Source of the DNA: Candidatus Thorarchaeota archaeon
GTDB taxonomy: Archaea > Asgardarchaeota > Thorarchaeia > Thorarchaeales > Thorarchaeaceae
DNA: 64,000 nucleotides
NCBI GenBank assembly: GCA_003345545.1
Contig: PRDH01000017.1
Span: 1-64,000 of the forward strand
Reading direction: 5' to 3'
Shown: piece after piece, positions 1 through 64,000 of the stretch
Layout of the letters: every line of letters begins with the position of its first letter
Numbering within the stretch: the stretch's first letter is position 1
The notes under the pieces: model-generated
Seen by the model: the letters and a program-made list of their open reading frames with translations, nothing else
The model's database searches: none
What the model was told of the DNA's origin: nothing
Made by a program: the position numbers and the translations under genes

Positions 1-42
1 AAACTTGACCATCTCGTCCTCAGTAGGTTTTTTGTCTTGCAT
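1..42 (-). CDS. Possible 5' end of a CDS running off the window (MQDKKPTEDEMVKF...)
   Basis: ATG at 42 preceded by GGTGTG; open frame to the window edge; same strand as the AOR-ligase gene. Only 14 codons visible. Confidence 0.4.
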   Translation of the reverse strand, partial: MQDKKPTEDEMVKF

Positions 43-104
43 CTCACACACCAAGCTCCACTTACAGTCGTTTTGTATTGAATACAGCTGCTGGCATTTC
101 TTGC

Positions 105-3100
105 TTAGCCTGTTTTCGACAGCTCTTCTTCTCTAAGCTTCTTCTTGAAGAGCTTCATTGCCATAGTCATGGGCAGTTCATCTCTGAATTCCACCCATTT
201 GGGTACAGCATATGGTTTCACCCTCTCCCTCAAGTAGTCAATGATGTCCTGCTCTGAGACCTTGCCTCTGTATTCATGTTTCAACTGGACAAAGGCCTTC
301 ACTCTCTCGCTTCCAGGTCTCTCAGGGTCAGGAACCCCTATCACACCTGCAACATCGACCGCTTCGTGTGCGTAAAGGATGTCATCAATGATCCTACTGT
401 ACACTTTGTTGCCCGAGACATTGATCATATCCTTCAACCGGTCTACAATCCTGAAGTAGCCATCACTATCCATCTCGACAATATCGCCCATAGGCAACCA
501 ACCGCCTTCCCTTAGTCCACTTCCAGGAGTTGGGAAGTATCCCTTCATCACTTGCGGTCCACGGATCCAGATTTCTCCCCGTTCGCTAAGCGGAAGCTCT
601 TTGCCAGTTTCGGGGTCGACGATCTTGATTTCTGTATCAGGAATAGGGACACCGATGCCCCTCTTTGTTTCGCTCATGAAGCCAGTGACTTTCGAAAGCG
701 CAGATACGTTGATTGTGACAACAGCTGATGTCTCTGTCGCGCCATAGCCTTCGCCCATGGGCACTCCTGTCTTCTCCTCAAATTCCTCCGCAACATCAGC
801 AGGAAGTGCCGCTGCACCTGAGTAGTAGAATATCTGCCCCTTCTTCAAGTCGAACTTGCTCAGCATGGTATAGTGAGCTGGGACTGCAAACACAACGAAC
901 GGACGATGTTTGTTGATAATGTCAGCAATTCTTGAGATATCGCGCGGGTCAATCAGGTATATTTTCATTCCCCATGACAAGCATGCATGCACAGCCCAAT
1001 GACCGTACGCGTGAAAGATGGGAACACATATCAGACCAGCACTCTGTCCTATGATACCCTCCTTTAGAGGATCCATCATCCATTGAATTGACTGTATGAC
1101 TGCACTTGTCAGATTGTAGTGCGTCAACAGAGTTCCTTTTGGAAGTCCCGTGGTGCCGCCAGTGAAGGGCAGTAGAGCGATATCCTCCTTTGGGTTGATC
1201 TCGACAGTTCCGACATGTGGCTCGTATTGTTCTATCAAGTCACTGAGAAGGAAATAGTTGTCATCTTCTATCTTTTCCACGTCAGGATATTCGTAGTCCG
1301 GAAATACTCTTGTAGGAATGTAGATGACAATTCTCACATTCGTTTCCGGTTTCACTCGATTGACTCTTTCGACACGTCTGGACGAACACACTACGATTTC
1401 GGCCTTACTCTCTTTGAGTTCATACAACAAGTCGTCTTCCTTGTGCATGATGCTCAGAGGAACGTGGATGGCTCCAATCTTCATTGCGGCGTAGTCGGCT
1501 ATTACGAATTCAGGACATGATGGAAGTACAGTGGCAATTGCATCTCCTTTCTTCACACCAAGTGCTACGAACGCCGAGGCAAGCTTGTCAACCTTCAACT
1601 TCAATTCCTGGTACGTCAAGTGCTGGTCCAGGTACTCACAGGCTTCAATATCCGGAAAGTCCCTTGCCGAGTCTTCGAGGAACTTGTAGACATTCATCTC
1701 AGGATACGGAGCCATCGAATGCTTGAGTTTGAAAGGACCTATTTTGTAGCTGCTCAACCATGGTCTGCCGGCGATGATTTCTGCCGATGTTGTTGATACC
1801 AGTGCTGCTGTGTCGTTATCGGAAGCAGTGATTTGTTTTGTTTTTGCCCCTCTGGTTCTTCTCTTGAAATCCTCATATTTGGGGATTGAACCAGCAACCC
1901 ATTCCAAATCCAGCTCCTTCAGTTTTTCCGTGGTTGGTCTGCCTTGACTATCCCATCCACGATACTTATAGTACGCATTCAGGAGAACATCTAGGTTCAC
2001 AACGTGCCCCTTGGCTGGTCCTTCAGGCATCGGATCCTCCAGCAACCGTCGAGGCAATGTGTCATCTTTTCGCGTAAACCCTTCTCTCAGAATGTATGCC
2101 CTCTCTAAGTTGTAGATTCTCTCACCTGTCCTGCGAAAGTCATCAGCAGAGAACTCATAGCCCATCAATGTGGAGATCAGTTTCGCCCAGTCGTCAGTAG
2201 TGAGCACCATCCCCATGAATTTGCACCCGCCAATGGCATCAAAGATACCGAACGCGTCCTCGAAGTTCTTGACGACTAGTGCTATCTCTGGGATTTCCAA
2301 TAATGGGTCTCCCACATCCGCATCCTCGACGATCATGAAAGGCATTGAAAGAAAAGCAGGTCCTTCAATATATGCTGTGATGTGATCTCCACCTCGATTG
2401 GCGACAGCATAGGCAAGTCCAGTTATCTTGGCTGCTCTACTGTCATAACCCGGAAGCTCCAGTCCCTTGACATGCATCGCGAACCTCTCGGACCCATTAC
2501 CTAACTTCTCAGCCATTCTCATGGTCCCTTCAGCAAGGAGGTCTCCTATTCCTTCACGTTTTCCAATCTTGTGAACAATGTCAACGATAAGTTGTGCATT
2601 TCCCCAGGAGAAGTCCATACCGTCAAGGTCCTCATCTTTCAGAATGCCGCGTTGGCGACACTCCATGGCAAACCCGACAGTGTTCCCTGCAGAGATTGTA
2701 TCGATGCCATACTCATTGCACAGGAAGTGTGCGAGCGTGATGGCCTCTAGGCTGTCCACACCACACATGGTCCCAAATGAGCTGAGAGTTTCATATTCCG
2801 GGCCTTCTCCTTTGCTCTTGAATGGTCCTTCCTTGATCTCTGCAATTCTCCCACAATGGATAGGACAAGCAAAGCACGGCTTCCGTTTCACGAGGATGTT
2901 GTCATTGATTGCCTGTCCGTTAATCTTCTCTGCGTTCTCAAAGACACCAGTCTGCCAATTTCGAGTCGGGATGCCTCCCTTGACATTGACTAGGTCAACC
3001 ATCGTAGCTGTACCATAAACCTCAAGGGTCATCTTCAGAAGGCTTTGGTTCACCCAGTCAAACCTCTGCTTTGCCTCCTGCTTGTATGCATCTGAATCTG

Positions 3101-3746
3101 CAATTGGGATGTCCAGTGTCCCCTTCGATGCTATTGCTTTCAGATTCTTTGAACCCATGACTGCGCCAACGCCGCACCGTCCCGCTGCACGACCCCAGTT
3201 CTCCTCATCGCAGTCGTTCATGATTGCTGCGTACTTGACTAGGTTCTCCCCTGCAATACCAATGCAAGCGACGTTGAATTTGGATCCATGTTTCTCTCTG
3301 AGGATTCTCGTTGTTTCAGAGGTGTTCTTTCCCCATATCTTGGATGCATCGAGCAGCCTTGCTTTTCCATCTTCAGTGAGCAGATAGACCGGTCTTGGTG
3401 CCTTTCCCTCAAATATTATGCCATCAAAACCTGAGCGCTTGAAATCTCTCCCCCAGAATCCTGCCGAGTTCGCCTGACCCCATCCGTTCGTGAGGGGTGA
3501 CTTTGTCACTACGCTATATCGTCCCGTGCTGGGTGAATTCGTACCCGTAAGAGGCCCGGTCATGAAGATGAGTTTGTTCTCAGGTCCAAGGGGATCAATG
3601 CCTTTCTTAGTTTCGTCGAGTAGGATTTTAGTGGCTAATCCTGCACCACCGAGGTATTTCCGTAGGGTTTCTTCATCAGGGAATTCCTCAGTTATTCTAG
3701 AAGTGGCCAGATTGATACGCAGGATTTTGCCCATGTAGCCGTACAT
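105..3746 (-). CDS. Fusion of tungsten-type aldehyde:ferredoxin oxidoreductase (N-terminal ~620 aa) and long-chain acyl-CoA synthetase / AMP-binding domain (C-terminal ~550 aa)
   Basis: AOR motifs KSPLT, AAGRCGVGAVMGSKNLKAI, CFACPIHC, EYET, YGIDTIS. ANL motifs FTGGTTGLPKG, GEGYGATE, GD, DRLKDMI and terminal Lys motif. Single uninterrupted ORF. Confidence 0.9.
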   Translation of the reverse strand: MYGYMGKILRINLATSRITEEFPDEETLRKYLGGAGLATKILLDETKKGIDPLGPENKLIFMTGPLTGTNSPSTGRYSVVTKSPLTNGWGQANSAGFWGRDFKRSGFDGIIFEGKAPRPVYLLTEDGKARLLDASKIWGKNTSETTRILREKHGSKFNVACIGIAGENLVKYAAIMNDCDEENWGRAAGRCGVGAVMGSKNLKAIASKGTLDIPIADSDAYKQEAKQRFDWVNQSLLKMTLEVYGTATMVDLVNVKGGIPTRNWQTGVFENAEKINGQAINDNILVKRKPCFACPIHCGRIAEIKEGPFKSKGEGPEYETLSSFGTMCGVDSLEAITLAHFLCNEYGIDTISAGNTVGFAMECRQRGILKDEDLDGMDFSWGNAQLIVDIVHKIGKREGIGDLLAEGTMRMAEKLGNGSERFAMHVKGLELPGYDSRAAKITGLAYAVANRGGDHITAYIEGPAFLSMPFMIVEDADVGDPLLEIPEIALVVKNFEDAFGIFDAIGGCKFMGMVLTTDDWAKLISTLMGYEFSADDFRRTGERIYNLERAYILREGFTRKDDTLPRRLLEDPMPEGPAKGHVVNLDVLLNAYYKYRGWDSQGRPTTEKLKELDLEWVAGSIPKYEDFKRRTRGAKTKQITASDNDTAALVSTTSAEIIAGRPWLSSYKIGPFKLKHSMAPYPEMNVYKFLEDSARDFPDIEACEYLDQHLTYQELKLKVDKLASAFVALGVKKGDAIATVLPSCPEFVIADYAAMKIGAIHVPLSIMHKEDDLLYELKESKAEIVVCSSRRVERVNRVKPETNVRIVIYIPTRVFPDYEYPDVEKIEDDNYFLLSDLIEQYEPHVGTVEINPKEDIALLPFTGGTTGLPKGTLLTHYNLTSAVIQSIQWMMDPLKEGIIGQSAGLICVPIFHAYGHWAVHACLSWGMKIYLIDPRDISRIADIINKHRPFVVFAVPAHYTMLSKFDLKKGQIFYYSGAAALPADVAEEFEEKTGVPMGEGYGATETSAVVTINVSALSKVTGFMSETKRGIGVPIPDTEIKIVDPETGKELPLSERGEIWIRGPQVMKGYFPTPGSGLREGGWLPMGDIVEMDSDGYFRIVDRLKDMINVSGNKVYSRIIDDILYAHEAVDVAGVIGVPDPERPGSERVKAFVQLKHEYRGKVSEQDIIDYLRERVKPYAVPKWVEFRDELPMTMAMKLFKKKLREEELSKTG

Positions 3747-3970
3747 GATGAAGTGGACCCCTTACTATTCAGGAAACGAAGTCACACGCTTTTAAAAGGC
3801 TGATGTTCATCAAAGCAGGCGAGGCGCCAGTAGGTGAGGTAAAGGCGAGGTTCTTCGTGTATCTCAGTAGCCTCAGACCTCCCTAAGCTCTATTTATCAG
3901 TCAGATGCTCTTGTTACAGGAACATTCAATCGAATGATTATGATCAGTGATGCATTAGGGATTGATTACC

Positions 3971-4420
3971 ATGCCGAAATTCATGTCACCTGAATGGTTA
4001 GATCTTTATAAGGACGCACTCAACAACAACAAGGCCTATGCCAAAGCTGCTTCGTGGTGGACTGGTGATTTCATCTTCATCGTCAGAGCCAGCGGCAAGT
4101 TGGACCATGATATCTTTGCTTTCATCGGGCTGACTCACGGCAAATGCACTGGCGTAAAGCCCATAAAATCGGAAGCTGAGTACCAAGTCGTGAAAGCCGG
4201 TGAGAGTGCGAGTAGCAAAGGTAAGGTTGCTGTAGAATACGTCTATGAAGCCAAGTATGATGCTTGGTTGAAAATCCTGAAAGGCGAGTTGGATCCTGTC
4301 CGCGGGCTTCTCAGTGGCCAGGCAAGAATCGTGGGAGATATGGCCAAAATCCTCAAGGCCACGGATGCCGCTAAGGAGCTAGTACGCTCATCGACCCTGA
4401 TTGACACACAATTCTATTAG
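3971..4420 (+). CDS. SCP2 sterol/lipid-binding domain protein
   Basis: F.SPEW start and W..IL.GELDP..GLLSG..RIVGDM..IL signature typical of SCP2 proteins; ATG at 3971. Confidence 0.8.
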   Translation: MPKFMSPEWLDLYKDALNNNKAYAKAASWWTGDFIFIVRASGKLDHDIFAFIGLTHGKCTGVKPIKSEAEYQVVKAGESASSKGKVAVEYVYEAKYDAWLKILKGELDPVRGLLSGQARIVGDMAKILKATDAAKELVRSSTLIDTQFY

Positions 4421-4434
4421 ACACTAGGTGAAAA

Positions 4435-4848
4435 ATGATGGATGAAGCGGCACAAGAAACCCTGTTCTTCACATTCAAGTCCGTAATAGAGGATGTTATC
4501 GCTGACAAGCGGAAGAATCTCGAGAACACCAAGACTCTTGACGAGTACCGAGCTAGGATAAACATAGGCTTGCATGTAGAAGAGAAATTCATAATGTGGG
4601 TGAATCTGGTTGCAGAAGGCGGCAACTATATTCTCAACAGAGGCAAGCTGGATAACTATGACTTGGAGCTGATATCTGACCCTGAAGATATGATGTACTT
4701 CACAAACAAGACATACTCGACGATGAAGATGATGCTTACAAAAAACAGATTCGGAGAGAGAAAGCTGCTTTTCAGGGGAGGGACCACTGGTAGAAACTAC
4801 GGGAAACTGCTCAAGCTCCCTAAAGTACTCGTCTTGGATGCAGAATAG
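4435..4848 (+). CDS. Divergent SCP2-like protein
   Basis: DLELISDPEDM...STMKMML...KLLFRG resembles the SCP2 C-terminal half; 14 bp after the SCP2 gene. Confidence 0.5.
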   Translation: MMDEAAQETLFFTFKSVIEDVIADKRKNLENTKTLDEYRARINIGLHVEEKFIMWVNLVAEGGNYILNRGKLDNYDLELISDPEDMMYFTNKTYSTMKMMLTKNRFGERKLLFRGGTTGRNYGKLLKLPKVLVLDAE

Positions 4849-4992
4849 GTGTTTCAGCAGATACTAAGTCATTGCCTCTCTCTGCGAGGTACCGAGATAG
4901 GCTGATATCACACAATGATGGTGGTTCGAGTTCGCAGAAGACTCATGTCAGGAAATTGTATTTAAGACGGCGGACGCTGCTGAAATCTCAAG

Positions 4993-6321
4993 TTGAGGTT
5001 TTTCGAATATTCTAAGCTCAGAGGAAAGGAATTCAGCGGGCTTTCAACCTTTCAGATTCTTGCCCACTTCCGAAGGTCCATAGTCTACACTTTCTTGTCG
5101 ATTTATCTAAGAACCCTTGGTCTCTCAACTACAGAAGTAACTTTGATGGCTACTGTGGGAATGATTGCCAATGCGCTCGCTCAATCACTTCTTTGGGGTA
5201 ATTTGCTCGATAGATACCGAAAACCTACAGAGTTCGTCGTCGTGGGAGAGATTCTGGCAGGATTTGGTCACCTATTCATGATCTTCGGATACATGTTCTT
5301 TCTCGGTCTGAGTCAGTTGATTATTGCGGGATATATGATAATATTCTGCTTGGGCGGGATTGAGATATTCTGGAGTATGTCAAATGTTGGATGGTCTGCA
5401 TTGGTTTCCGAGTTGACAGTAGTTGATGAGAGAAAAAAGGTAATGGGGCAGCTCTCAATCATCGGGGGATTTGGCGGAGTCGGAGGTGCAATGCTCGGGG
5501 GCTTTCTCTATGAAAGTGGTGCAGGATTTGCCAACGGTAGCATCTTCAGCATCGCAGCAGCCATTATGATATTCTCAGGTGTCTTTGTCTACTTCTCGAT
5601 TCGCCTTGGAAGAGAGAAACAACCTGAGAGATTCGATAAGAATGAACCTTCCGAAAACCATGCACTTAGTGACCTTCCATCACAGCTCCGCACTGGGTAC
5701 TTGATCTTCATTATGGCATTGACGTTTGTGAATTTCGGGAGAAACTCAATTGCGATTATCACCAGCCTTTTTCTGGCAGACCCGACAGCATTCAATGCAA
5801 CCGGAGGAGAGATTGCAGTCTATAGCAATGTCGGGAGTATAGCCGCAATGTCATCTGGGCTCATGGTTGGATTCATTGTTACCAAAGCTGACGACAACAA
5901 GGTGATGATGTTTGGCGTCATATTGTCACTCGCAGGTATCTCCTGGCTCGTAGTTACGCCCACCTTCTCATTGGCTCTTCTTGCTTCGTTCTTCATTGGT
6001 GCGTCGCAAGTAGTCATAGAATCATCTAGCTACTCTATAGTCGCCAGAATGGCTCCCCAAGAATACAGAGGCCGTCTCTTCGCTTACTACAACGCGACCT
6101 TTTTCCTGAGCTGGGGAATTGCTGCAACATTGATCGCGGGTCCAATTGCAGACTTTCTAATAGCTGGCAGATTATCGAATGCAGACGCCTACAGAGGTAG
6201 TTTCATAGCAGCATTGATTCTGATAGCCATTGGAGTTGTTGTTCTTTTGGTGTCATTCAAATACACGAAGAGAATGAAACAGATAAAGGAAGTTGGAACG
6301 GTCGCTGATGCAGCACAGTAG
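4993..6321 (+). CDS. MFS transporter
   Basis: About 12 hydrophobic segments; WGNLLDRY (motif A-like), ERKKVMG and EYRGR repeats. Confidence 0.85.
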   Translation: MRFFEYSKLRGKEFSGLSTFQILAHFRRSIVYTFLSIYLRTLGLSTTEVTLMATVGMIANALAQSLLWGNLLDRYRKPTEFVVVGEILAGFGHLFMIFGYMFFLGLSQLIIAGYMIIFCLGGIEIFWSMSNVGWSALVSELTVVDERKKVMGQLSIIGGFGGVGGAMLGGFLYESGAGFANGSIFSIAAAIMIFSGVFVYFSIRLGREKQPERFDKNEPSENHALSDLPSQLRTGYLIFIMALTFVNFGRNSIAIITSLFLADPTAFNATGGEIAVYSNVGSIAAMSSGLMVGFIVTKADDNKVMMFGVILSLAGISWLVVTPTFSLALLASFFIGASQVVIESSSYSIVARMAPQEYRGRLFAYYNATFFLSWGIAATLIAGPIADFLIAGRLSNADAYRGSFIAALILIAIGVVVLLVSFKYTKRMKQIKEVGTVADAAQ

Positions 6322-6395
6322 TTGTGGTCATTGCTGTGAAGTCCAAGCTTAATTAGCCATGGCATTTTCAGATGATGCAACATTGGGTGTTTGAA

Positions 6396-7424
6396 ATGGG
6401 CGTGACATACAAGAAGATCGAAGATACTCTCGTGCTGATGCATCGCATTCACGGAAACGTAGAGGATCTCCCTGAGTTGTTTGTCGGATTGAAACAAGCC
6501 GCTGGACTTGCCGCGGCTAGCGATCCTTTTGTTGTGCTGCACTTTCCGTTGACAGATGAAAAAGGGGTGACAATGGATGTCTGTCTCCCATTGTCTAGAC
6601 CGATTGAAAGCGGGAAGTTCGAAGTTGTCACCATAGAGGGCGGAATCGCTGCCACTGCCCTTCACAAAGGAACCTATGAGGACATCAAGAAGACCTATCG
6701 CAAGTTTGTACCTGAAGTATACGGACACGGACATCCCATTCAGGAGAATGGAAGAGAAGTATTCATAGCTCTCGACCTTGAGAATCCCGAGAATACTGTT
6801 GTTGAAATTCAAGCCATGCTTGTCGGTTGGGAGAGCAAATTGGCGTATCACCTTGAACGTGTCTTGGGAAAGAAAAAGAAAGACCGCGTTCTTGGCGGTT
6901 TCAAAGAACTTGCTTTAGAAACTGAGCAACCCAAACGTGCATTGGTCATCAAGGATGCTCTAACGAAACTTGACAAGATAGCCACAGAGGAACAGAAGTA
7001 TGAGGCTCTCTCATGCTGCGGTCATGAATTCCCTGCTGAACTAATCGTAGCAATGAGAGATCTGTATAGAGTGACAAAGAGTATCGATACAGTAATTCAG
7101 GCCATGAAGGACGGGCACTTCTTCTACCCGAAAATGCGCCGAGAGGGAAATATCATCTACGACAGGAAAGCTCCTGCTAGAAAGGAAGCCTTTGAGAAAG
7201 CCATGACGAAGAAAGAGAGAATGCATGCTGCCTGCTTCTGTCCGCTGCTAGAAGATTTCTGGGATGAGATGCCGGGCACGTTCTGCTATTGTGCAGCCGG
7301 ATGGCCGAGAAGACTCTTCGAAGGAATTCTTGAGACTCCGTTGAAGATTGAGGTTGTCAAGGCACTCACAAAGGGTGACGACTACTGTGAGTTTGCAATT
7401 CATTTGCCTGAAGGCGTTTCTTAG
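6396..7424 (+). CDS. GyrI-like small-molecule-binding domain fused to a Cys-rich V4R/DUF6144-like domain
   Basis: A.ALHKGTYE..KKTY and REVF (GyrI); CCGH, CFCP, FCYCAAGW, KGDDYCEF.I in the C-terminal half. Confidence 0.65.
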   Translation: MGVTYKKIEDTLVLMHRIHGNVEDLPELFVGLKQAAGLAAASDPFVVLHFPLTDEKGVTMDVCLPLSRPIESGKFEVVTIEGGIAATALHKGTYEDIKKTYRKFVPEVYGHGHPIQENGREVFIALDLENPENTVVEIQAMLVGWESKLAYHLERVLGKKKKDRVLGGFKELALETEQPKRALVIKDALTKLDKIATEEQKYEALSCCGHEFPAELIVAMRDLYRVTKSIDTVIQAMKDGHFFYPKMRREGNIIYDRKAPARKEAFEKAMTKKERMHAACFCPLLEDFWDEMPGTFCYCAAGWPRRLFEGILETPLKIEVVKALTKGDDYCEFAIHLPEGVS

Positions 7425-7494
7425 ATAGAAACACTACGCAAGAGCCGTATATCAATATTCAAGAGTGCATGCCCCGAGGTTAATTCTGAGAATA

Positions 7495-8310
7495 ATGAAA
7501 GTCGCATCTATCAAGGCAGGGAGCATCATTAGCAGGAGCAACATACCCGGGATAGATTTCGTTGCCAATCCCTATGTAGGCTGTCAACATGGTTGCATCT
7601 ACTGCTATGCAGAGTTCATGAAACGCTTCACCAATCACGCAGGGGATATATGGGGAGAATTCTTGGATGTAAAGCAATTTGAACTGGACAAAATCAGACC
7701 AGAGAAGTATGATGGAAAGACTCTCTTGTTGAGTTCGGTCACCGATCCCTATACGCCTCTCGAAGTGAAGTATGAGAATACCAGGCGAATCCTAAGACAG
7801 CTCATTGGAACCAAGGCAGATATCCAAGTTCTGACCAAGTCGAAACTAGTGGAACGTGACGCCGACTTATTCGAGCAATTCGAAAGAATTGAAGTCGGAG
7901 TCTCTCTGAATACTCTCGATAACGAACTAGCAGGCATTATTGAGCCACGTGCATCAAGACCGGCAGACAGGCTAAATGCCCTGAGGAGAATTGCTGACAA
8001 GGGTATCTCGACCTATGTCTTCGTTTCACCGATTTTTCCGAGGGTCTCAGACTGGAAGAAGGTCATTGAAACGGCGAGTCGAATCACTGATGATTTTCGT
8101 TTTGAGAATCTGAATTTTCGAGGTCACAACATACCTCGAATAATGAAATTGATCGACAGCAAGTATCCTGCCCTTTCTGATTACTATCGACGCATTCGGA
8201 TGGATCAATCTCTTTGGAATGAAGTGGCAGAATCAATTGAGACAGAATGCAAGAATGCTGGTGTCAAGTGCAGGATCGAATTCCATCATGGGGGCTTCTC
8301 CAAGGAATGA
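7495..8310 (+). CDS. Radical SAM protein, spore photoproduct lyase-like family
   Basis: NPYVGCQHGCIYCYA (CxxxCxxC), SSVTDPY, LTKS..V.RD, EP.AS...R. Confidence 0.85.
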   Translation: MKVASIKAGSIISRSNIPGIDFVANPYVGCQHGCIYCYAEFMKRFTNHAGDIWGEFLDVKQFELDKIRPEKYDGKTLLLSSVTDPYTPLEVKYENTRRILRQLIGTKADIQVLTKSKLVERDADLFEQFERIEVGVSLNTLDNELAGIIEPRASRPADRLNALRRIADKGISTYVFVSPIFPRVSDWKKVIETASRITDDFRFENLNFRGHNIPRIMKLIDSKYPALSDYYRRIRMDQSLWNEVAESIETECKNAGVKCRIEFHHGGFSKE

Positions 8311-8511
8311 ATTGCTCATCACTCTGGCTCCAATGACTCATACGAAGTGAATCATACCTGTTAGATCGGTACTCTTTCCACATGCCCCTTGAATTTCCTA
8401 AATTCATCATTTCGTGACCTAGGTAATTGGAAGGTCAGACGAGAGAGGCCCATGGAGATGGTCGTGTTTATTAGATTACAAAACAGCTTCCGAGTAATGG
8501 AGTTCTGAATT

Positions 8512-9087
8512 ATGAATACTGACAAGGCGCTACCGGGTGAAGTTGAGAAGAGATTTCTAAGACGACATTGGAAGATGGTGATCGTATTAGCAGTGCTCTT
8601 CTCTGGAGCTGCAATTGGAGCACTTCTTGTACTGCTTTGGTTTGTGGCTACGGCTCAAGCAACTGGACTCGTGCCACTCGTGCTTGGCCAATGGTCAATA
8701 GGTGCTGTGATTACATTCATTCTGCATCTGATCTTTTGGGAACTAGTCCTTGTGGGAAGTTGGGTTATACTAGTAGTTGCCGTTATATTTGTTAAATGGT
8801 ACAGAGGACTTCCGGCGGAAGAACGGGCAGGATGGCACCGACGTGGTAAGCGTGAAGGGAGCGATGCCTTCGGATTCTTGGTCGGATTGACATGGCTAAT
8901 TGTGGTATGGTTCGATGGTCGGTGGAACCTATCCTTCGAAACATGGACATTCAATGACTGGGTATACTCATTCCTTGCTGCAGTCTTCTGGGATCTGTTG
9001 ATATTCGGTGTCCCTATTGCGTTGTACTTCATATGGTGGATTAGAGGCGAAACAAAAAAGAACCCTGAATCAGCTGATAAGTTGTAG
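8512..9087 (+). CDS. Hypothetical membrane protein (about 4 TM, Trp-rich)
   Basis: Hydrophobic segments; clean 191-aa ORF. Confidence 0.7.
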   Translation: MNTDKALPGEVEKRFLRRHWKMVIVLAVLFSGAAIGALLVLLWFVATAQATGLVPLVLGQWSIGAVITFILHLIFWELVLVGSWVILVVAVIFVKWYRGLPAEERAGWHRRGKREGSDAFGFLVGLTWLIVVWFDGRWNLSFETWTFNDWVYSFLAAVFWDLLIFGVPIALYFIWWIRGETKKNPESADKL

Positions 9088-9138
9088 ATGACTGATTCTC
9101 GAATGCAAAGGACTTTCCAGCGAAGAGAGTGGCTGTGA

Positions 9139-9603
9139 ATGAAATCTCTATTGATTGTGTATTCATATCATCATAGGAATACCGAGAAGATTGCCAATGC
9201 CTTCGCGAAAGTTCTTGATGCGCAAATCAAGACGCCAAAACAAGTAGAACCATCAGAGCTTCAGGAGTATGGTCTTGTAGGCTTTGGCTCTGGGATCTAT
9301 GGTGATAAACACCACGAAACTCTGCTTGATCTAGCCAATAGACTTCCACGCCTCACCGACAGGAAGGCATTCATCTTTTCAACGAGTGCAATGATAAACA
9401 CTGACAAAATCGCCAAAGACCACTCGCCCCTCCGGGGAATACTGCAATCAAAGGGCTACCTGATAGTTGATGAATTCGCATGTCTTGGTTTCAATACTAA
9501 TGGTTTCTTGAGGTTTTTTGGAGGAATGAACAAAGGCAGACCCAATGCTGAAGACCTCAAACATGCGGAGGAGTTTGCCCAGGAACTCAAGCAGAACCTG
9601 TAG
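9139..9603 (+). CDS. Flavodoxin family protein
   Basis: VYSYHHRNTEKIA FMN loop, GFGSGIY, FST, GRPN.EDL..A..FA. Confidence 0.85.
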   Translation: MKSLLIVYSYHHRNTEKIANAFAKVLDAQIKTPKQVEPSELQEYGLVGFGSGIYGDKHHETLLDLANRLPRLTDRKAFIFSTSAMINTDKIAKDHSPLRGILQSKGYLIVDEFACLGFNTNGFLRFFGGMNKGRPNAEDLKHAEEFAQELKQNL

Positions 9604-9620
9604 GAGGACGGTAAGTGTAG

Positions 9621-9795
9621 GTCGAAGCAGTTGTATACGCAGAATGCGAGCCTCCGGATGTCCTTCAACTGGAAGAGCTGGAGAAACCTACTCCAAAGGA
9701 GGATTATGTACTTGTCAAAGTCTATGCACACCCCTAATGCAGTTGACTTTGATATTATGGGAGGTATTCTTCTTGCCCGCTTGAAGGGGATCTAG
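9621..9795 (+). pseudogene. Frameshifted N-terminal remnant of an MDR-family (quinone oxidoreductase / Zn-ADH-like) gene
   Basis: Pieces in shifting frames read EAVVYAECEPPDVLQLEELEKPTPK / EDYVLVKVYA / NAVDFDIMGGILLARLKGI*, matching the MDR N-terminus pattern KAVVY..YGPPDVL.L.E...P.P...EVLVKV.A. Confidence 0.7.
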
Positions 9796-9920
9796 AACGG
9801 GAATCAAGAATGCGCTGCCTCTTGGTCGGGTGAAGCAATATGCTTGATTCTCCCAAAGTCATTCACACTTGCACCAATGATATGGAATTGTGGTCTATGT
9901 CGGATAGATGGGAGCCGCAG

Positions 9921-9954
9921 AAAAAAAGGGTAGGGAGACCGTAATATGGTCTCC
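9921..9954 (-). terminator. Hairpin plus T7 tract downstream of 9966-10364
   Basis: GGAGACC (9934-9940), 7-nt loop, GGTCTCC (9948-9954); A7 at 9921-9927 gives a U tract on the minus strand. Confidence 0.6.
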
Positions 9955-9965
9955 TGGCTAGGGAT

Positions 9966-10364
9966 CTACTGATCTTCTAAAAGAAGTCCCGGAAGAAGGA
10001 TGAATAATCCAGGAAGGCTAAAGCCCATGAGTAGGTTGAGTATACCGACAATTGTAAATCCGGTTCTATGTCGGAGTGGTTCTTTCCGCCACATGTAGAT
10101 GATGGCGAGATAGATGATTTGGAGACCTGCTAAGATCCATATCACTATCGGGATTAGTAGTGGGTAATCTTGAATGAATGCTAGGACTGTAGGGTCGGTG
10201 ATGAAGGAGCCTAAGTCGATCATTGAGAATGCAAGGAGAACCCCAATCCCTGCAAATACCGTCAATATAATGGTTAGGACGATGAAGATTATCGCGAACC
10301 ACAATATTCTCTGTGCCGTTTCAGTTTTCATATATTTCTCTCCATTGGTGTTGTTGTCCACCAA
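9966..10364 (-). CDS. Hypothetical membrane protein (about 3 TM)
   Basis: Hydrophobic ORF followed by a terminator-like hairpin; alternative ATG at 10331. Confidence 0.7.
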   Translation of the reverse strand: MVDNNTNGEKYMKTETAQRILWFAIIFIVLTIILTVFAGIGVLLAFSMIDLGSFITDPTVLAFIQDYPLLIPIVIWILAGLQIIYLAIIYMWRKEPLRHRTGFTIVGILNLLMGFSLPGLFILLPGLLLEDQ

Positions 10365-10505
10365 CTGTCTTGTAATGATTAACTATATTTAATCACTTTG
10401 GTATAGTCGTGCTGACAAGGATGGCTTTCCATTCAGTTGTCTGCCTCCAGCTTTTTTGATTCTTGAGAACTTCTGGAGGTCAGTACTTTTCGTAGACTAT
10501 ATCTT

Positions 10506-12008
10506 TCATTCTTGTGGCTCTTTGTAGAGTTTCTGGTAAACCTTGGATGTCTTTCCTTCTTTCTGAAGACGATCAATGTACTCCTTTTCTTTCTGCAGAT
10601 GTATCTTGCCTAGTTCGACCTTCTTAGCGACCCACTCTTTGCCGTCCAGCCTGTACCATTTCCACAATGCGATTGCGCTGATTATGAAGCATAGTGCAGA
10701 AACTAATGCGTATCCTATCTGTATTCCAAGTATCGCTGAAGCTGATTGTACAGCCTGGGTATTATCAAATCCAAATCCACTAATGACCAGCAAGAACAAT
10801 GCATTAGCTATGGAGATAGCGGGTTTCGTGATCAGCGCGTTCATGCCTGCATAGGTTGTTTCCCGCCTCTTGCCAGTTAATATTTCATCGTTGTCGATCA
10901 CATCAGCCAATAACGGGGACCAAATCAAGATGACCGGCGCCAGACCTATTCCGACTACTACAAGACTGATCATTACTGCAACTAGCCAGCTACCTGAAAA
11001 ACATAGCAATATCAGACCCGCACTGGTTAGCATCAGCCCGATGATGTAGACCTTCTTCAAACCCCGTCGTTTCACCATTCTATCGGCAAGGAAACTGAAA
11101 AGTAGCATGAGGATAAAAATAACAAATAATGGGATAGAAGCCAGGAAACCCTGTAGCCTCAGCACGTATTGCACGAAATATATCATGGAGCCAATTACTA
11201 TCGTAAAAGCCATTTCATGAGGGAAATTCATGGCTTCGAATGCGAGAAACTCCCTATTCTTGACTGCCTTGACCATCGATTCAATGAAACCCAATGGCTC
11301 TTCAGTCCTTGCATACTCATTTTCGGTCAGGGCGTAACTCGAAAAGAACAAGACTACCCCAGCGACTATCGCTACTAGTACCATTACTGGCTGGAAGAGA
11401 GGATTCAGCTCGGTTGATGATTCACTGGTGAGTAAGATCAACGGGAGTACCATTCCCAATAGACCACCGAAAGATCCCAGAATCACGCTGTACAAGCTGA
11501 GATTGGACCTGGCTTCCTGCGTAATGCACATTTCAGCAGGCAGTGCAGTTATTACTAGTCCGACCATGGTGAACATGGAATCGAATAAGAAGAGGACCAG
11601 TAGCAGATTCCAGAACAGGGCTATTTCCGTGTTCTCCATGAGTGGGAACCAGCAAATAATGAAAGTAAGAACATAGAACGGTGCGCCGAAGCGCAGGACA
11701 GGGATTCGCCTGCCGATATCTGTATTGATCCTTTCTTGTAGAATACCGAACAAGGGGTCATTGAGAGCGTTCCAGAAGGCAAAAAGGAGCCAAGCAAGGG
11801 AAATCCATTCTTCGCTCAGACCTAGCACTATATTGTAATAAAACGTGATAGCGGAACCGAGAGCAATGACCTCAAGAAGGTTAATGGAAGCTTGAGATAG
11901 GCCAAAGGCTATCTTTGACTTTCTGGGTAGACGTTCGTCGAAAATCACAGTGAGATCTCTTTTCACTTCGTCTTCCATGTCTGTCATCTTGGATATTCTC
12001 TTAATCAA
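10506..12008 (-). CDS. MFS transporter, glycoside-pentoside-hexuronide (MelB-like) family
   Basis: WNALNDPLFG...IGRRIP, LADVIDNDEILTGKRRE..Y.G motifs; about 12 TM. Confidence 0.9.
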   Translation of the reverse strand: MIKRISKMTDMEDEVKRDLTVIFDERLPRKSKIAFGLSQASINLLEVIALGSAITFYYNIVLGLSEEWISLAWLLFAFWNALNDPLFGILQERINTDIGRRIPVLRFGAPFYVLTFIICWFPLMENTEIALFWNLLLVLFLFDSMFTMVGLVITALPAEMCITQEARSNLSLYSVILGSFGGLLGMVLPLILLTSESSTELNPLFQPVMVLVAIVAGVVLFFSSYALTENEYARTEEPLGFIESMVKAVKNREFLAFEAMNFPHEMAFTIVIGSMIYFVQYVLRLQGFLASIPLFVIFILMLLFSFLADRMVKRRGLKKVYIIGLMLTSAGLILLCFSGSWLVAVMISLVVVGIGLAPVILIWSPLLADVIDNDEILTGKRRETTYAGMNALITKPAISIANALFLLVISGFGFDNTQAVQSASAILGIQIGYALVSALCFIISAIALWKWYRLDGKEWVAKKVELGKIHLQKEKEYIDRLQKEGKTSKVYQKLYKEPQE

Positions 12009-12396
12009 CTACTGAAGTAGTAAGATTATCGGAGATAAAAGCCAATTGAAATACTATCGTAGTGATTGCATCTGGTATCACTGCATTTGAAAAGATATGC
12101 GCAGTTTTTGCCGACATACTTAAAACAAGAGTAGCGTTTGGAAGGTCTAGACGAGCCGGTTTGGCGGAGCAGCTACGCGAGAGACTGCAGATCTCTTCTA
12201 CCAGGGTGCAAATCCCTGAGCCGGCTCCATCGATTTCTTCCATATCTATTCCGGAATGAGTCCTGCGGTGCTCGAAGTCTTGTCGGAAACGTCAATAGCC
12301 ACCAAATATCGCCTGGTTGTGAAGCCCGCTAGACTGGAATGCATCATATACCAACTCTAAAAAGTGGATGTATGAGAAACAGGAATTGGTGGTTAA

Positions 12397-13095
12397 ATGA
12401 GTCAGGTACGGTTGCAGCACGGAAGAGGCAGCTTCTCTGTATTTACAATCCTTGCGTTCACGATTCTCAGCTTATTCTTCCTTCAAGCTGTGGATATAGC
12501 TTTTGTGCAACTTGGCATCCCAATATGGCTGGCTATCATAATTATTCCCGGCTCGCTATTAGGGAGCCTGATCAACATACCGCTATACACGATTGAATCA
12601 GACTCAACTCCCTGTACCGAGGCTCCACATGTTCAGTACTGGGGCGTTAGCTATCAAGTCGTTCAGCCTGATTGCCCTGGCAAGACCCGGATCAGCATCA
12701 ATTTGGGAGGCGCTGTCATTCCCGTCGCGGTGAGCACGTACCTCATATTCATGAATTTAGTTGCTTTCCTGCAATTCCTAATCGCTGTCACAGTTGTCAC
12801 GCTTGTTGTCCATAGAGTGGCAAGGATACAACCGGATGTTGGTATCCTCACTCCAGGATTCCTCCCCGCACTTGTGGCTGTCTTTGTGACTATAGTACTG
12901 CTAGCAGTCGCTCCGGGTGCGTATAATGGCTATGCAATAGCCTATGTGTCCGGAACACTTGGCACTCTCATAGGTGCGGATATCTTGAATCTAGGAAAAC
13001 TATCCAATCTCAGGACAGGAAGTGCCTCCATCGGGGGAGCTGGAACATGGGACGGCGTCTTTCTCACAGGCATTCTAGCTGTATTCTTGCTGTAG
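12397..13095 (+). CDS. DUF1614 family membrane protein
   Basis: GSLINIP, INLGGAVIP, AY..GTLGTLIGAD..NL, SIGGAGTWDGVFL.GI signature. Confidence 0.85.
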   Translation: MSQVRLQHGRGSFSVFTILAFTILSLFFLQAVDIAFVQLGIPIWLAIIIIPGSLLGSLINIPLYTIESDSTPCTEAPHVQYWGVSYQVVQPDCPGKTRISINLGGAVIPVAVSTYLIFMNLVAFLQFLIAVTVVTLVVHRVARIQPDVGILTPGFLPALVAVFVTIVLLAVAPGAYNGYAIAYVSGTLGTLIGADILNLGKLSNLRTGSASIGGAGTWDGVFLTGILAVFLL

Positions 13096-13112
13096 GCAGC
13101 CCATCGATGGTC

Positions 13113-13200
13113 ATTCAGTGATGAGCTGTGCAAACGCGTAGCATCCGTGCAAATCCCGGGCTCTTGCGCATGATGGCCCTTTCTGCAGCAGAGGACTGAG
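13113..13200 (+). ncRNA. Candidate structured RNA (three hairpins closed by a short stem; C/D-box-like words)
   Basis: Hand-folded stems with G-U pairs on the + strand; GTGATGA at 13118, ATGATGG at 13170, CTGA at 13196. No family assigned. Confidence 0.25.
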
Positions 13201-13278
13201 TTTCCTTAGCAAATGTTTGAAGTGATAGTTTTATTAGATTTCTTGACGAATGTCTAGTCAACCATTTGTCGAGGGAAA

Positions 13279-13932
13279 GTGTTGCCAGAAAGAGGGATGC
13301 ACGCAGAGCCGCCAAATGCAATAGAGTTGGATATCATCCGCTCCTTTGGCTGGTCCATTGTGGAGTTAGAGGAGACCCTATACGAGCGCTTTCTGCATTT
13401 GTCAGCCGCGCGCTCTCTTGTCCCTCGGGATACATTCCAGTCGCACCTTAGAGAGATGGAGGCCAAGGGATTCATTTCTCCAGTACGCCTTCATGGCATG
13501 AAGGGGTACAAACGGCTCCTGGCAGACAAGGATCTCGGGAAGTCTGTGTATCCGAATGTTCCGCTGGATGAGATCCGTCTTGCCTTGGGTAGTGTCAAAG
13601 CCAGACCTGCGTTAGAGAAGGCAAGGGCATCTACTAGGGTATCAGAAGACCTTTTCTCAAGTTCAGAAAGTGTCGGAGTGGCAATCCAAGCCGCGCTGGA
13701 GAACTGCATGCTGCGTGAAACTGGTCGGATCAGCAAAGGAGCAGTTCACGAGCACATGAAGAACATGTGTCAAGCCCTGAGCAAATCAGAGGAAGATCTC
13801 TTCGAGTACATTCGAGATCAAACGCCTGGTATTCTCATCGAGGTTGGTCAGATTCTAAGGTCTCACGGACCTGATTTTCTTCTCCTATCCTTGCGATTGA
13901 CTGAGGCTAACATAAGAAAGTACAGCTACTGA
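13279..13932 (+). CDS. Hypothetical protein with possible N-terminal winged helix
   Basis: F..HLREMEAKGFISPV....KGYKR resembles a recognition helix plus wing. Confidence 0.6.
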   Translation: MLPERGMHAEPPNAIELDIIRSFGWSIVELEETLYERFLHLSAARSLVPRDTFQSHLREMEAKGFISPVRLHGMKGYKRLLADKDLGKSVYPNVPLDEIRLALGSVKARPALEKARASTRVSEDLFSSSESVGVAIQAALENCMLRETGRISKGAVHEHMKNMCQALSKSEEDLFEYIRDQTPGILIEVGQILRSHGPDFLLLSLRLTEANIRKYSY

Positions 13933-14087
13933 CACACGCAGAAATACTCCACGCATCACGGAAAGCACCGGGTGGCAGCTCTATCTGCTGCTCTCCTCTC
14001 CGAGCCAGCTATATGATTCCGGAGTCATCGGGTAGAACGATTTCAGGCCAGAATCTGGAAGGAGAGAGCAAGAATAGCCAAGCATTT

Positions 14088-15167
14088 CTACTTCTTCTTA
14101 ACGGCGATGATAACTGCCGCCACAATGAGTGTACCTGCAGCGACGAGTCCTAGTGTAAGTGGATCAACTGCATAGTTCATGCCAACAGAGAAACTCACAG
14201 ACTCTCTCTCAATCTCAAGAGTGTGATTCGTATCCTCGACTTCGATATCGACTACAAACTCACCGTTTGCCGAAGCAGTGAATTGACCCGAATACACTCC
14301 ATCGTCATCATCATCGAGGAGTTCGATGATATCAGTGAGCGTCCTATTGTTTTTGGTATATACTCGAGCATTTACCTCTGAGATGTTTTGATTGCCTGAG
14401 GATATTGCCACAGGTTGGTCATCAAGGTCTGTGATCTCCGCAGTGATGGTAAAGGTGGTACCAATAGGTGCTGTCAGAGGTTCAATGCTTGCTGATTCCT
14501 TGAATGAATAACCCAATCCCTCCCGCACCAGAGCTAGGCAGACTTCCTCTGTTGGTGCAGCTTCATTTCCTCCTCCAGTCGGGCCTCCACCAGTGCCGCC
14601 TGTGATGAAGCGATTGTCTATGACTGTGCGGTATCCTGTTCTCACTATTGCTCCGGCCTCTGCCATGTACACATTAGCGGCTAGATAGCCGACAACACTT
14701 GAACCATTCACGATATTGTCTGCATCTGCAAGAACCCTGTTACCAATGCAGACTGCAGCGATTAAGAGACCATTATCGTGGGCATATTCTATGGACTCAA
14801 GCGCCCTCGGACTTTGGACTAGGCTGTTCCACTGGCCGCCAGAAGGAATGAATAATGCATCAAACTGATTCAGAATATTGTTGTCGACCTGATTCAGGAG
14901 TAGGTCTGCAATTGTTCCTCGAGGTTCTTGGTTCAAACATGAGGGCACATCGGTATCCAAGGAGTCGGCAATTGTGGTGACATTGACTCCCCATGATTCA
15001 AGCAACTCCATTGCGTCAAAGTAATTCCACCCGAAGTAATCTGCAATGAGCATCAGCACCTTGATATCACTGATTGCCTGACCCTGTACTGCGGGCATGA
15101 GAACTGGGACTGGAACAACAGAAATCATCACAACTAGGGAAAGTAGAGTAATTGCTTTGAGTTTCAA
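14088..15167 (-). CDS. Exported DJ-1/PfpI-family protein with Ig-like domain and C-terminal membrane anchor
   Basis: Signal peptide; KVLMLI, DALFIPSGG, IAAVCIG nucleophile elbow, D.RFITG; LLDDDDDGVYSG; terminal TM plus KKK. Confidence 0.75.
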   Translation of the reverse strand: MKLKAITLLSLVVMISVVPVPVLMPAVQGQAISDIKVLMLIADYFGWNYFDAMELLESWGVNVTTIADSLDTDVPSCLNQEPRGTIADLLLNQVDNNILNQFDALFIPSGGQWNSLVQSPRALESIEYAHDNGLLIAAVCIGNRVLADADNIVNGSSVVGYLAANVYMAEAGAIVRTGYRTVIDNRFITGGTGGGPTGGGNEAAPTEEVCLALVREGLGYSFKESASIEPLTAPIGTTFTITAEITDLDDQPVAISSGNQNISEVNARVYTKNNRTLTDIIELLDDDDDGVYSGQFTASANGEFVVDIEVEDTNHTLEIERESVSFSVGMNYAVDPLTLGLVAAGTLIVAAVIIAVKKK

Positions 15168-15299
15168 TGGAATCCAAACTCGTTGCGTTCCTCTCCTATA
15201 TTAGGAGCTGGTTTAACGCTGCTTCTGTTCGCACTCTAATCCTCCAAAGCGCGAATCTGGACACACATGGAAAAGTCTTCTGACCTACATCCGTTCACT

Positions 15300-16694
15300 C
15301 TAGCCTACTATAGAGAAATCGTCGAAGACAAGAGTCGGCATGTTTATGCCATAGGGAATAAGGAGGGGATCGTTTCCCACTTCTCGAAGATTCTTGAGTC
15401 CCTCATAGTAGTTGCCAGCGACTGAAACGGGCTCAACGGGCCCCTTCAGTTCTCCATTCTCGACCAAGAATGCAGATGTTGCCACACAGGAGAAGTCCCC
15501 TGTCTCTACACTTGAATGGAAGATACCGAGAGGAAAGTCGCGGATTAGTATTGCCTTTCCATCGATGGAGGAAATGATATCGTCTTCATTCTTCTTTCCA
15601 GGCACCACTTCCAGCCACTTCGTGGATGCTGTAGGTCTACTCTCATAGGGAGTGCCTCCACCAAAAACACTTCCACCTCTCGTGCAATTGCCGGTAGATT
15701 CAAGGCCATAGGCTTTTCCGAAGTAGTTGTCAAACAGGAAGTTCTTCAGTATGCCTCTTTCTACAATTGGATTTCTCCTCTGCGGAATTCCTTCTGCATC
15801 TATTGCATCTGTTTCCAATCCTAGGGGATCTTGGCCATCATCGATAATCGAGAACTTCTTTGAAGCAATTGTGTCTCCAATCCTATCGCAGAGCGGGGAC
15901 ACTCCATCGACCACTGGCCTGCCGACAGCGGACTGAGCCAAGCTGGATAGAACGTAGAGTGCGGCTGGGAGCGGAGTCCAAATTGTCTGCATCTTTGCTG
16001 TAACACCCATTTTCTTGGCGCCTAGAAGACTGATCGCGCGTATCGCAGCGTTTCTGCCCACGCCTTCAGTGTGGCAGATTCGTTCTCTGGAGGCATCAAA
16101 ATCCAAGGCGCCTTTGCGCTCTTCTCCACTAATTGCATAGACATTCACCTGACAGGAGTTTCTGTTTTTGCGTGTTGCACGAAGTACTCCTCGTGTGTTG
16201 CCAATTGCGTAGCTACCCCATGATGCTTTTGCCCCTGCAGTCACAACTCTGACTCTGGAGTCCACTGCTCTGGCTTCCTCAACTATCTCATGACAACTCC
16301 TGATGAGGTCATCAGTACCGAGTGTCAGAATTTCATCAGCAAAAGCTCCCTCTCTTCCGGCTCCCTGTGGATCAGCGAAACCCTGAAATCGATTGTCCTC
16401 GACATTCACACTATTGATTACGGCAAGGGCTTCTTTTGCAGCCTGTTTCACTCTCTCGATTGAGATTCCGCTTACCACAGCAAAACCTACCCGTTTCCCC
16501 CTAGCCGCTCGAACCGCACTACCAGCCACTGCTCCATCTTGAGCAGTCACAACGCCCTGATCAATTTCTGCATTCATCCTGTTTTCAAAGTGCACATATA
16601 TCTCAAACTCTGCAGAACTGTCCAGCCCTTTGACATACTTGAGGCCTGTATCAGTAATTGAGAGCAGTTCATCTTTTACGTTATCGAAATCCAT
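15300..16694 (-). CDS. pmbA: TldE/PmbA family protein
   Basis: DAEG.P, G.L..FL.D.Y, STGN..R, TGDFS, F.VENGE..GPV; no HExxH; adjacent to tldD. Confidence 0.85.
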   Translation of the reverse strand: MDFDNVKDELLSITDTGLKYVKGLDSSAEFEIYVHFENRMNAEIDQGVVTAQDGAVAGSAVRAARGKRVGFAVVSGISIERVKQAAKEALAVINSVNVEDNRFQGFADPQGAGREGAFADEILTLGTDDLIRSCHEIVEEARAVDSRVRVVTAGAKASWGSYAIGNTRGVLRATRKNRNSCQVNVYAISGEERKGALDFDASRERICHTEGVGRNAAIRAISLLGAKKMGVTAKMQTIWTPLPAALYVLSSLAQSAVGRPVVDGVSPLCDRIGDTIASKKFSIIDDGQDPLGLETDAIDAEGIPQRRNPIVERGILKNFLFDNYFGKAYGLESTGNCTRGGSVFGGGTPYESRPTASTKWLEVVPGKKNEDDIISSIDGKAILIRDFPLGIFHSSVETGDFSCVATSAFLVENGELKGPVEPVSVAGNYYEGLKNLREVGNDPLLIPYGINMPTLVFDDFSIVG

Positions 16695-16712
16695 TCATGA
16701 CCACCTCAGTAA

Positions 16713-18137
16713 TCATACCTCGCCGCCGAACGTGACATCATTGATGACGAGCTTGGGACCTCCCATACCCACAGGAAGAGGAAATTGATCACCCTTACCG
16801 CACCCCCCGAAATATCCGGATCGGAGTCTCAACTCTTTTGTTGCTCCTTCAACTCTGGAGAGTAGCTGGAGGATGTTACCTGAAAGAGAAACCTCTCGAA
16901 TCGGGTATTGGACTGCTCCGTTTTCGACCCAATATCCTCTGTCTGCCTTGAAGAGAAAACTACCATCCCCCTCGACCTGGCCGCCCGATGTTTGAATTGC
17001 ATAGATCCCCGTCCCGAGCAGCTCTAGTGCTTCTTCTTCGCTAAGTGTACCAGGAGAGAAGTATGTGTTGGTCATTCTTGGAATAGGCGGAAATACGAAA
17101 CTCACGGCCCTTGCATTTCCTGTCGGTTGCTGGTCTAGTTTCTTTGCTGTGCCCCTGTTGTGCAGGTAATGCCGCAGAACGCCTCTATCCAGAACTACTG
17201 TCTGATTTGCAGCTGTACCCTGGTCATCGTATGGAACCCACAATCCACCATGTTTCTTGATATCAGGGGTTCCACCGTCAATGATCGTTGCATGTTCTGT
17301 ACCCAGTGCTTTTCCGATTTTCTCAGTCAGTGGCGAACCTCCTGTCACAATGAAGTCCGCCTCACTAAGATGGCCAAACGACTCGTGAGCCAACACTCCA
17401 ACAAGTTCTTCCTCAACTAGGGCACGAAAGCTGCCTGCAGGGCAAGCCTTCGCTGAAAGCTGCTCTCTTGCCCACTTGCCAGCGTTTTCGCCTAGCTTTT
17501 CCGGAGTAGACTCACCTCGCTCAAACTCCTCAAGACCCAGTGTTCCGCCCCTTCTGTCTGATCCATTGACCATGGCTCCTGTATCCGTCTTTGATGTGAC
17601 TAATATGGTCAAATCTGTGACAAGGAATTCCCAACTGAGAGCGGCACCGTCACTGTTTGCAAACATCTTTGGACCGAACAGCTCTCCCCATAGCCCTCGG
17701 ACACTCCGAATGTTCTCGCCGTACTCCCTCGCGGACTCTACGGTTCTGTTGACCAAATCAATCTTGTGGCTGAGGTCTCTCTCCCTCGGGTGTATTCTCA
17801 CTTTATGTGTGTCCGTTTTCTTGCTCTTCGCAGCAGGTCTGCCATCAAAGGGCAGTTTCAGTGTTGCAGCGCTACTGGATGCCTTCGCCATTCTATATGC
17901 CTTCTCTGCGGCCAATCGAATGTCCTTTGTATCTTGACTGGACGTGAATGAAAAGCCTGAGGCGCCATCCACATACGCAGTAATGGCAAATCCCATTCTT
18001 GATTTGACTTGGATGTCCTGCCATGTGTCGTCAATCCGCTGAAGCGTTCTCAGTGTAAGATCATCGTATCTCGCTTCTATGAAATCTGCACCAAGATTCT
18101 CGCCAATATGGACACATTCCTGTAATTGATCCAGCAT
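16713..18137 (-). CDS. tldD: TldD metalloprotease
   Basis: HESFGH.SEAD, YDDQG, PTGNAR, PIPRMTNT, GCGKG.Q..PVG.GGP. Confidence 0.9.
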   Translation of the reverse strand: MLDQLQECVHIGENLGADFIEARYDDLTLRTLQRIDDTWQDIQVKSRMGFAITAYVDGASGFSFTSSQDTKDIRLAAEKAYRMAKASSSAATLKLPFDGRPAAKSKKTDTHKVRIHPRERDLSHKIDLVNRTVESAREYGENIRSVRGLWGELFGPKMFANSDGAALSWEFLVTDLTILVTSKTDTGAMVNGSDRRGGTLGLEEFERGESTPEKLGENAGKWAREQLSAKACPAGSFRALVEEELVGVLAHESFGHLSEADFIVTGGSPLTEKIGKALGTEHATIIDGGTPDIKKHGGLWVPYDDQGTAANQTVVLDRGVLRHYLHNRGTAKKLDQQPTGNARAVSFVFPPIPRMTNTYFSPGTLSEEEALELLGTGIYAIQTSGGQVEGDGSFLFKADRGYWVENGAVQYPIREVSLSGNILQLLSRVEGATKELRLRSGYFGGCGKGDQFPLPVGMGGPKLVINDVTFGGEV

Positions 18138-18358
18138 ATCTTTGGAACCTCACTATCATCAAGTGATTCAGGATGCATGAAACTGGTCACTACCTATTGA
18201 GCTTCTGGTCATTACTGCCCACTGGGTGGCCACTCAGGAAAATGCGAGCTCGTGGCTAGGTATCATTTGGCATCCGTATTCTGGCGAGTGAATACTAGCC
18301 TGCTCTTAAAGGATGGCTCCAGAGCAGAGTTTGTGTAAAGTGACTATTTCCTGCCTGC

Positions 18359-19108
18359 TTACAAGATTCTGTACCAGTAGTCGTACATGGTTTCGAAACC
18401 CATTGATTCGTAGAGCTCCAGAGCTTCTGTGTTGCTTGCTTCGACCTGAATAAATGCTCTTGCTGCCCCGAGGTCCTCCCCCCACATCACCAGACCGCAG
18501 GTGACAGACCATCCAACACCACGATGCTGATACTCCGGAATTGTTCTGATAGAGAAGAGACCAAGCCATTTCTCTCTGACTACACCAAGACCCACTCCTG
18601 CAATCTTGCCGTCAATCATGACGCGAGCAATTCCCTTTTCACCCTCGATTCTGTTGATGATTCCTCGCCTCGCCTCGATAGCAGCTTCTCCCATCCCTGA
18701 TTCGTACATCAGTGTATTGATGGAGTCATCATTGACCTTGATGATGTCGACAGGAACCTTAGGGTAGAAACTGGACAATTCATCAATAGACATCGTCTGA
18801 ATATGGGTCAACCTACCTTTTTCAAAGCCCATATTTGCGAGGCCTTCATCTATATCCTTGGGTTCGCTCGCCTCAGTGACTTTGAAAGCAGGTGGCGTTC
18901 CTCTCTGGTTATAGAATGCGATGACGTGTCTTATTGCCTCCTCAAGTTGCACCTCTTCGATTGACCCAAGCGGAAGGACACTATTGGCTCTCCATGTTAT
19001 GCCGTCATTCCAGTTCATTATCCACCCTGTGTACCTCTCAGTTTCTCTCGCCGGCCAGAACTGGGCTGTCAGATATTCCATCTCTTTGATGTCCTTGGAT
19101 GACACCAT
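18359..19108 (-). CDS. GNAT N-acetyltransferase
   Basis: RANSV N-terminal motif; T.PEYQHRGVG, QV...N..A..LY..MGF. Confidence 0.85.
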   Translation of the reverse strand: MVSSKDIKEMEYLTAQFWPARETERYTGWIMNWNDGITWRANSVLPLGSIEEVQLEEAIRHVIAFYNQRGTPPAFKVTEASEPKDIDEGLANMGFEKGRLTHIQTMSIDELSSFYPKVPVDIIKVNDDSINTLMYESGMGEAAIEARRGIINRIEGEKGIARVMIDGKIAGVGLGVVREKWLGLFSIRTIPEYQHRGVGWSVTCGLVMWGEDLGAARAFIQVEASNTEALELYESMGFETMYDYWYRIL

Positions 19109-19213
19109 ATCGATTCCCTACTATTCCTGCGTACGATGTTCACACTTATAGTAGTTTCATCCAGCTCTGCCAGAACGATATACTTATTATTCACAATAGT
19201 TAAAACCTGGCCC

Positions 19214-19582
19214 ATGTCACGAGTAATTCATTTTGAGATTCTTGCAGATGATGCTAAGCGCATCTCTCGATTCTATGAGAGAGTATTCGGATGGACAGTT
19301 CAGAAGTGGAATGGGCCTATTGACTACTGGTTTCTTATGACCGGAGATCCAAAGGAACCAGGTATTGATGGTGCCTTTGCAATGAGACAAGGTCCCGATG
19401 ATTTCAACGTAAACACAATCGGCGTTCCCTCGATTGATGATGCTATCAAGAGGATTACCAAGAATGGTGGCAAGATCATTCGACCAAAAAGCACGCTGCC
19501 TGGCGTGGGCTATCTTGCTTACTTCAAAGATACAGAAGGCAACATCTGGGGCATAATGCAGAGTGATACTTCTGCAAAGTGA
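19214..19582 (+). CDS. VOC/glyoxalase family protein
   Basis: HFEI.ADD...FY..VFGW, V.SIDD.......GG, F.DTEGN..G; ATG at 19214. Confidence 0.9.
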   Translation: MSRVIHFEILADDAKRISRFYERVFGWTVQKWNGPIDYWFLMTGDPKEPGIDGAFAMRQGPDDFNVNTIGVPSIDDAIKRITKNGGKIIRPKSTLPGVGYLAYFKDTEGNIWGIMQSDTSAK

Positions 19583-19591
19583 ACGATAAAA

Positions 19592-19615
19592 CGCAAGACC
19601 TTTCTTGCGGGTCTC
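19592..19615. promoter_or_regulatory. Inverted repeat plus GGTCTC site upstream of the methyltransferase genes
   Basis: CGCAAGA-CCTT-TCTTGCG (19592-19609) immediately followed by GGTCTC (19610-19615). Confidence 0.3.
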
Positions 19616-19636
19616 ACGACAGTCTGATGACCCATC

Positions 19637-21874
19637 TTGGAAGATAGAATCAGAAGTCTGGCATGGTCAATGCTCTGTGATGTTCGCGATCATGCCGCTC
19701 TAGATTCCTCACACAAGTCAAGAGTTCAGATTGATCCAGTACGTCTTGCAGCGCTGAATTGGATTGTCACCTATCGCTTTGGCAATGACTATCTAGGTCT
19801 CAATGAGGACCAGTTGCTGTTCTCTGAGCTCTCCTACGAGAGTGAGAAACGCGGAGCAGCTAGGAAAGAAGTGGGAGAACTTGCTCGGTCAATAATTGAG
19901 GGGCTGAAACTGGAGCAATACGACAGGATTAAGAGAATCCCTCTAAATGACTTCATTGAGCTCCTAGGGCGAATTCACGCTCTAGGTTCATATCAATTAC
20001 CTCCCACCATACAGCAGGCTTCGTTTCAGAAACCTCTTGGTGCTTTCTACACACCTCAATCTCTTGCAGATTATATTGTACGGCTCACACTGGGACCGAG
20101 ACTGCGAGAGCATGTTCGTTATGTCAGAAAGAAAGGCATCTCTGCATTCAGAAGTCTTGCCTCCCTGCTTACGGTAGATCCTGCCTGTGGCTCTGGCGTG
20201 TTCCTTGTCTCAGCACTGCGGGCAATGAAGCAGGCATTACATGATGCCACTCAAGTCCTCGAGCGCATAGGCATTTCAAAGGATGAAATCGATGACTCAC
20301 TTACGGATGGCTCTCCACGAATCTATGGGGTGGACCTAGATGCGGGAGCATTGGAGGTTGCTGATGTATCACTGCGCATCGTGGAAAGCTCAGGGTCTCC
20401 GACATTCGGAAGCAGTCACATTGGTTCGACTCTGAAGAGAGGGAATTCCCTTATTTCGCTTAACGGTATTTCAGATATATCCAATCACCGATGTTTCTTC
20501 CGCAATCCAGATGGAAGGACTCCATTTGAATGGCGAAACGCATTCAAGGAGGTGTTTTGCCCGGAGCAGGGGGGCTTTGACTTCGTTGTGATGAATCCGC
20601 CCTACGAACGCCTAAAGCCAAACTTGGCAGAGTTCATGAGAGAGCAGTTGCTGAGTGGCGAGAGGGAGATTCATGCGAGTAGGTTTGAGGAATACAAGGC
20701 TGATATCCGCGAGAGTTCAAGGTACTTCCGTGAATCGAAGGAATTCCATCTCGCGACGAGCTATTCCCTCAATACGTACCAACTCTTCATCGAGCGAGCA
20801 TTGCAGATCATAAAGACAAATGGCAATATCGGATTCATCGTACCATCAAACATCTTGTCTGATATTTCAACGGCGCGCCTTAGGCAGGAGCTTCTTCTTC
20901 GAAATGTCGTGAACGTTATTGATGAGTTCCCGGAGGCATCGAGGCTTTTCACTGGTGTGACACAGTCGGTGTCTATAATCAGTCTGACGAAAGGAGGTCG
21001 CACGGGCATCTTTGAGATTGGTCTGAATCGAACTGGCGTGAACGATGCTTCCAGACGTGGGAGGCACAAAGTCAATCTCTGGCGGATTCTCCAGACCATG
21101 GGTCAGTCACTTGTCATACCCCGTGTAGATGCGCTCGGTCTCGCATACTTGGAGATAATGCACAGACAGCCATCTCTCTCATCACTAGGCTGGATTCTGG
21201 CGAGGCGCGGTGAATTAGACCTCACTCTGAACAAGACGTATATTTCCTCTGATGAATCAGACGCAAGGCTGATCAGAGGATCTCATATCAGACGTTTCCA
21301 TCTCACAGAGGCCGTGCGCGCTCCGGAATTCGTTGACTTGGAATCATTTCGAAGGACTCTCAATGCATCGGAGCGGTCAGAACATGTCTCGATGAAGCGA
21401 ATCATCTGCCAGCAGATCTCAAACATGGGACAGAGATGGAGACTGAAATTTGCTCCAGTTGAACCTCTCACGATTCTTTCCAACTCGTGCAACTATCTAG
21501 TGGATATGCATCCTGATTCGTCTAGATACTTAGATTTTCTTCTGGGAATCCTGAACTCAGAGCTTCTTAACTGGAGATTCCAGATTGCGAGCTCGAATAA
21601 TCACGTGTCTATTCGTGAACTTCAGAGTCTACCTATATCGCAGCCTTCAAGCGGGCAGAGCAAATTGGAACAAACAGTGGTCAGGGAGGTTCAGAAGCTC
21701 AAGGCTGGAACCCGTGATTTTTCGGCTCCGCTGGATGCGTCAACCTTTGCGCTCTATGGACTAGGGGTGAAAGAGGCTAATGGAATTCTCACCCTGCGAA
21801 AGACTCCTGAGAATCAAAGCGATGAAATCCTTGATGAGCTGTCGAAGATGGAGGGAGAAAGTCTTTCAGGATAG
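19637..21874 (+). CDS. N6-adenine DNA methyltransferase (gamma class) with TaqI-like C-terminal specificity domain, Alw26I/Eco31I-like
   Basis: GAFYTP, DPACGSG.FL (motif I), NPPY (motif IV), RGELDLT, CQQISNM...RLKF, NSCNY, LNS.LLNWRF...SSNNHV. Confidence 0.85.
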   Translation: MEDRIRSLAWSMLCDVRDHAALDSSHKSRVQIDPVRLAALNWIVTYRFGNDYLGLNEDQLLFSELSYESEKRGAARKEVGELARSIIEGLKLEQYDRIKRIPLNDFIELLGRIHALGSYQLPPTIQQASFQKPLGAFYTPQSLADYIVRLTLGPRLREHVRYVRKKGISAFRSLASLLTVDPACGSGVFLVSALRAMKQALHDATQVLERIGISKDEIDDSLTDGSPRIYGVDLDAGALEVADVSLRIVESSGSPTFGSSHIGSTLKRGNSLISLNGISDISNHRCFFRNPDGRTPFEWRNAFKEVFCPEQGGFDFVVMNPPYERLKPNLAEFMREQLLSGEREIHASRFEEYKADIRESSRYFRESKEFHLATSYSLNTYQLFIERALQIIKTNGNIGFIVPSNILSDISTARLRQELLLRNVVNVIDEFPEASRLFTGVTQSVSIISLTKGGRTGIFEIGLNRTGVNDASRRGRHKVNLWRILQTMGQSLVIPRVDALGLAYLEIMHRQPSLSSLGWILARRGELDLTLNKTYISSDESDARLIRGSHIRRFHLTEAVRAPEFVDLESFRRTLNASERSEHVSMKRIICQQISNMGQRWRLKFAPVEPLTILSNSCNYLVDMHPDSSRYLDFLLGILNSELLNWRFQIASSNNHVSIRELQSLPISQPSSGQSKLEQTVVREVQKLKAGTRDFSAPLDASTFALYGLGVKEANGILTLRKTPENQSDEILDELSKMEGESLSG

Positions 21875-21877
21875 AGG

Positions 21878-23128
21878 GTGGCTCTTGTTCTCGTGAATTC
21901 CGTTTCAGCTAATGCAGAGGCGCCTGAACAGGATGTTGACAACATGCTGTACAATCATACATGTGCGACGCTAAGCGAACTTGACATGGAGATTGTCCGC
22001 TCAGTTCCATCAGGTGGCAATTGGAGGAATCTGCCTGAGGCGACAATTGCAAAGTCAGCAAGACTCACTCAAATCTACAATTCAGGCGGTCGCACAACAT
22101 ATTATGGCCGCCTGAGCGGTGAACTCCCGAGCTACACGATTAACACATACTTCAATCGACCAGGAAACGGCACCTTCATACACCCAACTCAGAACCGCCT
22201 AATCTCTATGCGGGAGGCGGCGCGATTGCAGTCCTTTCCTGATAGATACCGATTTCTCGGTAGCTTCAGTTCTCGGTTCAAACAGATTGGTAACGCTGTT
22301 CCTCCTCTTCTTGGCAAGGTACTTGGAGATGGACTCAAGTGCGGTTTCTATGTTGACTTGTTTTGTGGGGCAGGAGGTCTATCCGAAGGACTGAGGCAGG
22401 CAGGTCATCGAGTTCTCGTAGCGACGGACCTCAACCGCCACATGTGCGAAACGTATCGATTGAATCACGAGAACGCCACAGTTGTTCAAGCCAATGTTCT
22501 CAATGAGGCAGACACGGACAATCTCATTGATACTATTGAATCAAAGCTCAAGGGACGGACGCTGAATCTACTGGCTGGTGGCCCGCCGTGCCAAGGATTC
22601 TCAACTGCTGGTAAACGGTCACCTTCGGATGTTCGCAATTCCTTGATCTTCAGGACCTTAGTCTTCATCCACAAACTGCGTCCCGAGAATGTCCTTATCG
22701 AGAATGTTCCAGGGATTCGATGGATACGTCAAGGTCGATTGTTGAAGACTATGCTTGATGCACTAACGAGAGAAGGCTATCATCACAGCACTTTGGTGTT
22801 GAAAGCAGAGGAGTACGGAGTGCCGCAGCGAAGAAGGCGTGTATTCATCATGGCGGCTCGTAATGGGGATTTGGCCGAGAAGCCCGATGCTCTATTCTCA
22901 TCGGTTGCGGACCCTAGTGCAAGAGGTGATACCATAACAGGGAGTCATTCTCTTCCACCACCGATTACAGTGTCTGAAGCTATACAGGATTTGCCTGAGA
23001 TTCCTTCTGGTGGCGGCGTGGATTCCATCGAATATGACCGCTCTAAGATACACTCAGACTATCAAAAATACATGAGAGGTCTTGTTTCCATTGACAATCT
23101 TATCGCGAGGAGAGCTGAACAAGCTTGA
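21878..23128 (+). CDS. Circularly permuted C5-cytosine DNA methyltransferase (M2.Eco31I-like)
   Basis: TRD and motifs IX-X (REAARLQSFPD, QIGNAVPP) precede motif I (DLFCGAGG), IV (GPPCQGFS), VI (ENV) and VIII (PQRRRR). Confidence 0.9.
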   Translation: MALVLVNSVSANAEAPEQDVDNMLYNHTCATLSELDMEIVRSVPSGGNWRNLPEATIAKSARLTQIYNSGGRTTYYGRLSGELPSYTINTYFNRPGNGTFIHPTQNRLISMREAARLQSFPDRYRFLGSFSSRFKQIGNAVPPLLGKVLGDGLKCGFYVDLFCGAGGLSEGLRQAGHRVLVATDLNRHMCETYRLNHENATVVQANVLNEADTDNLIDTIESKLKGRTLNLLAGGPPCQGFSTAGKRSPSDVRNSLIFRTLVFIHKLRPENVLIENVPGIRWIRQGRLLKTMLDALTREGYHHSTLVLKAEEYGVPQRRRRVFIMAARNGDLAEKPDALFSSVADPSARGDTITGSHSLPPPITVSEAIQDLPEIPSGGGVDSIEYDRSKIHSDYQKYMRGLVSIDNLIARRAEQA

Positions 23129-23147
23129 TTAGTGAAAAGACCTTCTG

Positions 23148-24890
23148 TTGGCAAGAACGGTGATACTGGGTGAGACTGGAGACCCGATGAGCTTGATTGC
23201 GAGAGCCATATTATACGATCTGCTTGGTTCAAAAGCACTGGCATCGCTGTCGTTCATTAAAGATGACATAACCGAGGACTTCATTGCTACTGTAGTGAAC
23301 GAGTACCATGCACTAATCCAGGAAGACGCAGCTCGAAGCTTCATAGTGACGGATGTACATGGTCGTCCTGCAAGTATTAGTAGAGTAAGTGATATGACTC
23401 TAGTCATCGCTGTGAGCGAGTCTGAAACATTCACAGATGAAGAGATAGCGCGGCTTCAGGAGTTTCAGAAAGTTGTTTCATCAGAGATTACCGTCAAATC
23501 AGTTCGCCACTTCAAGTATGAGTTCTCTGCTGTAGCAGATGCTCATCTTCGAACTCCCCTCGATATCTGCTTTGTGACTGCTGCTGAGCATTCTGACGAT
23601 AACAAGTCAGTGATTGCTGTAGAAAGCCTTCTTGAGATTAGGCAGCATACGGGTGAGCAGTTCTCAGAGGTGATGAAAATCGGTCCGTACGCGGTCCGGG
23701 CGACGCGGGCGATCTACCCCGAACTCGTCAAGGATACATGGCCCGATGTCATGAAATCCGTTGGGTTATTTGCATTGGTCATTTCAAAAGGTATGACAAA
23801 GAGCGATATGATTCGGGACGCCGTTTTCAAGATTCGCAAAGCATCAAGTGCGCGGATAATAGTGATTCCTGGTTCCGACGACGACCTTGAGGCTGCACGA
23901 GAGTTTGAGATTCAACATGGTGTTGATCTCTGTGATACAGTTTCTCCTAGACCCATCAATCTACTCCTCTCAGCTATGGCCTATGGCGGTTTCTGCGATA
24001 TGCAACCAGAGCTGGCACTGCAGAAATGGGAAATAGAATCTATGATTCGTGAGCCCAATGCCCCTCAAGAAGTACCCACTGCTGATGTGGGGCATAAGGC
24101 ATTCTTTGTTGTGGACCGCAGAACAGGGGAGGCTGTATACAGCTACTACTACGACGAGAGATCTGGGCTGTTGGAGGTGGCTCCGAACATCGTCGCAGCC
24201 ATATCCTCCTTCAAGATAGATCAAACGGGCCCTACTGAAACCTCTGTGTTCAGAACAGGTGACTTGAGCTACATCACAATTGAACGAAGCGACTATGTGT
24301 TCACGTTAATCACTGGGAGTGAGGCAAACGTAGAGGCTCTGAGATCCCGTTTCTCGTTCCTTCCAGACCTATTCCTCGACGAGATTCCTAAACCATCTGA
24401 AGATCCTACTGACCTCTTCAGGTCTCCTCTCTTCACAATCAAGTTGCTGGCTACTCTCCCCCCTGCTGTGCTGCCTGGGAGGGTGGCACCGACTCAAAAA
24501 CGGCCTCTAGTTTGGGAGCGATTTGAGCACGCGCCAGTGCGTGAATTCCTTGAAGCTGTTTGGTATCGACTGAATGGCACACTTACAATATCTAAATTGG
24601 CGCCAGGAAGAGGTCCGGAGTTGATTCTCGGCGCAATTCACCTTCTCAACCGGTTGGGCGCCATAGATTGCCAGCTGAGAGTACAGCCTGATGACATTCC
24701 CTCACTAGTGGTTATTCCCGATAAGGATGTGATGTCCCTCTATGAGGGTCTTAGTACTATCCTCGCGCTGGTTGATGGATCCCTTGGTATTCAAGATATT
24801 GCACACACCTTGGGACTGCAGCCCAGCGTCCTTCAGAAAGTCTTTGCTGAGCTACATAGGCGGGGAATAATCTCATTGACTGCGAAATGA
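23148..24890 (+). CDS. Longin-like / pseudo-GTPase / longin / 2x winged-helix protein (NPRL2-like C-terminal half)
   Basis: Colinear with the downstream GTPase protein but lacking G1, G3 and G4; AFFVVDRRTGEAVY longin start; NG/DG-capped wHTH repeats. By-eye alignment only. Confidence 0.6.
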   Translation: MARTVILGETGDPMSLIARAILYDLLGSKALASLSFIKDDITEDFIATVVNEYHALIQEDAARSFIVTDVHGRPASISRVSDMTLVIAVSESETFTDEEIARLQEFQKVVSSEITVKSVRHFKYEFSAVADAHLRTPLDICFVTAAEHSDDNKSVIAVESLLEIRQHTGEQFSEVMKIGPYAVRATRAIYPELVKDTWPDVMKSVGLFALVISKGMTKSDMIRDAVFKIRKASSARIIVIPGSDDDLEAAREFEIQHGVDLCDTVSPRPINLLLSAMAYGGFCDMQPELALQKWEIESMIREPNAPQEVPTADVGHKAFFVVDRRTGEAVYSYYYDERSGLLEVAPNIVAAISSFKIDQTGPTETSVFRTGDLSYITIERSDYVFTLITGSEANVEALRSRFSFLPDLFLDEIPKPSEDPTDLFRSPLFTIKLLATLPPAVLPGRVAPTQKRPLVWERFEHAPVREFLEAVWYRLNGTLTISKLAPGRGPELILGAIHLLNRLGAIDCQLRVQPDDIPSLVVIPDKDVMSLYEGLSTILALVDGSLGIQDIAHTLGLQPSVLQKVFAELHRRGIISLTAK

Positions 24891-24973
24891 TGTCATAGCA
24901 AGCTTGAAACGGGCAAGAAATACAGATAACATCTAAAACTAGGACAATCTTAGACAGAGAACGTGAAAAGTCG

Positions 24974-26923
24974 ATGATACACAACGTCTTGCTCATAGGA
25001 AAAGAAGATGGCAACGTTGTAGTGAGAACCAGGTTCTGGAAAATCGACTTTGTGGATAAGGATATCACTGACTTCCTGGCTGGCTATCGGGACCTCTTCG
25101 GGACACAAGGTCTCGCCCAGGACACTCCTGTCTTCGTAGCTGAGAAGCATAAAGTCTTCCATGCCGAGGTTGACGGAGACATGCTCCTGCTTTTTGTCAC
25201 CGACGGCCGTGATGAAGATCGGGCCATTCAGTACAGAGTCAGAGAAGGAGCATCCCGAGTTTCCACAGCCCTCCGTGGAAACAGCATTGGTTACATCCGT
25301 GATAATCTCGATGACATACTAGGCGAATTGATATTCACACGGTTCAAGGTCAGCTTCGTCGGAAGCGGTGGTGTCGGTAAGAGCACTCTCCTGCGGCTCC
25401 TCTTCGGCAAGGAGCCAGCGCCGGGAGGGTACGTACCAACCATCAATGTTGCTGTGGACTCCTCAGAAACCATACAATTCGGTACTTTTCTCGTGACCGT
25501 CTGGGACTTCGCAGGACAGGCAGTCTTTCAAGATTTATGGAGCTTCTACTTCTCTGGGACCGATGTTATCTTTCTGGTCACCGACTCAAGTTTCAGGAAC
25601 GTGATGCAGACCAAGTCCCTTCTTCGCACCATCAGGAAGGAAGCCCCTGCAGTGCCTCTCTTCATCCTGGCAAACAAGCAAGACCTTCCCGAGTCCATGA
25701 AAGCTGAGAAGATCAAGCGTCTTCTGGGCGCTCCCACATTCCCTATGATTGCCACGGACAAGTCTCGTCGCGAAGAATTCATTCGTATGATGCTAGAGGT
25801 TGCTGCTAAGACCGTTGGTGTGACGCTACCCGATCTGCCTATCAGTGAGATGATTACTGTTAGGAGAGGAACTGAGGAGATGGACCAGCCTGGAGCAGCG
25901 GCAAAGAAAGCCAAAGAGGGCGAAACCGGTTTTCAAGATGTGCCTTACGATGAAGCAGTCTCTTCGCTTGGCAAAGTAGCATCCGATGATTCGCCAACTA
26001 TGGATGCAGAGGCTGTAGGTCCCAAAACGACCACTGAGGTAGTCGCAGGTCAGAAGACCCCTGTTCGACCTGCTTCTGACCGCTCGAGGATACTGCACCT
26101 CTTAGCCATTGTTCCAACTGACGGTGTTCCTGATGTAGTCACTCATGTGAGTTATGCCGATGAAGTCATTGATGAGAACGCAGTTGCTTCTCTCATATCT
26201 GCACTCGACTCATTTGGAGGAATTGACGCACAATCAAGTGACGGCACTAGTGGTACTAATGCACTTGAAACGATTGAGCACGAAGGTAATCTCGTAATGG
26301 TCGAGAAGTCCACGCACTTCGTGATGGCGCTTATTGTGACAAATGACAGCCAGGAGGATGAGCAGAGAGGAGTCCTGAACTCAATACTAGTGGATCTCGA
26401 GCAGAAGTATCAGAATGTCTGGGCAACATGGAACGGCAGTACTTCGATATTCGAGCCCTCGATCTTTGACATTCTCGCGAAAGTTCCACTCAGACCGATC
26501 AGTCTTGACTACCTATTGAGAGCTAGGGAGGCTGGAAGACCTCTACCATTCAGCAATCGAGAGGTAGGTACAGCGATTGTGGAGGTTCAGTCCGCCATAG
26601 CGCAGAATGATACTATTGGTGGTCTAGTGCGGAGTCTCAATTTGCCCCGTGAGATAGTCCTTGGCTGTCTGCAGATACTGAATCGCTATGGATGGGTCGA
26701 TTTCAAGGTTGAAATTGGACCAACAAGCGTTCTGAAGAAAGTTGGAGTTGTCAGCGAGGAGACCGAGAAGGCCTACGGGCAAGCTGTGATCAAGTTTGTC
26801 GACTTCTGTGATGGTCAAACATCAATGGAGGACGTAGTCCGCAAGATTAACGTGAGCATGCAGGCCATGAAATTCGTGGCAACGAAGCTTGTTCTCGACG
26901 GCGTTCTTGAAATCGTGGCCTAG
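24974..26923 (+). CDS. Longin / Arf-like small GTPase / longin / 2x winged-helix protein
   Basis: G1 GSGGVGKS, G2 YVPT, G3 WDFAGQ, G4 NKQD; MIHNVLLIGKEDG longin start; second longin (LISALDSF...IEHEGNLVMVEK...MALIV); terminal DG.TS..DV wHTH. Confidence 0.85.
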   Translation: MIHNVLLIGKEDGNVVVRTRFWKIDFVDKDITDFLAGYRDLFGTQGLAQDTPVFVAEKHKVFHAEVDGDMLLLFVTDGRDEDRAIQYRVREGASRVSTALRGNSIGYIRDNLDDILGELIFTRFKVSFVGSGGVGKSTLLRLLFGKEPAPGGYVPTINVAVDSSETIQFGTFLVTVWDFAGQAVFQDLWSFYFSGTDVIFLVTDSSFRNVMQTKSLLRTIRKEAPAVPLFILANKQDLPESMKAEKIKRLLGAPTFPMIATDKSRREEFIRMMLEVAAKTVGVTLPDLPISEMITVRRGTEEMDQPGAAAKKAKEGETGFQDVPYDEAVSSLGKVASDDSPTMDAEAVGPKTTTEVVAGQKTPVRPASDRSRILHLLAIVPTDGVPDVVTHVSYADEVIDENAVASLISALDSFGGIDAQSSDGTSGTNALETIEHEGNLVMVEKSTHFVMALIVTNDSQEDEQRGVLNSILVDLEQKYQNVWATWNGSTSIFEPSIFDILAKVPLRPISLDYLLRAREAGRPLPFSNREVGTAIVEVQSAIAQNDTIGGLVRSLNLPREIVLGCLQILNRYGWVDFKVEIGPTSVLKKVGVVSEETEKAYGQAVIKFVDFCDGQTSMEDVVRKINVSMQAMKFVATKLVLDGVLEIVA

Positions 26924-29058
26924 ATTGATATGGTTATTCTCTCTTTATAGCTTGGTATCATGACGCCCTTTGGCTGGCTGAAGACTGGTGTGTGCACCAT
27001 TATCCGCTTTCCTGTGCATGAGTTGACGTATCTCTCAAGGTTGGACGATGAAGAATGCGCGCTTAGCCGAGCATATTCAACGGCACATTCATGAGGTTCA
27101 TAACCGTGAAGAAGATTCCATCCTGAAGTTCTGGGAGCTAGGTACCCGCAGAGAATTACTGCTGCCTTCGGATTGTTTCTCTGTTCATTGAAGTGCTGCC
27201 TTGCAAGGCCGCCGCTCATCATGCCTCCCCCCGCCACAAGTACATCATCCTCTTCAAGATGTGTCCTGTTCTTCTTCATGCTCTCCCAGCTGCCTGTGAC
27301 ACCGACGAGCTTCGTCACCCGCTCGGCCATCCCCGTAACCATGACATTTCGGTTCTTCGTTATGCCAAGTTCCTCTAAGATCAATAGAATTTCCTGCGAG
27401 CGTCCCACGGCGAAGCTCGGTACTATTACTGGTCCGTGAGTGGCGACTGTCTTGCTGATTTGTTCTGTTACCTTGGCTCTATCAAAATCCTCTCTTCCCC
27501 AGTAGGTGCCATCATAGATGACGTACCGTGCATCAGTAGGTATGTTTGCTCCAGGGAATAGTATTGACTTGTCAAGATTAAAGTCACCAGTATAAAGAAT
27601 CTTGACGCCTTCAATGTCTATTGCATAGACTGCGCTTCCGGGTATATGACATGCATCGATTGGTGTGACAACTATGCCCGAAGCGACCTCACTACTCTGC
27701 CCGTATTCCAGTTTCACATGGTTCTTTGCGACCTTCTGTATGTTCTCTTCATTGTAGCGTGAGATGAGGTCGAACTCGTCATACTTGCGAGGAGGGAATG
27801 GAGTTCCAACCTTCAGGGCATCGTCAAGCAGAACCGTGGTGACTGCTCCTGTTGGACCAACAGAGCACCACTTCCCTGTGAACTCCTCATAGAGAACTGG
27901 TAGACCTCCAACATGATCCAAATGTGAGTGGCTGATAAGAACGGTATCTATCATGTCCATCTCCGGAATCCATTCAGGGATCCTGTGATTCGCTACAGAG
28001 AGACCGTAGTCTAGCAGAATGCCGCCTGTGTCTGTCTTTATCAGAATGCCGCTTCTGCCAATCCTATGCCCTCCGAGGAATATGATCTCAATGTGCTTGA
28101 TTTTCGTGGAATAGGCAACCGATGGCAGAAGGTCCATTCGAAGCTTCTGCGGTATCATCTCAAAGATAATTGGATCTACTACTTCGCCAGGCGGAGGTCG
28201 AGCGAGCTCCTGAAGTCTTACAGGTAGGACTGTCTGCTTGTTCGTTCTGAACTGCTCTCTCACGAATATCTTCGATATGGTCTTGACGGAATCTTCGACA
28301 GTCATGCCTGATTTAATCTCAGTCTGCCCTTGCCTATACACTTCCTCTTTCTTTATCTTGAGAAGACTTAGTAGGACAGCATCAGGCGCCCACTCTCTCA
28401 TCGATTCAAACGCGTCAAAAAATGACCTGTTCAGCACAGCCTCGCTGAGATACTGCGGATGACGCGCAACGGCATTCACCAGACGATACTCCTCTGACTC
28501 AACGATAGGCTGTAGGTCTATCCCTAGTTTATTACCGGCGTCTATGAACGAAGTCGTGCCAAAAAGAGGAGCTCCGAGAAACTGAATCCAGTGCCGTATC
28601 TCGGTTAGGAGACTATGAGCATCGTCATTATTGATTGCTGCAAGGAGGACTAACGCCCTACGCAGCCATTCCTCTATGCTCGTTTGATTTCTTACATATC
28701 GCAGTGATTGCCTGTACAAGAAGCGGAAATCCTCTTCATTGTAGTTGCCGAAAATGAGGCCGTATGTGCAGAGAGTCATTGACTCGATGTAGTCTGATGC
28801 ACTTGCTTCTTCCTTCACATCCCTGAATACGTCGAGTAGGACCTCGTTGGCTGTTTTCGCAATCTGAAGAGATGATGTGTCCTGATTTTTGGATTTGGCA
28901 AGCTCAAACGCTATGAATTCTCGAGACTCTCCAAAGAACCCCTCGCCTTCAGGCACCTTCTTGCCTGTCAGAACCTCTTTCAAATCCGCTTCTGCTTGGT
29001 GAAGCATTCTCTTGATTTCTTCATGCTTCGTTTCTAGGGGTTCTTTCAAATCCTTCAC
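26920..29058 (-). CDS. beta-CASP metallo-beta-lactamase-fold ribonuclease with ~320-aa N-terminal extension
   Basis: LGG..IGRS, LDYG, SHSHLDH, HIPGS, YTGD, DGTY, PSFAVGRSQE, SAHS, VH. Confidence 0.85.
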   Translation of the reverse strand: MKDLKEPLETKHEEIKRMLHQAEADLKEVLTGKKVPEGEGFFGESREFIAFELAKSKNQDTSSLQIAKTANEVLLDVFRDVKEEASASDYIESMTLCTYGLIFGNYNEEDFRFLYRQSLRYVRNQTSIEEWLRRALVLLAAINNDDAHSLLTEIRHWIQFLGAPLFGTTSFIDAGNKLGIDLQPIVESEEYRLVNAVARHPQYLSEAVLNRSFFDAFESMREWAPDAVLLSLLKIKKEEVYRQGQTEIKSGMTVEDSVKTISKIFVREQFRTNKQTVLPVRLQELARPPPGEVVDPIIFEMIPQKLRMDLLPSVAYSTKIKHIEIIFLGGHRIGRSGILIKTDTGGILLDYGLSVANHRIPEWIPEMDMIDTVLISHSHLDHVGGLPVLYEEFTGKWCSVGPTGAVTTVLLDDALKVGTPFPPRKYDEFDLISRYNEENIQKVAKNHVKLEYGQSSEVASGIVVTPIDACHIPGSAVYAIDIEGVKILYTGDFNLDKSILFPGANIPTDARYVIYDGTYWGREDFDRAKVTEQISKTVATHGPVIVPSFAVGRSQEILLILEELGITKNRNVMVTGMAERVTKLVGVTGSWESMKKNRTHLEEDDVLVAGGGMMSGGLARQHFNEQRNNPKAAVILCGYLAPRTSGWNLLHGYEPHECAVEYARLSAHSSSSNLERYVNSCTGKRIMVHTPVFSQPKGVMIPSYKERITISI

Positions 29059-29085
29059 TCCACATTCTAATTCGAACTCCTCTAC

Positions 29086-30159
29086 TTATTGGCTTCTCTG
29101 CTTTCTTACTTGATATAGTCCCTGGCGACTATCTCGAAGAGACAGTTTCTTCGTTACCAGTCCCTCACTCATCAAGAGCGAGAGCGCATAGCGAACAGTC
29201 CTCGGAGGGAGCATTGTTTCCTCTATTATTTCCTTTTGGCTCATTTGATCCTGGTACTCAAGAACCTTAAGAACGAGTTTCGCACTCGGAGGCAGTTCTT
29301 GAGCATGCTCTTCTGATGCTTCGGACTTCTTTAGAAGCTTGCCTCTCAGGGCCGCGATCTTCTCCTCCTCGAACTTGACGAAGAATGCGCTTGAGTCGGC
29401 TCTTCGGATTCTGACTGGCTTGTTGTCCACTCTCTTTCTTATCTGTCCATCGAGGACTGCCTCTATGGCAACAGAACTTGTCAGGTCTCTGATCTCAACC
29501 TCTACGTCTTCAGGCAAGATCAGCGGTCTTCTGGAAGGATTCACGCTGTTCACGGGAATGATTGAAAACACAGGTGACGCATTGAGTATGACAGGACCGC
29601 CGACGCTCAGCGAATAGGCTGTGCTACCCGTTGGCGTGGCAACTATCAATCCATCACATCCGTCTTTCCAGAAGTGTTCTCCATCTATTAGAAGTGAGTA
29701 TCTTATCAGAGTCGCACTTCTTCTGGCAAAAATGCCTATGTCGTTAAGGAGAGGCGGGGTCTCTTTTCCGGAGATTTCTGCAACTAGTCGTTTCTTCTCC
29801 TCACGAGCCCATCTTCCTTCAAGCAAGTCATCAACAACACTCTCAAAATTAGTGACAAGGACATCGAAGAGAAAATCTGGTTGACCCTTCGAGGCTACCG
29901 GGAGGATTGGTGTGTCAGTCTGTCCGAGCTCTAGGAGTGTCTTCAAGAGAGATCTGTCAGATCCGACAATCGCCAGGATGTCTACATCCATCCTCTTGGA
30001 GGGACCACTCTTCATTCCGATGCTGCTCGCGAGTTTCTCGTCAAGGATAAAATCTGCTTTGCTCTTGATAAGTGTATCAACGACGCTCTTGGTGTCCTCA
30101 AGCATGCCTGCTTCGAGTCCGGACGTGACACCGATTCTCATCATTGCATTCTCCATCAA
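29086..30159 (-). CDS. NAD-kinase-fold protein (GGDG replaced by GSDR) fused to a C-terminal winged helix-turn-helix
   Basis: LND, DGLIVATPTGSTAYSLSVGGP, LDG; C-terminus LPPSAKLVLKVLE...SQKEI.EET.LPPRTVRYAL..L...G...DSRQ.LY. Confidence 0.85.
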   Translation of the reverse strand: MMENAMMRIGVTSGLEAGMLEDTKSVVDTLIKSKADFILDEKLASSIGMKSGPSKRMDVDILAIVGSDRSLLKTLLELGQTDTPILPVASKGQPDFLFDVLVTNFESVVDDLLEGRWAREEKKRLVAEISGKETPPLLNDIGIFARRSATLIRYSLLIDGEHFWKDGCDGLIVATPTGSTAYSLSVGGPVILNASPVFSIIPVNSVNPSRRPLILPEDVEVEIRDLTSSVAIEAVLDGQIRKRVDNKPVRIRRADSSAFFVKFEEEKIAALRGKLLKKSEASEEHAQELPPSAKLVLKVLEYQDQMSQKEIIEETMLPPRTVRYALSLLMSEGLVTKKLSLRDSRQGLYQVRKQRSQ

Positions 30160-30201
30160 ACTGGCGCATCTTCACTGGAGCTCAGTACACTTAAATGACA
30201 T

Positions 30202-30243
30202 GGCAAATGTTGCCTACCCGGCCTCTTCACGGAAATCATTGCC
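30202..30243. promoter_or_regulatory. Two GGMAA-N3-TTGCC boxes in the divergent promoter region
   Basis: GGCAAATGTTGCC (30202-30214) and GGAAATCATTGCC (30231-30243) lie between AT-rich TATA-like words at about 30191-30196 and 30256-30262. Confidence 0.4.
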
Positions 30244-30297
30244 GTTTGAGATTTCATTAAAAGTAGTTCCAAGCGAGTTGAGAAGTGGTGCAATTGC

Positions 30298-31263
30298 ATG
30301 CCACAGAGATTTAACAAGCTTCAGAAGAGAATCCTTGATCTGAAACGCAAGAAAAGAGTTCTCATTCTGGCCCACAACTACCAGACACTAGATATTCAGG
30401 AAATAGCAGATTTTGTGGGCGACTCTCTTCAGCTGGCAAGGAAGTCCGCTGAGTCGAATGCCCACAGCGCCATCCTTTTCGCCGGAGTGCGCTTTATGGC
30501 TGAGATGGCAGCAATCCTCTCACCTGAAGTTCCAGTCTACATTCCTGATCCCAAGGCACTCTGCCCCCTTGCAGCGTGTCTTGATGCGGAGAAGATACGA
30601 GCGAAGAAAAGGGAGTATCCCGGTGTTCCCGTGGTTGTCTATGTGAATACAACTGCAGAAGCAAAGTTCGAGGCTGACATGATATGTACGTCAGGTAGTG
30701 CAGTAGAGGTCGTGGAGTCTCTCGGAGTTGATACGGTGCTCTTCGGGCCTGATGTCAATCTTGCGGACAATGTGAGAAAGCACACTTCAGTTAGGATTAT
30801 CGACCTTGATGAAGAGGGCCATTGTTATGTGCACAACAAGTTCAATCTCGACATGTTCAAGTCGATGAAGGCAAAGTATCCTGACTCTGTGGCGATAGCT
30901 CATCCCGAGTGCCCCATTGAAGTACAGGATGCCGCAGATATGGTTGGATCCACTGGGATGATGGCAAAGACAGTGGCTGAGTCCGACGCAAAGGTGTTCT
31001 TGATTGCCACAGAACTAGGTATGGTTCAACAACTGCAGAAGCAGCATCCCAAAAAGAAAATCATTCCTGTGTACGATGCTGCTGTGTGTCGACAGATGAA
31101 GAAGCACACTCTGGAAAAAATCATCAATGTCCTAGAGAACTTCCCGGAGGGGAACAGAGTCACTGTCCCTGAACAGTACATTCCTCACATCAGAACCATA
31201 CTGGAGAGAATGAATAAAGTGCGTGGCCAAGGTCCCACGGCGCCAATAGATGCCCACTTGTGA
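30298..31263 (+). CDS. nadA: Quinolinate synthase
   Basis: LAHNYQ, GDSL.L, GV.FMAE, CPLA, YVNT.A..K, CTS, PD.NL, HC.VH, AHPEC, GST, TE.G, C..MK. Confidence 0.95.
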   Translation: MPQRFNKLQKRILDLKRKKRVLILAHNYQTLDIQEIADFVGDSLQLARKSAESNAHSAILFAGVRFMAEMAAILSPEVPVYIPDPKALCPLAACLDAEKIRAKKREYPGVPVVVYVNTTAEAKFEADMICTSGSAVEVVESLGVDTVLFGPDVNLADNVRKHTSVRIIDLDEEGHCYVHNKFNLDMFKSMKAKYPDSVAIAHPECPIEVQDAADMVGSTGMMAKTVAESDAKVFLIATELGMVQQLQKQHPKKKIIPVYDAAVCRQMKKHTLEKIINVLENFPEGNRVTVPEQYIPHIRTILERMNKVRGQGPTAPIDAHL

Positions 31264-31301
31264 GGCTATCCTCTTTTCCGATATAGAATCACTACAATTG
31301 C

Positions 31302-31715
31302 AGTAATGGCGATGATTTCAATGGAGAGGAAGAGCCAATCCAGGTTGATTGGCTGTCCCGAACCGTGATACTCTTGTACCGTCGCGCGCATTGACACAGT
31401 ATCGTCCTGAAACTCTGACACATTAAAGTCCCAGATTGCATTCGGCGAGAGGTTTCCCTCATTTGGATCTTTGCTGGCTCAGCAGCATCATACTTCTCGA
31501 TGCTTCCTGGCATTCTAATTCTGGCGAATCTTGCTGATATCAGACAGGCAGCAGGATACCAAAGTTGGACCTACTTCATGCCCTATCCAGCTACCGCCAT
31601 CCTCTTTTTCGCACTCTCACTATTGGTCTGGCTATGGCAGGCGTATGAGGATGCACGTGAACCCGAGAAATCGTCCGGGTCAACTCATGATGATGCAGAT
31701 AAGAAGCAGACTTGA
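31302..31715 (+). pseudogene. Small membrane-protein frame interrupted by two in-frame TGA codons (called ORF 31500-31715 is its 3' part)
   Basis: Upstream of the ATG at 31500 the frame reads SNGDDFNGEEEPIQVDWLSRTVILLYRRAH*HSIVLKL*HIKVPDCIRREVSLIWIFAGSAASYFS. Confidence 0.4.
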
Positions 31716-31717
31716 CT

Positions 31718-32371
31718 CTATGCTGCAATGATGTTCCTGACCACTCCTAACAGAGTATGAAGCACAGGTCCTTCGTAGCCTAGGTTCCTGAAATCCTTCG
31801 ATGTGAACATTCTACTTAGTGCAATGAACTTGCAGAATCCCTTGGAACGTTCGAAGTCCTTGAGGGAGTCTCCTACGAACACCATCCTGTCAAAGGGTAC
31901 ATCGAAAGTCTTGTGAATGTGATTGAAATGATCTGCTCCCTTCTCAAAACCTGGTCTGTATCCTAGTATCGCCTTGAACAGACGCAGAATCCCTCGTCTT
32001 CTGAAGTATTCCTCAATGGTTGGCTGGAACGTAGATGACGAAACAAACACATCAATGCCTTTAGCTCTGATTCTCCTAACAGTGTCAACTGAGTCAGGAA
32101 ACAACTCTTGTTCGAATATCCGTTCTATCTTCAAATGCTCAAACTCTTCTATTGCTGCCTGGTTTCTTGAGTCGTCGGGGAAATTCATCTTGACCTGCTG
32201 TTCATATGGTAGTCCTGTTGTCGACCGATATCTGGATGTAGCTTCTTCCTTTGAGATGCCAAAGTACTTCATCATCATTTCAACACCGACGCTCTCGAGG
32301 AATGGCATGCTGTCCGCCAATGTGCCATCAAAATCGAAAACAATAGCGCTGCAGGGTATCCTATCAGGCAT
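31718..32371 (-). CDS. HAD-superfamily hydrolase
   Basis: FDFDGTL.DS, SS, K, FVGDS..D. Confidence 0.9.
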   Translation of the reverse strand: MPDRIPCSAIVFDFDGTLADSMPFLESVGVEMMMKYFGISKEEATSRYRSTTGLPYEQQVKMNFPDDSRNQAAIEEFEHLKIERIFEQELFPDSVDTVRRIRAKGIDVFVSSSTFQPTIEEYFRRRGILRLFKAILGYRPGFEKGADHFNHIHKTFDVPFDRMVFVGDSLKDFERSKGFCKFIALSRMFTSKDFRNLGYEGPVLHTLLGVVRNIIAA

Positions 32372-32472
32372 GTATAATCACTCGTCACATTCAGTTTTCG
32401 AATCCATTCACAGTTCGCTTTAGACAGTTTTGGTCTGGCTTCAATAGAAGGCTAACAAGAATGTGAAGTGGC

Positions 32473-33156
32473 TTGCCTAACGGGGCACTATCTGCCTTCA
32501 CCGAAAATGATGGCACCACAATCCTTTATCAGCCTCGCATCTACTATTTCGGTATCCGAACATACACGGAGGGAAAAGAACTGTCTGCTCATGATTCAGA
32601 GATGCACACTGATGAGAAATCTGAAATGCTTGATGTGGGCTCGCTCTTCAAGGGGACTGCGACCATTACACTGGTTGCCGAGATAGTTGCCGCCATCATG
32701 TTGCTTGGCTCTGCAACCGCTTACGTCATTAGTCGTTCAGGGCTCATCGAGGAAATCGAGTTTGATGTTGCTGTCTTTCTTCTGCTTGGTGGAGCCATGA
32801 TTACTCTGTTCATTTTTCTTGCAGCAATTGGCTTCTTTGTCCGCTTCAATAGGAAAATCGGCCGATCTGTAATTGGAGATGGTATTGGATCGGTTGACCT
32901 CAAGAGTAAGGGTGTCAAGACGGTCGTCATCATTTACGGTCTTGCTGTGGGTCTAATCCTGATTATCGGAGTGTATGGGTATTGGCTTGTCTACAAGTAC
33001 TTCTTTGCAGCCATAGCACTGACATCTCTGAGCTTTCTGGGGATTTCTCTATCCCTAGGAATCTTAGTCATGTCATTTCTTGTGCAGGTCGTCATCGCGA
33101 CAATTGGCAGGACTGCGACTACAATTATCAGAAAGGTCCTTGCTGAAGATATGTAG
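32473..33156 (+). CDS. Hypothetical membrane protein (4 TM); real start probably near 32581-32602
   Basis: Four hydrophobic segments; GGAGGG just upstream of 32581. Confidence 0.7.
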   Translation: MPNGALSAFTENDGTTILYQPRIYYFGIRTYTEGKELSAHDSEMHTDEKSEMLDVGSLFKGTATITLVAEIVAAIMLLGSATAYVISRSGLIEEIEFDVAVFLLLGGAMITLFIFLAAIGFFVRFNRKIGRSVIGDGIGSVDLKSKGVKTVVIIYGLAVGLILIIGVYGYWLVYKYFFAAIALTSLSFLGISLSLGILVMSFLVQVVIATIGRTATTIIRKVLAEDM

Positions 33157-33219
33157 ACTCTCGCCTAGTGTGAGAGGCCTCTTGATGCTTCAAGAACCAT
33201 CCAAACTGCATGATGCACA

Positions 33220-33462
33220 TTAGTAATTACCATATTCGCCCAAGACTTGGACCTTGATGATGCACTCGAGATTGACGAACTCGTCCGGTTCCTTGCTTTC
33301 AGCGTGTTTGATGGCGACTATTTCCTTTCCGACGAATGCTATACGTCCCTCTGCCACTATCATCATGCCTGGTCCATAGAATCGAAGGCGCTCTCCGGTC
33401 TTTGATGCGTTTTGCAAGATGCTCCTGAGAGTATAGTCCTTCTGTATGTCAGACATGTGCAT
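33220..33462 (-). CDS. Small hypothetical protein, possible Sm-like fold
   Basis: Helix, then EGRIAFVGKEIVAI and EFVNLECIIKVQ beta pattern. Confidence 0.6.
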   Translation of the reverse strand: MHMSDIQKDYTLRSILQNASKTGERLRFYGPGMMIVAEGRIAFVGKEIVAIKHAESKEPDEFVNLECIIKVQVLGEYGNY

Positions 33463-33635
33463 ACCTGTTGCAGTTGATGGAAATAAGTCTTAGCAAAAAG
33501 TGGTGCTGGCAAGAATGAGGGAGTATGAATGGATATAGCGGGCGTTGTCGACACACTCGGTTGTTCTTTGCGCATGTATACATCGCCCTCAACGTTCAGC
33601 AAGGATATGCTCTCTGCTTTACAGTTGACCAATCA

Positions 33636-34520
33636 TCAGCGCTTCATCGTATACAGAACAATGATGAGAATCAGTCCTATTACCGAGACTGCTACAATGC
33701 CAATAGGCATATAATTCGGATAGTCGTTGGGGAATCCTGAGCTCGGTGTCGATGGTGTTGGTCTTGGCCATGGAGTATGTTCCGAACTCTGAAGGGTAAT
33801 TGAAACCGCGTCGCTTTCAAACTCGCTAATCTGGAAATCCCAAGTTGCAGTTATGACTATGTCGTCTGTACAAATCGTTAGATGCGATTCAGGATAGAAC
33901 TGCCTGCCCAAGAATGGAACGTACTCGATGATGTTGACCGTGATCTTCTGATGTGTATCGCCAAAGAAGGTTCGAGCGCTTCCGACGATGTAATCCAAAT
34001 AGCAGTAGTTAGCATGCTCATATATCTCTCCCCAAGCAGTGACCCCTACTAGTATGGTTGTATTGGCCTGTATTGTAGTCCCGAACACGGCATAACACGA
34101 ACTAGTATACCAATCTTGATGATATTCGGATGTACTATTGTCTAGATCCCATCCCAATTCTTCCCAGTCTAGGACTGTGTAGTTGGCAAGAGTCCCATTG
34201 AGGCTGATTAGCATATCAGACCAAATCGAGTGAAATCTCTCTTCAGGGAATACAAACGCAAGGGTGGAATTCTGCGTGACATTGGTCCGAATAGTGAATA
34301 GACATGTAATGTTCACAAAGCACCCAAATTCATTTCTCGTGATGTTTATCTCAACATTGGCTTCAGGCATCATGAGAAAAGTGCCATTGTGAAACGTTCC
34401 GTTCGCACGTACATCCGTCCAGCTTGCCACATCGGCCACACACGTATTCGGATTTTCAAGAAGAGCGCATGTAACGAACAAGAGACTGATGATAATCAAG
34501 ACACCCTTTTCTTGCCTCAT
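33636..34520 (-). CDS. Exported, membrane-anchored probable glycoprotein
   Basis: Signal peptide from MRQEKG, many N-x-S/T sequons, Pro/Ser/Thr linker, C-terminal TM plus KR. Confidence 0.7.
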   Translation of the reverse strand: MRQEKGVLIIISLLFVTCALLENPNTCVADVASWTDVRANGTFHNGTFLMMPEANVEINITRNEFGCFVNITCLFTIRTNVTQNSTLAFVFPEERFHSIWSDMLISLNGTLANYTVLDWEELGWDLDNSTSEYHQDWYTSSCYAVFGTTIQANTTILVGVTAWGEIYEHANYCYLDYIVGSARTFFGDTHQKITVNIIEYVPFLGRQFYPESHLTICTDDIVITATWDFQISEFESDAVSITLQSSEHTPWPRPTPSTPSSGFPNDYPNYMPIGIVAVSVIGLILIIVLYTMKR

Positions 34521-34674
34521 TGACCTCTCGCCTCTCCTCCTACATGAGTGATGCGCCCCTCGGTTCTTCGTCTTTCTGCTCCAATGCATCCCACATACAG
34601 CTTCTTGGATTTCCGAGTTGTACATACCTATTCTTCTCCGTGAATATAAGCATTGGTTTCAAATGAGTCTTGAG

Positions 34675-34711
34675 AAAAAGAAGTAGAGAGTAGGACCCTC
34701 TAGAGTCCTAC
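34675..34711 (-). terminator. Hairpin plus pyrimidine/T tract downstream of the glycine C-acetyltransferase gene
   Basis: GTAGGAC (34690-34696) / GTCCTAC (34705-34711), followed on the minus strand by TCTCTACTTCTTTTT. Confidence 0.55.
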
Positions 34712-34722
34712 GTCATTGTTTA

Positions 34723-35910
34723 CTAAATGATAGTGAGTTTCTTGCCGACCTTCTCATAGGCTGCCAGAGCAGTATCCAGCTGTGCCTTGGTCAGACCAGA
34801 GTTCATCATGTTCCTGATCCGTGCCTTATCACGGGCAACCATCGGGAAGACGATTGGCAAGGCAAGAATCCCCTGCTTGAAGAGACCGTCACTGAGGGCT
34901 ACCGCCTTTGCGCTCTCACTGCACATTGCTGGAACGATAGGTGTCTGACTGCGACCTGTATCAAAGCCCATCTGTTGGAGGCCCTTTACGAAGTACTCTC
35001 TATTCTTCCAGAGGGTCTTCACATGCCTCTCTTCAGTTTCAAGGACATCAATAGCAGCAATACAAGCAGCTGCAGTCGCAGGTGGGTGCGATGCGCTGAG
35101 AAGCCATGATCGGCTCTTGTTCAAAGCATAATTCACCATGTCGCGACTACCTGAGACGTGGCCTCCCATGACTCCAAACGCCTTGGAGAAGGTGCCCATC
35201 TCAAAATGAACATCATTGTGTGTCAGGTTGAAGTGAGACACAATACCCCTTCCGCCCTTGCCGAGAACCGCTTCGCCATGTGCATCGTCCACGTATATCA
35301 TTGCACCGTAGGGCTTTGCAGCCTTTACGATTCCATCGAGGGGAGCTATGTCTCCGTCCATCGAGAAGACTCCGTCGGTGATGATGAGCACCTTCTTTGG
35401 ATTCTTCTTCTCTACCTCGACGAGAACTCTCTCAAGGTCTGCTACATCAGTGTGCTTGTAGACATAGCGATCAGCCTTGGTGAGTCGAACTCCATCGATA
35501 ATAGAGCCATGATTAAGCTCATCAGATATGATTGCGTCACCTTGGTCGACAAGCTGCGGGATGAGACCTTCGTTTGTTGTAAAGCCTGCGCTATATGTGA
35601 GAGAGGCTTCAGCACCCTTGAACTTTGCGAGGCGTCTCTCCAGCTCCAAGTGCAAGTCCATGGTTCCAGCGATGGCACGTACAGAGCCTGAGCCTACACC
35701 ATGTGTCCTGATAGCAGCCACTGCTGCCCTCTTCAGCTTTGGGTGATTGCTGAGGTTCAGGTAGTTGTTGGAGCAAAGCATGATGACCTCTTTGCCATCC
35801 ATCTTTGCTGTCGGGGCGCTTGGTCCCTGCAGTTCTCTGATTCTCCAGTTCAAATTCTGCTCGACGAGTTTGTCGTATTCCTCACGCATCCAGCCGGTTG
35901 GGTCTCTCAT
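34723..35910 (-). CDS. kbl: Glycine C-acetyltransferase (2-amino-3-ketobutyrate CoA ligase) / BioF family
   Basis: SNNYL, GSVR.I.GT, SDELNH.SIIDG.RL, TDGVFSMDGD, VDDAHG, GTFSKAFG, PMV...KARIR. Confidence 0.85.
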   Translation of the reverse strand: MRDPTGWMREEYDKLVEQNLNWRIRELQGPSAPTAKMDGKEVIMLCSNNYLNLSNHPKLKRAAVAAIRTHGVGSGSVRAIAGTMDLHLELERRLAKFKGAEASLTYSAGFTTNEGLIPQLVDQGDAIISDELNHGSIIDGVRLTKADRYVYKHTDVADLERVLVEVEKKNPKKVLIITDGVFSMDGDIAPLDGIVKAAKPYGAMIYVDDAHGEAVLGKGGRGIVSHFNLTHNDVHFEMGTFSKAFGVMGGHVSGSRDMVNYALNKSRSWLLSASHPPATAAACIAAIDVLETEERHVKTLWKNREYFVKGLQQMGFDTGRSQTPIVPAMCSESAKAVALSDGLFKQGILALPIVFPMVARDKARIRNMMNSGLTKAQLDTALAAYEKVGKKLTII

Positions 35911-36039
35911 CTATCTCACCATACTTCCGAAAAACGGTCGTTGTGCGCCAGTATTGCAGGCGCATGTAGATGACGGCGCGAATTATTCCCTATATATGGG
36001 CTTCGCTGGTGACCTTTGTGCTGGATTGAATGACACTCG

Positions 36040-36666
36040 CTATCCCTTGAGTATCTCAGTTTCCGCAAACGATGACAGTCCTGCGCTCTTGGGATTTAAG
36101 CTGAACAGTGCTTTAGCATATTGAATTGCGTAAGGAAGAACATCTGCCGCTTCAAGCAAATGCTTTCGATCCACAGGCTGGGGATGCCATACTGAAATTG
36201 GAGCCCACACATCCTCCTTTAAGGTGTCCTTCAGTTCTGATTCTTGCTCAGGACTAAGGCTCATGTTTTTGCTGAAGAACTCGAAATCGACTGTCTTCTT
36301 CAGTTTGACAAAGAGAACCATGGGGAGCCTCTTCTTTGAACCAGTGACTTCAGTAACGTAAGAGCGACACGCTAGGAGCTCTCCCTTGAAAGGTGCTTCA
36401 CTGCCTGCGTCTCTCAGTTTTGCATCCACTATCTTTCCCTGCCTTATCTCTCCCAGTAATTCACTCGATTTGGACTCCTTGCTCCAGTTCTTGTAGTCGT
36501 TCTGGGATATCCAAGACTCCCTCCACTGCCTTATCTGTTGCATCTCAAACGGTATGCAGGACTCTAGGAGTACCTCTTCTCTCGCCTTCCCAAGCGGTTC
36601 CACGAACAGTCTGAATCTCATGCGCTCACTGGCCCTGTGAATTGGAATCCATTGGTGCTTTCTCAT
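36040..36666 (-). CDS. Hypothetical protein
   Basis: 208-aa ORF filling the gap; no motif recognised. Confidence 0.6.
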   Translation of the reverse strand: MRKHQWIPIHRASERMRFRLFVEPLGKAREEVLLESCIPFEMQQIRQWRESWISQNDYKNWSKESKSSELLGEIRQGKIVDAKLRDAGSEAPFKGELLACRSYVTEVTGSKKRLPMVLFVKLKKTVDFEFFSKNMSLSPEQESELKDTLKEDVWAPISVWHPQPVDRKHLLEAADVLPYAIQYAKALFSLNPKSAGLSSFAETEILKG

Positions 36667-36785
36667 GACAGAAGATAAGTATTGCTGGATAAACGTCGCG
36701 TTCCTGCGCGTGCGCTCATGGATGCGCTATCCTGCGACATCGAAGGTCATGCATAAGTGGACTGGTATGATTTCAGAGGAATTGC

Positions 36786-37274
36786 CTACAATTCGATCAA
36801 GCACTTCTCGAAGTCTTGGACAGAGTATTTCTTTCCCCTCCTGAGTATCCTATGCCCCTCGCTCTCAAGTAGAGCTTTATGAGCTTCAAGGCCTCCAGGA
36901 AATTTCTCATTCAAGAAGCCGTCAGCCTTCAGGGTACGCCAGTATGGTATGTCGAGATCTCTTCCTTCCCTTTTGGCCTCTTCCGTAGCATTTGCCGCAA
37001 TCGTGATAAAAATGCCAGCGGTCAATGAACAGCATCCCTCGACACTGAAATCGCGTGCAATCTTCATACAGATCTCTCTAATGGTTACTAGTTTTCCTCT
37101 CGGGACTGACTTCATCAATTGAACGACGTGGCTTGGATTGACCAAGACAACATCGTCACCTTCTTCAACGTTCATCTTTTGAAGAGCGTTGTAGCATGGA
37201 AAGTTCTTGTCCAATCTCAGTACTTTTGGATATCCCTCTTTGTCAACCATCTTTTCCTGCCATGTCTTCTTCAT
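36786..37274 (-). CDS. MGMT-family / alkyltransferase-like DNA-binding protein
   Basis: VPRGKLVT, IPYWRTL..DG, K.PGG...H..LL..EG; lacks the PCHR cysteine. Confidence 0.75.
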   Translation of the reverse strand: MKKTWQEKMVDKEGYPKVLRLDKNFPCYNALQKMNVEEGDDVVLVNPSHVVQLMKSVPRGKLVTIREICMKIARDFSVEGCCSLTAGIFITIAANATEEAKREGRDLDIPYWRTLKADGFLNEKFPGGLEAHKALLESEGHRILRRGKKYSVQDFEKCLIEL

Positions 37275-37568
37275 AGTTGTTGCTTCCTCACGATCGACCT
37301 AGGGCAACTAGCAGGCCGGGCGCTTAAAAACAGCAATCGTGAGTTCATCCGGGAACGAAGGTTCCCACAGTTGCCAGTGTAGAGTGTGATTTGTGCCCCA
37401 TTAGTTGTTTGACCGAACTGGGCAACGACAAGGGAGGAATGAATCTTTATTAATCTCACAACCGAACCGAAATGAATAGTGATTCATGGTTTCCTACCCT
37501 CAAAGGGGCATCAAACCGACTTAGTGAAAAGGGACTCTGAAGTCCGATAACTAGCTTCTGGGATTACC

Positions 37569-38264
37569 ATGGTCGAAAAAGCACGCATTCGTCAGGCTAG
37601 CATGAGTGATGTAGCAGAAATCATACACGTAGAAAACGAAACATGGCCACTGGGGGAAGCCGCGACCGAGGAGATGTTTCGATCCAGGATAGAGGTCTTC
37701 CCTCAGGGTGTCTTTGTTGCTGAATATCAGGGACGACTAGTTGGAGTGGTTGCATTTCAGCGCATGCACTACAACTTGGATACTCCTATCTCTACATGGA
37801 GGGAGGCTACAGATAATGGCATGACAAGAGCTTCCCACAACCCTGAGGGAGAAACAATATTCGGAATCGACCTTAGCGCTACACCCCTTGCCCCTCCAAA
37901 AACAGGTACAAGACTGTTGGCCGAAGTAGGAAGATATGCCATCTACCACAACTTGAAACGTGGAATACTCGGCGGCAGGATTCCGAACTACCGACAGTAT
38001 TCGAACAGGATGACGCCAGAGGAGTACCTGGAGGCAAGGTATGCCAGAGGAGAACCTCTTGATCCGGAAGTACGTTTCTACAAGCGTGCGGGTCTCAAGA
38101 TAGGGAGAGTGATTCCAGGATACTTCGATGACCCTGATAGTCTGAGTTATGGAGTGCTTCTGATATGGGAGAATCCCTTCTATGTTAAGAATCGTGTCTT
38201 AGTTGCACTTGTGAAACCTTTCGCGATTCTGGGATTCCACATCTACTTGAGAATCAAGATGTAG
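37569..38264 (+). CDS. GNAT-fold protein (YkwB-like)
   Basis: RI..FPQG.FVAE, H.P.G.T..G.D, GGRIP.Y, DP.V.FY...G, YF.D.DS..YG.L..W.N. Confidence 0.8.
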   Translation: MVEKARIRQASMSDVAEIIHVENETWPLGEAATEEMFRSRIEVFPQGVFVAEYQGRLVGVVAFQRMHYNLDTPISTWREATDNGMTRASHNPEGETIFGIDLSATPLAPPKTGTRLLAEVGRYAIYHNLKRGILGGRIPNYRQYSNRMTPEEYLEARYARGEPLDPEVRFYKRAGLKIGRVIPGYFDDPDSLSYGVLLIWENPFYVKNRVLVALVKPFAILGFHIYLRIKM

Positions 38265-38276
38265 CCCGGCAAGCCT

Positions 38277-39128
38277 CTACTGATGTTTGATGAATGTTCC
38301 GTTCCGATATTCGCGAAAAGCCTGTTCTAGCTCCTCCTGAGTGTTCATGACAATCGGACCGTACCACGCTATTGGCTCACCTATGGGCTTGCCAGATATC
38401 AGTAGGAACCGTAGCTGGCAGTCTTCTGAAGAAACAACGATTTCATCGCCGTCCCCGAAGATTACAAGATGGTCTGATTGAATGATCCTCTCCGTGTCTT
38501 CACTGAAATGGCCCTTGCCTTCAAAGATGTAAACAAACACTGTGTGACCACGCTTTGTGGGATGTCTGAACTCAGTATTTGGCGGCAGTGTAACATCCAA
38601 GTATTCTGGTTGAGTGACAATCTCATGAACTGGACCCACTGTTCCTTCTAGCTCGCCGCAGATGATTTTGACTGAAGCTCCCTTCTTGGTTGTGACCTCT
38701 GGAATATCTGCTTCTTTGATTTCTCTGTAGCGAGGTTTCATCATCTTATGACGACTGGGCAGGTTTGCCCAGAGCTGGAATCCTCTCATAGCTCCGTCCA
38801 CACCTTTAGGCATCTCTTGATGGATAATCCCGCTTCCTGCTGTCATCCACTGACAGTCCCCAGACTCAATTGTCCCGCCATTGCCCATACTGTCCTCATG
38901 ATTTACTTTTCCCTCCAGCATGTATGTAATTGTTTCAATACCTCTGTGCGGGTGCCACGGGAAACCAGCTATGTAGTCATTCGGATTATCTGAACCAAAA
39001 AAATCAAGCAGGAGAAAGGGATCTGTGAGTTGGGTTTCTCGGTTGCTGAAAACTCGTTGCAGTCGAACTCCTGCTCCGTCGGTTGTTGTTCTGCTCTGCA
39101 AGATTGTCTTCACTTGTCGAACTTTCAT
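38277..39128 (-). CDS. Pirin family protein
   Basis: DPFLLLD, GFPWHPHRGIET.TY, H.DS.GN, QWMTAG.GI.H.E, QLW.NLP, GP.VMNT. Confidence 0.95.
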   Translation of the reverse strand: MKVRQVKTILQSRTTTDGAGVRLQRVFSNRETQLTDPFLLLDFFGSDNPNDYIAGFPWHPHRGIETITYMLEGKVNHEDSMGNGGTIESGDCQWMTAGSGIIHQEMPKGVDGAMRGFQLWANLPSRHKMMKPRYREIKEADIPEVTTKKGASVKIICGELEGTVGPVHEIVTQPEYLDVTLPPNTEFRHPTKRGHTVFVYIFEGKGHFSEDTERIIQSDHLVIFGDGDEIVVSSEDCQLRFLLISGKPIGEPIAWYGPIVMNTQEELEQAFREYRNGTFIKHQ

Positions 39129-39345
39129 ACTCTTTCGAATCTCCGAGTAGGGTCAGAATCTGTAATGAGCTGCGACGCCTGTTTTAAGGCTTCCAACACC
39201 GGCAAAAATAAGATGGCCACACAGCATCGGTTTTAGTATGGCGTGAATCTTGATTCTTATATTCATTCGCGAGCATTATGCCTCAGGTTGTTCTCGACCT
39301 CAAGTGGGTCATCCTGGAAGTATCTTAAGAAGCCCGCTATCTCTC

Positions 39346-39385
39346 TCACTGAGGTCCGGGGTCGCCGATTTCCGGACCTCTGTGA
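39346..39385. repeat. Strong intergenic inverted repeat / hairpin
   Basis: TCAC-T-GAGGTCCGG-(12 nt)-CCGGACCTC-T-GTGA. Confidence 0.7.
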
Positions 39386-39486
39386 ATTCAACAATGTCTC
39401 AAATGGCTTTTCCAGACTCTGCCATCTACCAATCGTAATGCATAACAAGCCCCTTTGACTGTGCAATTCTCCCTCAAAGGCTTGGT

Positions 39487-40065
39487 GTGAAGAGCATGTA
39501 CTATGGCGACTTGGTCTGTCTAAGAGCTGTGGAAGCATCAGATGTAGACAACCTAATAGAGTATTACAATCTGCTTGAGCTACGCAGATTCCTTGGTGTG
39601 CCACTTCCTGTGTCGAGAAACTATCTGGAGCAGTGGCTAGCCAAACGTGGCGACTCTGACCCCTGGGCAGACGGTCTGCTGGAGCTGTCAATAACTGACA
39701 AACAGACCCGAGAGTCCATTGGTCTGATTCATCTTGAGCATATTATCAAACCCCATAATAGAGCAGAGTTCGGTATCTCTATTCACAATCCAGACCACTT
39801 GTCTCATGGGTATGGTACTGATGCCATACGAGTGATTCTCTGGGTTGCCTTCAATATACTGGGTCTTCATAGTATCTACTTGGATACAATGGCTGACAAT
39901 GAGAGAGCAATCCATGTCTACGAGAAGGTTGGCTTCAAACGTGTTGGCATCCTCCGTGAGAGCGAATTCCTAGACGGTGACTTCAAGGAGTTGCTGTATA
40001 TGGACATCCTCCGTGATGACTTCGCCAGAGCGAATCCGGGATTCAGTGTCAGAACCAGACCTTGA
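39487..40065 (+). CDS. GNAT acetyltransferase, RimJ/RimL family
   Basis: LRAVE..D, AEFGI.I, GYGT.A, F..LGLH.I.L, N.RAI.VYEK.GFK..G.LR. Confidence 0.9.
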   Translation: MKSMYYGDLVCLRAVEASDVDNLIEYYNLLELRRFLGVPLPVSRNYLEQWLAKRGDSDPWADGLLELSITDKQTRESIGLIHLEHIIKPHNRAEFGISIHNPDHLSHGYGTDAIRVILWVAFNILGLHSIYLDTMADNERAIHVYEKVGFKRVGILRESEFLDGDFKELLYMDILRDDFARANPGFSVRTRP

Positions 40066-40129
40066 CCGGGCACTGTAGGACTTGAGCACACGCAGAACTG
40101 CGTCAGCTACATGCTGTTCTCTACTTCAT

Positions 40130-40573
40130 TCATATGACCCTTTCATGTGGGCTACGCGGCGATTTCTCTCCCAGGCCCGAAACATGAATGTCTTTCCATT
40201 TTCCCTGCATTTTCAGGTATTCTGCTTTCTCAGCTGCATCATGCAGTTCTTCTACTATTGCGAAACATTCGCCATTTGATTTCCATATAGGATAGATGTA
40301 TTCGTAAAGCATTCGACCCTTGAAGTTGACCCACCCCTCATAGTGGTCCATGACTCTGTTTCTGAGGTCTGAGATCATCTTAGCAACAGGAACCTCAGAC
40401 ACCTTGCCATGGCATCGCATTATGGAAGACCCAATCCTACTCTCTGGTTCCTGCTGAAGCATTTCTCCAGCAAGTCTGTTGAAGAGGATTATGCGGTTGT
40501 CATTGTCAACGACGACAACTCCAATACTCAAATTACTTGTCACATTCTTCAAGACATCGAGTGAATCTTTCAC
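40130..40573 (-). CDS. Stand-alone PAS domain protein
   Basis: GVVVVD...RI..FN..A, IG.SI..CH, PI....GE. Confidence 0.8.
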   Translation of the reverse strand: MKDSLDVLKNVTSNLSIGVVVVDNDNRIILFNRLAGEMLQQEPESRIGSSIMRCHGKVSEVPVAKMISDLRNRVMDHYEGWVNFKGRMLYEYIYPIWKSNGECFAIVEELHDAAEKAEYLKMQGKWKDIHVSGLGEKSPRSPHERVI

Positions 40574-40739
40574 AGCGCTATCGCCTATAGCTTGGCTGTA
40601 GTGCCATTAGATAACATTACTGGTGCATCAGCATGGCGCTTCGGTAAATTCAAATGACTAGCCGCATACCTCAAGGGCAGTTAGGAGGTTCAATGCGATC
40701 AGCGCGCCACCCAATTCATCTGTCGAATTTGATAAGAAC

Positions 40740-42308
40740 ATGTATCTTGATATCCTCCGAGAGGACCCACCCCTAAAGCGGTTCGTTTCTCGAGGTGACA
40801 TGAGAGATGATATCGATATTCCAAATCCTCACAAGAGCGCGGATCGCGCGATTCTAAAAGTCGTAAGGTTCACCATGAAGGATTCTACCCCGCGCTTCCA
40901 GCCTATATTGGGCAACGCTGGAATTGGAAAGACGCACCTGTACTGGGCTCTGAAGGATCAGGAGGATTACTTCTCGGCTGGCAGATTCCTTGCTGTGTAT
41001 GTTCCTTCACCCCCTTCGCCCGTTCGAGTTCCGCTTCATCTGCATGCCTGCATTGTCGATGAGGCTGGTGACCGGCTCTTTGAACAGGCTATTGATATGC
41101 TGATAATGAAGTTTGGAGGAGTGAAGGGTGTATCTCATGATATGTATGACTATACCTACGCCTTCGAGAGATTATTGATCGACTATCCTGGCATCTCTGC
41201 AGACGTTGTCAAAGCTCTTCTGAGGTATCGCCTCGATCCTGCAACCCGAGATTTGGCCAGACGATGGTTGCTTGGAGACGCAATGAGCGACGATGACCTT
41301 GAGCATCTTGGAGTCCGCACCATTCTAGAGGAGGATGATGTTACTCTGGCAACGATCAAGCTCTTGGCAGAGGGCTCAGATGTACCTCTCCTTCTCTTTG
41401 TGGATGAGATGGAAGGACCTTACAACACCTATGGAGAAGTAGGTGAGCGTCACTTCCTAGAGGTTCTGAAAAGAATCTACAACGAATCAAAGAACATTGT
41501 ACTCGTGGCTTCTTGCCTGACAGACGTATGGCAACGGATCTATAGTACTGCAGATGGACCGATGAGGTCTCGAATGGAGCCACCTGTGGAACTAGCGCCT
41601 TTCTCCCGCGATGATGTATCAGCTTTTGTCAAGGAAACTATGGCCCGATATTGGAAACTGCAGAATGTGGAGGCCCCTCCATCAGCGCTATTACCATTCG
41701 ATGAGAGTGACATAGATGAAGCGTTCCAACGCTCCAATGGAATTCCAAGAGAGGTAATCAAACAGCTCATTCCGAAATTGGATGCGCTGTTGTCCAGTAA
41801 GCCGACAGAGGAAGTTGCCGCGCAAGATGATCACGTAATCAAGCTCACAGCGAATGTCTTAACGAACTCGATAGTCGAAGCCCTCACTCTTGCTGGAGCA
41901 CCTCTTGGAATTGGTGTCCATCTTCAGACGACGTCAGACGATAGCCAGAAACAGAGGGCCGCAATTGTTGAGTTGTCCAAGGGAGAATCAATTCGGCATA
42001 TCGGGATTGATCTTCCAAATGCAAAAGATTGGGATCGCAGCGGCGGAGTCACTGCCTTCTACGCAGGAAAACGACTCAAGATCATTCTGGATGATAGCAC
42101 AGTGAAGCGTGCTATCATTGCAGTACCTGCCGCAACCAAGGGCGCCAAGTTCAATTCTCTCGTTGGAGAGATTAGTTCCAAGTTGCTTGTCCTTCGCATG
42201 GATAATGAGACTGCGATATCACTGGTTCAGGATACTAGCAACAGCAAACTACCTCATGGGTATGCCGAGGTTTTCACAAGCTTTGTGGACGCTCTATTTG
42301 AGGAATGA
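40740..42308 (+). CDS. P-loop (AAA+-like) ATPase with C-terminal alpha/beta domain
   Basis: Walker A GNAGIGKT, Walker B LLLFVDEME, RSR, L.PF, S.G.PR. Confidence 0.8.
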   Translation: MYLDILREDPPLKRFVSRGDMRDDIDIPNPHKSADRAILKVVRFTMKDSTPRFQPILGNAGIGKTHLYWALKDQEDYFSAGRFLAVYVPSPPSPVRVPLHLHACIVDEAGDRLFEQAIDMLIMKFGGVKGVSHDMYDYTYAFERLLIDYPGISADVVKALLRYRLDPATRDLARRWLLGDAMSDDDLEHLGVRTILEEDDVTLATIKLLAEGSDVPLLLFVDEMEGPYNTYGEVGERHFLEVLKRIYNESKNIVLVASCLTDVWQRIYSTADGPMRSRMEPPVELAPFSRDDVSAFVKETMARYWKLQNVEAPPSALLPFDESDIDEAFQRSNGIPREVIKQLIPKLDALLSSKPTEEVAAQDDHVIKLTANVLTNSIVEALTLAGAPLGIGVHLQTTSDDSQKQRAAIVELSKGESIRHIGIDLPNAKDWDRSGGVTAFYAGKRLKIILDDSTVKRAIIAVPAATKGAKFNSLVGEISSKLLVLRMDNETAISLVQDTSNSKLPHGYAEVFTSFVDALFEE

Positions 42309-42414
42309 ACCTCCCCAGCGATCTGCTTCGGAACGGGTGAATTCCCAAAGTAGTCGGCATTGGAATAGCATCTGCAATCTGTGTCAAGAAGACGCAAGGA
42401 TAGGTACTAGTTAA

Positions 42415-42981
42415 CTAGAGTTGTGCGACTGGTTCTTGAGAGGGTGGTTTCTTCTCTTCTTTCTTGTTCTTGGAGAGAAACTCCGGTAGAATCAGCAATG
42501 CGGCAAAGACTACAATCACTATAGCGATGCCGTATGGCTCATGAAGGAACAGCGTCACATAGCCTAGATACGGGATTGCCAGAATCACTACGCCAACTAT
42601 ATCCTCGTAGAGACGATAGCCCGGATCCCTGATAGAATTGTTGTCACCCTGAGTATAGTAGTGATACTCACTTCCAACAAGCTGCCTTTCAACGACTCTG
42701 TGTACGATTGGCTTGTTATGCCAATCTGCATTGTAGACGACGATATCTCCTACGTCGATAGCTTCTGGAGATTGTGCCTGAAGAATTAGCAAATCGCCCC
42801 TGTTTAGAGTTGGAATCATCGATTCACTTTCGACGACAACAAGGGGACTTGATGTTCCCATGATTAGAGCGAAAGCACCATAGGCGCCTAGAGTGGCACC
42901 GACGACTATCAGAATTACGAATGCGGTCTTTACAAGTTCCGACCGTTCATTCCATTTCAGGGCTTGACGTGCTCTCTCCAT
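42415..42981 (-). CDS. sec11: Signal peptidase I, archaeal/ER (Sec11) type
   Basis: V.SESM.P.L..GDL, GDIVVY, IVHRV, TQGDNN...D, IPYLG. Confidence 0.9.
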   Translation of the reverse strand: MERARQALKWNERSELVKTAFVILIVVGATLGAYGAFALIMGTSSPLVVVESESMIPTLNRGDLLILQAQSPEAIDVGDIVVYNADWHNKPIVHRVVERQLVGSEYHYYTQGDNNSIRDPGYRLYEDIVGVVILAIPYLGYVTLFLHEPYGIAIVIVVFAALLILPEFLSKNKKEEKKPPSQEPVAQL

Positions 42982-43040
42982 GATGCGAACTCCGCATTCA
43001 GCCTTTTAGCTGTTCTAATAAAACTGACGAACAAGGCGTT

Positions 43041-43520
43041 TTAATGCATCCATTTTCTTGACGCAGAATTGATGATGCTCAGAACATCAACTGCTTCAGC
43101 TCGCATGTCCGGTTCCCAGTTTCGAACATCCTCTACCTTCTTTACACCTTTTGATTTTGCCAAGAACTCCTTGATTATTCGAAGTCTATTCTCCTCTGCC
43201 TTAGCTGCACGCATCGCATCTGCCCCAGATGGGTATCCACCAGTTGGTATGTCACTCGTGGAAATGACGTACCAAGTGTTCTCTGCCACCTTGGTCACTA
43301 CTATTTCGGGAGGACAGGGTTTGATGTCTTCTTCAAAGAGAATGGAGTCTCCTATACTAACGTCTTCTCCAGGCTTCCTTCTTCCGCCATTGGACGTAAC
43401 AAGAGTTTCACTGAACTCGAACAAAACCTTCGCAGCGGCTTTTCTGATGATGTCCAGGGAAGCTTGAACAATTATTCCTTCACTTGTATCGAGTTTCCTG
43501 TTATCAGATTGTCCTTTCAT
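43041..43520 (-). CDS. Hypothetical protein
   Basis: ORF from ATG 43520 (GGTG upstream); no motif recognised. Confidence 0.6.
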   Translation of the reverse strand: MKGQSDNRKLDTSEGIIVQASLDIIRKAAAKVLFEFSETLVTSNGGRRKPGEDVSIGDSILFEEDIKPCPPEIVVTKVAENTWYVISTSDIPTGGYPSGADAMRAAKAEENRLRIIKEFLAKSKGVKKVEDVRNWEPDMRAEAVDVLSIINSASRKWMH

Positions 43521-43696
43521 AAGGTGCACCACGTTTTCACAACATGCCTTGGGTTTAACCTTTTGGCTTGTTATTCGGGGACTCTCGAAGCAGCAGACCT
43601 CATCTCTTAAAAGACGAGTCTGGGCAGGTTTCTGTGATTCCACATGGCGGGATGAAAGCCCGGAAGGCTCAAGAACCCCCTCAGGAGGATCGAAAC

Positions 43697-45283
43697 TTGT
43701 ATTCGCGGAAGCCCGCAGGTAGGTCAGATGTCCTTGCTAGACAGGGAGTCGTCGCATCCTCACAACCCCTCGCGACGCAGGCAGGTCTTGAGATTATACG
43801 GAGGGGTGGAAATGCCATCGATGCGGCAGTGACCACAGCTGCAGTTCTGGATGTTGTAGAACCTTTTAGTACTGGTTGCGGAGGCGATGCCTTCGCACTG
43901 ATTCACCTTCCTGGAAGAAATCGACCGATCAGTATCAACGGCTCAGGGAGATCTGGTTCACTCGTTAGGCTAGATGACCTGCTAGAAAAGGCATGGACGT
44001 CAATGCCGCTGAGGAGTGGTGCCCCAGTCACCGTTCCAGGTGCAATGCATTTGTGGTTTCACTTGGTAGAAACCTATGGAGCCCTCGAGATGAGTGACGT
44101 GCTAGCTCCCGCAATTCAATATGCACGTGATGGCTTTCCGGTTTCGTCTCTGATTGCCCAAACGTGGTCGAAGCTGGTAGACGTACTTATCAATGATGAT
44201 GCCAGAAAGACCTACACCATCGATGGTCGGGCTCCCAGACTGGGCGAGACGATGCGGAATCCTGACCTTGCACGAACATTCGAGATGGTGGCTGCTGAGG
44301 GGTTGCAGTCATTCTATTCGGGGAAGATTGCAGACGCCATTGTTACCACAGTTCAGGAACATGGTGGATTTCTCACTCTTGAAGACCTTCAATCACACAC
44401 GACCCAAGAAACCTCTCCTGTTTCCACGAGTTACCGCGGAATGGATATCTTTGAGCATCCTCCAAATGGCCAAGGATTTGCCGCGCTCGTCATGCTCAAC
44501 CTCATGGAGCAGTTTGATTTCTCAGAATGCGCCTCTCTCTCTGCACAGCGATATCATCTCATGATAGAAGCGAAGAAGCTTGCCTATGCAGACCTACACC
44601 AACACAATGCAGACCCTTCCTTCTATAGTGTGCCCATGGACGAGCTGCTTTCCAAGGAATACGCGCGTGAACGATCGAAGCTTATCGACAAGACAGCTTC
44701 AATGACCGAGTATACATCGGGAATTCCTGTAGGTGGAGATACAGTGTATTTTGCAGCTGCGGATGGAGAGGGAAGAGCGGTATCATTCATCAACAGCCTG
44801 TACATGGGCTTTGGCAGTGGCCTAGTCGTTCCTGGCACCGGAATCAAACTTCAGAACAGAGGCAATCTATTCTCATTGGATCCGGGACACCCAAACTGCT
44901 ATGCACCTAAGAAACTTCCATTCCATACTATCATTCCTGGGGCACTCTACCGCGATGGTGATCTTGCCGGCGTATTCGGTATAATGGGTGGCGCACATCA
45001 AGCTCAGGCACATGCCCAGTTCGTGGGCAATCTCGTTGACTATGAGATGAAGCCACAGGCCGCCCTCGATCATCCCCGTTTCAACCATAGCCAAGAGAGA
45101 AACCTCGTGGCTCTGGAGAATGCAATTCCCCCTAGTGCAAGAAGCGAGCTTCGTCGTCTTGGCCATGTCATAGTACGTGAAGCAGCATCAGTTTTTGGTG
45201 GTGGTCAGGCTATTCTTCGGATTGAGGACTCCTGGATTGCCGGCTCCGACCACAGAAAGGACGGACAAGCTGCTGGATTCTAG
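43697..45283 (+). CDS. ggt: Gamma-glutamyltransferase
   Basis: GGNAIDAA, TGCGGD.F, VTVPG, PPNGQG, DT nucleophile, GFGSG, NRG, HTIIP, GIMGG..Q.Q, D.RKDG; TTG start with AGGAGG upstream. Confidence 0.9.
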   Translation: MYSRKPAGRSDVLARQGVVASSQPLATQAGLEIIRRGGNAIDAAVTTAAVLDVVEPFSTGCGGDAFALIHLPGRNRPISINGSGRSGSLVRLDDLLEKAWTSMPLRSGAPVTVPGAMHLWFHLVETYGALEMSDVLAPAIQYARDGFPVSSLIAQTWSKLVDVLINDDARKTYTIDGRAPRLGETMRNPDLARTFEMVAAEGLQSFYSGKIADAIVTTVQEHGGFLTLEDLQSHTTQETSPVSTSYRGMDIFEHPPNGQGFAALVMLNLMEQFDFSECASLSAQRYHLMIEAKKLAYADLHQHNADPSFYSVPMDELLSKEYARERSKLIDKTASMTEYTSGIPVGGDTVYFAAADGEGRAVSFINSLYMGFGSGLVVPGTGIKLQNRGNLFSLDPGHPNCYAPKKLPFHTIIPGALYRDGDLAGVFGIMGGAHQAQAHAQFVGNLVDYEMKPQAALDHPRFNHSQERNLVALENAIPPSARSELRRLGHVIVREAASVFGGGQAILRIEDSWIAGSDHRKDGQAAGF

Positions 45284-45326
45284 AATCCCTACCAAGAAAT
45301 TAATCAACTCAGCGCGTATTACACTG

Positions 45327-46796
45327 ATGTCTGCTTTGGTGATGGAATTGAGTGGAGAAGAAGGTGAATTCCGGGAAGAAAGAGACCTACTTGGGACGAG
45401 ACGGATCCCAAGAAGCGCATATTGGGGAATCCAGACTCTCCGTGCCCAAGAAAACTTTGGTGTATCACAGGTCGGCCTCTACAAATATCCCACCCTTGTT
45501 GTAGCGATGGCGATGGTGAAGAAGGCATGCGCACTGGCGAATCTTGACCTTGGACATCTCAGTCCTGACTACGCGGAAGCTATCGTGAATGCTTGTGACG
45601 AGATCATTGGGGGAGGCCTCCTCGACCAATTCATTGTCGATATGCTTCAGGGCGGCGCTGGTACCTCCACGAATATGTGCGTGAATGAGGTGATTGCCTC
45701 GCGAGCTAATGAGATGCTTGGAGAGCAACGCAACTCAATGACACCCATATCATCCCATGATCACGTCAATCTCTCTCAGTCTACGAACGATGTCTATCCA
45801 ACAGCTATTAAGATTGCGACGATTTACGGATTGAGAGAACTGTCAGCGGGTCTCACTAGACTGATTGACGCTTTGGATGAGAAGTCTACCGAGTTCAAAG
45901 ATATACTGAAGCTCGGTCGGACTGAGATGCAGGATGCAGTCCCTATTACTCTAGGGCAGGAATTCTCGGCGTGGTCTAGTGCTCTGAAGAGGGACCTCCA
46001 GCGAATCACTGCCGCCAAGGAAGTCTTGAAGACTCACAACATTGGTGCAACAGCAATTGGCACATCGTTGAACGCAGATCCGGAATACATCGAACTTGCT
46101 GAGAAGCACCTTATCGAAGTGACTGGTATTCAGGAGCTCACGACAGCTGAGAATCTCATTGACGACACTCAAAATTCTGATGAGTTTGTCCATGCATCAG
46201 GACTGCTTCGAGTCCTTGCGACCAATCTCGGTAAGATCTGCGGCGATCTCATCTTGTTGTCCTCTGGGCCAGTTGGCGGATTTCACGAGGTCATACTTCC
46301 ACCAGTCCAGCCAGGTTCATCTATCATGCCTGGAAAAGTGAATCCAGTTATTCCTGAAATGGTCACACAAGTGGCATTTCAGGTCATGGGGCACGATCTT
46401 GTTATCACCATAGCGTCACAGGCGGGTCAGTTGGAGCTGAATGCATTCGAACCGGTCATAGCCTATAATTTCTTTCAGGCATTGAAAGTCCTGAAGAATG
46501 CAATTCCGATTCTTACAGAAAAATGCATTAAAGGCATCAAACCCAACCCCGCAGGTCTGGATATTGTTCATCGCAGTATCGGTCTGGTCACAGCCCTCAA
46601 TCCAATCTTGGGGTACGAGGCATCAACGCGTATAGCAAAGAAGGCACTAGACACAGGTCGTCCTATTCGCGAGATTGTCCTACAGGAGGGGCTCCTGGAT
46701 GAGAAGTGGTTGGACCTCATACTCTCGCCCAAACGTATGACACAAGCAGGAAACGTTGGTCATAGGCATTCCAAAAAGACCGACGATAGCTCATGA
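45327..46796 (+). CDS. aspA: Aspartate ammonia-lyase
   Basis: YWGIQT.RA..NF, QGGAGTSTNM..NEVIA, SQSTND.YPT, GRT.MQDAVP, GSSIMPGKVNPVIPE. Confidence 0.9.
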   Translation: MSALVMELSGEEGEFREERDLLGTRRIPRSAYWGIQTLRAQENFGVSQVGLYKYPTLVVAMAMVKKACALANLDLGHLSPDYAEAIVNACDEIIGGGLLDQFIVDMLQGGAGTSTNMCVNEVIASRANEMLGEQRNSMTPISSHDHVNLSQSTNDVYPTAIKIATIYGLRELSAGLTRLIDALDEKSTEFKDILKLGRTEMQDAVPITLGQEFSAWSSALKRDLQRITAAKEVLKTHNIGATAIGTSLNADPEYIELAEKHLIEVTGIQELTTAENLIDDTQNSDEFVHASGLLRVLATNLGKICGDLILLSSGPVGGFHEVILPPVQPGSSIMPGKVNPVIPEMVTQVAFQVMGHDLVITIASQAGQLELNAFEPVIAYNFFQALKVLKNAIPILTEKCIKGIKPNPAGLDIVHRSIGLVTALNPILGYEASTRIAKKALDTGRPIREIVLQEGLLDEKWLDLILSPKRMTQAGNVGHRHSKKTDDSS

Positions 46797-46801
46797 GAGA
46801 T

Positions 46802-48412
46802 TTAGGTGTTCTTGATGACATCGTACGCGATGTTATCGGCATGGTCACCCACTCTCTCAAGATTTCGCAGGGTTTCCACAAATATCTGGTCGGCCTGAGG
46901 ATCGCATATTCCCTCTCGCATACGTGTAATATGAGATTCCTTGAGCCTTCGCTCCAGATTGTCCACTCTGTCCTCAAGTCTCTCCGCCTTGGCTGCTAAT
47001 TCCTTGTCCTTAGTCTTGAGCGACTCAATGGCGGTCCAATAGGTCTCCTCAGCGAGGTCGAACATCTGCTTTAGGTCACTGACTCCCTGATCTGAGAATG
47101 TCACACCGCTATTCAGTTTGTAAATGACGAACTCTCCGATATTCAATGTCAAGTCCCCGACACGCTCGACATCTGTGAGGATGGCCAGCAGCTTGACTCT
47201 CCAGATGATTTCCTCCTGATTGAGCTCTTCCTCTCTGATTCTGTCTATGAAATCTTCTGTGGACCGACAGGCTTCATCGACCTCATCTTCAAGTAGCATG
47301 ACCTTTTTTGCATCTTCGAGGCTTCTATTGAGGAGAGCATTCTTGCTGAGAAGTATCATTTCAATTGTCTTCTCGGCTGTCCTAATCGTTTCACGTTCTG
47401 CCTCCATCAAGGCCAAGACGGGATAGTGCAGCATCTCATCATCGAAGAAGTGCTTTCCAATCACTTCTCCTTCCTTGTCTGGAATCAGTTTCTCGCAGAG
47501 CTTAACAAGAGGCCCGACCAGAGGAACAAAAAGGAAGCTCACAATGACATTGAATATCGTATGTGCGTTAGCTATTTGATGAGTGAGTTCAGGCGATGTA
47601 GCCATGACTAGGTTTGTATAATACCCCAGGAATGGCAAGAATATGGCCACTCCCGTGACGTTAATGAGCGCCTGAGCCACTGCTGTTCGTTTTGCCGGGC
47701 TCGTAGCTCCTACTCCCGCAAACAGTTCTAGAAAACACGTTCCAATGTTGGCACCCAAGACAATCGCAATTCCAGGACCTAGATCTATCGCACCCACCGC
47801 TCCCATCGCGATGACAAGACTGACTGCTGCAGCGCTAGCCTGTGTGATTCCTGCGATGAGCGCACCGATCAGAATTCCGAGTATCGGTATTGCTGCGTAT
47901 TCATTGATGAGGTTTCTGAAGAACGGATATTCTGTTGTGAGTGGATATGCTCCATCCTTCATGAACTCCATTGATAAGAACAGGAGACCGAGACTGAAGA
48001 TGACGGTCCCAACTAGCTTTACTTTTTCCCTCTTTGAAAGCAGCTTCATGAAGAAACCTGAAGCTATGAGAGGCCAAAACATGCCACCGATACTGAATGA
48101 AACGAGCTGAGCGACCGCAGTTGTTCCTATTTCTGCTCCCAGTATCATATTGACTGACTGTCTAAATGTCATTATACCTGCATTAACAAAACCAATCAAT
48201 GTTAAAACCGTAATACTAGAACTCTGAGTCATGACAGTCGCAGCCGCACCTGCAGCCATGCCTCGAAGTGGATCATTACTCACTTTTTCTAGAACTTTGG
48301 CAACAGCCTTTCCAGAGATTTTACCAAGGGTTTCTCTGAGAAGATTGATACTGAACATGAATAGAGCTAGACCGCCGACAATCTCGAATACTATGAACCA
48401 AATCTCTGCCAT
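46802..48412 (-). CDS. Na+/phosphate cotransporter family protein with PhoU domains
   Basis: QSSS and QASAA repeats, GA.IGT twice, QIANAHT.FN; two ER.GD PhoU repeats. Confidence 0.9.
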   Translation of the reverse strand: MAEIWFIVFEIVGGLALFMFSINLLRETLGKISGKAVAKVLEKVSNDPLRGMAAGAAATVMTQSSSITVLTLIGFVNAGIMTFRQSVNMILGAEIGTTAVAQLVSFSIGGMFWPLIASGFFMKLLSKREKVKLVGTVIFSLGLLFLSMEFMKDGAYPLTTEYPFFRNLINEYAAIPILGILIGALIAGITQASAAAVSLVIAMGAVGAIDLGPGIAIVLGANIGTCFLELFAGVGATSPAKRTAVAQALINVTGVAIFLPFLGYYTNLVMATSPELTHQIANAHTIFNVIVSFLFVPLVGPLVKLCEKLIPDKEGEVIGKHFFDDEMLHYPVLALMEAERETIRTAEKTIEMILLSKNALLNRSLEDAKKVMLLEDEVDEACRSTEDFIDRIREEELNQEEIIWRVKLLAILTDVERVGDLTLNIGEFVIYKLNSGVTFSDQGVSDLKQMFDLAEETYWTAIESLKTKDKELAAKAERLEDRVDNLERRLKESHITRMREGICDPQADQIFVETLRNLERVGDHADNIAYDVIKNT

Positions 48413-48686
48413 TTCTAACGGGTGCCGCTCACGGTAAAGGCTGCATATGAGTTTTCTGGGTCGCCCAATTCCCCATCATAGAAGTAGAAACACCTAATGA
48501 TACCAGTGGAGAGCGCGTGACTCGCTGGCTGTGGTCCTTTTGAGCGATGCAGTGGCATCCTCGAGAATCTACCTTCATTTCACTCAGAGCACTCTACCCA
48601 TCACTCGATTGAGTATTTCGGATTCCGAGTAGCAGAGCTTGGATCTAATCCTATCAACAACTGCATGGACTAAAGCTTATCACTAG

Positions 48687-49568
48687 GTGTATCATCTTAA
48701 TGGCTGGGTGAATCAAGTGTCTAAGGAAGATGCACGAGAAGTTGGGCCAGTATACAGAGTGCTCTCACAAGATCTCTACAAGACTGGATTTCATGGTGAG
48801 GAGATAGGCTATCGACAGGATGAGATGTGGCGCTCCAAGAGTCGCCAATTCTCCAAAGACGCAGATATCGTTGGCAAGATTGAGGAAAGTCGTCGTACTA
48901 GTGAAAAGGAAAAACTCCCTCCTTTGAAGAAGACCGGATTCTTCGTTCTCAGGCAGTCTATGTGGAGTCAAATTGATGAGCAGGACCGCAGGCTCGTTGT
49001 GAAGTTGTTCTCAAATAGTGGCGGCTGGATTGCCTCGCTGGAAGAGATGATTGCCGAGGAGTATGCATCGAGCTTTGCATCTGACCGGCCTCTTGTTGCA
49101 TTCACTGTATTGACAAAGGAAAACGAGTTTGTTACCTGGGTCAAACAACTTCGCCGGGGCGGTCTCTCAACCGAGAACTTCGTTTTCTATATCCTTGGAC
49201 CGGACAATACGTTCGATACGTACAGGATTGAGGGTTCACGTGGCACCCTCGGTGATGACTTCAAGACCATTCGTTTGAAGGGAAATCAGACTGTCGCTGA
49301 GATTGACAGTAAATTCGGCGATTTCGGTGGCGAATTCAGCGTCAAGATAAAGGACCCCGTGTTAGCAGAAAATGAATGGTTCTGCCGCATACTTCAGTGC
49401 TTCTCTATCATGATTGCCTACCGCGGAGATATCCATGGAAAAATCGACAAGGGATTTCATCTATGGCAGGGCGGCAAGAAATTTCCTTCTCAAGATAGAA
49501 ATGAGGTGAGTCTTCTGGCCAATCCAAGAAAGCTCACTCTGAAGACAGATGAGCTTGAAGAGGTCTGA
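48687..49568 (+). CDS. Hypothetical protein, possible tubby/LURP-one/scramblase-like barrel
   Basis: YRIEG.....DDF.......TVAEIDSK......F.VKI followed by a hydrophobic helix; start may be GTG 48717. Confidence 0.55.
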   Translation: MYHLNGWVNQVSKEDAREVGPVYRVLSQDLYKTGFHGEEIGYRQDEMWRSKSRQFSKDADIVGKIEESRRTSEKEKLPPLKKTGFFVLRQSMWSQIDEQDRRLVVKLFSNSGGWIASLEEMIAEEYASSFASDRPLVAFTVLTKENEFVTWVKQLRRGGLSTENFVFYILGPDNTFDTYRIEGSRGTLGDDFKTIRLKGNQTVAEIDSKFGDFGGEFSVKIKDPVLAENEWFCRILQCFSIMIAYRGDIHGKIDKGFHLWQGGKKFPSQDRNEVSLLANPRKLTLKTDELEEV

Positions 49569-49736
49569 TTCCCCGATTCAACCATAGTAGCGGAGTCATT
49601 ATATCATTCGCGATTCTCATAGGAAAGGTGCAGGCCGGGACTAAGAGGAGGGAGTTGGAATGTGCTTGAAATCGCGGGCACGTGCAGCGAAACCAAGAGT
49701 AGCTGAAGGGTACTGGCTCTTCTCTCTATCATCTCA

Positions 49737-50753
49737 CTATCTCTGATGGTCTGTCTTCTCCGGCCCAAGTCGCTTCAGCACACGGAGAGCTCGCAATGTA
49801 ATCCATTTGCTAGGCATTCCCTCTTCCTCGATCTTTATCCATGCTCTCTTTGTTTCTGAGAAGTCCATCAGCCACCTACCATTTGACTGCATCTTCTCTC
49901 TGATTATCACCACGGCTCTATCCATTCTGGAGTCTCGTACTCCAAAAGAAGTGAGTATGTCAACGGCTTCCAAAGCATCGGCGCGCCAGTACCTGGGGAA
50001 CGCAAACTTCAACCATGCCTTCTTTATGGCTGGTTGACCTTCTCGGTTCACCCTATAGTAGCATACCTCGTTGTCTAGGCACGTCTGGACCTCACTATCA
50101 ATTATTGACCGTATCTTCTTTGAGCGTCTTTTGGGTGGGATTGCAGAAAACGCGCCAAGTGCCTTCATAGTCCCCATATAGCAATTCAAGGGGGTGACCT
50201 TCGAGGGATCTCCAGAATACGTTGAGCAGTGCCAGCCGCCCTCATTGCAGTGGGCGTCTTCGAAGAATTCTATAGCGTGCTGGATAGCAGGACTCTTCAG
50301 ATGACCAAGTAACGCGCCAGCCCGAAGTACGGCTGCGGTGATACACCACATCCATGTAGATGATGTTTCTTGACTGCGAGGATTCCTAACAGGTCTGTAG
50401 GCGATTCTTCCAGAAGGTAGCTGATAGTGACTGTGCAGGTGGTCGAGTGCTCTCTCTGTAGCCACAGAGGAGTCTGCACCCAGTTCAGCAAGGAGAAGCA
50501 ATGAGAATACAGTTCCCTTCTCCTCCCAGGTATCTCCTCTGGGTCCTCTCCAGCTGCCATCAGCCAATTGATGCCCGAGAATCTCCTTCAGGAGAGCGCT
50601 TCCTTGCACGGAACTGTGTGCTTCTATTACGTCAGGATGAGTACTCGGTAGAGCATTGATGTCAGTGAGTGTTCTGTATCTCACCGACGGGTCTGAACGT
50701 TGGAGTAACCATTCAATTGATGAACTATGAGTTCTGAGAAACTGATCATACAA
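49737..50753 (-). CDS. Prenyltransferase / squalene-cyclase-like (alpha/alpha toroid) repeat protein
   Basis: IEWLL...DP.VRY..L.D, Q..DGSW, GGW.C, F.FP.YW..D.LE, M..A...I..K...GRW, G.PSKWITLRAL; start taken at TTG 50753. Confidence 0.75.
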   Translation of the reverse strand: MYDQFLRTHSSSIEWLLQRSDPSVRYRTLTDINALPSTHPDVIEAHSSVQGSALLKEILGHQLADGSWRGPRGDTWEEKGTVFSLLLLAELGADSSVATERALDHLHSHYQLPSGRIAYRPVRNPRSQETSSTWMWCITAAVLRAGALLGHLKSPAIQHAIEFFEDAHCNEGGWHCSTYSGDPSKVTPLNCYMGTMKALGAFSAIPPKRRSKKIRSIIDSEVQTCLDNEVCYYRVNREGQPAIKKAWLKFAFPRYWRADALEAVDILTSFGVRDSRMDRAVVIIREKMQSNGRWLMDFSETKRAWIKIEEEGMPSKWITLRALRVLKRLGPEKTDHQR

Positions 50754-50884
50754 CTTGAATTCTGAATGGGGGTATCTCTTCCGATTGTGATAAAGTCTAT
50801 GCAATTGCAGATTCGAGAGGGCAAGTGGCCGTATGATGGCTGAGCCATGTATTCTAGTAACTGCATGGTAACAAGATGGTGTAG

Positions 50885-50983
50885 TGTGGTCAGGGACAGT
50901 AGGACTTAATGTGGTAGGAGGGGGGGAGTTATGTAATGAGGGCATGTTACGAAAAATCAAGCCCTACTGATACACTGACCACA
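50885..50983 (-). ncRNA. Candidate structured RNA / long imperfect inverted repeat
   Basis: 9-bp outer stem plus 14-bp inner stem whose two imperfections are both G-U on the minus strand. Confidence 0.4.
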
Positions 50984-51073
50984 TAGGCACTTGCGATTCT
51001 CCGCCTATTAAGGCTGCTGAATCACGAATCTGGAATTTGAGTCAGCTGCATGCAATTCATACCACTTCGTGGT

Positions 51074-53668
51074 CTAGTGCTTAGGAATGAGCAGTTCGAA
51101 GGTCGTCCTATTGTCGTTTCTCAATTGAATGTTCCATTTGTGGGCCTCGACAATTCGTCTGGCGATTGTCAGTCCGAATCCTTTTCCTGTTCTGCTGGTC
51201 GTAAAGCCCCTTTGAAAGAGCTTGGGCCGATACTTGCTCGGTATCTCTATGCCATCGTTAGAGACTGCGACGCAGTACATCCCTCCTCGCTCTGTCAGTT
51301 CGACACGTATGTGGTTTGGTTTGCCATGCTTGACTGCATTGTCAAATAGGTTTCTGAAGACCTGAGTGATCTTCATTTCGTCCGCCTTCACAACAGGCAG
51401 CGCATCCTGCGAGTATTCGATGCTCTCAGGTATGGTTGAGCTTGCCACGTTGCTCACCAATCTGCCAAGGTCCACATCGGTGAAATCCTCTTCAACAACG
51501 AGACCTGCATCTGCTAGCATCACTGAGTGATCCAGCAGGTCGCCTGTATCCCGAATGATGCCGTGAAGACGTTCGAGATGCTTGAGATCCTTTTCATCCT
51601 CTGCAAGCTCAATGAAACCCATCATATTATGGAAGATGCCTTTCAAGTCGTGGCTCATCGAATGTGCAAAATCACTCAGTTCCTCCCTCTGCTTCTCAAG
51701 CATTTCAACTGCCTCTTTCTGCTGCGTAATATCTGACATCACACCCTCAATGTAGCCTTCCTTTGATAGTCGATGCAGTGAGAATCTCATCCAGAGATGC
51801 TGCCCGTTTCTTCCAGTAACCTGCAACTCTGTCACGATGCGTTCCTCTTTCTTGAGTCGCTCCTTCAGATCCGCCCAATCTTTTGAACTCACCAATAGGT
51901 CCTTGAAGTGGCTCCATCCGTCGATGAGGCCTTGTCGGTTCTCAAAACCAAAGATCTTGCCAAAGTAGTCATTGCACTCAAGGATCATACTGTCTGAGAT
52001 TCTTGCGCGAAACAGTCCGATAAGCGCATTGTTGTACAATTCCTTGTAGTTCTGTCTACTCTCAAGAAGTGCTTGCTCTGCAAGGTATGTATCGGTGACA
52101 TTCTGAATATGAACGATGAATCCATGAAGTTCATCCTGCTTCCCATAGCGAAGTGGGGAAGCAACAGCATCGAGATACATGATCCCTGACTTGCTTGTCT
52201 TATACAGTCCGCTCTTCTTGACTTTTGAGAAATCGAATCGTGTTTTCGTTCTGGCGGCCTCTCCCCTACGCAGTTTCTCTTTGATGAGTTGCGGCGTATT
52301 GGGATCCGCGAAGAGGTCAAAACCAACGGCATCCTTCAAATCCTCCTGCCCAAAGAGCTGAAGGCTGGCTTTGTTTGCTCCAACCTGAATACCATTGGAG
52401 TCGAACAGCTCTATACAAATGGGCGACTCCTCGAAAATCGTCCTGAACATCTCTTCGTTGGCTCTTAGAGCAGCCTCTGTCCTACGACTTTTCGTCATAT
52501 CTGTGACATGAAGGACGTACCCCTTCGTTTGACCGTCGGGGCCCTGAAGGACGGAGAGGACCACATCCATATAGATGACATCACTTCTTGATGTGTTCAG
52601 GATATTCCTTTCTCTTACATACTTGAAATCCCATTTGTATTCGAACCGTTGCGTTTCTCTCTTCAGCACTCCTTCCAGCACTCTCTCTGGGAGTCTGGAT
52701 TCCTTGAAGAGATCCAAACCCAAAAGCGACTCACGATCCTTCATGCCAAGCATTTCCACAGCAGCCTTGTTTGCGTCAATGAGCAGGCCCTCGGAATCGA
52801 AGATACCAATGGCAGCTGGGGAGTTTTCGAAGACTCCTTGCCACCATTCTTCCCTTTTCTTGAGTTCGACATTCGTGTGTTCTGTTATATCTTGAACAAT
52901 GCCCATCATCCTGACTGCTCTGCCTTTATCATCGGATGTTACCTCTCCCTCTTCGTGAACATGACGGATAGATCCGTCCGGACGAACAATCCGATGGTCT
53001 ATGCTATAGGGACTCCTCTTATTCAATGCCTCGTCAACCGAATTCCTGACCAAGTCTCTATCGTCTGGGTGAACTGATTCTAGAAAAGCCTCGTATGTCG
53101 CTAGGAATTCCTGCGGTGCAAGGCCAAAGATACGATAGATCTCATCTGACCAGATCTCCTTGTTTTCGATAATATCCCAGACCCAGCTCCCCGAATGAGA
53201 TATCCTCTGAGCCTCGGCAAGCCTAGCTTCACTTTCCCGAAGCTTCTGTTCTGACTCTTTCAGAGCTCTCTTTGTCCTGCGCTTCTCAACGGCCATGAGA
53301 ATGTAATAGGACAACTCTGCATAGAGCCCTTGGATGTTTGATTCGCTTTTTCTGAGGTAGTAGTCAGCTCCAAGATTGAGTGCTTGGATTGCGAACTCCT
53401 CCCTGCTCTTTCCGGTGAAGATGATCAGCGGAATCTCATCACCGGACCTCCTCACGTGTTCGAGTATGTCCAATCCACTCCTAGTCTCTTCAGCAAGATC
53501 AATGTCGCACACAGCGGCATCGAAATTGCCTTCCTCAAGATGCTTGATGGCTTCAGCTGCGGTTTGGGCTGACACTATCTCAAAGTCTGGACTCTGCCGA
53601 CGTAAGAACCGTTCACTGAGCTCAAGGTGAACTGAATCATCATCTACCATTAGAACACGAACAGCCAT
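51074..53668 (-). CDS. Hybrid sensor histidine kinase (REC, four PAS, HisKA, HATPase)
   Basis: VDDD, CD, FTGK, GADYYL.K; PAS repeats (HPDD, R.DG, DIT); SHDLK H-box, NL..NA.KH, NDG, F.RGFTT, G.GFGL. Confidence 0.92.
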   Translation of the reverse strand: MAVRVLMVDDDSVHLELSERFLRRQSPDFEIVSAQTAAEAIKHLEEGNFDAAVCDIDLAEETRSGLDILEHVRRSGDEIPLIIFTGKSREEFAIQALNLGADYYLRKSESNIQGLYAELSYYILMAVEKRRTKRALKESEQKLRESEARLAEAQRISHSGSWVWDIIENKEIWSDEIYRIFGLAPQEFLATYEAFLESVHPDDRDLVRNSVDEALNKRSPYSIDHRIVRPDGSIRHVHEEGEVTSDDKGRAVRMMGIVQDITEHTNVELKKREEWWQGVFENSPAAIGIFDSEGLLIDANKAAVEMLGMKDRESLLGLDLFKESRLPERVLEGVLKRETQRFEYKWDFKYVRERNILNTSRSDVIYMDVVLSVLQGPDGQTKGYVLHVTDMTKSRRTEAALRANEEMFRTIFEESPICIELFDSNGIQVGANKASLQLFGQEDLKDAVGFDLFADPNTPQLIKEKLRRGEAARTKTRFDFSKVKKSGLYKTSKSGIMYLDAVASPLRYGKQDELHGFIVHIQNVTDTYLAEQALLESRQNYKELYNNALIGLFRARISDSMILECNDYFGKIFGFENRQGLIDGWSHFKDLLVSSKDWADLKERLKKEERIVTELQVTGRNGQHLWMRFSLHRLSKEGYIEGVMSDITQQKEAVEMLEKQREELSDFAHSMSHDLKGIFHNMMGFIELAEDEKDLKHLERLHGIIRDTGDLLDHSVMLADAGLVVEEDFTDVDLGRLVSNVASSTIPESIEYSQDALPVVKADEMKITQVFRNLFDNAVKHGKPNHIRVELTERGGMYCVAVSNDGIEIPSKYRPKLFQRGFTTSRTGKGFGLTIARRIVEAHKWNIQLRNDNRTTFELLIPKH

Positions 53669-53805
53669 TGGGTACTTGTCCCCCTAACAGACTGCTCATC
53701 TAGTGAGAAACACCTTATTACTCTTCACTTGAGAAAGCAAATTGATTCCGCCAAAGCTTAAATCCTTCTAGCTACTAACGGTGCTCATTAAGGGAGGTCC
53801 CAAAT

Positions 53806-55218
53806 TTGCATATTCCTATTCTCTCCACAATAGTAAGTGGTCTTGGTATTTTTCTTAGAACAAGAAGATACCTCGCCTACATGATTGTCTTTGTAGCCAC
53901 CACGTTCTTTGCGCTGTTCGTTTCGTGGTTGATGTCAGTCACAATAGGCTCTCCAATTGAGAATACGCTGTTCTACTTCTTCGTCTATATTGGTTCCACA
54001 GGTACAATCTACTTTGCTCTTGGAACACTTTTCATGAGTCTAAGGCTGGATCGCCTCTGGATTACAAGGAGAGGTCGAGGAAGAGTCACAGAGCTCAAAG
54101 GAGTGGCCTGGATGGCAGTATCCTTCGCCATTACGGTCTTTCTGTCTATTCTGGCAGGCCCTCTTCCACTCATCCTCATTGCTATGTTTTGTTGGGTGGG
54201 TTGGATTGCTTTCCAAGCCTATCTATCTACAAGAACCAGTCTCAGAGTCGCCACTATTGCTGAGCCCAAGAAGGGAGGTATTTTGATTGGCATAGGCAGT
54301 TTCATCATACTGTTGATTGGGCTTGGTCTCATTGCTGTCGAAGCAGTCGCTGCACTTTGGCTGATACCAAACGACGTGTTCGGCTTAGGCACGATAGTGC
54401 AGGGTATTCCAATGCTGAGTCAAGCAATGGCTAATCTTCAGTTGCAGTCAACCTTCTTACTCCTAGCATATGCCGCTATGGGTCTCTTCGCAGTGATAAT
54501 GCTGCTTGCGTTTCTAAGATACTCAGGAAGAGGAGCTGCACCGAACATCGCGATTCTAACTGTATTCATTGCAATCTACGCTGGCTACTTCCTCTTCAAT
54601 GTAATGAGAAGAGCAGAGGTCAGTGGGATGGGTCTAGTCGATATTTTCATGTCACTCTTCTTCCTAGCATATGCGATGAGTGGAATCGGTCGTACGGTGA
54701 CGGACTCACTTGAGGAGTCTAGGGCGCGTACGGGTGATTTGGGTCCCCTCCTGACATTCTTCTTAGCTGGCGGATTCTTCTTTGTAGACAGTATCATTAG
54801 CGTATCTGCAAATCCTTTGTCTCTAGTATTCACTGAATGGTTTGCTACAGGTACGGTGATTCAAACCAGTCCCTTCTTCTTGTTCCTATTTCGAGATGTT
54901 GCCAAGCTTATTGCATTCCCATTGACTGCAATCTTCACAGCTTTGTATTATCTTACTCATGAACGCACTGAGCGCATTGTTGAGCGCGCCAAGGAATCAG
55001 GCGAGACCTTCGAGCCCGGCAAGGTTGACAAGGACTTGGCCGAGCGAGCTCCAGCACCTGGCAAAGCTTGGCCCAGCGAGAGAGCCGAGGGCATCGAGAA
55101 AGGAAAACCCGGCCATGACCTTTCAGCACCTGATCCCAATCGCTTCACAGCTGAAAGCAGTCGCAGACTCGGCAAGGTCAAGCGATACGGCGAAGACGAT
55201 GAAGATAAGGAGAAATAG
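53806..55218 (+). CDS. Multi-pass membrane protein with charged C-terminal tail
   Basis: About 10 hydrophobic segments; GGAGGT upstream of the TTG start. Confidence 0.75.
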   Translation: MHIPILSTIVSGLGIFLRTRRYLAYMIVFVATTFFALFVSWLMSVTIGSPIENTLFYFFVYIGSTGTIYFALGTLFMSLRLDRLWITRRGRGRVTELKGVAWMAVSFAITVFLSILAGPLPLILIAMFCWVGWIAFQAYLSTRTSLRVATIAEPKKGGILIGIGSFIILLIGLGLIAVEAVAALWLIPNDVFGLGTIVQGIPMLSQAMANLQLQSTFLLLAYAAMGLFAVIMLLAFLRYSGRGAAPNIAILTVFIAIYAGYFLFNVMRRAEVSGMGLVDIFMSLFFLAYAMSGIGRTVTDSLEESRARTGDLGPLLTFFLAGGFFFVDSIISVSANPLSLVFTEWFATGTVIQTSPFFLFLFRDVAKLIAFPLTAIFTALYYLTHERTERIVERAKESGETFEPGKVDKDLAERAPAPGKAWPSERAEGIEKGKPGHDLSAPDPNRFTAESSRRLGKVKRYGEDDEDKEK

Positions 55219-55390
55219 ACTACCAAGCATAGGGGGTCTGACGCGACCCTCGTTTCTATTTCTTGAAACAATCTCGTCAGTGAGATGAGGCACCTATCGT
55301 CTGACAGCTGTGCCAATCAAGAAGTGAATCAATCAGAAGATTATCATGGGCCATAGGTTGATAAGAAGGGTAACTTTACCGCTAGCCAGT

Positions 55391-55537
55391 CTATGCTACC
55401 ATGGCAAAGAGAAGCAGAATGGTGACAATGACACCTGCGATGACGCAATTCACACAAGCGCCTTCTTCAATCTCTCTTTTGTCGCGTTTGCTCATTTTTC
55501 GTGACTCCTGAATTTCATCTTTGTCATCTTCGTTCAA
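55391..55537 (-). CDS. Uncalled 48-aa tail-anchored small protein with CxxC
   Basis: MNEDDKDEIQESRKMSKRDKREIEEGACVNCVIAGVIVTILLLFAMVA; GAGGTG and TTTTTA upstream. Confidence 0.5.
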   Translation of the reverse strand: MNEDDKDEIQESRKMSKRDKREIEEGACVNCVIAGVIVTILLLFAMVA

Positions 55538-55575
55538 TGGCTTGCCACCTCAGACGTCTTCAACGCGCACCGTTA

Positions 55576-55589
55576 AAAACGTACGTTTT
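55576..55589. promoter_or_regulatory. Perfect 14-bp palindrome AAAACGTACGTTTT overlapping a TATA-like word
   Basis: Read directly; about 40 bp upstream of the small ORF and 6 bp past the GNAT stop. Confidence 0.4.
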
Positions 55590-55594
55590 CATTC

Positions 55595-56077
55595 TTACTT
55601 CAGATCAATCTCCATCTCTATCTCATCGCGAATGGGTATTCCATACTTTCCTACAAATGGCAATTGGGGTTTCAGTTTCCTTGATTCTTCGGCTGCATAT
55701 CTATGAACTGCAGCAATCTCAAACCCTCTCTTCTGGTAGAATCGAATCGCATCGACATTGTCATTCGTTGTGATTAGCCAAAGACGTCGACATCTGTTCT
55801 TTCTCGCGATAGCCACTGCCTCATTCAAAAGCGCAGTCCCAACGCCTTTGTCTTCGTCAAGAGCATTCATCGTGACGATTTCAAGTTCATGATTCTTTAT
55901 CTTGTAAGTGAGTAGTCCTACTCTCTTTCCATCAATCTCCGCTATGATGCTTGGAAGCCGATCTGCTTCGTATGAAATGCCTCTGGTTACCACAATACTA
56001 GACGCCCAGTTGTCAAGGAGAACCTCAACTATCCACTCTCTGTCACTCTCAGTTGATTGCCGAATTGAGGAAGGCAT
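55595..56077 (-). CDS. GNAT N-acetyltransferase
   Basis: KGVGTALL, WLITTNDN.DA.RFYQKRGF, SR.LKP..P..G..GIP.RDE.E. Confidence 0.9.
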   Translation of the reverse strand: MPSSIRQSTESDREWIVEVLLDNWASSIVVTRGISYEADRLPSIIAEIDGKRVGLLTYKIKNHELEIVTMNALDEDKGVGTALLNEAVAIARKNRCRRLWLITTNDNVDAIRFYQKRGFEIAAVHRYAAEESRKLKPQLPFVGKYGIPIRDEIEMEIDLK

Positions 56078-56224
56078 GGTCCCTCTCACATCCTAATGGA
56101 TAACTGCGAACCCATTTTCGAAGTTCTCAAAAAACGTTCCGGCTCCAAATGGTTTATGACTCATTGCGATATATAGAACACCTGTACTCCTTAGGAGGTA
56201 TCTCCCATCTACAACTATGCTGAA

Positions 56225-56704
56225 GTGACCATCCGGCGTGCTAATCTATGCGAAGTTGATACCATAAAGGAGATAATTACCGAGGCTTACGAACCCATCA
56301 GGAAGCAGCTTTCACGAATGCCCGGCGCGCTCCAGGAGGGCTTAGCCAAGATTTCGCGTCATATACAGATGGGCGACCAGTATGTTGCATTGATTGGTGA
56401 CCAAGTCATAGGCACGATGAGGGCCAGAATTGCAGGAAATGTGGGCGTCATCTCGAGAGTTGCAGTTCGAAGCAGTTTCCGAGGGCGACGAATTGGTTCG
56501 ATGCTCGTAGAGTATGCAGAGAATCTCATGTCTCATATGGGTGCATCAGTAATTGAGATAGAAGTATATGGGGCAGTTGAAACGCAACTCTCTTTCTATG
56601 AGAAGATAGGGTATCACGAAACAGGTCGTTTGATGCGCCTGGGAGAAGAGATAGTAGTGATGCAGAAGGAGCTCGTAGAATCGCCAATGGAAGATGAGGA
56701 CTAG
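56225..56704 (+). CDS. GNAT N-acetyltransferase
   Basis: RVAV..SFRGRRIG..L, FYEK.GY. Confidence 0.85.
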   Translation: MTIRRANLCEVDTIKEIITEAYEPIRKQLSRMPGALQEGLAKISRHIQMGDQYVALIGDQVIGTMRARIAGNVGVISRVAVRSSFRGRRIGSMLVEYAENLMSHMGASVIEIEVYGAVETQLSFYEKIGYHETGRLMRLGEEIVVMQKELVESPMEDED

Positions 56705-57783
56705 GGGATGATTTCGCAGCCATTGTTATACCTTGGATAATCGAAGTCCTCGATGGCGATGTGCCCTTCGTCAATGAGTTTCTTGATCTCAGGAACGCGC
56801 GCTCTAATCGTGGAGATCAGGTGTTTCACGGTCTCACAGATTTTATAGAGTCCTTCCACGCCCCAGAGTCTTTCTCTGTTGGCAAAGAGACACCTGCCAC
56901 CACAGACGCCATACTCCTCACAGGATGGGCAGGGCTCGCTGACTTTCATGATGGCACGTATGTCACTTGGCTTTGTTTCCCTGATATTCCCCACAATCGT
57001 AGATTCCCAGTCTGGAGAGATAGGGCAAACACCAATGCTTCCATTAGCATGGATAGCGAATGTATCAATTCCGGAGCCGCACCTCAAATGCGAGGTTTTC
57101 CCTGTGAGCATTGTATACGCGAGTGGCAAAAATGGGACGATTCCCTCAACTATTCCTTCATCCATCTTGGCCACCCACTCTGCAACCAATCTTGTAATTC
57201 CCGGATTGTAATAGTTCGCAACCCAGCTATTGAAATCACTCCAGTTATTCTCGGCATCCCATACAACATTGAGTTGCCAGTGGACATGGTCAAACGATGG
57301 ATTCCTGAGACCCATCAAGTGATTGACGTCTCGGTAGATATCCGATTGTTGTGATACTGTCATTCTAGCTATGGTGTCGCCCCGAAATCCGATTTTGTCA
57401 AGCCACCGTACATTCTGCAATACTTGCTGATAGACGCCTTTTGACCGGTATTCATCCGTAACAGCTTCTGTTCCGTCAATCGATACCAGGATCGTATGAA
57501 GTCGCTCGACATAATCTGGTGGAATCTGATTTAGGCGCAGTGCATTTGTTTGAAGCGTGAAACGTGCATCCGGTAACCTGTCCATCAGCTTGCAGATGAG
57601 GGGAATCCGAATCGTTGGTTCTCCTCCATAGAGCATTAACTGGACATTATCATCTTTTTCAAGGAACTCAGCCAGCTCGTCCAGCGAGTAATGCAATTCT
57701 GTTTCGGGCCCCCTCTCCTCACCCCCATGGCAGTAGCAGCAGTTCAAGTTGCATCTTCTTGTCAAGATGATGTGATAGTTCAA
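56701..57783 (-). CDS. Radical SAM/SPASM protein, AF0577 (TIGR04084)-like
   Basis: CNLNCCYC, YGGEP, LQTN, SIDG, ARMT, HWQL, LRCGSG, CP, C..C....CGGRCL, C; start TTG 57783. Confidence 0.88.
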   Translation of the reverse strand: MNYHIILTRRCNLNCCYCHGGEERGPETELHYSLDELAEFLEKDDNVQLMLYGGEPTIRIPLICKLMDRLPDARFTLQTNALRLNQIPPDYVERLHTILVSIDGTEAVTDEYRSKGVYQQVLQNVRWLDKIGFRGDTIARMTVSQQSDIYRDVNHLMGLRNPSFDHVHWQLNVVWDAENNWSDFNSWVANYYNPGITRLVAEWVAKMDEGIVEGIVPFLPLAYTMLTGKTSHLRCGSGIDTFAIHANGSIGVCPISPDWESTIVGNIRETKPSDIRAIMKVSEPCPSCEEYGVCGGRCLFANRERLWGVEGLYKICETVKHLISTIRARVPEIKKLIDEGHIAIEDFDYPRYNNGCEIIP

Positions 57784-58044
57784 AGGTGGCCTGCTCCATG
57801 TTTCAGTGCGGCAGTCTTGTGTGTTCGCGTAAATAAAGAGAACTAGCGCGGCAAATGCGGTTCTCTGCTTCAGGACATACGTCTGCCTCACTCCACATTT
57901 GTGATGCAGAGATATGGTTTCAGTTCTAACGGGACCATCGTTCTTACATCTGAACTTTTTCTTTTCGGCACGAATAGGACATTCGGTGTGCTATCGACAA
58001 GCTTATGATTGCTCCGATACCAGTTCGCAACGGAGGTCCCACCA

Positions 58045-59529
58045 TTGAGGAAATTGCCAGCTCTCATCCTTGTTGCGGCTCTGATTATGCTTTTCCCTGT
58101 TTCCGCAGGCACGGACACTATGCCGATCTCGACTGAGCCCTCTTACTCCACGTCTGCTGAAGGCATGCTGCCTGCCAAATCATATGTCTGGCAGGAAATA
58201 AACGGCCTCTGTGCATGGGCTGCTATTGCAATAGCTATGGAATATGCTGGTGTTGATTTGAACCTATACGATGTTCTTGCAGCAACATCAGTTGGTTTTT
58301 CTTTTGCATATTTCCACATCAATGATACAATATTGATGTTCCCTGGACCCTTGTACACGCAAGCTGAACCCGCGAAGTTCCTTGCCGACTTATATGAAGT
58401 CAACTTTACTGTCTACCTAGGCAGTGAGGTGCCCTACCTCGATGAAAACGTCCAGGTCTGGGAAAGTGAAGGTCTTACAGTTGGAGTGATCAATGGTGAG
58501 GATGAAGCCTTTGATCTGATGAGAAAGACTATCGACTCAGGTTTTCCGTTGCTAGTGAGCGTGGACCCAACATGGCTTCCTGCATCGGATTATGATATCC
58601 TGAGAGAGGCAGATTTGACTGGCGGCGGTCACGGAGTTCTCATCGTAGGATACAATGACACGTCGGGTATTGCCACGATTATAGACCCCGGTGTTGGTTC
58701 TTTCGGGGATGATTTCGGGTATCCAGAGGATGGGCGCGGTAACTACACCGAAATTACATACACTGCACTGAACAGTGCCTGGTCCAATCGGTATTACATT
58801 TCGAATACGTTCTTTCCCATCGGAGAAGCCGCTTCAAGCATTGATGATCAACTGGGCCCTCTCATTCGTGACAAACTGCTTGGTGTTGGAACGATTTACT
58901 CGCCACTCAGTGCAAATGCGTATTATGGGAAATTCGGAGAAGTCGCATTCCGAACCATGAGTACCGACATAACAGCTGCAGGGCTCAAATCCTACCTTAG
59001 TGTTTTTGATGGCATTGCAGATGAACAATTCTTCAAAGCGGCAGTCATCATGATCATCGGACTTGGCCTTGAGGCTCAGGTCACGTTGCAGTATCTATCC
59101 TATAGAACTGCTCTGGCTAGTCTACCTGCGTTGATGGCAGAGACTGATTTATCTGATTTCGTTGAAGCGGGGAGACGGGCTCTTCCTTACTTTGACCAAC
59201 TTGATGACAATTCGACTCTTGTGTACCCAGCGAATATAACTAGAGCTACAGGATATGTAGCGACCACTTTCAAGGCTATTGCTGAGGCGTACAACTCCAC
59301 CGGTGATATTGACGGAGCATTTGCTCCCTATGAGTCGGATCTGAACAATATGTCGGAAGCTCTCCTTGGCATCGCTGATTCTTGGCGCGATGCTGGCGAA
59401 GCGCTTGCAGTAATCTGGCCGAACGATATGCTTACTCAGTATGGCCCCGTGATCGCATTTGCGGGCGGTGGAGTCGTGGTGGCAATTACCCTGCTACTCT
59501 GGTGGATCAGGAAAAAACCCTCTCAGTAG
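58045..59529 (+). CDS. Exported, membrane-anchored papain-fold (C39-like) cysteine peptidase
   Basis: Signal peptide; Q....C (WQEINGLC), GHGVLIVGY, IIDP; terminal TM plus RKK; GGAGGT upstream. Confidence 0.75.
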   Translation: MRKLPALILVAALIMLFPVSAGTDTMPISTEPSYSTSAEGMLPAKSYVWQEINGLCAWAAIAIAMEYAGVDLNLYDVLAATSVGFSFAYFHINDTILMFPGPLYTQAEPAKFLADLYEVNFTVYLGSEVPYLDENVQVWESEGLTVGVINGEDEAFDLMRKTIDSGFPLLVSVDPTWLPASDYDILREADLTGGGHGVLIVGYNDTSGIATIIDPGVGSFGDDFGYPEDGRGNYTEITYTALNSAWSNRYYISNTFFPIGEAASSIDDQLGPLIRDKLLGVGTIYSPLSANAYYGKFGEVAFRTMSTDITAAGLKSYLSVFDGIADEQFFKAAVIMIIGLGLEAQVTLQYLSYRTALASLPALMAETDLSDFVEAGRRALPYFDQLDDNSTLVYPANITRATGYVATTFKAIAEAYNSTGDIDGAFAPYESDLNNMSEALLGIADSWRDAGEALAVIWPNDMLTQYGPVIAFAGGGVVVAITLLLWWIRKKPSQ

Positions 59530-59545
59530 AGCGTGGTTGAGACAC

Positions 59546-61648
59546 TCAGTCTTCGCCCAGAAGCTCAAGCATCTGCTCTATTGTGTTGGTCGGAAGCTTG
59601 CAGCTAGAATCCACACAGACGTGTGCAGTGGCTCTTCCCCGCAGAGGCGAATGGAACTGTGTGAAAGGAGCGAGTCTTGTTAATGCCTTTGCCTGTATCT
59701 CTGTACCTCTGAGGAGAGTGACTTCTCTCGGCAGAAACCTCTGCCTTAACGCACGAATCATTGACTGAGTATCTTCACTCTCGGGGTTTCCTGCTATGAC
59801 TATCTCGAATGACGGCCCCAAGATGAAGTCGAGGGCAACCAACATCATCGAATGGGCTGAATGCGTTTGACTAATCTCGTTGGAGAAGGCTTTGCCAATT
59901 GCATTGGCGTGCTCTTCGAACTCATCATCACCGAGCAGTTTCGCCAGTCTGACCAGGTTCAGCATAGCAATGGAGTTACCAGAGGGCATTGCTCCGTCAT
60001 ATGCCTCCTTCCTTCTCGTAAGCAATTCCTCTGAGTAGGAGCCCGTGAAGAACAGACCTCCATTCTTGGTGTCCCAGAAATACCTCAGCATGTCTTTACT
60101 GAGTTCCCTCGCTTGTTCCAGATACATCGGATTGAACGTTGCCTCATACATGTCCAGAAGTCCCATTATTAGGTAGGCATAGTCGTCGAGGAATGCTCTG
60201 TAAGCGACTTCGCCATGAGCGTATCTGTGATACAGCTCCTTCCTGTTGAGAAGGGTTTGCAGCAGGAATGTCAATGCGTGTTCCGCTGTACTCACCATTT
60301 TGGCGTCATTCAGAGCTGCTCCCGCCTTTGCTAGTGCGGAAATCATGTATCCATTCCAATCTGTCAATACCTTTTCGTCCCTGTGTGGTCGAATCCTCTT
60401 CTCACGGACGTCGAAGAGCTTCTGCCTTCCTCTCTCAAGAAGCGTCTTTGTTGTCTTAGAGCCAGGGCTTGGCGATTCGGCAAGCTCACCTGACCTGCTG
60501 GTGACGTGGAGAATATTCAGACCGGTTTTCTCTCTCGTAGCCTCTTCCGTGAAGTTGCCCTCTGGCTTGACATTGTAGTATCTGAAAAAGACAGCGCTTT
60601 CTTCCTCGGTCAGGATGCTCTTAATCTCATACTGTGACCAGACGTAGAACTTGCCCTCAACGCCCTCGCTATCAGCATCTTCGGCTGAGTAGAACGCTCC
60701 TTCGGGACTCATCAAATCACGAGTGACATACTCATGGATTTCTCTGACTACCTTTGCGAAGAAGGGATTCTTCGAGGCTTGATACGCTTCCGTATAAGCA
60801 GTCATGAGACTTGCCTGATCATATAGCATCTTCTCAAAATGAGGAAGTAACCAATGCGAATCAGTTGAGTACCTGTGAAACCCATAGCCTATCTGGTCAA
60901 AGATGCCACCTTTCTTCATCTCTGTGAGTGTCTTCTCGACCATGTGAAGTGCCCGTGCATCACCTGTTCTCTTCCAGTAACGCAGTAATAGCAGTAGATT
61001 GTGAGGCGAGGGGAATTTTGGAGCGTTGCCGAATCCCCCATGTTTGTCATCGAATCTTTGCGACATTTCTGTGAATGTCGCCATGATATCATTCTCTGAA
61101 AGATCAGAGTTGCCCTTCTGGGCAGATGTATCTTGAAGCGCGTTTTCTATTCTCTTAGTCACTTCATCAATATTATTTCTATCCTCATTCCAGAGTTCAG
61201 CAATCCGTGGAATAAGGTCGAGCAGTCCGATTGTATTGTAACGGGTGGTCTTTGGAATATATGTCCCGGCAAAGAATGGCTTTTTGTCTGGAGTCATGAT
61301 AATGGTCAAGGGCCAGCCACCGCGACCTGTCATCATCTGAGCTATTTGCATATATACACCATCAATATCTGGTCGTTCCTCACGGTCCACTTTGATATTG
61401 ACGAATGTGCGATTCATAAGTTCCGCAACCTTCTCGTCCTCAAAGGACTCATGGGCCATGACATGACACCAATGGCAGGTGCTATACCCAACTGAGAGAA
61501 AGACTGGCTTCTGCTCGCTCCTAGCCTTCTCGAATGCCTCATCACTCCATGCATACCAATCTACGGGATTTTCTGCATGCTGCAATAGATATGGACTCCT
61601 CTCGCCAGCCAGTCTATTCCTCTCACGGTTCTTTTCGGGTGATGTCAT
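59546..61648 (-). CDS. YyaL/SPATA20-like thioredoxin-domain protein (DUF255)
   Basis: [55 protein letters not shown]. Confidence 0.95.
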
Positions 61649-61747
61649 TATCTGTCGTACTATGCAAAAACAGAGACGCTATTAACTATTGTTATGCATA
61701 AAGAGCCCATACGCGAAAACGAATTCTTATGAAGGCTCGATATACCA

Positions 61748-62437
61748 GTGAAATGGGTGTGGTTAGTGGATAGTGATGAGCATCAACAGACAACGAGCAA
61801 AGACAGTTTTGGGTTGCTGAAATCAAGAATCACGAGTGCAGCAGCACTTCTACTCCCTTTGCTTGCATCAATACCTCCTCTCGGTGTATGGGGCGGCTTG
61901 ATGACAATTCCATTCTTGATGTATCTGCTGCTCATGATTGGGAGTCTTGGTAGTGTTGTACTCGAACCATTAGACATTTTCAACATAGCCGGATATTCAA
62001 TCGGAATAATCCTCTTGCTCTATTCCATAGCTTATCTCTGGAAAAAGAAGGCAACAGGGCTAGTCACTACTGGTCCCTACAGCATTGTACGTCACCCTCA
62101 GTACTTCTCAATAATAGTCTTCACAGCAGTTATGACTTATCAGAGCGTGTGGATACTTCAGCACACCTTTGGCTTTGGGTGGCTGTCAGTCGAACAGACC
62201 AAAATCATGTGGTATATTATGCTATTCGCGTATGTGGTAATCGCGGATATTGAAGAGAAGCATCTGGAGAAAGTCTATGGGTATGAGTGGATTGATTACA
62301 GGAACAAGGTAGGTTTCTTGATTCCTTTCGTCAGATTCCGGTCGGGAGTTGGATTCCGATTGCGATTTCTAGAAGAGCTAGTCTGCATGCTAATTCCGAT
62401 TGTTGCTCTGGATGCGCTTCTCTATTTGACTGCCTAG
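61748..62437 (+). CDS. ICMT/PEMT-family membrane methyltransferase
   Basis: LVTTGPY..VRHPQY, EE..L...YG.EW..Y...V...IP. Confidence 0.8.
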   Translation: MKWVWLVDSDEHQQTTSKDSFGLLKSRITSAAALLLPLLASIPPLGVWGGLMTIPFLMYLLLMIGSLGSVVLEPLDIFNIAGYSIGIILLLYSIAYLWKKKATGLVTTGPYSIVRHPQYFSIIVFTAVMTYQSVWILQHTFGFGWLSVEQTKIMWYIMLFAYVVIADIEEKHLEKVYGYEWIDYRNKVGFLIPFVRFRSGVGFRLRFLEELVCMLIPIVALDALLYLTA

Positions 62438-62492
62438 AAGCTGCAGGAAGGCAGCGACAGACTCATAACGCGCTTTCGCGCTCCATCATCTG

Positions 62493-63323
62493 ATGAAAGT
62501 TGCAGTGACGGGCAAAGGTGGTGTCGGAAAGACCACCATAGCCGGAACACTGGCGAGACTCCTCGGACGTGACGGTCTGAGAATCCTAGCTGTCGATGCT
62601 GATCCAAACTACAACCTCTGGTCAGCAATAGGCATGGATGATACAATTGCCAGAAGAATACAACCTCTTCTTGAGAATGAGGAACTTGTCCGTCAGAAGA
62701 CTGAGATGAAATGGGTCGAGGCTCTTGGCAACTTCTTCCAAATACACCCAAGCGTCAACGACTTGGCTGAGAACTTTGCTATCGCAGGCCCTGACAATGT
62801 CAGCCTTCTCGTGGCTGGCACAGTCAATATGGGGGGACAGGGCTGCATGTGCCCCTCAGCTGCCCTCCTCAAGGCACTCATCAACCATCTCAGTCTTGAG
62901 AGCAATGAAGCGTTCATCATGGATATGGACGCAGGCATTGAGAACTTGGGTCGAGGGACAACACGCGGCATGGACGCTCTTCTTGCAGTTGTTGAGCCAG
63001 GTCGGCGGTCGCTCGACACGCTCGAACGAATCAAAGGGCTTGCTTCAGACATTGGACTTGCACGTGTGTTCGCAGTCGGAAACAAGGTGACAGATGAGAG
63101 TGATGCTGGCTTCATCTCGGAAGCGCTGAAATCCTATAGGATTCCGTTGATTGGAATGGTTCCCTTTGACGAAACAGTGCGTGAGGCAGATCGACACGGA
63201 ATTGCGCTCATCGACCTCAATGAAAACAGCCCAGCTGTTCAAGCAATCAAAGCCATAAAGTCTGAATTGGTAGGGAGGCTAGAGGAACTCCCGTCCAATA
63301 CGTTTCTGAGTGAAGAATCATAG
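62493..63323 (+). CDS. cooC: CooC/AcsF nickel-insertion ATPase
   Basis: GKGGVGKTT, VDADP, GCMCP, DMDAG.E.LGRG, VVEP, NK. Confidence 0.9.
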   Translation: MKVAVTGKGGVGKTTIAGTLARLLGRDGLRILAVDADPNYNLWSAIGMDDTIARRIQPLLENEELVRQKTEMKWVEALGNFFQIHPSVNDLAENFAIAGPDNVSLLVAGTVNMGGQGCMCPSAALLKALINHLSLESNEAFIMDMDAGIENLGRGTTRGMDALLAVVEPGRRSLDTLERIKGLASDIGLARVFAVGNKVTDESDAGFISEALKSYRIPLIGMVPFDETVREADRHGIALIDLNENSPAVQAIKAIKSELVGRLEELPSNTFLSEES

Positions 63324-64000
63324 AGCAACGTATCGCTTCTTCTTTTCCTCAATCAGACCCCGCGAAAGAAGTGAGTTAACATGATGCTCGATCATCCACG
63401 TTTCAAACTGGAGGAACACGGGGTCGGTGAGGGAGGGATAGATGATAGGATTCAGGGTGATCTCCGGAACAGAACCTGCTCCATTCATAATTGCAGCCAG
63501 CACAAGGTCCTCACGTATCTCAATCTTTCGCTGGTATGATGCCAGTGCGGTCTTGTAGTCTTTAACGAGAGGACTGCCAAGATGCCCACTGATGAGGCCA
63601 TCGTAGTCATTGTGCTGTAACCTCATAATGGAGTCTTGGAATTCAGGGATGGATGAATTAGGATGTCCGTAGTAAGGGCCGAACTCTGTAAGGTCTATGT
63701 CAGCTGCGAAGACGAGGTTCGGCTCTAGTATCTCAATGCACATATGGTCCGGAAGATGCCCTGGGGTATAGAGCATTCGAAGGGTGTGCTTACCAAGCGC
63801 AAACTTGTCGCCATCGCCAAGCTCTTCATCAATATGCCCCTCCTCCAGTGCACCAAACATCTTCGAGTTCACCAGTCTTTCCCAAAGCGGTCTGACAGGA
63901 TTAGCCCTGTGAAATCCGAGGAACTCCTTCATTTTCTCCTTGTCGTTGAAGAGAGGTGCTGTGATTTCATTAGCTGCAATCCTACAGCGTGATAGTCTAT
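63318..64000 (-). CDS. MBL-fold metallo-hydrolase, partial (5' end beyond the window)
   Basis: TPGH..DH, AD.DL..FGPYYG, SGH; frame stays open upstream of ATG 63932 to the window edge. Confidence 0.8.
   Translation of the reverse strand, partial: RLSRCRIAANEITAPLFNDKEKMKEFLGFHRANPVRPLWERLVNSKMFGALEEGHIDEELGDGDKFALGKHTLRMLYTPGHLPDHMCIEILEPNLVFAADIDLTEFGPYYGHPNSSIPEFQDSIMRLQHNDYDGLISGHLGSPLVKDYKTALASYQRKIEIREDLVLAAIMNGAGSVPEITLNPIIYPSLTDPVFLQFETWMIEHHVNSLLSRGLIEEKKKRYVAL

What the first reader, a model, noticed from the sequence alone, without database searches (positions are those of the whole stretch)
29086..31263. NAD-kinase-derived transcription factor divergent from nadA
Seen: the NADK signature GGDG reads GSDR (29953-29964) and the G.LGFL motif reads GQPDFL, while the NAD-binding motifs (ND, TPTGSTAY, DG) are intact. 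A winged helix is fused at the C-terminus, and the gene is head-to-head with quinolinate synthase across 138 bp. Established: the known NAD-pathway regulators NadR, NrtR and NiaR pair an HTH with other enzyme-like or ligand-binding folds; I do not recall one built on NAD kinase. Inference: a new NAD(P)-sensing regulator of de novo NAD synthesis.
Basis: partly seen in the sequence, partly recalled or inferred. Interest (0 to 1): 0.8.

Follow-up and report, generated by a model that had tools for sequence, protein, structure and literature searches.

The report
NAD-kinase-derived regulator of archaeal nadA
This Thorarchaeota (Asgard archaeon) gene fuses a remodelled NAD kinase to a DNA-binding winged helix and faces the NAD-synthesis gene nadA across two conserved palindromes, so it is very probably an undescribed transcription factor that matches NAD synthesis to the cell's NAD(P) level.

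Summary
ORF 29086-30159(-) has an NAD-kinase fold followed by a C-terminal winged helix. GGDG reads GSDR and G-x-x-GFL reads GQPDFL, while the NAD-site motifs are intact. nadA lies head-to-head.

- The genome has a separate canonical NAD kinase.
- The fusion proteins fall almost entirely on one side of a well-supported tree split, found in Asgard, Bathyarchaeota, Thermoplasmatota and Micrarchaeota. About three quarters have lost GGDG; all 48 plain NAD kinases on the other side keep it.
- The gene lies divergent from nadA in every Thorarchaeota locus but one with enough flank, in three further Asgard families and in Bathyarchaeota. In two other Asgard families it sits beside a nicotinate-phosphoribosyltransferase-like gene.
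- A GGCAA-N3-TTGCC palindrome occurs in 37 of 38 regulator-nadA spacers. In Thorarchaeota a second copy starts 29 bp on. Each abuts one of the two outward promoters.
- In relatives where the regulator is cleanly missing, the palindromes are gone.

The ligand, the sign of regulation (I favour repression) and loss of kinase activity are inferred. I found no paper describing this family. This scan has flagged and followed up the same family on other genomes several times.

The parts
29086..30159 (-). Regulator gene: NADK-fold sensor plus C-terminal winged helix. It is 357 aa from TTG 30159; the probable start is ATG 30144, giving 352 aa.
   Evidence: AF2 model mean pLDDT 92.4. Foldseek best hits are NAD kinases, TM 0.82-0.86 normalised by target length. 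GGAG at 30151-30154 fits the genome-wide SD peak.
29374..30141 (-). NAD-kinase fold (aa 7-262). GGDG is replaced by GSDR (29953-29964) and G-x-x-GFL by GQPDFL (29869-29886). ND (29740-29745), TPTGSTAY (29614-29637) and DG are intact.
29302..29367 (-). Long linker helix (aa 265-286) between sensor and winged helix. It contains a low-confidence stretch at aa 274-280.
29107..29295 (-). MarR/HTH_24-like winged helix (aa 289-351, topology H-S-H-H-S-S). The putative recognition helix LPPRTVRYAL lies at 29182-29211.
   Evidence: L317, R320, T321, D343, R345 and Y349 are at least 90% conserved in 85 fusion proteins.
30190..30196 (-). TATA-like box of the regulator promoter (CTTAAAT on +, ATTTAAG on -).
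   Evidence: Conserved in 28 aligned spacers. Also kept in regulator-less relatives, where it serves the beta-CASP gene. Promoter function is inferred.
30202..30214 (.). Operator site 1, the perfect palindrome GGCAA-ATG-TTGCC. It lies 5 bp from the regulator's TATA-like box, over the expected BRE.
30231..30243 (.). Operator site 2, GGAAA-TCA-TTGCC (1 mismatch). It starts exactly 29 bp after site 1 and ends 12 bp upstream of the nadA TATA-like box.
30244..30263 (+). nadA core-promoter block: GTTTGAGATTTC followed by the TATA-like ATTAAAAG (30256-30263).
   Evidence: Conserved with and without the regulator. TTAAAW is weakly enriched at -64 to -40 genome-wide.
30287..30290 (+). nadA Shine-Dalgarno GGTG at -11 to -8.
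   Evidence: Genome-wide GGTG peak at -12 to -9, 136 counts against about 20 background. Conserved in the spacer alignment.
30298..31263 (+). nadA, quinolinate synthase: the predicted target gene.
   Evidence: PF02445 333.7 bits; NF006878 340 bits, above its cut-off of 294.

Best explanation
The gene encodes a homodimeric, enzyme-derived transcription factor. Its N-terminal NAD-kinase fold keeps the NAD(P) pocket at the dimer interface, but its phosphoryl-donor loop is remodelled (GGDG to GSDR, GxxGFL to GQPDFL). It therefore most likely acts as a pyridine-nucleotide sensor rather than as the cell's NAD kinase; a canonical paralogue does that job. The C-terminal winged helices of the dimer bind two GGCAA-N3-TTGCC palindromes whose starts lie 29 bp apart, between the back-to-back promoters of its own gene and nadA. 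Each site abuts the BRE/TATA of one promoter. I propose that the ligand-bound form (NAD+ or NADP+) occupies the sites, blocks TFB/TBP and represses both nadA and itself, and that falling NAD(P) releases it. SHOWN by computation: fold, motifs, paralogue, family, gene linkage, operator conservation and its co-loss with the gene. INFERRED: ligand identity, sign of regulation, loss of kinase activity, DNA binding itself.
For: Fold and motifs:
- AF2 pLDDT is 92.4 and the best structural matches are NAD kinases.
- N139, G178 and D237 are invariant, and the TPTGSTAY region is at least 90% conserved in 85 fusion proteins. The GGDG Asp is not among the conserved columns.

Kinase role covered elsewhere:
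- Paralogue C44 has GGDGT and GTVGFL.

Phylogeny:
- A 98* split separates 48 plain NADKs, all with GGDG and including the C44 paralogue, from a side holding all 75 fusion rows (plus 13 rows without an aligned wHTH).
- 57 of those 75 lack GGDG.
- Asgard family f8 has lost the catalytic Asp (GDTGT) yet keeps the nadA divergon.

Gene linkage:
- nadA is divergent in 26 of the 27 Thorarchaeota loci with flank on that side (L033 is the exception).
- The same holds in families f2, f6 and f8, in Bathyarchaeota (divergent from nadX-nadA) and in P0197 (nadA on one side, nadB on the other).
- A NAPRTase-like gene is the neighbour in f26 and f30.

Operator:
- 37 of 38 spacers hold a site with at most 1 mismatch, against a mean of 0.1 in shuffles.
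- There are 56 sites in 9.8 kb of spacer against 3 in 243 kb of flanks.
- The N3 spacer varies while the arms stay fixed.
- A perfect site occurs in the Bathyarchaeota spacer and a 1-mismatch site upstream of a Thermoplasmatota nadA.
- In this genome it is the only intergenic perfect site, and the pair of sites is unique genome-wide.

Natural deletions:
- In 7 of the 9 regulator-less relatives examined, nadA abuts the beta-CASP gene directly.
- In 7 of the 9 no site with at most 1 mismatch remains. The other two keep only a decayed site, one of them beside a decayed wHTH remnant.

Dimer:
- ipSAE is 0.43 against a best control of 0.00. The mark was reached by 20 of 30 proteins solved as pairs and 1 of 23 solved as single chains.
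- The three runs share at least 80% of their contacts and partner pLDDT is at least 77. The interface covers residues 158, 176-199 and 211-219, next to the NAD motifs.
- This probably passes by likeness to solved NADK dimers. The NAD site of NADKs is formed at the dimer interface (PMC8553519).
Against: - No experiment exists.
- The catalytic Asp (D68) and every NAD-contact motif are kept, so residual or altered kinase activity cannot be excluded.
- In G291 (f26, motif GRDRD, 91% complete) and G005 (GGDGT) no separate canonical NADK was found. Some family members are therefore probably still enzymes, and a Gly-to-Arg change alone may not kill activity.
- Both operators lie upstream of the presumed TATA boxes. 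In archaea that position can also mean activation.
- Promoter elements are assigned from conservation and weak genome-wide statistics only.
- nadB and nadC of this genome have no site, so the regulon would be very small.
- The NAPRTase-linked lineages lack this motif.
Confidence: 0.72

Rival explanations
1. Bifunctional enzyme-regulator, like RbkR, BirA or NadR. The protein is still an active NAD (or NADH/polyphosphate-dependent) kinase, and its catalytic cycle (substrate against product) sets DNA binding.
For: D68 of the GGDG position, ND, TPTGSTAY and DG are all retained. The N-domain folds confidently. 18 of 75 fusion clusters keep GGDG. G005 (GGDGT fusion) and G291 (GRDRD fusion) show no other canonical NADK. 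RbkR sets the precedent of an active kinase fused to a wHTH (PMC5397151).
Against: Two of four GGDG positions and the second Gly-rich motif are changed, and changed in a fixed way. PF01513 is not detected. GGDGT is present in 124 of 127 archaeal NADKs (PMC8553519) and in 48 of 48 plain NADKs here. This genome has a canonical paralogue. Sister lineages with the same nadA divergon have lost the Asp altogether.
Confidence: 0.15
2. Same DNA-binding factor, but an activator. The apo form, when NAD(P) is low, binds upstream of the two TATA boxes and recruits TBP/TFB to nadA. The ligand releases it.
For: Both sites lie upstream of the TATA-like boxes. From established knowledge of archaeal regulators such as Ptr2 and TrmBL1, that position can activate. 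nadA promoters in regulator-less relatives keep the core block and presumably work without the factor, so the factor is modulatory.
Against: Site 1 sits only 5 bp from its TATA-like box, on the BRE. Site 2's right arm is contiguous with the promoter block that is conserved irrespective of the regulator. Known NAD regulators (NadR, NiaR, NrtR) are repressors (PMC2330245, PMC2330246). Regulator loss with a retained functional nadA is easier to tolerate for a repressor.
Confidence: 0.2
3. The sensor binds a metabolite other than NAD(P)(H), for example ATP/ADP, NaAD, NMN or quinolinate. The NADK fold is only a scaffold.
For: The donor-site loop is remodelled with a new basic residue (GSD-R/K), and Q-P-D replaces x-L-G. 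This suggests a changed pocket. No ligand has been tested.
Against: The residues that contact NAD in solved NADKs (NE/D, region II, DG) are the best conserved columns of the fusion family. The variable parts are those that bind the phosphoryl donor.
Confidence: 0.15
4. Not a regulator of nadA. The adjacency is neutral synteny and the palindromes belong to another factor.
For: Not every family member is next to an NAD gene (G005, the Heimdall-type locus L053, Micrarchaeota). L033 is a Thorarchaeota exception.
Against: Linkage persists to 29% identity and across phyla. The palindrome tracks presence and absence of the gene. The recognition helix is conserved wherever the motif is conserved.
Confidence: 0.04

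Closest known systems
RbkR, the archaeal riboflavin kinase/regulator (Rodionova et al. 2017, PMC5397151)
   Same: An archaeal cofactor-pathway kinase domain fused to a MarR-like wHTH. It autoregulates and controls the biosynthesis genes of the same cofactor through palindromic operators. The kinase domain's ligands set DNA binding. It was found by the same comparative-genomic logic.
   Different: The enzyme fold is unrelated (CTP-dependent RibK against NADK). The domain order is reversed: wHTH N-terminal in RbkR, C-terminal here. RbkR is an active kinase and usually the only RibK in its genome. Here the catalytic loop is remodelled and a canonical paralogue exists.
Bacterial NAD regulators NadR, NiaR, NrtR (PMC2330245, PMC2330246)
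   Same: An HTH plus an enzyme-like or ligand-binding domain that senses a pyridine-nucleotide metabolite and controls nadA/nadB/nadC or salvage genes. NrtR is likewise a catalytically degenerate enzyme homologue (Nudix).
   Different: No homology of the sensor. Pfam finds only NAD_kinase_C plus wHTH families here. Those regulators are bacterial; this family is archaeal.
Canonical NAD kinases (e.g. 7qvs, 1suw, 1z0s; PMC8553519)
   Same: Same two-domain fold (TM 0.82-0.86 by target length). The NE/D motif, conserved region II and DG are the same, and a dimer is predicted through the NAD-site interface.
   Different: GGDG reads GSDR and G-x-x-GFL reads GQPDFL. An extra helix plus wHTH of about 90 aa is added. 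NCBIfam scores are far below every NADK cut-off. It sits in a separate clade from the plain NADKs.
ROK-family repressors (sugar-kinase-like domain plus HTH, e.g. XylR, NagC)
   Same: A kinase fold recruited as the ligand sensor of a repressor, within a family that also contains active kinases.
   Different: Unrelated fold (ASKHA), N-terminal HTH, bacterial, sugar ligands. This comparison rests on established knowledge and on the citation in PMC2330246; I did not test it here.

Membership tests
NAD kinase (EC 2.7.1.23) as enzyme | GGDG motif (phosphoryl-donor loop with the catalytic Asp) | tested here: not met
   It reads GSDR. The Asp is kept and 2 of 3 Gly are lost; the change is fixed as GSD[RK] in 120 relatives. 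PMC8553519 describes the GGDG motif as conserved in all NAD kinases, and reports GGDGT in 124 of 127 archaeal ones.
NAD kinase (EC 2.7.1.23) as enzyme | NE/D short motif and conserved region II (NAD binding) | tested here: met
   ND 139-140 and the DGLIVATPTGSTAY... region are intact and among the best conserved columns.
NAD kinase (EC 2.7.1.23) as enzyme | Two-domain NADK fold and dimer through the NAD site | tested here: met
   Foldseek E 8e-28, TM by target 0.82-0.86. Dimer ipSAE 0.43 against control 0.00, a pass probably by likeness to solved NADK dimers.
NAD kinase (EC 2.7.1.23) as enzyme | Score above curated family cut-offs | tested here: not met
   Best NCBIfam hit 132.5 bits against a cut-off of 326. 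PF01513 is not hit.
NAD kinase (EC 2.7.1.23) as enzyme | Catalyses NAD to NADP | not testable with these tools
   Needs an enzyme assay.
MarR-type wHTH transcription factor | Winged helix-turn-helix topology | tested here: met
   The AF2 model gives H291-303, E305-307, H308-315, H319-331, E335-339, E347-351. MarR_2 or HTH_24 is hit in 41-42 of 85 family members. In this protein both are below the gathering score: 23.3 against 27, and 20.4 against 21.9.
MarR-type wHTH transcription factor | Dimerisation through N- and C-terminal helices flanking the wHTH; ligand pocket between dimerisation and DNA-binding lobes | tested here: not met
   Only the wHTH core is present. Predicted dimer contacts lie in the NADK C-domain. 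It is therefore MarR-like in its DNA-binding module only.
RbkR family | CTP-dependent riboflavin kinase (RibK) domain plus N-terminal wHTH | tested here: not met
   No RibK domain is present and the wHTH is C-terminal. It is a functional analogue, not a member.
NadR / NiaR / NrtR | NMNAT/RNK, 3H or Nudix effector domains | tested here: not met
   Pfam at E<=0.01 gives only NAD_kinase_C and wHTH families.
Proposed NADK-wHTH regulator family | NADK fold plus C-terminal wHTH, linked to NAD genes, with a GGCAA-N3-TTGCC operator | tested here: met

The most novel reading that the evidence does not exclude
This is the first transcription-factor family for NAD homeostasis in Archaea, spread over several phyla (Asgard, Bathyarchaeota, Thermoplasmatota, DPANN). 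It is built on the NAD-kinase fold and forms a natural series. At one end are probable bifunctional kinase-regulators with GGDG intact and no other NADK. At the other are pure pseudo-kinase sensors with the motif remodelled or the catalytic Asp lost and a canonical paralogue present. All recognise a conserved GGCAA-N3-TTGCC operator.
Probability: 0.65. Interest if true: 0.75.

Novelty: new variant of a known kind. Interest (0 to 1): 0.7.

Why it matters
My literature searches found no regulator of NAD synthesis described in Archaea. The known ones (NadR, NiaR, NrtR) are bacterial. A sensor built from NAD kinase would show a fourth independent recruitment of an NAD-pathway-related fold as a transcription-factor effector domain. 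It gives a clean example of enzyme-to-pseudoenzyme transition, with intermediates still present in nature. It also provides a defined protein-operator pair, a 13-bp palindrome, that can be tested in vitro even though the organism is uncultured. In addition it corrects a widespread annotation: 'NAD(+)/NADH kinase' or 'sugar kinase' for these genes would inflate NADK counts in Asgard metabolic reconstructions.

Tried and rejected
- **TGCAATTGCA palindrome over the nadA start (30289-30298).** It is not conserved in orthologous spacers; only the GGTG Shine-Dalgarno part is. Rejected as an operator.
- **GAAATC-N12-GATTTC inverted repeat (30233-30256).** I noted it at first. It is explained as site 2 plus the promoter block and is not conserved as a repeat.
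- **A wider regulon in this genome.** There is no site with at most 2 mismatches upstream of nadB (C9) or nadC (C6). The two other perfect sites are intragenic and match the chance expectation of 2.3.
- **The same motif in NAPRTase-linked lineages (f26, f30), f5 and the Heimdall-type locus.** None found at up to 1 mismatch near the gene. These genomes are AT-rich and may use a diverged site.
- **P0197 spacer and the Micrarchaeota locus.** No site.
- **Aspartate dehydrogenase (nadX).** Not found in this genome, which is 93% complete; nadB is present.
- **Transcription evidence.** Contigs of one RNA library lie with no mismatches on 28999-29269 and 29368-29554. Contigs cannot show strand, ends or level, and DNA carry-over is possible, so this is no more than a hint. 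The uncovered parts say nothing.
- **Literature.** Five full-text searches found no paper on an NADK-HTH regulator. Subscription journals are not covered.
- **Genome-wide TATA statistics.** TTAAAW counts are low (4-7 per bin), so promoter placement rests mainly on conservation.
Full report
**1. What is in the sequence**

The window comes from a Thorarchaeota (Asgard) metagenome-assembled genome of 2.69 Mb in 82 contigs, 93% complete.

ORF 29086-30159(-) encodes 357 aa from a TTG. A GGAG at 30151-30154 sits 6 nt before ATG 30144 and matches the genome-wide Shine-Dalgarno peak. Orthologue alignments begin at residues 3-8. The real start is therefore probably ATG 30144.

- Pfam finds NAD_kinase_C (71 bits, aa 138-262) and sub-threshold MarR_2/HTH_24 (aa 289-346), but not the N-domain model PF01513.
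- All NCBIfam NAD kinase models score far below their cut-offs; the best is 132 bits against 326.
Alignment to the solved P. aeruginosa NADK places GSDR on GGDG and GQPDFL on GSLGFL.
- nadA (30298-31263, 334 bits) is divergent across 138 bp.

**2. Structure**

An AlphaFold2 model built on 85 family members has mean pLDDT 92.4. It shows an NADK two-domain fold (aa 7-262), a long helix (265-286) and a classical winged helix (291-351).

Foldseek's best matches are all NAD kinases, with E 8e-28 and TM 0.82-0.86 by target length.

A two-copy prediction gave ipSAE 0.43 against a best control of 0.00.
- That mark was reached by 20 of 30 proteins solved as pairs and 1 of 23 solved as single chains.
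- The runs share at least 80% of their contacts, and partner pLDDT is at least 77.
- The symmetric interface covers residues 158, 176-199 and 211-219, next to the NAD motifs.
- Solved NADKs form their NAD site at such a dimer interface (PMC8553519), so this pass probably reflects likeness to known structures.

**3. It is not the cell's NAD kinase**

The genome has a 293-aa paralogue on contig C44 with GGDGT and GTVGFL. It hits both Pfam NADK domains, and its best NCBIfam hit is NAD(+) kinase at 227 bits. There is also a 376-aa NADK-like protein on C29.

**4. The family**

120 close relatives (56-100% identity, named Thorarchaeota by their sources) all carry GSD[RK] and GQPDFLF. ND, TPTGSTAY and DGQ are intact in them.

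A library-wide HMMER search found about 75 clusters (at 50% identity) that have the C-terminal wHTH. Source names include Bathyarchaeota, Thermoplasmatota, Micrarchaeota and Heimdall-group archaea.

On a tree of the shared NADK core, a 98* split separates two groups:
- 48 plain NADKs, all with GGDG, including this genome's C44 paralogue;
- a side holding all 75 fusion rows, plus 13 rows without an aligned wHTH. Most of those 13 are short proteins that look like C-terminally truncated fusions; five are plain GGDG proteins of 255-274 aa.

57 of the 75 fusion rows lack GGDG, in many different ways: GDDS, GNDR, GTDR, GDSA and others.

In the 85-protein alignment, the invariant or nearly invariant columns are the NAD-site residues (N139, D166, D169-G170, T175-P176, G178-S179-T180, D237-G238) and the wHTH residues (L317, R320, T321, D343, R345, Y349). 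The GGDG Asp is not among them.

So constraint has moved from catalysis to NAD binding and DNA binding.

**5. Gene linkage**

nadA is divergent from the gene in these places:
- 26 of the 27 Thorarchaeota loci with flank on that side. L033 is the exception; there an unannotated 480-aa ORF lies upstream.
- Asgard families f2, f6 and f8, at only 29-47% identity.
- A Bathyarchaeota contig, where it faces nadX-nadA.
- P0197, with nadA on one side and nadB on the other.
- In Thermoplasmatota, nadA and nadX lie within about 3.5 kb.

In Asgard families f26 and f30 the neighbour is instead a nicotinate-phosphoribosyltransferase-like gene, which belongs to salvage.

The f8 proteins have lost the catalytic Asp (GDTGT) and the f30 proteins read GGAAT.

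**6. Operator**

The spacer holds two sites: GGCAA-ATG-TTGCC (30202-30214) and GGAAA-TCA-TTGCC (30231-30243).

- Across 38 regulator-nadA spacers, 37 have a site with at most 1 mismatch. Shuffled spacers average 0.1, with a maximum of 2.
- In Thorarchaeota a second site starts exactly 29 bp downstream.
- There are 56 sites in 9.8 kb of spacer against 3 in 243 kb of flanking DNA.
- An unbiased count of 5-bp-arm palindromes ranks GGCAA/N3 first, in 23 of 38 spacers; the next best is in 9.
- The N3 spacer varies while the arms are fixed.
- The Bathyarchaeota spacer has a perfect site. A Thermoplasmatota nadA has a 1-mismatch site 85 nt upstream. Each is the only such site in its 9-kb locus.
- In this genome there are 3 perfect sites against 2.3 expected. 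The other two are intragenic, and the (0,1)-mismatch pair at 29 bp is unique.

**7. Natural deletions**

I examined nine relatives in the same GTDB family that have nadA but no full-length regulator.

- In seven of them the beta-CASP gene, which lies just downstream of the regulator in our window, directly faces nadA. The regulator is therefore cleanly absent.
- In seven of the nine no site with at most 1 mismatch remains upstream of nadA.
- G364 keeps decayed copies of both sites (2 and 1 mismatches).
- G334 keeps a 1-mismatch site next to a decayed remnant of the wHTH only.
- The block TTGCCG.TTGAGATT...TTAAAAG persists in nearly all of them.

The right arm of site 2 is therefore contiguous with what is probably the nadA core promoter.

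**8. Geometry and mechanism**

The order of elements, with exact coordinates, is:
- regulator ATG at 30144;
- TATA-like box at 30190-30196;
- 5 bp;
- site 1;
- 16 bp;
- site 2;
- the 12-bp conserved block;
- TATA-like box at 30256-30263;
- SD GGTG at 30287-30290;
- nadA ATG at 30298.

Each palindrome abuts the BRE side of one outward promoter.

I infer that a ligand-bound dimer occludes TFB/TBP and represses both genes, as NadR, NiaR and NrtR do in bacteria. Activation from this upstream position cannot be excluded.

The ligand is inferred to be NAD+ or NADP+ because the NAD-contact residues are the most conserved part of the sensor.

**9. Cautions**

- D68 is retained.
- In G291 (GRDRD fusion, 91% complete) and G005 (GGDGT fusion, 96% complete) no separate canonical NADK was found. 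G007, G016 and G308 do have one.
- The family therefore probably spans bifunctional and sensor-only members. 'Kinase-dead' for this protein is likely but unproven.
- nadB and nadC here carry no site.

**10. Novelty**

Five full-text searches found no description of an NADK-based regulator.

The closest analogue is RbkR, which pairs riboflavin kinase with a wHTH (PMC5397151). It differs in fold, domain order and retained activity.

Earlier notes of this scan report the same family on at least 20 other genomes and reach the same reading. I re-tested their main claims independently on this window and its relatives.

Noticed in passing
window 26920-29058 (-): A 712-aa metallo-beta-lactamase/beta-CASP protein with an unannotated N-terminal half of about 330 aa. 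It starts 27 nt downstream of the regulator on the same strand and may be co-transcribed. In regulator-less relatives it is the gene that faces nadA and uses the same conserved TATA-like CTTAAAT box.
   Followed up: partly
window 24974-26923 (+): A 649-aa protein with an Arf/Roc/Ras-type small GTPase domain (aa 122-254) and a long C-terminal extension with no hit to any Pfam family. It is an Asgard-type 'eukaryotic signature' GTPase. Its stop overlaps the end of the convergent beta-CASP gene by 4 nt.
   Followed up: no
window 31718-32371 (-): A HAD-family hydrolase convergent with nadA. This synteny is kept in the Thorarchaeota relatives examined, and a HAD hydrolase also adjoins the regulator in family f5 (L038). 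It could be an NMN/NaMN-type nucleotidase of NAD metabolism; that is speculative.
   Followed up: partly
L065 2428-2815 (G334, genus g10): Between nadA and the beta-CASP gene there remains only a decayed C-terminal piece of the regulator (61% identical to aa 301-351, first wHTH helix missing) and one 1-mismatch operator. This is a deletion remnant and shows secondary loss of the regulator.
   Followed up: partly
G000 contig C29, L005 1312-2442 (+): A third NADK-like gene of 376 aa with GGDG and a long glycine-rich N-terminus. It matches no NCBIfam model. Similar 372-384-aa genes occur in G005, G007 and G016. Function unknown.
   Followed up: no
G291 (family f26) and G005 (family f5): In these Asgard genomes the NADK-wHTH fusion is the only canonical-length NADK_C gene found. 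In G291 the motif reads GRDRD. Either the altered motif still supports catalysis there, or the NADK is unassembled.
   Followed up: partly
L033 1-1497 (G376): The one Thorarchaeota locus where the regulator is not next to nadA. It follows a 480-aa ORF with no Pfam hit, 54 nt upstream, and no operator is present.
   Followed up: partly
L046-L052 (family f8): The regulator-nadA spacer is about 355 nt, nadA carries an N-terminal extension and is followed by a 278-aa ORF. A single GGCAA-N3-TTGCT site lies about 137 nt upstream of nadA.
   Followed up: partly
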